Assembly: GCA_010015585.1 (NCBI GenBank)
Contig: ML975193.1
Source: Eremomyces bilateralis CBS 781.70
Lineage: Eukaryota
Length of the DNA: 52,329 nt
Direction: 5' to 3' (one strand)
Below, in pieces: positions 1 through 52,329 of the stretch. The translations under genes and the position numbers were made by a program. Within the stretch, counting starts at the first letter, position 1; each line of letters opens with the position of its first letter. The notes below the pieces were generated by a model. The model searched no databases, was not told the DNA's origin, and was given only the letters and a program-made list of their open reading frames with translations.

Positions 1-610
1 CTTGATGAAATGTAGAAGTCAACGCGTACGATCAATTTCTGAAAACAGATTAGCGATAGCCTTTCCGGATCAAGCACACTTAGCGATGGGAGTTCCCTCA
101 CCTATATCATGATTTGATACTCGACACATCCACACAAACTATGCAGGAGTCTCTCAGACGGCAGTGGTGCCCTCTGCCTTCAAGGCGCATGATTGGTCAA
201 TATTTAGTGGCGTGTGCTAAAGAAGAGGCTGGGCTTCATTGGGTATAGCGGAGCCCCATAATGGCCAGGGGGCACCATTGCCGCCTGAGTCCCAACTGAG
301 ATAAGGCCAGCCACTGTAAGAGCACTTGCCCACGAGAATTTGGTTGTAGGCCATCGCAGGTCAATTAATCAAGGCCTAAGCCAGACGCTGTTAGATTATC
401 ATCTAATTAGTTTACAACTAGAATCTGAGGTCCTGTGAATTTGCCGCTGAAAAGTGCGGTTTGTGACGCGGTTTTGTGTGGCATTTCCACACGACCGGCC
501 ATGAAAATCTTCCCTTCCCCCCCCAACACCCTGTAATGCCAAGCGCACGTGACTCCCTTAGTCACGGCCAATCCCGCAATTTGTTCCTTTCGACATTGTT
601 ATCACTACCT

Positions 611-1633
611 TCAGCTATCTCTCTGCTTAAGGCTTGCCCAGAAACTATGCGCCCAGTCCGAAAGATCCGCTGCAGTAAAGACGACGTCATCTTCTGGCAG
701 TACAGGGGGTCGGAGAATGAGATCCTGAAATTCTAGAATCAGAGGCGATCCATTCACGGCATATGATGAGGCGCCTTGCTGGATGGTGATGGTTGGTTGA
801 GCAGTAGGAGCTGATTGTCCAGTGGGATTTGGCGAAGCGGCCTGATTTTGGGTAATCGTAATCGTTTGCATATTTGTCGGAACTGGGGGGTTGGGATTTG
901 GGTGTGCTCTGGTAACCGGATGTGCAGGAGCCGGAGAAAGGCACCACTTTTCAATATATAGCCTCTTCTGCGGTGGCATTATTGAGATGATGATAACAAT
1001 CCTCACATCGCCTCTAGAGTTGCTTAGCCACCATTGTGCGTCAATTCTCAGACGATCAAGCCCTTCAGAAAGTCCAGACTCGATAACAATAGTTGGCCAA
1101 TCATCTTTCCAGTCTCGGGAGGCTGGTTTATATGCTGAATCGCCCTCCTTCGAGGAGTTAGGACGATTGAATTTGGTTCCGCCAATAGGAATAAAGGTTC
1201 TTTTCCGTAGGCCCATTCTATTCAGCTCCAATATAAGGTCCTCGGCTAGTGAGAGGTGCGCAATTTCGTGTTCCGCCGAGGGCATTAGTTTAATAATCAA
1301 TAGGTCGATATCCGTGTGATGAGTTATCCGAGTATGCTTCCCTATCATGGCGCGCTTATTGTCTATCTCCGCAAGATCATCTTTTGTGACACCCCGAAAA
1401 ACAAGGTACTGCTGATTCGAGCGACCGGCCATTAACTGAGTAGACTGTGACTTGATACGCCACTGTAGATTTCGGAGTCCTTTGTATTGATAGATTAGGA
1501 CGTCTTTTAGTCCATCCATGGACGAAGTCTCTGCCAGCGATGTCTCTTTCGATGATGCACCCGTACCGGAGGATGACCGTGACATGGGTGCAGATGCATA
1601 TAGGCCATCAGTAGGTCCGGCAAATGTAGCCAT
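611..1633 (-). CDS. Hypothetical protein with a PD-(D/E)XK / Uma2-like restriction-endonuclease-type motif set
   Basis: Intronless ORF, first ATG at 1633. The pattern MPSAEHE...KEGDSAYKP...WPTIVIESGLSE...LRIDAQWWL is typical of a large fungal family with a REase-like fold. Confidence 0.6.
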   Translation of the reverse strand: MATFAGPTDGLYASAPMSRSSSGTGASSKETSLAETSSMDGLKDVLIYQYKGLRNLQWRIKSQSTQLMAGRSNQQYLVFRGVTKDDLAEIDNKRAMIGKHTRITHHTDIDLLIIKLMPSAEHEIAHLSLAEDLILELNRMGLRKRTFIPIGGTKFNRPNSSKEGDSAYKPASRDWKDDWPTIVIESGLSEGLDRLRIDAQWWLSNSRGDVRIVIIISIMPPQKRLYIEKWCLSPAPAHPVTRAHPNPNPPVPTNMQTITITQNQAASPNPTGQSAPTAQPTITIQQGASSYAVNGSPLILEFQDLILRPPVLPEDDVVFTAADLSDWAHSFWASLKQRDS

Positions 1634-2472
1634 GTTGAGGTTCAAGGGCCAGAGCAGGCCGGAACGAATAATGAAGGAGCAGTGAGAGATGATGAACGCT
1701 TAATTAGAGTAGCCCTTCAGTGGAGAGGTAATGTGTGGATGCGGACGAGGATTGGCTTCCTGAGAGAAATAGCTTTAATTAGCGTAAGTTTTCAAAGGTG
1801 TGAGTGAAGTTCGAGCTAAGGGGCTATGCTTGAAAGGGAATGCCCCGGAAACTAGGACTAAAAATGGCAAAGCACGCTGAATTAGAAACGGCGCGCTAAA
1901 TCCAAAGAGGTAGTCCCAGGTTCTCAAATTACAATCACAAAGAAAATTTACTTGGGATATCCAGCTGGTTACCATGTCTTGGCATGAACATTCCTCCCAA
2001 GGCATGGTAAGCGAGGCTTAGCCTAGTTAAGGCGAGGTGGTGGGTGGGTCCAAGGGCACGGATACATGGCTTCAAACGTATTCGCACATCGAAACGGCAA
2101 TGAAGTGCATCATTGAAAGATCCCATTAAAGGTGAATTTGTTAAAGCACATGATTGAAATTCTATTAAATCGGCCAGCTCAATGACGGTACCTCGATTTT
2201 GGCGTGGAATACAGTAGCAGAGCAGCTAAAAATTAGGCAGCAGTGCTACCCGTGACAGTGGACTATCACTAATTACGGTCTACTGCAATAACCCATCTAG
2301 CAAAGGCGTAAGAAACCGACCCTATTCCATCCTTTGGAAAGAGAAATCCAGCACACTTTTGATGCTCATCATCTTCACGCGCGTCCGATATCATTCCATC
2401 CTTCCGATCCAGAACACACATGCGACAGGCGGATCCATAGCGGTCCGCTCAACCCAGTAATTTGCCCAAGTG

Positions 2473-2955
2473 ATGGCACAAAGCGAGCCAGTGGCAGAGT
2501 CAATGGGCATATCCAGACGCCCGCTCACCCCTGAATGGAGCATAGAACTCGATGATTCTTTCGTCGCGCGGGTGATCGATGGCGAACTGCGGATGCTCTC
2601 CATGGGGCCGCCCGTCCGGACGATCTGGTTCATTGTGTGGTGTACACCGGAGGAACCGCATACCGACACCCTCAACCGGATCATGGATAACGCGCACCCG
2701 TCGCCGAAAGAGCGGTTCATTGAAGTTGGTGCCGACGAGGACGAGGTGCGGTACGGCTCGTGGTACCCCTCCACAGTCAGCGGCCACCACCAGTGGGGCC
2801 TATACGGGTACACGATGCGCCACGGTTCCTACGTCCAAGCGGCCTTCCTAACCGATGAGGAGTCCGACCGTGACTGGGCGCTGGCTGCCTGGCGGTCTCT
2901 ACGTTATGCGGGGCCGGTCGGAGGAAATCGGTCTGCTGGGGGTGGACTGGGATAG
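2473..2955 (+). CDS. Small intronless hypothetical protein of bacterial appearance
   Basis: 160-aa globular-looking ORF (LTPEWSIELDDSF...YGYTMRHGSYVQAAFLTDEESDRDWALAAWRSLRY), GC-rich at third positions inside AT-richer flanks. Confidence 0.6.
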   Translation: MAQSEPVAESMGISRRPLTPEWSIELDDSFVARVIDGELRMLSMGPPVRTIWFIVWCTPEEPHTDTLNRIMDNAHPSPKERFIEVGADEDEVRYGSWYPSTVSGHHQWGLYGYTMRHGSYVQAAFLTDEESDRDWALAAWRSLRYAGPVGGNRSAGGGLG

Positions 2956-3699
2956 AAAGATTCTCGTAACCAGGTCGTGCGGAAATGCCGCCAAAAACGG
3001 CGTTACAAACCACCGAAAATGGAGGTCACACTGCCGTCAGATTGTTTAAAAGAGTATTATCTAGAATTATTATGTAGAATGCCTTCTGAGATCTAAGATC
3101 CTCGAATGAGCGGTGAAGCTGAGGGCATCTCAGGAGATGCCTGGACTCAAATGATAAATATATCTCCACCCAACCTCCACAATTACAGGGAGATGCCGCA
3201 GAGGTGCGATGGCTGTTCCGTGTTCGCAGCACAGCATTGGATCGGAACAATTCATCTTCATGCAATTTGATATCTAGCAATTCCGGGTGCCTACCCTTTT
3301 CCGCACTCTTTCCCAGTATTTCCCACTATATACATACAATACGACTCTAGTTAGAGCGTGGGATATCCGATTCTGAAACAGTATAAAGTAATCAAAACGC
3401 CGTCGCTGTGCTTGCTTGAACCCAACCTGTTCATGACATTCGTTCCTTCCTTTTTCCAAGCATTCCTAGCCTGGAATATGTGCAAATCGGAGGTGCATTT
3501 CACACAATGCGTCTGTCATGAGGACGTCAACGAACCATGAGACATGCGTCTCGACCGCTCCAATGCGGCCTCCATACCGTATACGACTCATCCGCGCAGG
3601 CGGAAGAGCCGTTATATCCAAAAGGGCATGTCCAAGAAGAAGAAGAGACATGATTAACAACAATCCAACCACAACCCAGGACTCCGCGCGACGGCCATG

Positions 3700-3843
3700 T
3701 TAAGCCGAGACTTCACTTTCTGTTGTGTCTCTTCTTGCTGAAATGCCCAACCGATCCGAGAGGAGGTAGATGCTAAACCCGACGGCGGCTATCACGATGA
3801 AAAGGACGAGAACGATGATAAATATGACAATGTTCTGCTTCAT
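3700..3843 (-). CDS. 47-aa single-pass membrane microprotein
   Basis: Translates to MKQNIVIFIIVLVLFIVIAAVGFSIYLLSDRLGISARRDTTESEVSA*. Start context is GCAGCCATG. A candidate 5'UTR intron lies at 4012-4066 (GTGAGT...CTAAC...CAG). Confidence 0.65.
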   Translation of the reverse strand: MKQNIVIFIIVLVLFIVIAAVGFSIYLLSDRLGISARRDTTESEVSA

Positions 3844-4691
3844 GGCTGCGAGAGGGTCCGGAGAAGGACCTGGCTGACTTGTGGGGGAATCGCGGAGTGG
3901 GATGTGTTGGATACGAGATCTTTGGCGAGAAATATCGGTCGTATATCGGTCGTTAAATGGGTATTAGATGTTCAGGAGGCAACCGGTGTGTTGGAGTGGA
4001 GGTCAAGAAGCCTGACATGCAGTTAGTTCCTGCATCCTTGTGGAACCAGATAAGAGTTTAACTCACCAAGAGGAAATATAGCTTCGGATATCAGCCTTGA
4101 GGAACAGTACGGATATTCTGTTCGGAATTTGGGACCGCTGTGAGGGAATATGGGGAATATGGACAATACGACCGGAGGTGGTCGTTTCTGTGCGGTGACT
4201 GTGCTGCGAGGTTGGCAGGAGAGGATTGGATGGCTCAAACGCTGTGTCAAACAATAACTGTACAGAGTGGTGGTATGGTATGCGAGTGAAATATACAAAA
4301 GTCACAGCAGCAGCAACCTGCCGCCCGCGGGGAGGACTGAACAGTTAAAGGCTGAAAGTAGGAGGCAGATTAACAGTGAGGTTGGGCAAACAGATCAACA
4401 TTTGGCTGGGCGACGTGTGGGGCGGGGGCTGGGGCCAGGGGTTGGGGGCCCAGCCACCAGATGTGTGGCTGGTGATGCGGGGTGCCATGTCACGTGCATA
4501 TTGCTGACAGGGCCCCTCAGGCAAATGAGGCAATTAATTCAATATTGTTTGTTTACATAATCGTCACGATTAAATCGATCAAAAACCAGACATCCCTCCC
4601 TTTATTATCGTGAACCAAATAACTATAGAAAGTTACAAATAGGAAGTAAGTCTTTCTTCAGTTCGTATTCTCTTATGCTCTACTATATACT

Positions 4692-6805
4692 CTATAGCTT
4701 GGCCTCTACTCTCGGCCCTTCACCTTCGACTTCAGCAGCCAGCGTCCCTTCCGCTACTTCTTCGCCGTCCTCCGCTTCAGTTACCCAAGTGATTCGCCCT
4801 GTCCGATGTGCTCTCACCTCCAACTCCATCTTCATCTGCTGCACGACGCAGACGACATCGCCTTCCTTCACAATGTCTCCTTCGTCCACAAGCACCTCCA
4901 CAAGCTTGCCCGGGAACGGGATGATGATGTGGGCCGGATTCTTGGGATTCCCCTTGCGCTGCGTGCTGGTCGTGGACCCGGCACTGGCCGTGGTGCTTTG
5001 AAGAGCCAGCTTATATGGCGTTGGCTTCGTCGCGCCGCTGGGTGTGTACATGATCTCTGCCGTCATTGCCGTCGGGAATTCATTTCGCAACACCTTGATG
5101 AGCTGGAGATGATTCGTCACGCTTGCGTTCGGATCATCGCGAGGGGCCAGGGTGAGGGACCAAGCATCGCCTTTGCGGAAGAGAACGCTCGTTTGGCCAA
5201 AAGATGCGCCCTGGGAGGATGAGTCGGCCAGAACTTGAAAGGTGCGAGGTGCGCGTGCGGTGATCGACTCTCCAGTCTGTAGAAGTTCCACCTGCGTGGC
5301 CTCCAGCCATCGAGTATCACACTTCCCAGCTAGGAAACTAGGGTGGGAGACGATACCCTTGAGTACATCAAGATTGGTTTTCACTCCTTCGATCCTCGTG
5401 TCGACGAGCGCCCTCTTGGCCTTGGCCACCACATCTTCCCATGACAGAGCTGTCACAATGATCTTCGCCAGCAGACTATCGAAATCGGTGCTGACCATTG
5501 CTGAATGGCCAGAAATCAGGTTGGTGTCGACTCGAATGCCATTTCCACTGGGGAAGTGGAACGACGAGATCTTCCCTATGCTGAGGGACCAATCGTTTTG
5601 AACGTTCTCCGCCGTGATGCGGAGCTGCACTGACCGAAGGGCAGGAGGTTCAGCCGGATTCTGCGTGGTTTGTGACATGAGCTCGGAAATTCTCGCTCCA
5701 TGAGCCAACCGCAGCTGCAGCTTGACAATGTCATGGCTTGTGATCGACTCGGTTATGGTGTGTTCAACCTGCAACCTCGGATTGACTTCGAGGAAAAAGA
5801 ACTCCTTCGTTTGAGGGTTCGCGAGGAATTCGAACGTCCCCAGTGACCGGTAGTTGATCTGAATCAACTAGTCAGCATTCAAGTGACCTACGAGGTATGT
5901 TTTCAAACTTACGCTTCTCGCCATGCTCACAGCAGACTCGATAACTCTCGCAACGAGTGCCCGGTCTGTTATCGAACTAGGCGCAATCTCCACTACCTTC
6001 TGATACCTCCTTTGTATGCTGCATTCCCGCTCCCAGAGATGTCGTACGTCCCCATTGCCATCGCCAACGATCTGAATCTCGATATGTCGGTATCCGTCAA
6101 CTGCAGCTCGCTCAGCAAAGACTTGCTTCGAAGGGCTCTCTTCAATGGCTCGTCTAGCGGAACTCTCCAGCTCTTCTTCCGACCGAATCAGACGAATCCC
6201 TCGTCCACCGCCACCGTCCACGGCCTTGACCATGATGGGATAGCCACATTGGCTTGCGAATTTCTGGAGAACTTGTATGGAGTTTGTTGGGGTGGTCAAT
6301 GCCGGTAGAGTTGGCACGTTGCCTATTTAAAATCAGCAATCGGATAGCAAAAGACATGGACAAGTCTCGCACATGCTGCTGCCAATTTCTTCGCTTCAAG
6401 CTTGTCGCCGGTGCGAAGCAAAATCTGGGCACCTGGCCCGATAACAAAAGCTCCTGTTTCCTGCTCGACTCGCCGTGCAAATTCCGCCGACTCCGACAAG
6501 AACCCGTATCCCGGGTGCACGGCTTCGATTCCATGGCTTTTGACAATTCCAATAATTTCCGCGATGTCCAGGTAGGATGCGGGAGAAGCGAGCTTTAAGG
6601 CATGGTCGGCCCCAACAGTGTGGGAGTTGTCCTCGCCGGAATATATCGCGAACGTTTCAAGTTCCAGTTCCCGTGCGCTGGATATGATTCTCGTAGCAAT
6701 CTCGCCTCTAGGATATATCTCAGTCTCGTTTCATTTGTTTCATTCATGAGATGAGTCGACAGACCTGTTGGCAACAAGGAGGTTCTTAAATGGCCTCGAA
6801 CTCAT
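4692..6805 (-). CDS. Biotin carboxylase + biotin-carrier (alpha) subunit of an acyl-CoA carboxylase; 4 exons
   Basis: Motifs LLVANRGEIA, HPGYGFLSE, KAVDGGGGRGIR, RECSIQRRYQK, EVNPRLQVEH and biotinylation site QMKME. Introns at 6708-6764, 6323-6372 and 5859-5912. C-terminus is AKL. Confidence 0.92.
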
Positions 6806-7240
6806 CTTCAAGGATTCGATATACGCGGGTTTACTTCTGGTTTTGGTAGAGGCACGTTACTTGGTGTCAGATATCACGTCTTAGCTTACCAGTCAACAGC
6901 TGTTAAAGGGAACTGTTCACTAAAATGGACGATATCCGAACTATGTATATCTTTAAGTATATTTGTAAACGCCGAATATCCTATGCTACTCTCCGAGCAA
7001 AACAATCCATGGTGGCTTGGTCCGGTTGAAAACGTGGGGTCATCGTGGGGCAGGAAGGGGCACCGAGGCATTGACGATTGATCTCCATAATACCCCAGCT
7101 TTACTCCCCGAGGTCCCCATACGTAGGTGACGGACAGTCGCCGCTAATACACAGCGAAATGTAAATGTTGTGATGGTGCTGTTCCTTGCAGCAGGTTTAG
7201 TATCTGAACGACTCTTGGGTTATCCGGGTTGCAATTGAAG
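6806..7240. promoter_or_regulatory. Bidirectional promoter of the carboxylase pair with FarA/FarB-type and CreA-type motifs
   Basis: 435-bp gap between divergent ATGs. CCGAGG at 7063 and 7108; SYGGRG matches at 7034, 7045 and 7093 (minus strand). Confidence 0.55.
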
Positions 7241-9150
7241 ATGGGTGCAGACGACAACTCCTCCAACGCGACAGCGCGTCTGTCGCAACTTTCTTCGCAT
7301 ATCTCTCCAAAGAACGCGGACGAGAGAGGTGCTGAACAACAGACGAAGACACGATCTCGACGAAAGAAGAATGTCGACAATACCCTCCCTCCCGACTACT
7401 CGGACATCCTGGGCCAGATCACCTCGCTCCAGAAGATGGCCCTCACGCCTGATCCCACGAATCGAGGGTACAGCCGACAAAAGCAAGCGGGCAAGCTCTG
7501 GGTGCGTGAGCGGGTGGAGCAATTGCTCGACGAAGGGTCATTCCGAGAGGTCGGGAGCGTGAGTGGGACGGTGGAGTGGAAGAAAATCGCCGCGGCGCGA
7601 GAGAAGCCGGTGTCATATGTCCCTTCGAACAACGTGCAAGGGTTTGGGAAGTTGAGAGGTCGGACGATCGTGTTCACTGCGGATGATTTCTCGATAAGAG
7701 CCGGGCATGCAGATGGAGCGTTGATGGATAAGACCGTGAGTATGATCCAACATTGACCGTCATATGGCCGCTGACAGTCAATAGTTGTACATGGAGAAGC
7801 TGGCCGTCGCCTTAAGACTGCCGATGGTCAAGCTTGTGGATGGATCGTCTGGTGGTGGATCCGTCACCACGATTCGCACGAACGGGTTCTCATATATTCC
7901 CCCGATGTCCGCCTTCCCCCCAGTAATCGAGCAATTGAACATGGGCATACCCAATCTGGGCGCCGTCCTAGGTCCTGCGATCGGTCTAGGCGCGGCTCGC
8001 GTCGTCGCATGCCACTTCTCCGTCATGGCGGCAGATATCGGCAGTTTATTCAACGCTGGGCCGAATGTCGTTGCGGGTAATTCCCCCGGTGCGTGAGTTT
8101 GCGATCACGATAGCTAACGAATCCAGGCGCCACATTCGAGGAAGGTCTCAGCTTCACGGAGTTGGGCGGCCCCGCGATGCACTGCACTAACGGGACCATC
8201 GACAACCTCGCTGCGAACGAAGCGGAATGTTTTGAGCAGATTCGAACCGTTCTGGAATACCTTCCAAACTCCGGCTTCAGCGCACCGCCATCGGTGCCCG
8301 TGGAGGACCCGGTAAATCGAAGCTGCCCAGACCTCCGGACCATCATCCCGAGAAAGCGGGAGCGAATGTATAATGCTCGAAAGATCATTACGTCTGTGGT
8401 CGATCAAGGCTCCTGGTTCGAGATTGGTTCTTTGTGGGGAACGACCGCGATATGCGGCTTAGCCAGGTTGGGAGGCTATCCGGTTGGGATCATCTCACTG
8501 AATTGCGAAGGTGAGTGTCGACGGCCGGCAAGGGGTTTTCATTTTGCTGATCAGTCACAGTGAACGCCGGCGCGCTGGATGCACTTGGCTCCCAGAAGCT
8601 CAATCGACACCTGAAGTTCCTTGATATTTTCAATATTCCTCTACTTCAGTTCGTGGACGTCCCGGGGTATGCGATCGGGACATCCGCCGAACGCACCGCG
8701 ACCATGAGACACGGCGTAAACCTGGCCGTAACTTACTACTCCACGACGATCCCGATCTTCAACGTCGTGACGCGAAGAGCGTATGGCGTCGCGGGCGGGA
8801 TCATGCTCGACTCCCGCGACCCTCGGCAAAGAGTCTGCTGGCCCAGCGGTGAATGGGGTAGCCTTCCGCTGCAGGGCGGCATCGACGTCGGCCATTCATT
8901 TGAGCTGAAGGAGATCGAGCGGAAGGAGGGCCTGGCGAAACGAAAGGAGCGGTACGATGAGCTGGACGAGGAATATCGGCGGCTGATGAATCCGGTGCGG
9001 ACGGCGAACCATTTCGGGGCGGAGGAGATTATCGACCCGGCCGATACGCGCTATGTAGTGTGTACGTGGGCAAAGCACTACTACGATGAATTGCTCCCGA
9101 TTCGTCTTATGGAACGGACTGGGGGGAAGATTCATCCTTCATTTGCATGA
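7241..9150 (+). CDS. Carboxyltransferase (beta) subunit of an acyl-CoA carboxylase; 4 exons
   Basis: Motifs GKLWVRERVEQLLD, ADDFSIRAGHADG, GPAIGLGAAR, GLARLGGYPVG and FVDVPGY. Introns at about 7736-7784, 8077-8126 and 8511-8560. Confidence 0.92.
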
Positions 9151-9354
9151 GCCGTCGGAATACTGTGATTAGATGATACCATGCCACCAATCGTATTCTG
9201 CAAGACTCATATTTGAATTTCATAAGCGTCGTCGTATTTATCGTTGGTTGTGTTGCCAGTATATTGCTGCTCAAAACCAGTCCCACCAGTTTCGTATGGC
9301 CTCTCAAAATCTGTAATTGTCCCACTCTGCATGCTTGAAACCATCAGGGATCCT

Positions 9355-11814
9355 TCAGAGCTGCTTTTCTTCACGACCATCCATATTTGCGGGAGATGGG
9401 GACGATGGAAAAGGTGGACTTTCTGCAGCGCTAGACTCATGCAGCCGCGTTCTTCCATTCGTACTCCTAAGCCACGGGCGGGCTTTATTCGGGGCTACGC
9501 CTGGAATTTGGCTGCTTCTCTTGGGAATGCTCTGCCTCAATGCAGATGGACTAGAGGGGGCAGGCCGATCTGGAGTGGAGGTTCTTTGCCAATATGAAGA
9601 TACGAGTTCCCCCTCCTCCTTTGGAGTGGCATTTCGACTTTCCCAGTTAGCCGACCCAACTGACTGCTCGCGATCATCCAGCTCTCTCTGAGCGATGTCG
9701 TCCTCCGTCCGCCATTTGACTGGGCTTTCATCATAAGGGTCGAAGCCAACGCGACGTCTTGCCTCTGCACGGACACGTTGGCGATAAGCCGAGTCGTTCC
9801 CTGCGCCTACAGTGCTACTCTCACTGAGGAAGAAATTCAACAGTTCGTCGGTGATGGAGAGATGCGAAGTCTGTTGAAACTGCTGCAACGATGTGAGACG
9901 GATTAACAGCTCAAGAAGAGAAAGCGACGTGCGCAATGGGGGGAGGGATGGTGCACGAGCGAGAGTCTCGGGTGTAAGGGGAGCTGGTGTCATCGGAGTA
10001 GGGCTTCGTTGCCATCGCTCCATCTGACCTGAACCTGGTGTGGAATTCTCTAGGTGCAGATGAGAAAGAGCAGATGCCAGGGAGGGGTCTAATGACTGAG
10101 AACGAGATGTTGACCGAGTCCCGGGCTTGCGCCGCGTTTTAGCATTTTCGGTCAGTGGGGGGGATGACGGTATTGGGCTAGTTGAGGTGGCATCCTCGTT
10201 CGAGGGCTCTTCGTCGTCATCAGACCCAGAACTCTCGACAAACACCTCAAAAGCCATCCATTCTGGGTCAAGATTTGGGGGTAGGGACCATGGATCACCA
10301 CTTCGGGGCAATTGTTGATGCCTCTCCTGGTCGTATTGATCAGACGTGCCCTCTAGATTTTGCGACTCGGGCTCGTAATCCTCCTCTTCAGACGAATAGG
10401 ATTCCTGGGTGAGATTCAGGGGTAAGGCCAGTTCTTCCCCACCCTCTCCAGATGTCTGCCTATCCACCATACGTCGAGGCAATGCCGCATTAACATCCCG
10501 CTTTAGTAGCAGAACGGGGTTGTTGGCTTCTCCTTGTGAGCCGATATTCAGAATCTTGCCAGTGTCAGCGTAGAAAATCTTCGAGATCTCATGAATTGGC
10601 AGGAGGGTTCGAATGCCTGCCATAGCGACATCGCCAAATGGACCAGGTTGCGGCTGATCGTCTTCAAAGGTGTGAACTCGGTCATCGTCAAGGTCCTCGA
10701 CTATTAGAAGCTGGTATGCGAACTCATGTGCTTGTTGTTCCGCAGGGATGGTATCTACACTCCTGTACGGGTGGCCGGTCGCTAATTCCGAGGACAGAAC
10801 GCCGATATCACGGAGCGGAACCCGAAGCAGCCTCACCTTGGCTTTGTGTATGACTTCTTTCCACGTGGTTTCGCGAATGTTCTCCCTGTCCTGGGGTCGA
10901 TTGGCATGGCCCGAGAAAAGCATGTACATGGAAAGGTGAAATGACGGTCCCACTTGGATCGCGTGTCCTGGAGTTATTGAATATTGAGTGTCTGCTGCCG
11001 TTAGGAAGGTGCTGGCTTGGAGTAACCGAGACGCTGAGACTGTGCGAGGCAAATCTGTTGAGAGGCTAGCGCCTGAGGTTGTGATAGCCAAGTTGATTAA
11101 GGGGACAGCATCCTCAATACGAGCCAACAGTCTCTTCATGTCATTGATGACCATTTTAATCTCCAGCTCGGCCTGCGTACGAGCGGAACTTCTCAACTTG
11201 CCGTCGCTCACGGCCTCCCCGTCGCTTGCAGCTTTCGAAAGTCTGATGCCCAGTGACTGAATGTCAAAACGCAATGATTTGGTCAATGAAACTGCGGATT
11301 CCAGTGACGTGTTTCCTCTTGCTGCGCTTGGTGTAGTTTTAGCATTGCTTAACAAATCCGAGGGTTTGCGGTCACATACATCAACTCAATCATGTCGATA
11401 GCGGGTGACAGGATCCGGATTTTGCTCTCCAAGCGGAGTTGGAGATCAGTGATTTCATCCTTGGTCGATCCTTCAACTGTCTTCAAAAGGCGAGAACATT
11501 GTTTGATTGCAAACCCGCTCGTGATGGTTATACCAGAGCTTCAACGGAGTCAGCCTGGGGTCCTCAAAGTGCTGACCTGAGTGAAGGCCGTCTCAAAAGC
11601 TTACCGAATGGCATAGTTCATCGCCTGCTGAGTGATCTGTAAGGGTCAGCACATGATTATCTTCGTACGTACACATGTTAGATGGGGGCCATTTTCAACA
11701 GCGGCTAGACAGTGAAGTAGAACCATCCATCGAACTGGGCGTCAGGGGTTGAAAGTGACTTTCTGGACAGAGGAGCACTCTGGGACTGCTCACCTTTGAA
11801 AGGAAGACTTCCAT
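9355..11814 (-). CDS. YRB30: RanGTP-binding protein (Yrb30 family)
   Basis: Spliced N-terminus MEVFLSK/ITQQAMNYAIR; RIRILSPAIDMIEL, ARGNTSLESA, RIEDAVPLINLAITTSG and LSLLELLIRLTSLQQFQQ motifs. Confidence 0.85.
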
Positions 11815-12335
11815 GATGTCACCAATCTCCGCATAGCGTAATAGGCTCGTCTAGTCTATGAGAAAATCGAGCGACAGGTACACATGAGGCCCGACAAGGG
11901 AATTATTCTATGGGTTTCAGGAGCCAGTGGAGAGAAGTGCTATGGTTTCGTGGAGTTGATATCATCAGTTTGTTGGATAGCAAACGCGAATCGCGTCTCG
12001 TCCCGCGAGTCATGACACATGCAAGTCGTCTTATTCAGGCAATAAGAATACAAGGCATCAAGGGCACTCATAGCACGTGACCAGATCCAATTAGTCATAA
12101 TTATTGTCGCCTTACTGCCCTACTGCCTTAATGCCTTATACCCTCTTCCCTAGTTCTGCCTAACGTCTGCCCCACCAAATCGCAACGATGTAGAAAAGCC
12201 GTCGCAGAAGGCGATGGTCTCTCATTGAATTTTCCCCTGGCCGACGAAGAATCCATCGAGTCACTCCTGGCTATCTCTTCGTCCTTTCACCACCTCCGCT
12301 ACCTGTCTTCGAATCCCCTTACGACCGAACCGACC

Positions 12336-14616
12336 ATGGCGGACCTTAATTCTTGGGAAGACGATAAAGACGCCCAGGATGATGCCAACCTTGCTCAGAG
12401 GACAGCGCAACAGCTCCAGATGAACGCTGGTCCTGGAGGGGCATATACGCCGAATGTTGGTGCAAATTCCTTTCAGCCAGGCGCCTCGTCTTTCCAGCCC
12501 CAAAATTATGGCCAATATGGTGGATACGCTGGTGGGCAATATCAGCAATCCTACGATCAAACCGGATATAGTGGGCAACAGCAACAATATGGACAATACC
12601 AACAGTACAATCAACAAGGCTATGGCGGCTATGGTGGGCAACCCCAAGCTGGGGTTTACGGCAACTACCAGGCGCCACCACCGCAGCAGGTCTCACAGCA
12701 AAGACAGACTCCGGTCATTGCAAAGAGACCAGCTGGCGAATCCGATCCCTCTGCCGCACCGAAATCACAAGAGAAACCTGCCTCGGGTGCACCCCCTAAG
12801 GCCAAGGTGTTGTCTGTGACTGGAGACACTTCCGCCCCTCCTAAAGCTAAGGTTCTCTCTATTACCGGTGATACCAAGACTCCAAAGGTTGAAAAGGCTG
12901 GACAAACGAAAGTTTTGACTTTGGGAACCACTGTCCCGCCAGCGTCTCAGTCATCGGCGAAGGAGAATGTCGACAAATCCGAACCTGCAGCCGGATCCAA
13001 AGTCACGGCGGCGAAGGCTCTGGAGAAGGCCGGCGAGGGTTCCTCCTCATCGCCAACTGCTGGCTCCGGGAAGTCTTCTCCCACGGGACGAAGCAGCCCA
13101 GGACGCAGCAGTCCTCAACGAGCAGAGGCCCGTCAAGCGGCTCGGGTAGCCGATGCAGTCCAGAAAGAGCAGGAGGACTTGATCGACGAAAATACCCTCA
13201 AAGAAATCTACGGAAAGGAGCACGTCAACGTGATTTTCCTGGGTCATGTCGATGCGGGGAAGAGCACTTTGGGCGGAAGCATCCTTGTCGCGACGGGAAT
13301 GGTTGATGAGCGAACCCTGGACAAGTACCGAAGAGAGGCGAAAGAAGCAGGCCGAGAAACCTGGTACCTTTCGTGGGCCTTGGATCTGACCAAAGAGGAG
13401 CGCTTGAAGGGCAAAACGGTCGAGGTTGGGCGAGGGTTCTTCGAAACCGACAGGCGGCGCTATAGTATCCTCGATGCTCCTGGCCACAAAACCTTTGTTC
13501 CCAACATGATCGGAGGTGCTAGTCAGGCTGATGTAGGCGTACTGGTCATTTCGGCACGAAAGGGCGAATACGAGACCGGCTTTGAAAAGGGTGGGCAAAC
13601 AAGAGAGCATGCCATGCTTGCGAAAACGCAGGGTGTCAACAAGCTCATCGTGGTTGTGAACAAGATGGACGATATTACCGTGGAGTGGAGTGAGGAAAGA
13701 TATAAAAACATCCAATCGAAGCTCACGCCTTTCTTGAAAGGCGTCGGATACAATCCAAAAGGTGAGGATCGAACCGGCAATTATGTGAAACGTACTGACA
13801 GACGCAGATCTTATCTTCATGCCGGTCTCCGCACAAACAGGGTTGGGAGTGAAGCAACGCGTTACCAATGACAAATGCTCATGGTACGATGGGCCTTCAT
13901 TGCTTGAAACGCTGGACAACATGAAAACCCTGGAACGCAAGCTCAACGCCCCATTCATGATGCCCATCGCCGCCAAGTATAAGGACATGGGCACCATGAT
14001 TGAAGGCAAGATTGAGTCGGGAGTCATCAACAAATCCGGGAATTACCTGATGATGCCGAATCGAGAGAGTATCTCGATTTCCGCACTCTACGGTGAGACC
14101 GAAGAGGAGATTCCGCGATCCGCCTGCGGTGACCAGGTCCGGCTCCGGATTCGCGGCGCTGAAGAGGAAGACATCCTGCCCGGATTTGTCCTGTGCTCTC
14201 CGAAGCGACCGGTCCATTGCGTCAACGCGTTCGAGGCGCAGATCGTCCTGCTGGATCTGAAGTCGATCTTGTCCGCCGGGTACAACTGCGTCATGCACGT
14301 GCACGCGGCGACGGAAGAGGTCACGTTCACCGCCCTCCTGCACAAATTGGAGAAAGGCACGGGACGCAAGAGCCGAAAGGCGCCCGGGTTCGCCACGAAG
14401 GGAATGAGCATCATCGCCCGATTGCAGATCACCGGCGCATCGGGCAATGTGTGCGTGGAGCGATTCGAGGATTATCCTCAGCTTGGACGGTTCACATTGA
14501 GGGATCAGGTTCGTGATTCGTGTTCTTCGTATCGGGTGTTTACTGACAATATCCAGGGACAAACCATCGCCATCGGGAAGATCACCAAGCTTATTACTGA
14601 TGAGACCCCTGCGTAA
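12336..14616 (+). CDS. SUP35: Eukaryotic release factor 3 GTPase
   Basis: Q/G/Y-rich N domain, charged M domain, GHVDAGKST, DAPGH and NKMD GTPase motifs. Introns at about 13762-13808 and 14509-14556. Confidence 0.97.
12790..12880 (+). repeat. Tandem duplication in the Sup35 M domain (APPKAKVLS[V/I]TGDT x2)
   Basis: Two near-identical peptide units with diverged synonymous codons; a third degenerate KVLTLG follows. Confidence 0.75.
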
Positions 14617-14956
14617 ATGACCGCTCATGTCCATGCATCAGAACCCCTCAATCCTTGAGATCAGGGGGACCTAAAACTCCTGGATAGGCGTTTGATCGAG
14701 GAATACACACCTCAAGAAAATGATAAGATGTTACAATTGATCCGATCCCTACATGTGATGCTAGTAGACATTTTAGAGAGATCGATGCAGCTAAGCAACC
14801 GCAAGTTATCTATTTGATATTGCAGATAGAAGACCGTCTGATGAGTATGTCTATGCACTTGCCCGTATCGAGAAATGTAGCTGTCCCTTTTCTCGTCAAT
14901 GAGGCTTTTCCTGCCCAAGTGGCCACCAGGGCTAGAGGAGGCGTGGCAAGAAATGA

Positions 14957-16867
14957 TCAACAGCAAAAGTACCTCGAACGCCGCGAGCTCTTCCGTCCGT
15001 CTCTGCTTGTTAACTCTCGTTGCCGGGATTTATACATGCAAAACCCACCAGGAGGGACCATTACCTGCACAGCCGCACCGGCCGCTTTCTTCTCAACTGT
15101 TAGGGACGCCTTTCCCTTTGGATATAACGGTTCAAACGTTACTCCCGGCGGCTTGCTACCTCCATTGACACGAACCCAGGCCGACTGCTCTGAGTCTCCG
15201 TCCGTGTTGATCGCACAGAGGATCTCCACATCGTCGAAAATCCGCGACCACGCTACGACCGATCGCATGGGGCCACGGGGGTATTTGACCGGGTAGCCGA
15301 ACGCAGCCCCGTCTCTCGAGATCTTACGCAGATACTGCCGCCCCCGTCTCAACGCCAGCTCCGTTTTCCGAATCTCAGCAATTTCCGCGATCGCCCGATA
15401 CACCGCGAACTCCTCGTTGAAGAAGTGCCGATCCCTCGACCGGAACGCGCCGAAACCGCCGCCGAACATGGCCTCGCGAATATAGCGGTCGTCGCTGCCG
15501 GTCCCGTCGAAGCACTGCTCGCTACCGTAGTAGATGCAGGGAATGCCCACAGTGCACAGGTTCATGGCTTCGGCGGCGAGGATGGTCTTCTTGCCGTCGC
15601 CGCAACAGTAGCGGGATTTTTGGGACGGGTTCCAGACTTGGTCGTGGTCGTCCACCATGCAGACGATCGTGTCGCGGAACCAGGCGTGCGCGCCTCGATT
15701 CATATAGGCGGAGTTGGTGAACATGCCGAAGTACCCTTTAGGGGATACCAATCCCCGTGGTAGCTTCCAGAGCTGCTCTTGGATACCGCCGACGCCTAAC
15801 GCTGCGTCGATGCCGGTAGTTTCAACGGTCTCAAATACCCGGTCTCCGAGGATTTCACCTATCAGGATAAAGTTGTCTTTGCCTAGACTTTGTGCGAACT
15901 CGTGGATTCGAGTGGCGAAGTACCGTGTTGGTCCATCGCCCATATGCTTGACGGTATCAATTCGGAATCCGTCCACATCCGCATATGCCATCCAGAACTG
16001 GTACACTTCGACCAATGCCAGCAACGCCGGCGTGGGAGCGAATCCTTCCAGTTGGTGTTGTCCAAGGTTGATGTCCTTTAAATCGAAGAAATCGCCATCG
16101 ACACATTGTGGATATTCATCCCAACCATCCGAGCGAATGGAGCCCTTTCTCGTGAAGCAGTTCTTCGATTGCAGCTCGGATGGCCACACCGCACCGTCGG
16201 GATACGCTGACAGATGTGCAGCAACGGCATCCGGATCCATGTCGATGTTCGGGACTCTCTGAGCGTCGAAGAACCCTTCCACAGGGAACTCTTCCCCGGT
16301 GTATTCTTTCGCGCCACCTTGATATTCCCACACATTCCCCGCGTGATTCAAGATGATGTCTAACAGCACATATATTCCCATCTCATGCGCTTCCCGGACC
16401 AGCTCCCGCAGATCTTCACGAGTGCCGAATCGAGGGTCGATGTTGAGAAAGTCTTGCACGCCATATCCGTGATACGTCTCTAAACCGGCAACCTGCTTGA
16501 AAATGGGTCCGACCCAAATGGCCCCGATCCCTAACCGTTTCAAGTAGCCGAGTTTGGTTCTCATACCGGTGATAGTGCCGCCAGCGAAGCGAACACCGGC
16601 CTCCTGCCACAGTGCCTCGTCTTGGGGGTTTCGGACCGCATTCCCGGCATCCGAAGGTTGAAACAGAGGAGTTTGACTGGTGGATTCAAATTGGCTAGAT
16701 GAGGAGTGATATCCTCGCTCATTGCCATCGGAGAATCGATCTGGGAGAAGGAAATAAAGAACCTGGTCCTCCCAGTTGGACGGCGAAGGATGGTATATTC
16801 TATCGTTGCGTCGGCTTGAAAGAAAGGCTTGGATTCTTGGGTCTGATAATGATCGAATAGAATCCAT
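14957..16867 (-). CDS. GH13 alpha-amylase-family glycoside hydrolase, intronless, no signal peptide
   Basis: YFLLPDRF, YHGYG, DIILNH, catalytic GFRIDTVKH, GEIL, DDHD and GIPCIYYGSEQ. Confidence 0.93.
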   Translation of the reverse strand: MDSIRSLSDPRIQAFLSSRRNDRIYHPSPSNWEDQVLYFLLPDRFSDGNERGYHSSSSQFESTSQTPLFQPSDAGNAVRNPQDEALWQEAGVRFAGGTITGMRTKLGYLKRLGIGAIWVGPIFKQVAGLETYHGYGVQDFLNIDPRFGTREDLRELVREAHEMGIYVLLDIILNHAGNVWEYQGGAKEYTGEEFPVEGFFDAQRVPNIDMDPDAVAAHLSAYPDGAVWPSELQSKNCFTRKGSIRSDGWDEYPQCVDGDFFDLKDINLGQHQLEGFAPTPALLALVEVYQFWMAYADVDGFRIDTVKHMGDGPTRYFATRIHEFAQSLGKDNFILIGEILGDRVFETVETTGIDAALGVGGIQEQLWKLPRGLVSPKGYFGMFTNSAYMNRGAHAWFRDTIVCMVDDHDQVWNPSQKSRYCCGDGKKTILAAEAMNLCTVGIPCIYYGSEQCFDGTGSDDRYIREAMFGGGFGAFRSRDRHFFNEEFAVYRAIAEIAEIRKTELALRRGRQYLRKISRDGAAFGYPVKYPRGPMRSVVAWSRIFDDVEILCAINTDGDSEQSAWVRVNGGSKPPGVTFEPLYPKGKASLTVEKKAAGAAVQVMVPPGGFCMYKSRQRELTSRDGRKSSRRSRYFCC

Positions 16868-17435
16868 TCGTCCTTATTCAACAATAACAATCGTTCCGCC
16901 AGGTAGGAAAGTCGAACGAAACGCGGTTGTAAGGACGGTTAGAAACGGAGATCAAATCGCACATGCATGCCACTGAGCGATATGGGCCGGTCGAGAATAT
17001 TAAAAATTGACGATGAATGAGAACGTGGAAAGAGACAAGACATTTTTATTAAAAGGACGATGGTTTATTTGTTTTCTTTCATTGTTAACTAATGATAATA
17101 GGACATGTTAGCTGAGACATGACAGAGGGTGATCACTTGGCCCTCTCCGGTCAGCTCTCAGCTGGCGTTCGTTAGCCCGTGTCTGAGCTTCATCCCAAGA
17201 AACGAACGTTTAAAAATTGTATTTAATTTACCACTGGGCACGAGAACGCATCTTCGGCACCTTGAAGACCAGTTCGGCTCATGCCATCTGTCAGGTTCCT
17301 CGAAAGTCTGAAGCACGAGGACATCGAGCATCATGCGTGATGCTTGGGAATTCTGATACTCGGATGTCAAAGGACCTGGTGCTGCAACCATGATCTCCGC
17401 CATGGATCTGGGCACAGGGAGCCCGACTTACCGTC

Positions 17436-17561
17436 CCTCCGCAAAAGTTTCCGTTAAACTGGCATTTCGACCGCCAAGGTTGTAGAGATAGAGGGTTTGT
17501 TATTTGTAAAACCATCAGTCTTGGAGAGAAAGGCCGGTTTAACGGAGATTTTTGCGGAGGA
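17436..17561. promoter_or_regulatory. Imperfect 28-bp inverted repeat, each arm containing CGG-N9-CGG (Zn2Cys6-type site)
   Basis: The reverse complement of about 17435-17462 (CCAGTTTAACGGAAACTTTTGCGGAGGG) matches 17534-17561 (CCGGTTTAACGGAGATTTTTGCGGAGGA) at 24/28 positions. Confidence 0.55.
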
Positions 17562-18131
17562 TTCTAAAGGCAATCATGCTTACAACTTCACAGGTGCGTA
17601 CCTAATCCATATTATGTTATGTTCGATGAATTCCTCCAGAGTCCAGACATGGAGCTTCGAAAGGTCAGGATATGTCACCCTGATGAGAACAATCAACCCG
17701 ATCTAGACTCGTTGCAGCGGACGGAATAATTAGGGCGTCCCTTGCTGTGGATGCTCCAAACCCCCATCCAAGGTCAAGGCATTTGGCAATCAGCTCTTTG
17801 ATGATATTATTAAACACCCTCTGTGGCTGCATCACGACCACCATGATTCGTCGAACGCTCCGGTCCACAGAGGAGACCTCGTATTTCAAGGCTCAGCCCG
17901 GTCCAAACTTCGCATTCGGTCATAGCTTTTCGTATTTCATACTTCCAAGTCGTTCATTCTGCATATCATGGACAGAGTTTTGTATTGAGAACTTGAACGG
18001 GACATTCAACCCCTCATTTGACATAATTATGCCAGTCCGAAAAAGCAGAACCGGAATGGCCCCAGCGGACTAACGCATGAAAATGTCAACCAAAGCCCAT
18101 CTCTAATACGAGTTCTCGAAGGAAATGCAAG

Positions 18132-19949
18132 ATGGGAAGTATCCAGTTCCCTGACGCCCAACCGCCGTACGGTTTTGATGGCGACCCCGACATTTATGGT
18201 CTCGGGATCCGCGTCGGCTACTACACCCAGATCCTCTCCGTCTGGGTCGCCAACTACTGGGTGCCGCAAGAGGCCTCGTTCCTCCACTCGATCAACGTGA
18301 TGTTCCTCGCCGCGATGCTGCTCGCGGTGGGTTTCCTGGCCAGCCGCATCCCCGATGTCTTCGCGGTGGAGGTGTTCCTGCTGATCAACATTAGCTTTTC
18401 CATGGCAATTTTCGGGACGGATGCGCGGTTCGTGCGGGGGGCGCTGCCGTGGGAAACGCGGGTGACGCATAAGGTCGTCGCGCAGTTGGTTGGTCTCGGA
18501 CTTGGAGGCTACAATTTGTGGTTTTGGAATGTCGGCCTGCATCGGATGAAAGCGACGAATTCTATCTACGGGACCCAAGTGTTTTGGTACGCACAGGGCG
18601 ACCTGTTCGGGGCGATCAAGATCGCGAACCAAGTCGTGGGCCCGCTCTACGCGCTTCTGACAATCTCTATCCTTATGATCACCGTCGTCAGCGGGTATCA
18701 CAACTTCAGGCTCGACCGTTGTTGCACGGAAGAAGCGTTTACCGCGCTAGAAGAGAAGATGCTTGCTGAGCTATCAAACTACGGCGATTTCGTGGACGTG
18801 TCGATGAAGAGGAAAAAGCACGCACCTTCGATCCGCTCCTGTCTAAACTCTATCAAACACAGTTCGTCTGCCTGGGATGCCAAGGAACCAGAAGGGAACA
18901 AAGCCCAGTTCAGACACAGAGGGTCCCATTTGGAAGTCCATGGCGCATGCTGCCAGGGATCCACTCACTCAAAGGGGCTTTCCCGCGTGTCAATTGAAAT
19001 CTCTAAGCCCGTTGATGGCATAAATCCTGACGAGATGGTATCAAAGCACCTTGCTGTCGACGCGAGCAAACCCGCGTCGTCCCTTTCCACGCCGAATCAC
19101 AAATGTAAGCTCGACCATTCCAGGAAAGAATCATCGCACGTCTCAACGCAGTCTCCCACATCCGCCGTTCCAACGATTTACAGTCCTCAGGGGCTTTCCG
19201 CGCAAAGTCTGGCCGTCAACCAGCCGCCCCCTCATCCCGATGGAATCCCAACACTCCATGACATCCTCATCACAGATGTCTATCTCAGCGAGCAATTAGG
19301 TCCAGACAGACCGCTCCCACCGATGCTATACCGCGCCTTCCTCTCGCCCGCCTACTTCTTCTACCTCATCTTCCTCCTCCTCCTCCACCCAACCCACCTC
19401 CCCACCTTCCTCCACCTCCTCCTCTACCTCTACAACACGTCTCCCCCCACCCCCACCCTCCACAGGCAACAAATACTCATCCACCACCTTCTCACCCCCC
19501 TCCGCCTCCTTCCCCCCTCATCTGCCCTCCAATTCGCCACCCGCCTCCGCATGTCCGCCCAGCCGCCCCCACCACCTTGCCCTGCCGACTGGATCTACGA
19601 CGCCGCCTCCACCATAGCCGTCTGCATCGTGCTGACCATCGGCACCGAGTTGACGCTGCAGTGGAATGAAATCCGGGGTGTGCATTCGATGGGGTCGGCG
19701 GGGCAGCTGGTGCCGTTTGTGTTGGGGGTAGGGGGGTTGGTAAAGGTGGTGTGGGCAGCGGTGACGAGGGGAAGGGGGCCGGGGGGGAGAAGGGGTGACG
19801 GGGGGTGTGAGTGGACCTGTGCGGAGGAGGGGAGGAGGGAGAGGTGGGTGGGTTGCGCGGAAGTGTATTTTCGGTGGAGGGCGGCAGTGGAGAATGGGAG
19901 ACAGGGAGGGGCGGCGATGGAGAAGGTGGGGGATCCAGCTGCTGTTTGA
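18132..19949 (+). CDS. Multi-pass membrane hypothetical protein
   Basis: 605-aa ORF with N-terminal GDPDIYGLGIRVGYYTQ, several hydrophobic helices and C-terminal ELTLQWNEIRGV...AGQLVPF, seen in fungal membrane proteins of unknown function. Confidence 0.75.
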   Translation: MGSIQFPDAQPPYGFDGDPDIYGLGIRVGYYTQILSVWVANYWVPQEASFLHSINVMFLAAMLLAVGFLASRIPDVFAVEVFLLINISFSMAIFGTDARFVRGALPWETRVTHKVVAQLVGLGLGGYNLWFWNVGLHRMKATNSIYGTQVFWYAQGDLFGAIKIANQVVGPLYALLTISILMITVVSGYHNFRLDRCCTEEAFTALEEKMLAELSNYGDFVDVSMKRKKHAPSIRSCLNSIKHSSSAWDAKEPEGNKAQFRHRGSHLEVHGACCQGSTHSKGLSRVSIEISKPVDGINPDEMVSKHLAVDASKPASSLSTPNHKCKLDHSRKESSHVSTQSPTSAVPTIYSPQGLSAQSLAVNQPPPHPDGIPTLHDILITDVYLSEQLGPDRPLPPMLYRAFLSPAYFFYLIFLLLLHPTHLPTFLHLLLYLYNTSPPTPTLHRQQILIHHLLTPLRLLPPSSALQFATRLRMSAQPPPPPCPADWIYDAASTIAVCIVLTIGTELTLQWNEIRGVHSMGSAGQLVPFVLGVGGLVKVVWAAVTRGRGPGGRRGDGGCEWTCAEEGRRERWVGCAEVYFRWRAAVENGRQGGAAMEKVGDPAAV

Positions 19950-20895
19950 GATGACTGAGTACAGTTGCAGCGGAAGGGTGTCCGACTGCCGCTTGGGGTA
20001 ATGTTCAAATAATGAATGGGTCCAAGCGTTGAAGTGCCGAATGCACGATTATCAGGGCCACACTCCAAAAACTGGTTTAGTAGCCCTTTTTCACCACCTA
20101 CAGCTTTCGGGCACTGGACGATCTGACTACGACTCTCACTTTCGGCCTAAAGTCAGGAATATGGATGAAAGAGATCGCATTTCAATTGCCTAAGAACAAC
20201 TACATGCCAATAACGGGCGTACGATACCTGGGAGAACGACGACTATCGCGGTCTGGGTGGTCTCGCCTGGTCTCGCCTGGTCATATGGAGGATCAGCAGA
20301 TCAGTCGACATACGCTAAGATGGCGGAGTTGCGATGCCTGCTGGGTGTGTAGGTTGTATCACTTGTGTGAGAACGCACTTGGGCATTGGGCCGTTGTAAA
20401 GCGCGGATAGGATATCCCTCTTTCGTCAACAATAATATGGGGTTCAAACAGGTACGGCTCCTTGGGCGGCGATAAATATGCGTAGACGTACGACGACGGG
20501 GTATTCCAGCACAATGATAATTCTGAAACGGCGCCCGACGACCGACGACCAGGAGAGTATTGAACGTAGCATGGCAAAGTATGATAAATTTAGCAATTTG
20601 TGGTACGCTCGCTGTATTCGGAATGAATGCTCACCTCCAGTCCACGACTGACAAGCCATCCCTCGTCAATTTCATCGGACGAAAATAAGCCCGTTTTTCG
20701 TGATTATGCCATGCCATGCCATGCCATGTGTGCCGTGTTAGACGATTCTGAAATATCCCAGCTATTAGCCTCTTCTCTTTGATGAGAATGAAAGAGACGA
20801 AGGGAGGTATGGAGATTCGCCCTGAAACTCGGTACGGCCAACTCGATACTCGGACTGCCATTAATAGACGGAACCGCCGTGTTGATGTGACGGGT

Positions 20896-21855
20896 TTAGT
20901 ATTCGTCTTCGCCGTATTCGTGGATATGCCGACTCCTCGACGGATCCTTCCGCATCGCCTGTCCCGAGCCTGTGAATCCAACTATGCGGTCGTCAGCATC
21001 TCGTCCCCCGAAGTCAAAAGAACCACCACCACCTACCTCTCGCATTAACCCCCTCCCCCGTCCGAAACATACTCTCCTTCCTCTTCCCCTTCCCAAACTT
21101 CCCCTTCGCATTGAAATCCTGCCACTTCGACTTCGACGCCTCCAGCTCCTTCCGCGCCTTTACCTTCCTCGGCACCTTCGCCACCTTCTCCACCTCCTCC
21201 CCCCGTCCCCCCTCCCGCCTCGCCTCCTTCGCCAACTCCGGATCAATCGCCGCCGCCGCTGAGATGACGTTCGCGTTGTCCGCTGGTAGCGCCGCCTCCT
21301 CCGCCTTGCGCTTCCGTCCGGCGTGGGCCGTCGGTAGGGGTTTTAGCTCGTGTGCGCGCGCCGTTTCAGTGTTGTTGTAGGATTTGAAGACGACGGTGTA
21401 CACGGGAGCGGCGGCGGAGCCGGTGATGGAGGTGATGCGCGCGGGGTAGAATTTGCGGTCGCCGGAGGTCCATTGGGCGAGGACGGGGTCGTTGACGGCG
21501 TAGGTGATGGCGGGAGAGGGCTGGTCGGTGGGGTGGGGGGTGTCTGGTTTTCGGTGGCTGACATCAGGGCCGGGGTCGCGGGTCCATTTGTCTTTGGAGG
21601 AGGGGGGTTTGGCGGGTTCGGAGGCGGCGGTGGCTTTTAGTTCGGCGACTTCGTCGCGTTGGAGGGCGAGGATTTGGTTGAGTTCGTCTTTTAGGGTATT
21701 GAGTTCGGCGCTTTCGGAGTCGCCTTGTAAGGCGGAGAGGACGGTTTCGAGCTGGGGTTTCAGAGGTCAGCGAGGGAGAGGGTGGATGGAGGGGGACCTA
21801 CCTGTTCTTCATATTCTTTGATTTCGGCTTCACGGGTGGCGATTTGGGAAGCCAT
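20896..21855 (-). CDS. SPF30: Tudor-domain splicing factor SPF30/SMNDC1; 3 exons
   Basis: N-terminal EYEEQLETV..ALQGD, Tudor LAQWTSGDRKFYPARI, C-terminal KKESMFRT-like stretch and VGFTGSGQAMRKD. Confidence 0.85.
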
Positions 21856-23960
21856 GTTTGTCGATAGGTTGATGGGGGTAGCTGAGGGGTGATTTCGTGC
21901 TTGAAGGGATTTGGATTGAACAGGGGGCAATGCGAAAGGGATTCACGGGTGGATGGTTGAGGTAAGATATCAGATGGACATGGAAGGACGAGTTGACGTC
22001 GTGAGTTTGGGATGGGGAGAATCAGGTGTTGCTGCCTTACAGTGCATTACAGCGCCTTGCAGCCTAACACGGTGTTTCCTCGGGGTACGAAATTGAGTTA
22101 CGTTCCTTGGCATTCCTCCAACCATCAGCACCATCAGCGCCATTGCAGGCAGGCCCAATTCGCTCGAAAACAGCATAATATCAGAGTATACTCTTTTCAT
22201 AATTAGGCGTGTTCGAGTCAAGGTTGTGGGAGCTGTACTTGGGGGGAATGCCAAGAAACGTAATTAACCCAATTTCGTCCCCCCCTCCTGAGATTTCATT
22301 TCAGTGTCAACACGAAGACATGACAGAATATTCCCACCACAAGCAATGGAATCGGAGATCGTTCATACACTCACACGTCACAGTTGCTACTCGTATGTAT
22401 GATAAGAGGAATACAATACACCTGAAATCGTTTAAACCAGATGGATTCTGTACTCTCGCAAACTCCACTTACCTCAATACCTAAAGATCATGTCCCAACT
22501 GCTCACCATGGGCAGCGTCTTTGTTGTAGGGTCCTCTGTACTCCAGAGTCTAATCTGGTGGAGATGTCCAATCCAGGCAAATCGAAATATATATCAACTG
22601 GGAGGAAGATCAAGATACCACCGCTCGATGGAAAAGCCGGGTTCTGTCAAAGCTCATGGTCCGGGCTCTGGATAACTCTATACCACTCTACTGTCGTCTG
22701 TCGTCGCTCCGTGGGGGCTGAAAATGGTCCGCCTTGATCGCTAGCATTGCCCACTGTTGACTCTTTCACAGACGAAGGCGATCCCATTGCCTACGTTTTG
22801 TTGCGCATTGTCAACCCAAAAGACCGGTCGCGAAGCGTGGAATGAACGCAGAATGGAGTGTCGCTATGGAAGTGTAGGGTCGTTTGCCGCAAACTCGTGC
22901 GATAGGTCGGACGCGTTATCGCCGATATGGTCCGCGGAAGGGTCCAACGCCTTATATCCGGCGAAGGACGCAACATCTCTCATGAAACCTCTTCCTCACG
23001 GTTTTCAGCCGCTTTGAAACACCTGCAGATCTGAAGGTGAGAATAATGTTAATTCAAATGGTATGCAAAATCATAATCGAGTGGCAAAGAGGGTGAGATG
23101 AATATTAAGAAACCAAGAGTTCTCATCATGAGCGCAGCGAGTTACTTAATACGTAGTAGTAGTTAGTACATTGACTCCCGGACTTAACTTAAAACCGGCT
23201 CACAGGGCTGCACCAAGGCCGACCAAGACAGGCAAGAATAGCATGTCTCCCCACCGTTTTTCGCCACGGTGAGTCAAAACGACAACCTAAGGCTTTAAGC
23301 CTCACAGGGCGTGACATTGTGATTAGTTAGGCCCATCCGGCCATGGCATCGGCGTAACATGGGAGGGGTAGGATCCAATATAAAGAGAGCCAGAACATTC
23401 ACGGGGGGACGATCGTCCGGCGGCGGCAGGCGCAACTCTCGCTGCTTCGACGAGAATTCGCTCATTTGCCAAACGGCTTATAAATCCCACCCCCTGGCCT
23501 CCAACCAATCATTACCCTAGAAAACACCTCTAGGACTCGGCACGTGCGGCATTCGCGGCCTTTGCGGCCTTTGCGCCTGAACTGGCCCTCCCATCCATCC
23601 ATCCCACCACACCACCGCATCTCCATCTCCTCCAGTCCGTCCTCCTCACTCCTCCCTCATCGTCTCTCACCGAATCCCCCCAATCCGGAAGAAGAGTCTA
23701 CGAGTTTCCATAGCTTTTCCTCATAAGCCCTAGTTTATGCACGACGGTCATCCACCTTCCTCAATTCTCCCACGATCCTTCATTTCTGCTGGAAGGACAC
23801 CTTCCCAGCCCTGATCCACTCATTTTCTTCCCCCAAGTGCCAACCCAGCCCCCCTCTCGTCCATCGTCATCCGAATTTCAGTGATTTCACCCATCGCAAT
23901 TCAGTCAAGTTGTTCATCCTCGACGCTGTCGTCTATCGCGATCTTCACTTTTCGGACGAG

Positions 23961-24279
23961 GTATGTAATTATCTAGATCTTCTTAGCTTCTCAATTTCGC
24001 CGCTGGTGTCCAGTCTCCTACAGATTCCCCGCTTTTGAACAGATAACGATCATTGCACCAGCCATCCCGATCTCTAATTCTCAACAATCCCACCGCTCCG
24101 CCTGTATCAATTCTCTTAAGCTTTCCGTCCAACCTCGTCTTGAATTTGCTTCCTGTGTCATAATTTTGCTTTGCTCCAGCAAAGTCATAAAAAGGCGTGT
24201 CGCCATCGGGACCAATACCCCTCCCATATTCGCCACCTGGAATCGGCGTCATCGGTCGACACCACTAACCCTACAATAG
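23961..24279 (+). other. Probable 5'UTR intron of the Yap1-type gene
   Basis: GAG|GTATGT donor at 23961; CACTAAC branch and TAG acceptor ending at 24279, upstream of the ATG at 24394. Confidence 0.5.
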
Positions 24280-24393
24280 AACATAAAACACCAGCCCTAC
24301 CGTTAGTGGTGAAGTTCATCATCGAACCCAACGATCGATATCCACCGTCAACCGGTGAGCAACATCGTTAGACCTGACCAAGAAACATCCGTC

Positions 24394-26368
24394 ATGGCCC
24401 GTAACGCCAACGACCGTACCTCATTCCAACCTCCAATGTACCTCTCACCGAACCAGCAAGATGCATTTCTTGCCTCCCTCGCCTCAAACCAGAAGAGTGC
24501 GGGACTTGGCCTTCAGAACCAGAATCAGCGCCTGGACCCCATGCAATTCAATTTCGATGGAGGGTTCGATCAACCACTCTTTCCGACCGATGCCTTGGAC
24601 CAGACTACTTCATTTGGAGGAGATCAAGTAAACGACTTCGATGCCTTCGAGGATAGCCCGTATCTCGACGTTATCGATGGAACAGAGGGAAGCTACGATT
24701 TCGATATCCCCGAAGGGGGTCCGGCAATGTTCGGCGCCCTCCCGGGAGATGACTCTCCAACTACGGGACTGTCTAATTCGGAAAGTCCTCAACCGGAGGG
24801 CCACTACTCGGATAAGAGGAAGAATAGCGAGGACGCGGAAGAACCTGACGAAGCGAAGCGACGAGAAAGCGACGACAAGGTATCCAAGAAACCGGGAAGG
24901 AAGCCGCTGACTACAGAACCCACAACGGTATGTAGAGCGTTCAACCAGCTCGAATGCGTACTGATGATTGGAATAGAAGCGCAAAGCCCAGAATCGAGCC
25001 GCGCAACGAGCGTTCCGTGAACGGAAGGAAAAGCATCTTCGAGACCTGGAAACCAAGGTGAACGAGCTAGAGCAGGTGTCCGAATCCACCAACCACGAGA
25101 ACGGTTTGCTCCGTGCCCAAGTTACCCGCTTACAGACTGAGTTGCGAGAATACCGAAAGCGGCTCTCTCTCAATGCCAGCGGGCTGGGTGCATCGCCTCC
25201 GCTCCGTGGTGGACTAACCGCCTTGTCTACTAGCAATGGTGCGTCATCCGACAACACCTTCAGCTTCGACTTCCCCAGGTTCGGTGCCTTGCCGGCCGGT
25301 CCGCAGCTCTTCCTCAAAGACAATGAAAAAGCGAGATCGACGTCATCTTCCTTGAATGGACGTCGCGTTTCGGATCATGCATCGGGCGCGCCGTCGCGGT
25401 CCGGCAGTACTGGAAGTATGAGCCCCGAGAGCCAAACATCTCCGGCTCAAAATAGCACAAGCACCAAGGGGACGAGCCGAACCAGCGCCGATAGCGTTGC
25501 CGATCCATCCCGCGTCTTCCAATTCAACAGCTCGGGATCCAACTCGGCGTCCCCTTCTTCTTCTTCACTCTCTCAATTCGGCCCCAACTCCTCCTGCGGC
25601 ACCTCCCCGGAACCAAGCCACAACTCCCCGGAAAAGAACTTAGACAAGGTCAACGGCCAAGGGTACATCTGCCACGGCGGCTCCGAAGGTGAGGTCACCT
25701 TCTGCGAGCAACTCAACATGGCCTGCGGCAACCCACGCAACCCTGTTCCCCGATCGATGTCCCAATCTAACGCGTCCGCAAAACCCACAGACCTCTCACC
25801 CAACCCCACCTCCTCCGCCCGCACCACCCACGTCAACGTCAACGGCATCGACTGGCTCGCCGACCAGAACGGCGGCCAATTCGACCCCCTCCTCTTTGGC
25901 GAGTACCGCGAGAGCCAGGCCGCCGTCGTCGGCGACGGTGACTTCACCGGCGGCTTCTTCAACGATGCCTTCCCCATCGATCTCAGCAGTCCTTTCGGCA
26001 CCACCGGCATCACCCCCGGCCTCCAGTCCGCCACCAAACGCAACCCCATGGAGGAAATCGACGCCCTCAACAACGCCGACGACGACGACGAGGTCGTCCC
26101 CGGCGAGGACAGGAGCAAGATGCTCAGCTGCCACTCCATCTGGTGCGTCCCCTCCCATCTCCCCCCTCTCCTCATCATTCATACTAACCCACCTCCCAGG
26201 GACAAATTGCAAGACCGCCCCGACTTCAAGGAGGGCAGCTTCGACATCGACGGGCTGTGCACAGAGCTCCGCGCCAAGGCGCGCTGTTCGGAGAGCGGGG
26301 TCGTGGTCGATCAGAAGGATGTGGATGCGGCGTTGCAGCGGTTTCCAGCAAAGAGTCCGGAGCCGTGA
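24394..26368 (+). CDS. YAP1: AP-1-like oxidative-stress bZIP transcription factor (Yap1/Pap1/NapA); 3 exons
   Basis: KKPGRKP..KRKAQNRAAQRAFRERKE bZIP, SCGTSPEP, FCEQLNMACG, FDPLLFGEYRE and C-terminal DIDGLCTELRAKARCSE cysteine-rich domain. Confidence 0.95.
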
Positions 26369-26866
26369 TGTGTTGGCTAGCGGGATGATATTTTCGAAAA
26401 GTAATTTGGCGACGTCGTGATCATGAGATATCTTCACTTATCCAGGACAGGCTATAATGGAGGAGGCGCTAGGACCGGCGTTGAGGGACATCTGATTGAC
26501 ACCCACGGATTTTTATGTACACGTAAACGCACCGGGTGCAAGATAACACATATATGAGGGATCGAGAATTCATATGATTGGATGATAGGATTGGATGGAT
26601 TTGGAGTAGATGCTGGCGTTGATAGAATGGCAGATCTCCCCTCTGTTTTTTATTGGGCTCCCATCGTCCTGGGAACGCCATGGAGAATTCCAGACTACGA
26701 TCATCCACTCGCCTCGTCCTAGTCCTAGACGCCGCCATTAGACATTGAAAACCACGAAATCACACTGTTGCTGTTAGGAGGCCGCTCTCTCTGTGCGCAT
26801 GAACCATAGATCAACATATTACAGCCGCGTCGTAGATGCGTTGTAAATACTCAACCCGCCCAGTTC

Positions 26867-27294
26867 TCAAACCGCACCATTCCCTTCCCCCTCCCCGCTC
26901 CCCCGATCCAAATACCGCAAATACCCAAACACCACCACCTCCTTCGCATCCCAACCACCCCCCAACTGCCCTTCCGCCGCCACCGCCGCCGCCCGCGCCG
27001 CCTCCACACCCCCACCCTCACCACTAAACACCCGATGCTTCCGCCGACACAGCTCGCGCGTCGCGGTGTTCCAGTCGTTCCCGTCGGCGCGCACGGGGAT
27101 GGCGCCGCTGTCGAAGAGGGCGAGAAGGTCGGCGAGGAGGGCGGTCGCGTCAGTGGCGGTGGCGGAGACGGAGCAGAGTTCGTCGATGGTGAGTGCGGCG
27201 TGGGCGATGCAGTGGTGGTGGAGGGGGGAAGATGGGGTTGGTACGGACGGATCGGACGGGGTGAGGATTTCGACGATGCGGCGGGCGGAGGCGA

Positions 27295-27332
<38 letters not shown>

Positions 27333-29195
27333 GGGGCGCGGGGGCGAAGCGGAGGAGGAGGAGTTGGAGGTGGTGATAGAGGAGTTCGAGGTGGGGGATG
27401 GTGGGGAGGAGGTCGGCAGCGAGGTCGCGGAAGAGGGAGAGGGTGGCGTTGGTGAAGCCGGTGAGGATGAGGGTGGCGGGGCTGGAGGGGTCAAGGTGCG
27501 CGAGGAGGGGGTCGCGGGGGAGGAGGCTGCATGCTTTGACTGTTTTGACGAGGTCGCCGAGGATGAGCGCTGATCCTAATGTCGGGTTAATACAGTTCGC
27601 CGGTATAATCATGATGGGACGTACTTTTCAGGAAGTGGAGCTCTGGGCCCAAGATGGCTGCATCCTCGTGCATAGTAGACATCCCATAGTCCGGTAGAAG
27701 AGCCGACTGGCAGAGCGAGATCGCATGCCATTGATCGAGAACGTAGATGGTGTAAAAAATGCGTCGAGCCAGCCGTTCGTCCGTATCCTGCGACAAATCC
27801 CCATCGAGAATCGTAGCCCTCCCACGCGGCTCTTCAAGACGCAAGTGCTTCGACTGCCCAATCGCCCTCGCGAGCCACTCGCTGCGCGACGTCACGGTAT
27901 GTTTATCATGCAGCGTCTGGTTCTCCGACGCGAGGTGCATCAGCACCAGCGCCTGCACGTAGACCAAACTGTTGTGGAACGCGGCGTTGATCGGGTCCTC
28001 GTAGTGCCAGAACTGGAGGAGCTTGCTGACGGTTTGGAATTGCTCGCGGAACTCGGCGTCTTGCGGGAGTTTCGAGCCGGGGCACGAGCGGATGAAGCAT
28101 TCAAGGGCGAGGGTGAATGCGCGGCGGAGGGTTGGGCGGCAGAGGGTTAGGCGTTGGCGAAGTTGGACGATGGATTTCGGGAGGAAGGGAAGCTGCTGGT
28201 GCATGCGCTCATAGTAGCTGTAGGGTGTTAGCACTATAGCACGAGTCTCCATGATCAACTTACTCGGAAACAATGGTGTAGTTCCATTCCGGCAGTCCCA
28301 AATCCTGAGTAAGGTCCATATTGAACCAATCATCGTCATCATCTTGCTGCGGTTGGGCGTCCCGCGCCCCATCCTGGGGACCTGCCGATGGCAATCGGAA
28401 GCCATCTTGCTGAGCCAAAGCAAGGTCATGGATCCCTTGGGAAGCCGAGTACGTGCGCTTGCGAGGGTTCGTCGGGGTCGATTCCGTCCCGCTTTCTCCA
28501 TTGAAGTTTGCCAAGTTCTGGACGTACGAGAAGTCGGTATCGTGTGCGTTCGGTTGGCTGTTGAAAGGATTCAAGGATTGCTCAAGGCTTTGTACTCGGT
28601 CGGCGAGTTCTTTGATATATCTAATGATTTGTTAGATAGTGCTAACAACTCATGCTCCGGGAACTTACCCTTTGCTTGGTCCCCGTTTGAGTTGCTGTCT
28701 TGTAAACTGGCATCGAATCCCAGCTTTCTTGCAGTTCCTACACGCGTCCTGCTGATCCGGCGCAAGATCGCATTTGATCTAAATGATATCCATCAGCATC
28801 AACATCTCCTACCACATCATCACTCTTACCTTCTTCTGCCGACACCCATCACAGGCCCTCGACGCCTTCTGCCGCTTCCCCGGCCCCGACCCGATATCCG
28901 ATACATCCGCCAACGAGTAATGATGCTGATGCTGATACGGCGGCAGCGGCTCTGTAAGTACATCGCTCTGATTCGGCGGCTGCGTTGGCGTTTGCACGCG
29001 CGGGACGTGGTGCGCCTGGTCTTCCTGGTTCCGGGCGATCAGCGGCGCGGTCGCGCGCTGCAGTTCGGCGGAGAGTTCCATGTCGGCGCGGATCTCATTC
29101 GCGGCGGCAGAGGCGCCATTGTGGCTGTAGAACGGCGCGGCGCCGGTGGTGACTTGGGCGGCGTCGGGGGATGGGTAGGATTGAGGGTTGGACAT
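26867..29195 (-). CDS. Zn2Cys6 transcription factor, Rgt1-like; frameshifted at a poly-C run in this sequence
   Basis: SRACDGCRQKK/IKCD...CRNCKKAGIRCQF...KRGPSKG/YIKELADRV across introns, followed by a fungal TF middle region. The last exon changes frame at 27298-27331. Confidence 0.8.
27298..27331 (+). repeat. 34-nt G homopolymer (poly-C on the coding strand)
   Basis: Counted directly from the sequence. Confidence 0.95.
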
Positions 29196-30501
29196 GGTCG
29201 TGAATTCTGGGTTAACTGCGCTTATTCCAGAACGCGCATGTTACCGCGCAGCTGTCTGGAGATTGAGCTCTTGGGTTAACGAGGGAGAGAGTACGGAATA
29301 GATATTAGTAAGGAAACCGCAAGCGTTCCTCGTCGAAGAGGTGGAGGATTGTGGCGAGCGTGGTAGGTATGATGTGTATGATTGAGCTGATCGCACAGTA
29401 GAAGTAGACGTCAATACCGAAAACAGAAGAGAACAGTAGAACCGTGCGCATATGTTTCACTGTCCACTGGATTTACGTGTAAATAGAAGCGATGGTAGGG
29501 AATGCGCTAGCAACAGAAGACTCGATAAGGAAGAGCAAGAAGTGAAGAAGTTGCGCGACGGTGGGATTCGCTGAGGTCCCCTCACTCGTCTATAGATCAC
29601 CCACCTCATGACCGTGACCGAATTACGCGGCCCGCACATTTTCATTCCCAATGGCCGAATTTGCTTCAATCCGGGATTGGAGATCGTCTGGGACGACGGA
29701 GAGGAAGTCTTTCCAGTTTACGGGTCACAGGCCATTGATTTCTTGAGATGTCGTTGTTTTCGGAGGAGTCGCGCCGAAGGCTCCGAAGTCTGGAAGAAAG
29801 GTAAATGCGAGATGCGAAGAGAGTGAGACGCCCCTTCAGAAAATCTCTCTGGTTGTTGTAGTATGCATGTGGTTCATGAGATCTCGCTTTCATTCTATAT
29901 TAATCCATAAATGATTTGTCTAAAGTCCTCCGCGGATGTAGAATTTAGTGGTTCTATGACTCGATGTCTTTGAACTATGCCAATATGCAATATATCGCCG
30001 CGAAGTCGGCAAAAGATGTGGTAAACAGTCCTATACCTCGTTGTACAATCATGTCTAATAAAGTAACTATTAGGCGTCTCTAAGACATCTATATGTGATG
30101 ATTTAACCTCATCGATGAATGGAAACACGTCCGGAGAGGTACCTGCCTCGAATGACATGAGCGAATAGCAAAAATCCATCAAAAAATATATCAAAAGCAG
30201 TGTCCGGGATTAATGTAGCTGACCTCTGTGTTCTTCTACGGAACCTATGCTATGCTACAGAGAAAATTTTGATCCCTGAAAGACAAGATGGGCCAGTACG
30301 AGTCTCTTGATGATGTGTAATTCAAGAGCTCAAACTGAATGTTGGATTGGGGCTGCTCTGCTCCAATGTGTGACTATACAGCCACATCCGAGTGAGGAGC
30401 TTGCAGAACGTTATGAAATCAAACAGGTGTTGGGAATAGATGAACTCCCAGGCATTCCGCCCCAAATAGGAGGTGAGGATCGCGAGGAAATGTGCGCTGG
30501 A

Positions 30502-32603
30502 CTAGTCCCACTCATCTCCTCCAGACGCAGCAAGCACGCCTCCTCCAGACGCAGCAAGCACGCCGCCTCCAGACGCAGCACCAAAGTCATCTCCAGATAT
30601 GGCAGCTGCACCAGCTCCAAACGCAGCACCTGTACCACTGGTCATGTCGAAGCCATTACCCGTCACCTCTGGAGCAGGTTGAGGGCAACGCCGATCGGTA
30701 TGGCCGAACTCCTGGCAGCGACGGCACTGAACCTTGGACCAGTCGGTCGGCTTAGGGCATTGCCTCGAGTAGTGCCCAACTAACAGCAAGTCAGACATCA
30801 ATCACAAAGGTTTGTCCAGCGGCGTCACTTACGTTCGTCACAGTTGCGACACTTCACGCGCTCCATGTTGACGGACTCGGGGCATTCCTTCGCCATATGG
30901 TCCTCGGAGCTAGTGCGGTCAGCATCAATTCGATGAAGGAGAAGGACGATACTCACTCGCAGTTGCGGCAACCCTTGGGGCCGCCTCCGCTAGGGCAGTC
31001 CTTGGCGAAATGCCCCATCGTGTTGCAGCGGCGGCACTCGACGTTTGCGGCAGAGCGTTCTTCGGTGCAGTCGGCGGCACGGTGACCTTCCTTATTGCAA
31101 TTGCGGCAGACGTTTGGGTTGACGCGCGGCTTCTTGCAGTCTGGAGCCGACTGGTAAGAGTTTGCTTCAGAATGGTGGAAGCCGGAACAAACCTCGTGCA
31201 CGGTGACCCTCCTCCTCGCAGATATAGCAAAATACCTTGGCCTGCTGGTGTTCGGGCTCCTCCCGCTCCTTCTTGCAGTACTTCGCCGGGTGGCCGAGTT
31301 CTTCTGCGGGTTAGCCGTTGGCTCCTCGGGGAGAGAGCGATGCCATACCTCCGCAATTGTGGCACTTGGTCACGCCGCGATCGACCACAAATCCGGAGTT
31401 CGGGAGCCGCTCGAGGTTCTCCTCGGGGGTCTTTGGCCAGACCTTCTTCGACTTCGGTCGGACGCAGTCGGCGCTGCGCTGGAACGTGAGGAGGTATTTG
31501 AGGTTGGAGCGACCGTCGGGACCGACGATGATGTTGGTGTCGCGAGTATTGAGCGTCCACATTCCCTTAGTAATGAGGAATGGTGGAATAGTGGATAGAA
31601 CTCACGAGCGCGATCATGTAGATCTTTTTGTCCTTATTGCGAAGCTCCTTCTCGAACTCAACAAGGTCGAAGGGTTTACCCTCCTTCTTGAGAGCCACGG
31701 CGTACGACTTGAAGTACTAGATGCCAGTTAGTGCTAGGGGTCGTTAACGAAAGCGCCCACACTTGCCATCGAGAAGTCAGTGATGTCCGGGATATCCGCA
31801 GCCGTCATCATAAGCTCCCAAGCTTCAGAGCAGGTCTTCTCCGGTGCGTCATAGTCCAGGGGCCTATCCGCGGTGCAGTTGGTAGCCATATGCTCGCCCT
31901 TGCAGATGCGGCATTCTATCGGAGGCTTATCCGGGCAGTCCCTGGCCATATGGCCTTCCTGCTTGCAGCTAGATAACGATAATTCAGCGTAAACTTTCAA
32001 CTTTGGTTGGAGTTGGACAGGACTAACACATGGCATTCCATGGGAGGCTTGGTAGGACATTCCTTAGCAATATGACCTTCCTCCTTGCAGCTAGGTAGTA
32101 AGTTATGTCAGTATAACCGTTCAATCTATTAAGATTTAGAGTAGCGCTCACAAGTGGCAAGACATGGCAGGCTTGTCGGGACAGTCGCGAGCGAAGTGGC
32201 CGGGTGCATGGCAGCTAGAAGATGTCAGTGATCAACGATGCTCTCAATTGATAACCGCCCAGTCATCACTCACTAGCGACAGCCCTCATCACCACCTTGG
32301 TCTCCGCCAGCACCACCGGCGAATCCGAAATCTACACCACCGCCAGTCATCCCGAAACCGCTACCTATAGTGTGTGAGTGAGTGAGTTCAAGAGTGATGG
32401 TGATAGGAGTGAGTGGGCGTCATCGGATGAAACGAACCATCCAAACCGCCGGTGGTGGGCTTGAAGCCACCGGCATTGCCATTGCCATTCCAGTTTTCTG
32501 CAGCGTCGCTAAGTTAGTAAACGTGCTGAAGTGAGGTGATGAGTTATGATATGAAGGTGTGTCGCCACAACGACAGGGATAACTCACCGGTACCGAATTC
32601 CAT
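30502..32603 (-). CDS. Multi-CCHC zinc-knuckle nucleic-acid-binding protein (CnjB-like); many short exons
   Basis: About ten CX2CX4HX4C knuckles in two clusters flanking a WPKTPEENLERL domain; Gly-rich termini; micro-exon 1 MEFGT. Confidence 0.85.
30516..30582 (-). repeat. 24-nt coding tandem repeat (AASGGGVL, about 2.7 copies)
   Basis: CCTCCAGACGCAGCA(AGCACG) recurs three times at 24-nt spacing. Confidence 0.85.
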
Positions 32604-33074
32604 GCTGACTGAAGCGTGTCACGAAACTATTGTAGTAGAAAGCCGGAGGATGACGATGATATTTGGCTGCGCGGAACAATGCAAGTTTGCGAGGATCATT
32701 GGCAAACGAAGGGAAGAAGGATCGGATGGAGGGTGAGAGAGTGGAAGAAGTGGGAAGTTCATTTGTTGTTCTTTAAACTGAGGCGCGACTGGTATAGGAG
32801 AAGTGATAAACCACTAGGGAAAATAAGTGAATTCACTTCACATGCACAATCGTGGTGAGCTACATGAAAGAAACAAGGGCGTGAAGATGTGGAACGTCAT
32901 AGAACGTGAAGTCAACACAAACGCCTTACCCCTAATAAGGCTATAGCATAGAAGCAAACCACTGGATCTAGGCAGGGAAGGTGATATTGCCGCTGCTCTG
33001 CTAAGTGAGAGAAAGACAACATCGTAACTGCGGATACAACATGAAGCATAAGCACTCAGTCATTGTATAGAGGA

Positions 33075-33958
33075 TTATATGGCCTTTCCCCCCAAACACG
33101 CCAGAAACGGAAACTCTCCCGTCCCCGCACCCTCGTCTATTGGCTTCTTCAGCGTATGCGGCCGCTCCACCCGGACGTTCGAGAACCCCGCCGCCCGCAT
33201 CAGTTCCTCAATCTCCTCTTTCACAATCCCATGCCGCTCCACCCCTTCCATCTTCGACTCCGGATGGAACTTGCGGGCCGCGGGTCCGAAATTCTCGAAG
33301 TCTAGGAAGATCGCCACGCCGCCGGGGGCGAGCACGCCGAACATCGTTTTCAAAAACGGCTGGAGTTCGGGGATGTGGTGAAGGAGGAGGTTCGAGATCA
33401 GCAGATCGAACCGCTTAGGCGCGCCGCCGTTTGAGTCGTCCTGGAGGGCGGGATCGTCTGGGTCGGTGATCAACGCGCAGACCGGTCGGATATTGCTCGA
33501 CGCTTCCGGATTGGCGACGGACAGTTTCAGCTTCAGCGCTTCCACCATGCCGTGTGATAGGTCCACGGCGACCAGAGATTCCACATGGCGGGAAAAGGGG
33601 AGGGATAGCAGGCCGGTCCCGCACCCGAATTCGATGGCGGAGAGCTCTGACGATGGTCAGCGAGCTGGCGGTCAAGGGAAAGCACCAATGTAAAATCTAC
33701 AGGCTCAGAAATCAAGGAGCGGGAGGGCATAAAGGCATCGTGGAAGTAGCGTGGTTGAACGATAAGCAGAACCAAACGCCCACCCGCCGAACAGGAACAT
33801 CCGCAAGAAGTCAAGAAGCAACGTCGCTCACCTCGTCGATCGTCCTGTAACTGCGGACAATATTTTAAAATGGCCTCCAGCGCACGCTCGCTGGCCTCTT
33901 TGACCGTGGGATTCGTATCCCACTCCGCCGCCTCCTTATCAAACCGACTTTCGGCCAT
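33075..33958 (-). CDS. Class I SAM-dependent methyltransferase
   Basis: RFDKEAAEWD, motif I EFGCGTG, VAVDLSHGM, FDLLISNLLLHH and LAPGG. Intron at about 33647-33831. Confidence 0.88.
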
Positions 33959-35330
33959 CACAGCATATATTGTCCGATTGCGGGGATGCGGGAAGCGTGG
34001 GGACGAGGCCTGCGCGTCGATGTTCGTTACCGTGTCGTCGGCGCCGGTGAAGGTCGATGCCGATGAAGATCGATGGAGCCTGAGGTTGATGGAGAACTGG
34101 TGAGGAATGCAGGATTTTGTGATATTACCGGCAATTACCGACCTACCGGGTGGAATGTCGTTCGGTCGTTCACGAATCCGCCCATCACATCGTCATCGCG
34201 AAGCTAAGGACTAAGTTTACGCGGCTAAAAATCTTCCGGGTGGCGGTCCAAAGGTGAAACTAGACAGCACAGCCTGGTGCGACTCGAAGTCGAGAACTCT
34301 CAACTAAAGAATCAGGAATTCGGAGTCGAGATGCAGGGACATCGATGCACCACAGGTGTGGCTGGTACAACTGTCAAGAAATCTGGCAGCGCAACCATGA
34401 ACCATGATTTATTGTCCATCGACCAACCCCTCTGTGGACCATTCCGGAGAATTGATGCGTGAATCGGTCCGGCTCACTGGGCGGGAGTTAGCCAAGCTTC
34501 AAGTTCTAAGTTCCAAGGTATCCGATGCGCCGGCCAAGGGGCCAAGGGGGCCAAATAAGTTCCTTGGATAAAAAAGGCGGGGATACTTCGTAGGGCAGGA
34601 CTATGCGTAGATCAGTCGAGTTTGACTGAGCCTCCAGCTGACGACGTTTCTCTGACATGAGGGGTTGAAGACAAAGCTCCTGCATTCTAGGTCGACCATG
34701 TGGCTAATAGGATCGTACTGCAGCTACTATTATTGAGGGGCACGATAGTCACGACTCGCAAGGTAAGGCTCATTTACGCGGTACTCATGGTATACAAGAT
34801 CTTGCTCCGCCTCGACGCGATGATGATGATTTAGAGGAGAAGAAGGGCGGACAGGATGCTGAGCCATCATTAGCGGACGGCATTCAGGTTCAGGACGCCT
34901 CTTTATGCATCCCCCTGGTATCTCGTAGTGCAGTACAGGTGTGTGTCAACAGGTCCGAAACTCCAGCTGCCTCCTTGACTCGAAGTAGCCGCCTTCAGCC
35001 ACGTCTCCTTCCAGCCTCTGAGGCTTGGGTTGTTGTCCATGCTGACTGTTGACCGGCCTGATATTCCATAAACACTTGTTGACCACTCCCAACTCCCATC
35101 GAGACGCAGCTTGCTTCAACACCCTCTTTTTGATCCGTGGCCTGTTTATTCGTCGTCCTTCAAGAGTAGAGAGTGATCCATTACTGGATCAGGTATACGC
35201 GGCGCCTAAACGTGAAACAACCCGACGTAATCACTAGGACTCTACAGTCTACTCCTGTCGGAAGCCAAACCGGTTCGAGTTCGCATAGAGAGCACATGAG
35301 ATATCGTCACGTTCAACCTTGCTCAACGTC

Positions 35331-38300
35331 ATGTCCTATAACCGCCTCGGTGAGTAACGCTGTCATTTCTATTCCTCCTCTCGGTCCCATGGTTCGGGGA
35401 ATTCGATGCTCCAGTTTGTTAGAAGTTGGACCCTCGACCCATTTGTTTGTCTGTGGATCCTTCAAAGTTCAAACCTTTAAACATTAGTGCCTTACCGTCG
35501 CCCTTACATACAATATCCGCCCCCCCCGCATTCCTCCCCTAATCTACGCCAAGGGATGCGCAATTTCCTTTGGCTCCTCATACATTTTCATACACTCGTT
35601 TCATCGTTCGACGTTTCTGATTATTTCCGCTAACATCTTTCGCTGTCGCTCAAGGCTCTGTTGGCGGCCACACTGACGACGATTACGACGACCGATACCA
35701 CGCCTCCCAGGAACAGGTCCCGATGAACAACCTCCCACAGAATCGAATCGCCTCACCTGGGCACCCGAATCAGGGTTACCAGCTGGAAGAACGCTATGGC
35801 TCGCCGTTAGAAATACCTGTCGGTCCTGGTCCCGGTCCAGGCACGCCATCGGATCGATTACAAGGGCAGCCGACCGTAAGTCGACGCGACGCGATCATGG
35901 TTCAAAGCGCATAGCTGACGTGTCTTTATCAGTATTCGGTCGAGGGAATGCACAATTCATTCGGCCATAACGAACAATACGACACCACCTATCCCCCTCA
36001 ACACCAGCCCCGTCCAGGCGACTATGCCCTCAACCCCGACGACCACCATGACGCATACTTCTCGCAACCGTACAACCCTTCGCCGCAAGAGGGCCGGCCG
36101 CAAGAGGGCCGGCCGCTCAATCAATATTCCTCTCAGGAAGGAGGATGGCACGACTATGATGACGATAGGCCAATTCTCCAACCCGACAATGTCTACGGTC
36201 CGGATCCCCACAGCCCTGCCAGTCCACATGCGCAGGATCCCTTCCAAGGTGCATATACGGACGCGGCTCCTCAACCGACCCCGAGCCCTGCGCCGGTGCC
36301 GATTCGGAGATGGAAGACCGTCAAAGAGGTGCAATTGTTCCAGGGCAACCTCGTCCTCGATTGTCCCATCCCTCCCCGACTCCTGAATCAAGTCCCGCAT
36401 GCGCAAGCTCCGGAACGCGATGAATTCACCCACATGCGCTACTCCGCCGCGACGTGCGACCCGTCGAACTTTTTCGAGGAGCGCTTCACGCTGCGCCAGC
36501 GGCTGTTCGCCAAACCGCGTCATACGGAGCTGTTCATCGTCATCACCATGTACAACGAGGAGGACGAGCTGTTCGCGCGGACGATGATCGGCGTGATCAA
36601 GAACATCGAGTACATGAATTCGCGCACAAGCAGTAAGACGTGGGGAAAGGATGCCTGGAAGAAGATCGTCGTGTGTGTGGTCAGTGACGGTCGTGCGAAG
36701 ATCAATCCGCGAACGAGAGCCGTCCTAGCTGCCATGGGGGTTTACCAGGACGGCATCGCGAAGCAGCAGGTCAATGGGAAGGACGTGACGGCGCATATCT
36801 ACGAGGTACGTCAACCCTATCCAAAATCATTCGACGCATATTGACACAGCACAGTATACGTCGCAGATGGCGCTCGAGATCAAGCGTGGCGTGGTCCAGG
36901 TGAAACGAGGAAGCACCCCGATTCAGATGCTCTTCTGTCTTAAAGAGAAGAACCAAAAGAAGATCAATTCGCATCGATGGTTCTTCCAGGCGTTCGGTAC
37001 CGTGCTCGACCCGAACATTTGCGTGTTGATCGACGCCGGCACGCGTCCCGGGAAGGATTCCATTTACCATCTGTGGAAGGCCTTCGACCTGGAGCCGATG
37101 TGCGCCGGGGCGTGCGGTGAGATTAAGGCCATGTTGAATAAAGGCAGGAACCTTATCAATCCCCTGGTCGCGACGCAGAATTTCGAGTACAAGATGAGCA
37201 ATATCCTCGATAAGCCGTTCGAATCCGCCTTTGGCTTCATCTCCGTGTTGCCCGGCGCCTTCTCCGCCTACCGATGGATGGCGTTGCAGAACGACAAGAC
37301 CGGACAGGGACCGCTCGAGAAGTACTTCCTTGGGGAGAAGCTCCACGGCGCCAACGCCGGCGTTTTCCAGGCGAACATGTACCTGGCCGAGGATCGAATC
37401 CTCTGCTTCGAACTGGTCTCCAAACGCAACTGCTCGTGGATCCTGCAGTACGTCAAGTCCGCTAACGGCGAGACGGACGTGCCCACGGAGATGTCCGACT
37501 TCATCCTACAGCGTCGTCGATGGTTGAACGGCTCCTTCTTCGCCGCGGTGTACGCCCTCGCGCACGCGTTTACCATCTTCCGCAGCGACCACTCGTTCCT
37601 GCGAAAGGTCATGTTCCTGTTCGAGTTCCTCTACCAAACCATCAGCATGATCTTCGCCTGGTTCGCCATCGGAAACTTCTTCCTGGTGTTCCGTATTCTG
37701 ACCGACTCGTTGCGCGACCCGCTGCTGCTGGGGACTGCGGGGAGGATTTTGGCGATCGTGTTTCAGTGGCTGTATGTGGCGGTGCTGGTCACTTGTTTCG
37801 TGCTCGCGCTGGGGAACCGGCCGCAGGGCTCGAATAAGTTTTACATGAGCATGGTGTACTTCTGGTGTCTCATCATGGGGTACGTTCCCTTTCTTCGTGA
37901 TGCGTCGACAAGCTAACGGCTCATAGGTATCTGATGTTCGCATCGATCTACATTACGGTGCGGGGCATTCAAGAGGAGACCAAGGATGGCGATTTCAGCG
38001 TCTCGGAACTCTACAAGAACCCGCTCTTCTTTACGCTTATTGTGTCTCTTCTCTCCACCTACGTCATGTACTTCATTGCATCCTTCCTCTTCTTTGACCC
38101 ATGGCACATGTTCACTTCGGTAAGTCCCCTGAACATTCTCAAAATGACCTGAAGTTGACGTCTCTTCAGTTCATCCAATACCTCCTCCTAACCCCGACGT
38201 ACATCAACATCCTCAACGTCTACGCCTTCTGCAACACCCACGACATCTCCTGGGGTACCAAAGGCGACGACAAAGCCGAGAAGCTCCCCTCCGCTAACAC

Positions 38301-38739
38301 CAAGCCCGGCGGTAAAGTCGCCGTCGACATCCCCACCGACGACGCCGACCTCAATACCCAATACGAGACTGAATGCCGCGTCTTCGCCTCCAAGTACGAG
38401 GTCCCCAAGAAGATCCCCTCCCCCTCTGACAAGCAGGAGGACTACTACAAGGGCTTCCGCAGCGCCGTCGTGCTGCTGTGGATGTTCACCAACCTCGCCC
38501 TGTGCGCCGTCGTGCTGGCCACGGGGGGGCTACAGGTCTCCGTCGATCCGGAGAAGCGGGATGAGGACTCGAATAATCGGGCGAAGATCTACATGGCGGT
38601 TATCCTGTGGAGCGTGGCGGGACTGAGTATGGTGCGGTTTATCGGCGCGCTTTGGTTTTTGATTGTGCGCATGGTGAGTCTGCCCTCTTCCCACACTTCT
38701 TCGATCCCAACTAACCTCCGCTAGTTCCGCGGTGTCTAA
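35331..38739 (+). CDS. CHS1: Chitin synthase, class I type; multi-exon
   Basis: Micro-exon [61 protein letters not shown]; final exon FRGV*. Confidence 0.95.
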
Positions 38740-39793
38740 ACGCCGCTCGATACGTTTGGTTTCGGTGTCCGGTTCTCACGAAACGGATTTTGTCTATCTA
38801 CCATGTTTCTACCATCTTTGTTCCCGTCCCGTGTTTTGGGTCGAAGATCGCATCGAAACCCATCATGAAAACTGCTGTTATGTATATCAACCGAGCTGGT
38901 CTTGCAGCCGTTTGTTTTCTCCATCTCATGTCAAACTATATTGGGGGCACCCGGCTCGTTGTATAAAATTATCGGTTCTTGGTTTCTGTGTGCAGTATGA
39001 GAGAATGTCGCTACGGATTTGACTTTGATACATAAAGTCCCTTACTGACCGGTCCCGGTGACTGGGCTCAAACTCGAGTGAATAAACCTAGCCGCATGGA
39101 ACAGTCGGCCGTCTCTGAGTCGGCGGATATATACTCAATTTGGATCCTTAGTATATTCCGCTCGTGAGTTCGTGACATTAGGCTGGAAATCACTCTTTGC
39201 TGTGTTATCACTTATGCTCAGCCAGTGGGCGAGAACAAATATGCCTCAGACAATGAGGCCTGAATTGGCCCAGCCATGTCATCCAATCAGAGCTAGCCAT
39301 CGCCGTTGGTTGTGGCTGGGGTCCTCGCCCCTGACGCCACCGAAGACGGCAGAGACGGGAGCCTCCACGTCGTCACAGTTATCTTTGCTGCGGTCACTAC
39401 CAACTGGTGTTCATCGCCTCTATCTGCGGGGTGTTCGGATGGCTGGGATATCATGTCGACGTCGTAGGCATCCCTTTTTGTGCCCAATCGGTCAGTCACT
39501 TGGAGCGATGTGGAATAAGCTGATTTGTTGATAGGCTTGTTGAGTTTCGCTTGTATCTTTCGTTGTGCCCCTGTTGACAACTGACATTCACATCGACCAC
39601 CTCTCTGCTTTTATCCTCCTCGTTTCTTAAATATCTTAAGCAATGCGCTGCTAATTCAGGCGCATGATATACAATACCTTGGCCGGGAGGGGTTCTGTCC
39701 CTTGCTTCATTAGAGTCGATGTTTCTCTAGTCTGATCATGATACATCTGAAATCCCCGCGTTTCCCTAACCTTTCACGAGTCCGACACTGAAA

Positions 39794-41129
39794 ATGGTAT
39801 TCGGGTTACAACGTCGCGGTAGCGTGCCAGCAACCCCCGCCTCCCACCGCTCCGACGAAGACTCGCGGGAAACCCCCCTCCAGGTCCGTCGACTTGTCGC
39901 GCTCAACGCTCCGCTACACAAACTACAGATCAGTCAACGGACCATCTACGAGCGGTTCCTTCCAGGAGGGACCTACATCTCCGCCCACGTCGCCCGCCAA
40001 CAGCCTGGATACTTCAGCAACGATCGCATCGGTGTGCATATCCCGCGCATGCATTTCGTAGCGATCTCCTTCACGTTCCACGCGTCGCATAGCTCCAAGC
40101 AGCGGTTCAAAGCCGCTGAGATCTCCGTTGGCGTCACATGTCCGTCGCGGCGTGGCACCAGTAGCGGAATTTCTGGTGTCCCCGGGGAATATCCGCGGAT
40201 CATCAAGTACGCACCGCATCTCGTCTATGGCGCAATCTCTCCCGAGAACATGAAATGGCAGTTCAACTTAACCGGATCCCTAGGCATCAGCCAGACGCCG
40301 TTGAACGCCTCTCTGCGACCCAGCCGCGGCTACACCAGTTCGGCGACCGTGTACCGATCCATGCGAATCCAAGGCTCCAGCCGCACCGCCTACGTTCATC
40401 GAAACGGTCCCGCGTCCAGCAAAGCTCGAAAGGAGTCGGACTGGGACGCCGTACCCGACGGCGAGGTCGTCTGGACCGTCGAAGAAAACCCCCTCCAAAA
40501 ATCTGGCCTCCCCACCGAATTCACCTTCGTGATGCTCATCTCCCGCCCGGAGAGTCTCTCCGACCGCGACGTCCAAGTCCACGTCCGCGTGAACCCCACG
40601 ATTACGTACAGCGCGGCGCATTACTGGCGCTGGATGCTCGACCGATGGTATCCGCCGGCGAACATCGATCAAACGTCTCCTTTGACGCTGGCGTATCGGA
40701 CGGGGCAGCCGTTCGATGAAGATCCGACGGATGGGGAAGAGTTCAACTTTTCCCAGATTTTGGAGGACTTTGATGAGCAGGTGGAGTTGCCGGGGACGAC
40801 GTATACGCTAAAGGTAGGGTCGTTCTTACGTCTCTGGAGTAGTGGCTTACCTATTACAGGATCCGATCAAGACTGTCCTTGATCCTCGGGGACAAACTCA
40901 TAGGCATCAGGATTGGGGCGCTGAAAGATCGGATGGAAGGATTGGAGACATCGAGTCCCAATCGGCGACCTTGGTTCCGACGCCCAATATCGCAAAGCCT
41001 CGAGTTGCTCAACCGGCCCAAGGCCAGAGCACTCAAACCACTGTGCCGACCGTCGCCCGGCAGCTTGACTCCAATGAGACATCGATGAAATCGGTTCAGA
41101 TTACGGATGTTCCGCAGCAGGAGGTATGA
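39794..41129 (+). CDS. Fungal hypothetical protein
   Basis: Long first exon with coding-like composition (RIIKYAPHLVYG, WQFNLTGSLG, SGLPTEFTFVMLI). Probable intron at 40813-40859; 3' end uncertain. Confidence 0.7.
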
Positions 41130-41430
41130 GATTGAAGCGCCTGCGTACATTCCCGCGAGATAAATCCGTTAGAGGTACCGTGCTTCTTATGAACAAGAGG
41201 TTGAAGCTGAATAGAATCACTGCATGACACTTCTACAAGCCCCATGCGCCAGTATTTCTTGGTTAATGGTTCTTCCTTAGCCAACGCCCTATCATCGGCA
41301 AAGATTTTGGCATGGAGAATTATCAATCACAAGAATCGTTCCCCAAGTCATGTCCCTGGTTCGCCATGCCGACTCCATTAAATCTAGAATAGCAACTGTG
41401 AACGGTGAGTCCCAAGCAAGTTATCACCGC

Positions 41431-42356
41431 CTAGCGTTCCATCCTGTCCTCGTCCTCCTCCTCCTTGGCCTTCCCTAATCCATGCTCCTTGAGCAGAGCA
41501 TCAATCTCCTCCGCACCCCACAAGTGATGGTAGACCTTGCCCTCTTTCGTCTTGCCCACGGTAGCAAATTCAACTGTTCATGGATTAGTCGGGTATTTTG
41601 CGACGGGGTGACAGACGTACTCTTCTCGCTGCTCAAATTGGTCGAGTCCATGGTCTTGCTCAGCACCTTCACCGCCAGTCCGCACGCTTCCTTCAGATTA
41701 CAGTCCCCATTATAATCCTGCTTCAGCAAGCTCTGCGCGCTTGCATTGTTCGCGCCCACGCTCGTGGCCTTCCATCCGCCGTAGTTACCGCTCGGGTTAC
41801 TCTGGTACAGCTGGAAGTGGGTCTGCGGGTCGTAGCCGGCGTAGATGAAGGACACGCCGAACGGACGCAGACCGCCGTGTTGCGTGTACCCTTGCTTCAG
41901 ATCGCACAGCCGACGGACGAGCTGCTCGCAGGGGATGTCTTCGTTGTATGTGAGGAGGTAGCGTTGGGCGGCTTGTCGGGCGTAGTTGATGAGGATGTTG
42001 GCGTCAGCCGTCATTCCAGCCACGGCGCAGATCATGTTGCTAGAGGGAAAGGGTTTAGCATGGTCGGTCGGAAGATTGTCAGGACCTCTACGCACTCGTT
42101 GAGGATGTAAAGCTTCTCGGCGGAAGTGTCCTGCTCCAACAGCTTGCTCGTGACCTTCCTCTCCGCGGCCAGGACGATTCCATCCTGGGCGAGAATCCCC
42201 AGGGCCGTTCCTGCGTGTGAGATGGCTTCCAGGGCGTATTCCACCTGGTACAGGCGACCCTCTGGGGAGAAGATAGTAGTCTACGATTAGCTGTCAGCAA
42301 GGCGTCGTGAACCCTTCACGGTAGGCACCTACTCTTGAATCGTATCTTCGCGACAT
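41431..42356 (-). CDS. PRE9: 20S proteasome subunit alpha-3; 4 exons
   Basis: [40 protein letters not shown] and [11 protein letters not shown]. Confidence 0.97.
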
Positions 42357-42816
42357 GCTGGCGGGTTACGGTGTTTGACCGAAGGGAAACAAGTGAATAA
42401 CGGGACAGTGTCGAAACGGCAATATATGCGACCGAATAGGGCTGGAGGTCAACAGGAGCAGGGAAGTAGTGCAGGGAAATGGAGAGTTCAGTGTTAGTGA
42501 AGCTCTCGTTGACTTCCGATAGTTATGTCAAGCTGCTGGAGGTCCCAAGGCAGGAGCTCGAACGCGTGCAGCGCCAAGACTAGCCGTTTGTGCCTTACGG
42601 CCTTAGGCTGTCAGGCTGAAACAACATGCGCCACATGCGCCACACTTAATCTGCAGAGCCGCAATTGACATCACAGCCACATGGTTTGAGATATCTCAAT
42701 GGAAGTCGACAAGGTCAACTTGCTGATCACTCTCAACATACCAGTGGTTACTGGTGTCTTCATGCTTGACTACATCGTGTCTGATACCTCTATCTAATAT
42801 CCGCGACTAGAACACA

Positions 42817-44466
42817 ATGCTCAAGTCCACCCATCACGTAGTTAATCGACCGCCTCCTCCACCTCCGCAATCCATCGCGGCGCTGCAAGAAGGATGGACC
42901 GAACACACTGCACCATCAGGCCATAACTACTACTACCATGCTGCGACTAAGAAATCAACATATACCCGCCCGGCCCAGGACCCTCCCCCATCGATACCGC
43001 AAAACGAGCCGGCCCACTGGCATCAACAGAGCAGCTTTCCGCCTTCACAATACCCTAGAGCTCCACTCGGCTCACCACAAGCCTATCCACAAGGCGCACA
43101 ACACACACCACACCATGATTTTCCTCGGCGAAGTCATGATGGACGCCGACAACCCCCAGCCGACCGACCCAAGCATCTACATACGATCCCCAACTGCGAC
43201 CCATGGGTGCTGGTGATAACGAAGCTGGGGCGAAGATTTGTTCACAATGTCGAGTCGGGAGAGAGTTTCTGGAAGTTCCCGCCGGATATCCTGTTGGCCG
43301 TAATCAAGTTCGACCATGCACAGCGGGAAGGGAAGAAGATCGAGGAGGGTCCAAAGACGGCCACGACGGAGGCCGGCGCGGCGCCACGGCCTGAGACTGA
43401 ACATGACGCGAAAGAGAAAGAAAACCGCGATGCCGAGGAGCAAAGCGAGTACGAAGAAGTTGAGGTTGAGGTGACGGATAGCGAAGACGAGGAGATGGCC
43501 ACGAAACGACTAAAGCTAGACGGGGAGGAGCAAGCTTTCGAGTTCAACGAAGACGATATGGCATATCAATTAGAGGGCATGGGGGAGGATGACTTTGATG
43601 CCCAAGGTGAATTTGACGACATGATCGCCGAAGAGGATGCAGAAGCGGACGAACTCAGCCCAGAAGATGCGGAACTCCTATTTCAGGATCTGTTGGATGA
43701 TCATCACGTAAATCCCTATACGCCATGGGAGTCGGTCATCGAAAACGATGCGATAATCGATGACTCCCGATATACCGTCCTGCCGAACATGAAATCCCGA
43801 TTGGACGTGTTCAACCGATGGAGCCGACAACGCATTGAGGCGCTGAAGGAAGCCAAAGCGAAGCAGGAGAAGCGAGATCCGCGCATTGCGTACCTCGCCT
43901 TGCTCGACAAGAAGGGGTCTACCAAGCTATATTGGCCGGAGTTTAAGAGGAAGTACCGGGCCGAACCAACGATGAAAGACGGCAAGCTTCTCGACCGCGA
44001 CCGCGAGAAACTGTATCGAGAGCACGTCAAACGACTACAACAAAGCCAGTCTTCGCTAAAAGCCGATTTGACGAAGCTGCTACAATCTCTCCCTTTATCC
44101 TCGTTGAACCGCTCGACGTCTCTCAACGCTCTCCCATCCAGCCTTGCCACCGATATTCGCCTCATCTCCCTCCCCGAGAAAGTCCGCAACCCCATCATCG
44201 AAAGCCACATCTCCAACCTTCCAGAAGCACCCGATCAGGCTGATCGCTCCGAATCGGAGCGGTTCCAAGACGACCAGAAGAAGGCAGAACGAGATCGTAG
44301 AGAACGCGCACTAACCGAGAGGGAACAATTCGCTCGGGAGCAGGCAACCAGAAACTCAAAGTCGCTTATGCACAGCCGAAGGATACTGGAACAGGAACAG
44401 AGGGAGGTGCAAGATGCCATGCGACCGGGGATGAAGGGCCTCAAGAGTCAGTTAGAAGGGTTATAA
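42817..44466 (+). CDS. WW + FF domain protein (TCERG1/Urn1/Dre4-like)
   Basis: WW domains GWTEHTAPSGHNYYYH..STYTRP and WVLVITKLGRRFVHN..ESFWKFP; FF repeats (FQDLLDD..NPYTPWE, LYWPEFKRKY). Confidence 0.88.
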   Translation: MLKSTHHVVNRPPPPPPQSIAALQEGWTEHTAPSGHNYYYHAATKKSTYTRPAQDPPPSIPQNEPAHWHQQSSFPPSQYPRAPLGSPQAYPQGAQHTPHHDFPRRSHDGRRQPPADRPKHLHTIPNCDPWVLVITKLGRRFVHNVESGESFWKFPPDILLAVIKFDHAQREGKKIEEGPKTATTEAGAAPRPETEHDAKEKENRDAEEQSEYEEVEVEVTDSEDEEMATKRLKLDGEEQAFEFNEDDMAYQLEGMGEDDFDAQGEFDDMIAEEDAEADELSPEDAELLFQDLLDDHHVNPYTPWESVIENDAIIDDSRYTVLPNMKSRLDVFNRWSRQRIEALKEAKAKQEKRDPRIAYLALLDKKGSTKLYWPEFKRKYRAEPTMKDGKLLDRDREKLYREHVKRLQQSQSSLKADLTKLLQSLPLSSLNRSTSLNALPSSLATDIRLISLPEKVRNPIIESHISNLPEAPDQADRSESERFQDDQKKAERDRRERALTEREQFAREQATRNSKSLMHSRRILEQEQREVQDAMRPGMKGLKSQLEGL

Positions 44467-45718
44467 CGGACGACCATAGCCGGTTTTATGTCCGCTCGTG
44501 TTGGCGAAGAATGGAAGCCTCGATTCCATGCAATGTGCATAGCACATAGCCTCTTCATCAATATGATAAGAGAGAGGCACCATATTCTGATGCCAGAATC
44601 AGTTCTGGTACCCTCGCAATTATGCGGTTGAACAACTCCCCGTTCGTTAATTAAGCTAACAGATGCGACACGTCCTCTAAAGTCGAGGAGCAATATGAAA
44701 ATCATATCATAGAGACATACGACAGCATTACTGTATCGGTATGCAATCGTACTTCGAACCACGGCACCTCACCGCGGTATCGGCCAAGCGAATACATGGT
44801 CATTTTTGCGACCACTTTCAGACGGAACGAAGCAAGTGTACCATTGCATAGAGATAGAGCTCACAGATAACTTCGCTAGATCGGAATCCAGCAACCATTC
44901 CGAGGGGTGTCGAAGATGCATTCAGTGAGTGATAGTATTGCATGAAGTCCATGAAGTTGAAATCTGATTTAAACGGACGGGATTTGTTGGTCTCTCAATC
45001 GACCACGCACAACTCTATGTTCAGAAGAAGAGTAGTTTATGTATCCTGTTATCTCAACTGGCCTTGGTAGAAGACATGTTCCAATATTTCTAAGTCCATA
45101 TCCCGGACAACATGGGGAAGAACGCAGTGTTTCAGTGTCGAGGATCTACGACTGGAACGACTGAAATACACATCAGTACGCACACCATGACGATATTTAA
45201 TGTCCGTGTTTGCTTTTACCTCATTATGCAGTCCAATCCCAGCAATTTTCCACGGCTTTGGATTAGTATATTGAATGCGTTTACCCGGACTGCGGTACTT
45301 ATTTACTGGCGGAATCGTTGACGCGGATTGATTCTATGGAACGACGACGGTTATCTTTCATCATTGTGGCTAAGCGCATCCAAACTATATATCCGAAATT
45401 ATACCGCATATTCTTGTCTATCGCATTTTCGGGGTTGATTTTCCAGGCAAAATGACACCTTCGGAGATTAGCCCTTCCCAGTACCGTTTGTCGGAAAGGT
45501 TATGACGGTGTAGAGTGCAGCTGCTGAAGGTTTGGATGACCTAAATCCAAGTACTAGGTCGCATTTAGGGGCTATATATACCGCGGGAGGCCACTTCACG
45601 TAGGAAACCAAGTTCGTTGGCTGAGTGTCTTGTTCTTCTGGAAGAATAATATCCTTATCTTTTTCAACACTCGGCCGGGACCCAGAAAAAATTGTCAGCG
45701 GAAGAAGGTCGAAGAGCA

Positions 45719-47404
45719 ATGTTTCCAGTCAACGTCATTTGGAGTCCTCCAGATATCAACCCAATCAACAGCAGAGCAAGGGGCATCCCGGTCTTCAACC
45801 CCATCGACAGGTATGGACGGTATGGTGGTTTTTGTGGATGGGGTTCTTGATTGCATTCTGGTCCTGGTACGCGCCCTTGCCTTAATCTCGCTATAACATT
45901 CGAACGTCTGACAGCTTCAGGTATGCCTTTCCACCCCTCCTGACTCGGACGATCCGACAAGACCTCAATCTCTCGCAGGCAGAAGTCGCCAACTCTAACA
46001 TCGTCGCATTGACAGCGACCATGATCGTCCGTGTGTTTCGGGGCCGCTTTGTGATAGGTTTGGGCCGCGTAACGTGTTCGCGGGATTAATCTTCTGCGGA
46101 GCTATTCCGACGGCACTCACCAGTACAGTCAAATATACAGCTGGACTCATGACACTCCGGTTCTTTGTGGGTATCCTCGGTGGAACTTTTGTGCCTTATC
46201 AGGTCTAGAGCACTAGGTTCTTTAATCTGAATGTCGTTGGGACTGCCAATACGCTGACGGGTGGTCTGGGTAACTCTGGCGGAGGAATCACCTAGTATGT
46301 GGACGCGTGTGCGATAAATCTGATAGTGATGTAGCTAACGTGCTGGCTAGCTTCGCCATGCCGGCGATTTTCGATTCTCTCGTTCATCACCGTGGCCTTA
46401 CTCCGCATATCGCCTGGCGTGTGGCCTTCATCGTTCCATTTATCTTTATCACCACCATTGCCGTTGGCATGCTCCTTCTCTGTGATGACACTCCGACTGG
46501 GAAGTGGTCAGATCGGATGAAGAAGCTCGATGAAAATCATAATAAGTCTCGCCAAGATGGCCTCATCGTGAGTAGCAGAGGCGGTCGACTCCACCCTACT
46601 TCAGAGGTCCCTGAAAAGAATACTCTTGTGACAGCCGAAGAAGGAAAAGGATGTTTCTGAATTGGAAATGGCCGTCGAAGGCGAAACAGAGGTGATCAGC
46701 GAGTACCATCACGAAGCGATCCGGAGCCCGACTCTAAAAGAGACCCTGGAAGTTTTCCTCTCCCCCCAAACCCAAGTCCTAGACTAGTGCTATTTCTGCA
46801 CCTTCGGTAGCGAGTTGGCCATCAACAGCTATCTAGGCTCGTACTACTTGACGAACGTCTCACCGCTTGGACAGCCGGGGAGTGGCCGGTGGGCGGCGAT
46901 GTTTGGACTCCTGAACGTTGCCTTCCGCCCGGCAGGAGGCGTAGTAGCCGATTTGCTATATAAATACACAGACGGAAATCTCTGGGCGAAGAAGATGTGG
47001 GTTCATTTGTGGGAATAATGACGGGCGTGTTCTGCATCATCGTCGGCCTGGTCGACTCCCACCACCTGCCGACGTTCGTGGGCCTCATTGCCGGATTGGC
47101 ATTTTTCATAGATGCAGGAAATGGCGCGATTTTCGGACTGGTGCCACACGTTCATCCCTACGCAGACGGTAAGCTCGGTTACCATCTCCTTGCTGATAGC
47201 CGCTAGCTGAGTTGGAATAGGGGTTGTGTCGGGTTCACGGGCGCTTGGGGGAATCTCGGGGGCATCGTCTTCGCCGTCATCTTCCGCTACCATGGCACGG
47301 ACTACGCGAAGACACATTGGATCATTGACATCGTGATCATCGGGATAAATCTGGCCGGGTGCTGGATCTGTCCTGTGTCGATAGACCAAATTGGGGCAAG
47401 ATAA
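45719..47404 (+). pseudogene. crnA: Nitrate transporter (NRT2/CrnA, MFS) pseudogene
   Basis: Recognisable segments [78 protein letters not shown] and GNLGG. Stops at 46206 and 46785, plus about five frameshifts. Confidence 0.9.
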
Positions 47405-48003
47405 TTAGGGACTTCGTAAGGGTGGCGGACTGGCTTGGTGTCTTGTTAGAAAGTTTCTCCTAATGAACAAACGGTAGGACTGTGATACGATGGAAAATAG
47501 ATATTGCGCAAATGGGCAGTATCGTAATTGAATCGCTGATATAGACCACCATTTCCCGCCTCGTTTTGACCTATTCGGGATTCCGGTGAGAATCGATCTC
47601 TCCATAGCATCTAGTCTCATCACCCCTATCCCATCCTAAGGTTTCATCATGGCCTCGTGATAGGTCGGTGACGCTGAAAGGGACTGAACTTTCACTCTTG
47701 GAACCGTGGAGCGTCGGTATGGGCCATTACGATAGTTGGCTAGACCACCCTGACGCGGACTGGGAGGTATGTTAGGAGACCAATAGGTCTCATAGCGCGG
47801 CTCCATGCTTCTTGCCCTTCGAGATCGTGTTGGTAGGGGATTATGATGGCAAGGGACAAGACCTTCCCAGGCGCATCTCTATCATGAATTCGTCCACTCG
47901 TGAGTCGCTGTTCTCGTTCCCGCTCGAGAGTCGCTGCCCTCGTTCCCGCTCGATACAAACCCGCCCCTCATGGCAAACTCGGGTATCACCTTCCTCATCC
48001 CAT

Positions 48004-50948
48004 TCAAGTCGCACCGCCAACCGCCGGTGTCTCAACGTGAACCCGTTCGCGCTCCCTCCCCGCACCCCTCCCCTCCCTCTCTTTCCCCCGCTCCACATTC
48101 CTCTTCCTCCTCCGCACCGGCTGATACACATCATTGAAATTCATCACCATCGCCAACCACCGCATGTCCGCGTCCGGCTGGTGCAGGAGATCGCCCAGCA
48201 AGACGTTCACGCGCACGCGGAAGTCGCCCGCCAGGCTCGAGAGTCGGGATCGGAGGGCCGGGAGGAGGTCGTCCTCGCTCGTGCTGCCGAGACCGTTCAG
48301 GCCGAGGAGGGTGGGGATGGGGGAGTCGGTGGAGCGCTCGGCTCGGTGGGCGCGGCGTTTGGAACCGGCGGACGTGTCGTCCTGGGTGTCTTTTTCGGAT
48401 AGGCCCCATTTACCGGATGCGGTGCGGGTTTCGATCCGGCTGTTTCGTTCTTGTCGTCGTGTGAACTCGGCAACGCTGAACGAGTATAATCCATCCATTG
48501 CATCTTTATATGCGAGCATGATTTTAAAGAGTTCGTGCAGTTGTGCCGTGAAGTCGGTGGATGCGCCAGAGCTTCCAAGCAGACCTTTCCGAGTAATGGC
48601 GGTGAGATATTTCGCATGTGCCTCGATCAAGTCGTCAAGGGTGCTTTCTGGCTTGCTCAGGGCGGATTGTAGCTCGTTCCAGCTCGATTCGATCACCTCG
48701 AACAGGATATAGTACTGGAGCTGGTTCACGAAATGAATCATTTCCGCAACCGTGCATCGGACCCGTTTCCAATCCCCTCCGAGCTTGTCGGACACAGCCC
48801 CAAGCACCCCTCGAGCACCGGTCATGCATCGATGCCAAGTGGACCCTAAGGCAAATTCGACTCGTTTGACCCTCCAGAGGAAATTGAAGACTTTAAGGTA
48901 TTGTTTCGCGCCAAACGGGGTAACAATCACATCCACAGGGGAGTCGATCTTATACTCGAGAGTGAAGACGTCCCAGCCGATCTCCCCATGGCTTAGCTCC
49001 AACATGCGCGAATCCAGGCGGCGCAACACATCGGCAGGCTCGTACTGCGCATTGCTACTTCGAACGGCGTGTTCAAGTTGAGCGGTGAGGGTATGTCGAT
49101 ATTGGGAGTTTGCAGGCCGATCGAGGTTTGGTGCCAGGCTTTCCATTAATATTGCGATGAAATCTCCTGCCCCAAGGAGAATGTACTTTTTCAATGCTTG
49201 GAGGTGCGTGAGAAGATGGAACTTGGTGATCATTAAATGAGTCAGTCTGGCCATAGTTGTCTTGTACGCCTCGCCAATGGAGGCCTCCAGATTTGCAGTA
49301 TCGCCGTAGCCGAGGTCGCGGGAGGATGTCTTAGAATATGTCTCGACCCAGGAAGAATCGAGACAGCCATAACGGATGAAATTGAGAGACTTTCCAATGA
49401 GGAAAACCTTGTTCGCGAAGTCATTGCTCACAATGCTTGGGACCATCCGCTCGTTGACAATGTATTTTTCTTCCCAGACAGAGGTAGCACCAGGTTTTCG
49501 GTCTGCAGTGGAGTCGTTGAATTCGACGCCGCTTTGCTCGGAGACGAAGAACTCCAGGTATGGATCATTGAGCTCGCCGTCGTATATCCACAGCTTTAGC
49601 ATGTTGTAGAACGGTTTGGTGATATGGCCAAGCATACGCTCAGCAAAGCTACTGACGAATGGATCGCCGTGTGAGAGTGAGTATGAGTGGACAAGAGAAA
49701 TAAGCTCCCCGCCCTTTTTACCTAGAAATTGTCAGATCAAGGTACCTCTACCAGATTTATGTCGCGTTACCTCGAGATTTCTCCACCATGACGCTCATTA
49801 AACGAAGACCCATCGTCGCTTCTCGAGTCCAAACAACGCATCTTTTAAGAGACACACCGGCTTTGCCAATTGCATCCTGAGAGACAGAGCCTTCCAAAGT
49901 CTTCAAAGCCCTTTTGATCTGCCCTTCTAGGGCCGCTACGAGGCTAAGATACGAGCGTAGCTCAATGCTAAGCGCGGAACGGAAGCTCTGGCCCACCAAA
50001 CCCCCTTCAGCGGATTCAATGAAGGCAGATAGGGTCCGATACAGCAATGAAGGCTCGGCAAGCGTATGCAGAAGGGCGATGATTGGAACTGGAAGAGTCC
50101 GGGGAAGCTTAAGGACGGAATTGGGTGCGGTTGCGAACTGCAGATTTGTTGACGAGAGTCCTTGGAGTGTGAATGGTAGGTCTCGCAGAAGTACGCATTC
50201 AGAAGGCTCAATCGGATCTCGATCTAAACGTGTGACTGCGCGTCCATCTTGAGGATCTGATTGCTCGTCCGAAGGCTGTCGTTCAGGAGGCTGTCGTTCG
50301 GGGGCTTGACGTTCAGGAAGCTGCCGTTCAGGGGGTCGTTCAAGGGGCTGCCGTTCAAGAGGCTGTCGTCCAGGATGCTGTCGTTCAGAACGTTGCCGTC
50401 CAGGAGGCGTGTTCGGTGATTCTGGGCTGCTTGACTGTACGGGGGAGGGGGAACGTTCTGACTCGTGGAGGGTGTTCGCGGGTCGCAGGTGGGCAGGAGG
50501 TTGGGGATCGTTCCCGAGTTTGAAGAGGAAGTACAGCATTGCCCATTTTTGGTTCAAGACTCGCTGGGTCAGAAGTCTTGAGTAAAGGTTCGCGAAGCGG
50601 AGGGCTTTCTCGGGAGTGTTGTTTTCGCGGATCACTGTCCAACTATGTCAGATTCGGCGCGCGATGCAATCGATATCTCGGGGCAGTTACACTTCTTCTT
50701 TATGAGGTCGGCCGCATGGTTCACATCCGGTGGAAGCGAACCATCGGAACTCCTGGACTAGACTTTAGCAGATGAATTGCAGTACAGGCGTCCGAGAAAT
50801 ACCGTGCTATGGTCTCACCAGCCCATTCTAAGGCTTCTTCGAGCCGTTCATCCGCCACGGCTTCATCCTCATCCGGATAAACGGGTATAATCCTCGTGAG
50901 CAGTTGGGACAGAGCGTGTCGGACACGCTCCTCGGAAGGTTGGGACAT
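48004..50948 (-). CDS. SPC98: Gamma-tubulin complex component 3 (Spc98/Alp6/GCP3); 4 exons
   Basis: LLRDLPFTLQG, HGDPFV, IGKSLNFIR, ALKKYILLGAGDF, GWDVFTLEY and QYYILFEVIESSW. Confidence 0.93.
50270..50405 (-). repeat. 15-nt coding tandem repeat (QP[P/L]ER-like, about 9 units) in the GCP3 N-terminal region
   Basis: GRQRSERQHPGRQPLERQPLERPPERQLPERQAPERQPPERQPSDE. Confidence 0.85.
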
Positions 50949-51574
50949 GGCGCAATTGATATCGGTATCGTTACCACCGAGTGGGGGTGAAGTTTCGACT
51001 TGGGTGTGATCGTGCTAAGGGTTGGTTGCGCATACCGCCGAAGCCGAACCCCACTCCAAAAGAGATGTCTAGATCAAGACAGAGCGCAATCGGAGGAGCA
51101 TATATTCCTGCGTACTATATAGGTCCATGTATGGGCGTAGTGGATACACAAGGACCAGTTGGAGGAACCATGAGGGGACAATGCAGGTACGGACGCGATC
51201 CAGTCAAGGGTTCAGATGTTGATTTTAGTCTTTAGGACTTGAATGTCGAGGTGGTATGTCAACATAAAGCGCCACGAAACTGAATACTGAAATCAACCAC
51301 AGCTCAACAAACATACACGGAAGAGTCCAATATTATTGAGCCATATTATTATCTCTCCTCTAATAGAACCCTCCGCGTCCACGCGTTGGAAAGTGTGGGG
51401 ATGCTGGACCCTTGCCCCATGGTGCCTTGGTGCCTTAATTTTCATCACCTTCGGGGGGAAGAAATTGAGTTACCTTTCTTGGCATTCCCCTAAGCACAGT
51501 TCCCATGATCTTAACAGAACGCGGCGGAGAATTCACCAAAACAGACCTCTAGTAGTTGCTTAGTTAACTTAGGG

Positions 51575-52329
51575 TAGGGCTGGACACGAATAAGGATTTT
51601 GGCTATTCGTATTCGACTTTTCCCTGGGAACGATTATTCGTATTCGACTAAATTTCGAGACGTTTTATTCGTATTATTCGCGAATATTCGTAAATAATGC
51701 CAAGACTTATTCGGCAAAAGCCGAGCCAATGAATGAATGCCCAGCAGTCGCGACTTTTGTTTACCCAACATGCTCCAACTAGAGGATTTGAGCTCTAAGA
51801 GATACAAAGCATATCAATATGTTGCAACTTCTTTCTTAATATGGATGACTTATCCATGTCTCTTGGGAAGCGCCGTCTTCGCTCCGAGAGAGTTGATTAT
51901 CATCTTCTTAATGATGGCAGTGACGAGGAAGCCTCCCTAGAGAATAGCACCAGCAAAAGGCGTTGTTCAAGTGGAGCCCGCAATAGTCTCGAATTGATCT
52001 CTCCTGACGATTCAGCAAGCCAAGTAACCCCAGCTCAAGGCTCTCTATCGACCGTCTCTCCAGAGCAGGAGTTAAATGGAGACGAATTGCCGCCGTCCTC
52101 TACCGTCTCATATGAATCCGGACATCGGCGAATACGAGCACAGAATCAATCTCTATGGGAGCAATTCAAGGTTACCGTACTTCGAGACAAGCTATGGTGG
52201 CCAAAGAGGGGGACTGGGCCAGTACAAGATCGAGAGATTCGATGTATTCGGTGCGAGTGGAAGACAACGGATTCCGCGAGAGCTACCTCGACGTCGAACA
52301 TGACCCTCCACCTCTCTAAGCATAGGAAG
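51575..52329 (+). mobile_element. Left end of a hAT-like DNA transposon, cut by the window edge
   Basis: TAGGGCTG terminus, clustered subterminal TATTCG repeats at 51604-51713, then a BED-finger ORF. Confidence 0.75.
51841..52329 (+). CDS. N-terminus of a BED zinc-finger transposase (partial)
   Basis: Open to the window end: MDDLSMSLGKRRLR...ISPDDSASQ...LWEQF...IRCIRCEW...STSNMTLHLSKH. Not present in the supplied ORF track. Confidence 0.75.
   Translation, partial: MDDLSMSLGKRRLRSERVDYHLLNDGSDEEASLENSTSKRRCSSGARNSLELISPDDSASQVTPAQGSLSTVSPEQELNGDELPPSSTVSYESGHRRIRAQNQSLWEQFKVTVLRDKLWWPKRGTGPVQDREIRCIRCEWKTTDSARATSTSNMTLHLSKHRK

Follow-up and report, generated by a model that had tools for sequence, protein, structure and literature searches.

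The two divergently transcribed genes described here raise the question of whether a fungus sends a biotin-dependent acyl-CoA carboxylase into its peroxisomes and, if so, on which substrate such an enzyme would act. The pair lies in a window of 52,329 nucleotides (the whole stretch of DNA analyzed) from contig ML975193.1 of Eremomyces bilateralis CBS 781.70, with the start codons 435 bp apart across a divergent intergenic region (6806..7240). The alpha gene (4692..6805, minus strand) encodes 650 aa in four exons (6805-6765, 6707-6373, 6322-5913, and 5858-4692, the last including the stop codon), and the beta gene (7241..9150, plus strand) encodes 586 aa, likewise in four (7241-7735, 7785-8076, 8127-8510, and 8561-9150). 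All six introns are of the GT..AG type and 49 to 57 nt long. The translations match database proteins P0001 (alpha) and P0121 (beta) letter for letter, and both records carry the name Eremomyces bilateralis CBS 781.70. Transcript contigs from run X1, spanning 4669-6940 and 7106 to beyond 9400, lack exactly the six modeled introns; both genes are therefore transcribed and spliced as modeled. The 165 bp between contig ends 6940 and 7106 are covered by neither contig. With an in-frame stop at 7205-7207, the beta start codon is unambiguous, and no ATG occurs on the alpha strand from 6940 to 6806. A preliminary description had read the locus as divergent BC+BCCP and CT genes separated by 435 bp, which the spliced models, Pfam matches, and transcript contigs confirm. 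The flanking genes gave no hint of a pathway.

The alpha subunit consists of a BC domain (residues ~6-448), a middle domain (~452-575), and a BCCP domain (~573-640). Its N terminus (MSSRPFKNLLVANRGE) is BC domain from the very start, in agreement with the earlier statement that alpha has no N-terminal extension. Pfam assigns Biotin_carb_N, CPSase_L_D2, Biotin_carb_C, and Biotin_lipoyl to the protein, and the three BC parts (PF00289, PF02786, and PF02785) were found in alpha and in 40/40 orthologues. The BCCP domain matches PF00364 and contains an M-K-M motif within QQMKMELEV, in which Lys605 (4830..4832, minus strand) is the predicted site of biotinylation. M604, K605, and M606 are invariant across 40 alpha orthologues, as are the glycine loop, K234, E286, N288, R290, E294, and R342; the invariant BC residues presumably correspond to the catalytic residues of E. 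coli BC. The best PDB and NCBIfam matches of the BC domain are to pyruvate carboxylase (in the PDB, 375 to 380 bits, versus 281 to 295 bits for MCC alpha). Pyruvate carboxylase itself was rejected as an identity for the protein: NCBIfam model NF009554 scored 554 bits, far short of its cut-off of 965, and aligned over profile positions 3-483 only, and neither an HMGL-like nor a PYC_OADA domain turned up. The middle domain (residues 452-575; 4920..5291, minus strand) retains the conserved blocks FRKGDAWS and VLRN[ED]FP. It may be BT/PT-like and possibly docks alpha to beta; in an atlas feature comparison it fell near the PCC_BT/BT_MCC_alpha clusters at a cosine of 0.87, which is under the 0.9 bar and serves as a lead only. 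A Pfam BT domain (PF18140 or PF21139) was found between BC and BCCP in 0/40 alpha orthologues at E ≤ 1, and the middle domain had no significant match among PDB profiles.

The beta subunit consists of an N-terminal extension of ~50 residues followed by a carboxyltransferase domain, with all four exons matching Pfam Carboxyl_trans (PF01039, crotonase-fold CT). The two sequences together support the proposed two-subunit biotin carboxylase. A single-chain LCC-type carboxylase was rejected, given that the two divergent genes each have a transcript contig of their own. Against solved CTs, beta scored 165 to 224 bits for PCC/ACC-type chains (~30 to 35% identity), 115 bits for GCC beta (5ikl), and 97 to 133 bits for MCC betas; P0326, a representative of the canonical PCC type, scored 570 to 717 bits against solved PCC betas. 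Beta falls in a sister group to the canonical PCC-type clade, and the split has support of 100 in both trees. Two identities were rejected on these results: a canonical PCC/ACC beta (PccB, AccD5, PCCB, or 12S), because of the separate clade and the scores of 165 to 224 versus 570 to 717 bits, and an MCC/GCC beta (AtuC/F or LiuB/D type), because these scores lie under every PCC/ACC-type match. Judged by sequence, beta belongs to an uncharacterized sister clade rather than to the MCC, GCC, or canonical PCC subunits. The proposed distinction from canonical mitochondrial MCC/PCC is thus supported at the level of sequence, and the phylogeny that had been suggested as a check places beta outside the canonical PCC-type clade.

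The same comparisons bear on the preliminary suggestion that the enzyme, like AtuC/AtuF, handles acyl-CoAs with beta-methyl branches. A peroxisomal enzyme equivalent to geranyl-CoA or methylcrotonyl-CoA carboxylase, clearing the obstacle of a beta-methyl branch, would share the two-subunit architecture of MCC and GCC, and its site would fit branched-chain lipid breakdown. We nevertheless consider it very unlikely, and the suggestion was not supported: besides the low scores of beta against 5ikl and the MCC betas and its place in the PCC-type sister group, the C-terminal exon alone reached E values of only 5e-7 to 3e-4 against MCC/GCC, versus 1e-25 to 1e-15 for the PCC/ACC type. The alpha BC domain is also closer to pyruvate carboxylase than to MCC alpha, and Pfam BT_MCC_alpha was found in 0/40 alpha orthologues.

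We then considered where the two subunits might be sent. Alpha ends in the tripeptide A-K-L (4695..4703, minus strand), with the stop codon (4694-4692) directly after it, as first noted (codons 4703-4695). The PTS1 consensus is S/A/C-K/R/H-L/M at the extreme C terminus, which AKL fits. The C terminus was [ASTNPVG][KR]L in 120/120 database alpha relatives examined and x-[KR]-[LI] in 34/34 of those read in metagenome loci, one being SKI. NRL, TRL, PKL, VRL, and GKL, which are weak or noncanonical PTS1s, are among the tripeptides found. Across 40 full-length alpha orthologues, L fills the last column without exception (40/40), the penultimate column holds only K or R, and earlier tail columns vary; constraint in the tail is confined to the last three columns.

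Beta carries RLSQLSSHI at residues 13-21 (7277..7303, plus strand), exactly where the preliminary description had placed it. Among 41 beta orthologues, M1, R13, and H20 are the sole invariant columns of the first 49 residues; L14 and Q16 are each kept in 40/41, position 17 is V, L, or I, position 21 is I, L, V, or M, and the flanks vary. The pattern R[LI]xQ[VIL]xxH[ILVM] occurs in 71/71 full-length database beta orthologues, all of which keep the R, the H, and a hydrophobic residue at PTS2 position 9; a loose PTS2 pattern fits 63 of them, and the strict Petriv consensus fits 8. The same core was found in 56/70 metagenome beta loci, the other 14 having variants, seven of them with Ala at position 2. 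The PTS2 consensus, as stated in a section of PMC4585086, is R-(L/V/I/Q)-x-x-(L/V/I/H)-(L/S/G/A)-x-(H/Q)-(L/A), with five key positions. RLSQLSSHI agrees with it at positions 1 to 8, and position 9, Ile here and Ile or Val in most beta orthologues, lies outside the published (L/A); one published search pattern, given in a passage of PMC8611851, allows I or V there. The motif is separated from the first conserved CT block (at P50) by ~30 to 50 variable, gap-rich residues, and the same section of PMC4585086 describes an unstructured linker that precedes the folded domain in PTS2 signals. Behind the motif is a conserved basic cluster, RSRRKK (residues 38-43; 7352..7369, plus strand): these columns are nearly all K or R, with R40 and R41 each present in 39/41 orthologues. 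P0247 keeps the cluster though its PTS2 is absent.

Because the motifs are conserved and their flanks are not, the PTS1- and PTS2-type motifs are not chance occurrences, and on this pattern of conservation both putative targeting signals are under selection. No mitochondrial presequence was found: alpha opens at the BC domain, and the N terminus of beta is acidic. We infer that alpha and beta are imported into peroxisomes through Pex5 and Pex7, respectively. In other eukaryotic members of the beta clade, the peroxisomal-type signal is of the opposite kind. Bacterial single-chain carboxylases and protist BCCP-CT fusions with a terminal -AKL fall in this clade as well; the fusions of Thecamonas, Diplonema, and three further sources end in AKL, one member ends in CKL, and one ends in SKM. 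A Jimgerdemannia member has RLQNLAAHV at its N terminus. Some eukaryotic relatives lack a clear signal: Synchytrium ends in FPF, Cubamyces ends in YKL, and Physarum has an internal PTS2-like motif only.

The arrangement of the two genes is conserved together with their signals. Alpha and beta stand head to head in 44/57 testable related loci, alpha is missing beside beta in the other 13/57, and in four named species the two genes have neighboring locus tags. Both conservation checks called for at the outset, on targeting motifs and on linkage, thus came out in favor of the original reading. From the conserved divergent linkage, the sole line of support on this point, we infer that the subunits bind each other as one holoenzyme.

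The shared promoter yielded a new observation, a CCTCGG box present in two copies on the minus strand: 7063..7068, 178 bp upstream of the beta ATG, and 7108..7113, 133 bp upstream. This FarA/FarB, CTF1-type core is described in a portion of PMC5068947 as bound by FarA/FarB and CTF1, controllers of fatty-acid and peroxisomal genes. At least one copy occurs in 34/36 related divergent promoters, at 2.56 per kb versus 0.48 per kb elsewhere in the loci (45 observed; shuffled mean 7.1, maximum 16, 1,000 shuffles). In 13/13 unlinked beta genes, a copy is kept 134 to 232 bp upstream. CCTCGG is a short word and shows no enrichment over the whole window (26 found versus 38 expected). This distribution points to probable Far regulation of the pair.

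These results also speak to an ordinary cytosolic or mitochondrial enzyme of the PCC/MCC type in which AKL and RLx5HI are chance look-alikes. In its favor are the database title of beta, "propionyl-CoA carboxylase beta chain, mitochondrial," and the noncanonical Ile at PTS2 position 9. We regard it as highly unlikely because both motifs stay conserved amid drifting flanks, a presequence is absent, beta lies outside the canonical clade by score and by a fully supported split, distant eukaryotic relatives bear PTS1 on the CT-bearing chain instead, and the promoter carries a fatty-acid box.

Our preferred reading, which we hold to be probable, is that alpha and beta form one ATP- and biotin-dependent acyl-CoA carboxylase of the peroxisomal matrix, induced by fatty acids and acting at the alpha carbon. 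One short bidirectional promoter with CCTCGG boxes would drive both genes, and these boxes lead us to propose co-induction with beta-oxidation and peroxisome genes on fatty acids or cutin monomers. Alpha would receive its biotin in the cytosol before import by Pex5 through its C-terminal AKL, and beta would enter with Pex7 through its N-terminal R-L-x5-H-I helix. Inside the peroxisome, BC would use ATP to carboxylate biotin, BCCP would carry the carboxybiotin over to beta, and beta would move CO2 onto the alpha carbon of an acyl-CoA, giving a malonyl-CoA-type (2-carboxyacyl-CoA) product. The scores and tree position of beta, which lie near the PCC type, suggest this alpha-carbon chemistry: carboxylation of a saturated acyl-CoA is expected rather than gamma-carboxylation of a 3-methyl-enoyl-CoA.

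The substrate, as read from the sequences, is a more tentative matter. Short end products of beta-oxidation (propionyl-, acetyl-, or butyryl-CoA) have a little under an even chance in our estimate. We know of no downstream peroxisomal route for malonyl- or methylmalonyl-CoA in fungi, which to our knowledge lack the B12-dependent mutase. Medium or long chains come second, as a possible but less likely substrate; a peroxisomal carboxylase of this kind would make 2-alkylmalonyl-CoAs from beta-oxidation substrates instead of using propionyl- or acetyl-CoA. At the motif that holds the specificity residue of solved PCC-type enzymes (D422 in Streptomyces PccB), beta has RRAYGVAGGIM, in place of KAYGGAY[I/D]VM in canonical enzymes; if read ungapped, the Tyr and the Asp/Ile positions are both Gly, and the pocket would therefore open. 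However, the motif alignment is ambiguous, with an HMMER gap at this point. The best solved match of the last (C-terminal) exon of beta is 5fif, which we take (with 5h80) to be the Deinococcus single-chain carboxylase, and 5inf/5ing, presumably a medium-chain acyl-CoA carboxylase beta, are also among the closest chains; in contrast, 4rcn, a long-chain enzyme of solved structure, is far removed (123 bits). Single-chain BC-BCCP-CT enzymes fall within the beta clade, and medium- and long-chain acyl-CoAs are abundant in peroxisomes, but the relatives in Achromobacter and Bordetella adjoin aldehyde dehydrogenase and 3-hydroxyisobutyrate-dehydrogenase-type genes, neighbors that suit short acyl-CoAs.

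A further alternative keeps the peroxisomal site but dispenses with net carboxylation: the enzyme might transcarboxylate or decarboxylate malonyl- or methylmalonyl-CoA, or one subunit might piggyback on the other and need no signal of its own. The sole NCBIfam match of beta is to the methylmalonyl-CoA decarboxylase alpha family (243 bits, far under the cut-off of 999), a BC gene lies nearby in just 6/80 loci of bacterial beta relatives, and peroxisomes import oligomers. We think this unlikely. The complete alpha BC domain with its invariant ATP-grasp motifs favors ATP-driven carboxylation, and both signals being kept under selection favors separate import of each subunit.

An ATP-dependent peroxisomal carboxylase, if real, would place a CO2-fixing enzyme within peroxisomes, which we have not found described. 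No earlier description of a peroxisome-addressed two-subunit acyl-CoA carboxylase was found in the literature, and no entry for peroxisomal import of these subunits was found in proteome records. The word "carboxylase" occurs 0 times in an account of fungal peroxisomes (PMC3713238), and the endogenous biotin proteins named in PMC13343957 are PC and MCC only.

Several known systems resemble the pair in part. Like PCC and other acyl-CoA carboxylases (PccB, AccD5, and PCCB), which include the best solved matches of beta, it divides BC+BCCP and the Carboxyl_trans CT between an alpha and a beta subunit, and alpha-carbon carboxylation is expected in both. It differs from them in its active-site motifs (DGSSGGGS and RRAYGVAGG), in an alpha BC domain nearer to pyruvate carboxylase, in the lack of a Pfam-recognizable BT, and, relative to mitochondrial PCC, in having peroxisomal-type signals in place of a presequence. 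The bacterial single-chain BC-BCCP-CT carboxylases (Binataceae, Pseudomonadales, and Streptomyces; 1,091 to 1,141 aa) have CTs 37 to 43% identical to beta with motifs in common, and two of them group with the eukaryotic proteins in a clade of 23 rows; unlike the fungal pair, they are one chain without the fungal-type middle domain or targeting signals, and their BC is merely 37 to 42% identical to alpha. MCC and GCC (MccA/B and AtuF/AtuC) are likewise two-subunit biotin enzymes but have the most distant acyl-CoA carboxylase betas compared (97 to 133 bits for MCC) and perform gamma-carboxylation of an enoyl-CoA. Pyruvate carboxylase provides the best BC matches of alpha and a similar lead-in to BCCP (a weak match, E = 0.12), whereas alpha lacks the PC TIM-barrel CT and its partner is an acyl-CoA-type CT. 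Peroxisomal pathways that combine PTS1 and PTS2, such as thiolase (PTS2) beside PTS1 beta-oxidation enzymes, likewise bring Pex5 and Pex7 cargo into one functional unit. Their promoters, according to part of PMC5068947, carry Far-type CCTCGG boxes as this one does; here, however, the two signals would be split over two subunits of a single enzyme.

The alpha gene of Eremomyces bilateralis CBS 781.70, a Dothideomycete, was rebuilt from the DNA as four minus-strand exons (6805-6765, 6707-6373, 6322-5913, and 5858-4692) encoding a 650-aa BC+BCCP subunit. The beta gene was rebuilt on the plus strand (exons 7241-7735, 7785-8076, 8127-8510, and 8561-9150) and encodes a 586-aa CT subunit matching Pfam Carboxyl_trans. 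The two translations agree letter for letter with database proteins P0001 and P0121, respectively, and 435 bp lie between the start codons. Contigs from one public run, labelled only "RNA?" and taken here as transcript assemblies, cover 4669-6940 and 7106 to beyond 9400, lack the six modelled GT..AG introns, and leave only 165 bp uncovered between them (6941-7105). Because these contigs skip exactly the six modelled introns, we conclude that both genes are expressed and spliced as modelled. Upstream of 6805 the alpha contig contains no ATG, and the beta N-terminus is fixed by an in-frame stop at 7205-7207. The features read in the preliminary description are present in the rebuilt genes: alpha starts with MSSRPFKNLLVANRGE without an N-terminal extension and ends in AKL (4703-4695), and beta carries RLSQLSSHI at residues 13-21 (7277-7303). 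The 4,390-nt contig over beta continues beyond 9400 into a convergent RanGTP-binding-protein gene (9355-11385, minus strand); either the two genes overlap at their 3′ ends or the assembly merged them. The beta 5′ leader, in the transcript contig from 7106, has three upstream ATGs within 7159-7238, namely, a minimal ATG-TAA (7159-7164), an ATG-TTG-TGA (7165-7173), and a 21-codon upstream open reading frame (7173-7238) that stops 2 nt before the main ATG. An upstream ATG within 130 nt was found in 36 of 43 related loci, close to the random-sequence expectation, and we therefore make no claim regarding these codons.

We investigated the conservation of the putative peroxisomal signals at both protein ends. 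A C-terminal PTS1-type tripeptide, [ASTNPVG][KR]L, was present in all 120 alpha relatives recovered by database search (ARL, 45; AKL, 36; TRL, 12; NRL, 8; SKL, 6; PKL, 5; SRL, 4; and VRL, PRL, VKL, and GKL, one each), and all 34 readable alpha ends from metagenomes were of the same type, one of them being SKI. In an alignment of 40 alpha tails, the last column was L throughout and the penultimate column held only K or R; the nine columns before these two were variable or gapped. The PTS2-type motif of beta was evaluated in the 71 of 120 relatives that were full length (at least 555 aa with an M start), the other 49 being N-terminally cut gene models. R[LI]xQ[VIL]xxH[ILVM] occurred within the first 35 residues of all 71. 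A loose PTS2 pattern fit 63 of these sequences, with the remaining eight deviating only at the poorly constrained position 6, and the strict published consensus fit eight. Across the first 49 residues of 41 aligned beta sequences, the only invariant columns were M1, R13, and H20; L14 and Q16 were each retained in 40. The key positions of the PTS2 helix are R, H, and their hydrophobic partners, and the signal is followed by an unstructured linker (PMC4585086). The same core was found in 56 of 70 metagenome beta loci, with variants in the other 14 (e.g., RVAQVSEHL, RAAQLSDHL, and RLNQLSSQI); seven variants carry a noncanonical Ala at position 2. Ile or Val at position 9 falls outside the (L/A) consensus, although it is admitted by one published search pattern (PMC8611851). 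Both signals predicted in the preliminary description are thus kept in orthologues. A mitochondrial-type presequence was absent from both subunits, as alpha begins at the BC domain and beta N-termini are acidic. Some 17 to 25 residues behind the PTS2, a conserved basic run (RSRRKK at residues 38-43, window 7352-7369; mostly KRRRRK in orthologues) might mark a processing site, act as a nuclear-type signal, or contact the CoA phosphate. Such a run is also found at the N-terminus of the database protein P0247, which has no PTS2 and ends in SKM.

The head-to-head arrangement, whose check in orthologues the preliminary description had called for, was also recovered outside E. bilateralis. An orthologue of beta occurs in Aureobasidium pullulans as well. 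Among 57 related loci with enough upstream DNA, alpha was divergent from beta in 44, with 319 to 928 bp between matched ends; adjacent locus tags were seen in Plenodomus lindquistii, two Neocucurbitaria species, and Ascochyta lentis. In the remaining 13 loci, alpha was absent within approximately 4 kb of beta (L007, L009, L010, L017, L019, L044, L046, L050, L051, L054, L056, L058, and L063); these loci may come from one or several fungal lineages whose pair has been split. At position 2 of the PTS2, most of the unlinked loci encode V or A.

The divergent promoter contains two copies of the word CCTCGG, at 7063-7068 and 7108-7113. Across the whole window this word is not enriched (26 observed versus 38 expected). 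CCTCGG was detected in 34 of 36 related divergent promoters, a set from which near-identical sequences had been dropped and in which some close relatives remain. With 45 copies over 17,565 bp, these promoters had a density of 2.56 per kb, compared to 0.48 per kb elsewhere in the same loci; in 1,000 shuffles, the promoters averaged 7.1 copies and never exceeded 16. Copies usually occurred 100 to 200 bp ahead of the beta start and in both orientations, and all 13 unlinked beta loci had a copy 134 to 232 bp upstream. CTF1alpha/beta and FarA/FarB, which control cutinase genes and those of beta-oxidation and the peroxisome, recognize CCTCGG as their core binding sequence (PMC5068947). The candidate boxes tie the pair to fatty acid catabolism independently of the protein motifs. 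No conserved third gene was found beside the pair in the flanks of 16 related fungal loci or among the window neighbors; these flanks contained unrelated genes, with sugar transporters in three and a CLN3 gene plus a BCKD-kinase-like gene in two. The window neighbors are housekeeping genes, and the pair is not part of a gene cluster. The other window genes (including those at 24313-26368, 27587-28570, and 35915-38724) have housekeeping or regulatory roles; they comprise a PAP1/Yap1-type bZIP factor, a fungal Zn-cluster factor fragment, a class I/II chitin synthase, an eRF3/HBS1-like GTPase, an alpha-amylase-family protein, a proteasome subunit, a WW/FF protein, and a gamma-tubulin complex component. 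The window contains no secondary-metabolite cluster.

To place the enzyme among known carboxylases, we compared each subunit with solved structures and examined the phylogeny of beta. Beta scored 165 to 224 bits against PCC/ACC-type betas (ACC beta 7w5u, the top match; Streptomyces PccB, approximately 201; human PCCB, 196), 123 bits against the long-chain single-chain enzyme 4rcn, 97 to 133 bits against MCC betas, and 115 bits against the GCC beta. This ranking argues against the terpene or branched-chain, GCC-like role proposed in the preliminary description. Because a canonical representative reaches 570 to 717 bits against solved PCC-type betas, beta lies outside the canonical PCC-type clade as well. 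A search of 1.84 billion representatives recovered nearer relatives at 37 to 46% identity: bacterial stand-alone CTs annotated as "methylmalonyl-CoA carboxyltransferase"; bacterial single-chain BC-BCCP-CT proteins (Binataceae, Pseudomonadales, and Streptomyces); and eukaryotic proteins of Synchytrium, Jimgerdemannia, Cubamyces, Thecamonas, Diplonema, and Physarum. Two trees were built, one with FastTree (79 rows, with 12 rows left out whose match was split by HMMER) and one a quick IQ-TREE tree of 57 hand-chosen rows rooted on eight canonical rows. Both separated a canonical PCC-type group from a second group (support, 100), whose representative has no close solved relative (best match, 247 bits). 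Within the second group, both recovered a 23-row clade (SH-aLRT, 100) comprising all 11 named eukaryotes, eight unnamed proteins, and four bacterial or presumed bacterial rows, two of them single-chain enzymes with a name. In both trees, the PTS2 clade of Pezizomycotina (support, 100) was nested among other fungi. Thus, neither gene falls inside the MCC or PCC groups, as judged by the trees and scores for beta and by scores for the alpha BC domain (pyruvate carboxylases, 375 to 380 bits, versus PCC/MCC alphas, 281 to 320 bits). Two observations that would have spoken against the preliminary description, loss of the motifs in orthologues and placement of the genes within MCC or PCC, were therefore not made.

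Putative peroxisomal signals were also found elsewhere in the beta clade. AKL ends the BCCP-CT fusions of Thecamonas, Diplonema, and three unnamed members; one further member ends in CKL, and one unnamed CT ends in SKM. Jimgerdemannia (Mucoromycota) has RLQNLAAHV close to the N-terminus. An AKL on the Jimgerdemannia fragment P0290 was rejected as a truncation artifact, the longer P0432 reading past it. Cubamyces ends in YKL, which is doubtful as a signal, and no peroxisomal signal was seen in the Synchytrium member. The Physarum protein P0438, known from a transcript, carries an internal RIKIVSNHI at about residue 97, between an N-terminal BCCP and the CT domain; its place relative to the CT domain is that of the fungal PTS2. 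Judging from these termini, the CT-bearing chain carries a PTS1- or PTS2-type signal in several lineages, though not in all. Such a spread is difficult to account for if the family does not function in peroxisomes.

Two substrate classes were considered. The substrate may be a short acyl-CoA, such as acetyl- or propionyl-CoA: ACC/PCC types are the closest solved enzymes to beta, and these two thioesters are the output of peroxisomal beta-oxidation. Suggestive but not decisive for the same reading, relatives in Achromobacter and Bordetella lie beside aldehyde-dehydrogenase, 3-hydroxyisobutyrate-dehydrogenase-type, FadB-, and thiolase-like genes, with a TctC-CT-BC-FadB-like-thiolase-like cluster in Achromobacter and Bordetella petrii. 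Alternatively, a longer-chain acyl-CoA may be carboxylated. Beta carries RRAYGVAGGIM at the site of the PccB residue that we take to determine substrate specificity, and an ungapped reading of this motif puts Gly where canonical enzymes have Tyr and Asp/Ile. Stand-alone relatives of beta abound in bacteria (at least 598 confirmed stretches); among the 80 such loci examined (L079-L158), a BC gene lay within 6 kb in only six. No member of the beta clade, which takes in single-chain enzymes of bacteria and many of their orphan CTs, is known to have been characterized, and a substrate assignment would therefore annotate thousands of proteins.

Taken together, signal conservation, the candidate Far box, and the wider clade strengthen the predicted peroxisomal location. 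A broader proposal, which we advance tentatively and regard as somewhat doubtful, is that the pair belongs to an ancient, widely distributed family of eukaryotic acyl-CoA carboxylases that act in peroxisomes and are present in Pezizomycotina, Mucoromycota, and probably Basidiomycota and as BCCP-CT fusions in Apusozoa/Euglenozoa. Such a family, carrying PTS1 or PTS2 depending on lineage and under Far/CTF1 control, would add CO2 to acyl-CoA products of beta-oxidation in peroxisomes, providing an undescribed, B12-independent propionyl-/acetyl-CoA route or alkylmalonyl-CoA building blocks. If the address labels work, an ATP-consuming, CO2-fixing step would sit beside beta-oxidation in the peroxisomes of some protists and of numerous fungi, among them many plant-associated Dothideomycetes. 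This would raise the questions of the fate of peroxisomal propionyl- or acetyl-CoA, the destination of peroxisomal malonyl-/methylmalonyl-type CoA esters, and how holo-biotin proteins enter the organelle, and would offer a clean natural case of two subunits of one enzyme imported via two different receptors.

Eukaryotic biotin-dependent carboxylases are classically described as cytosolic, mitochondrial, or plastid enzymes. The open full-text literature searched does not describe any biotin or acyl-CoA carboxylase in peroxisomes. The word "carboxylase" does not occur in a review of fungal peroxisome functions (PMC3713238), and pyruvate carboxylase and MCC are the only endogenous biotin proteins named in the accessible part of a Histoplasma peroxisomal proteome study (PMC13343957). 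The portions available of two further papers hold nothing relevant on such an enzyme or are negative for it (PMC8611851 and PMC9637915).

Alpha contains the three Pfam domains of biotin carboxylase plus a biotinyl domain that bears a QQMKMELEV motif, and its ATP-grasp and biotin-attachment residues are invariant across 40 orthologues. Its BC domain is 37 to 42% identical to that of the bacterial single-chain enzymes. Residues 452-575, approximately 120 aa between BC and BCCP, are conserved (blocks FRKGDAWS and VLRN[ED]FP) and likely form a candidate docking domain for beta. The Pfam BT family was detected in this stretch in none of 40 orthologues (E ≤ 1), and a PDB profile search with it returned nothing below an E value of 0.1, the weak matches (0.12 and above) being to the BCCP lead-in of pyruvate carboxylases. 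As a lead only, its nearest ESM Atlas feature clusters were PCC_BT/BT_MCC_alpha (cosine, 0.87). The lead-in to BCCP (HRRG-P-N--H-IPFPG) is weakly like the segment preceding BCCP in pyruvate carboxylase, and a Basidiomycota Atlas cluster of 639-aa "pyruvate carboxylase family" proteins has the middle-part fold in common (TM, 0.67). By sequence, the pair is a known kind of enzyme in a predicted compartment and a clade that are both undescribed, and its alpha subunit resembles a pyruvate carboxylase minus the carboxyltransferase domain.
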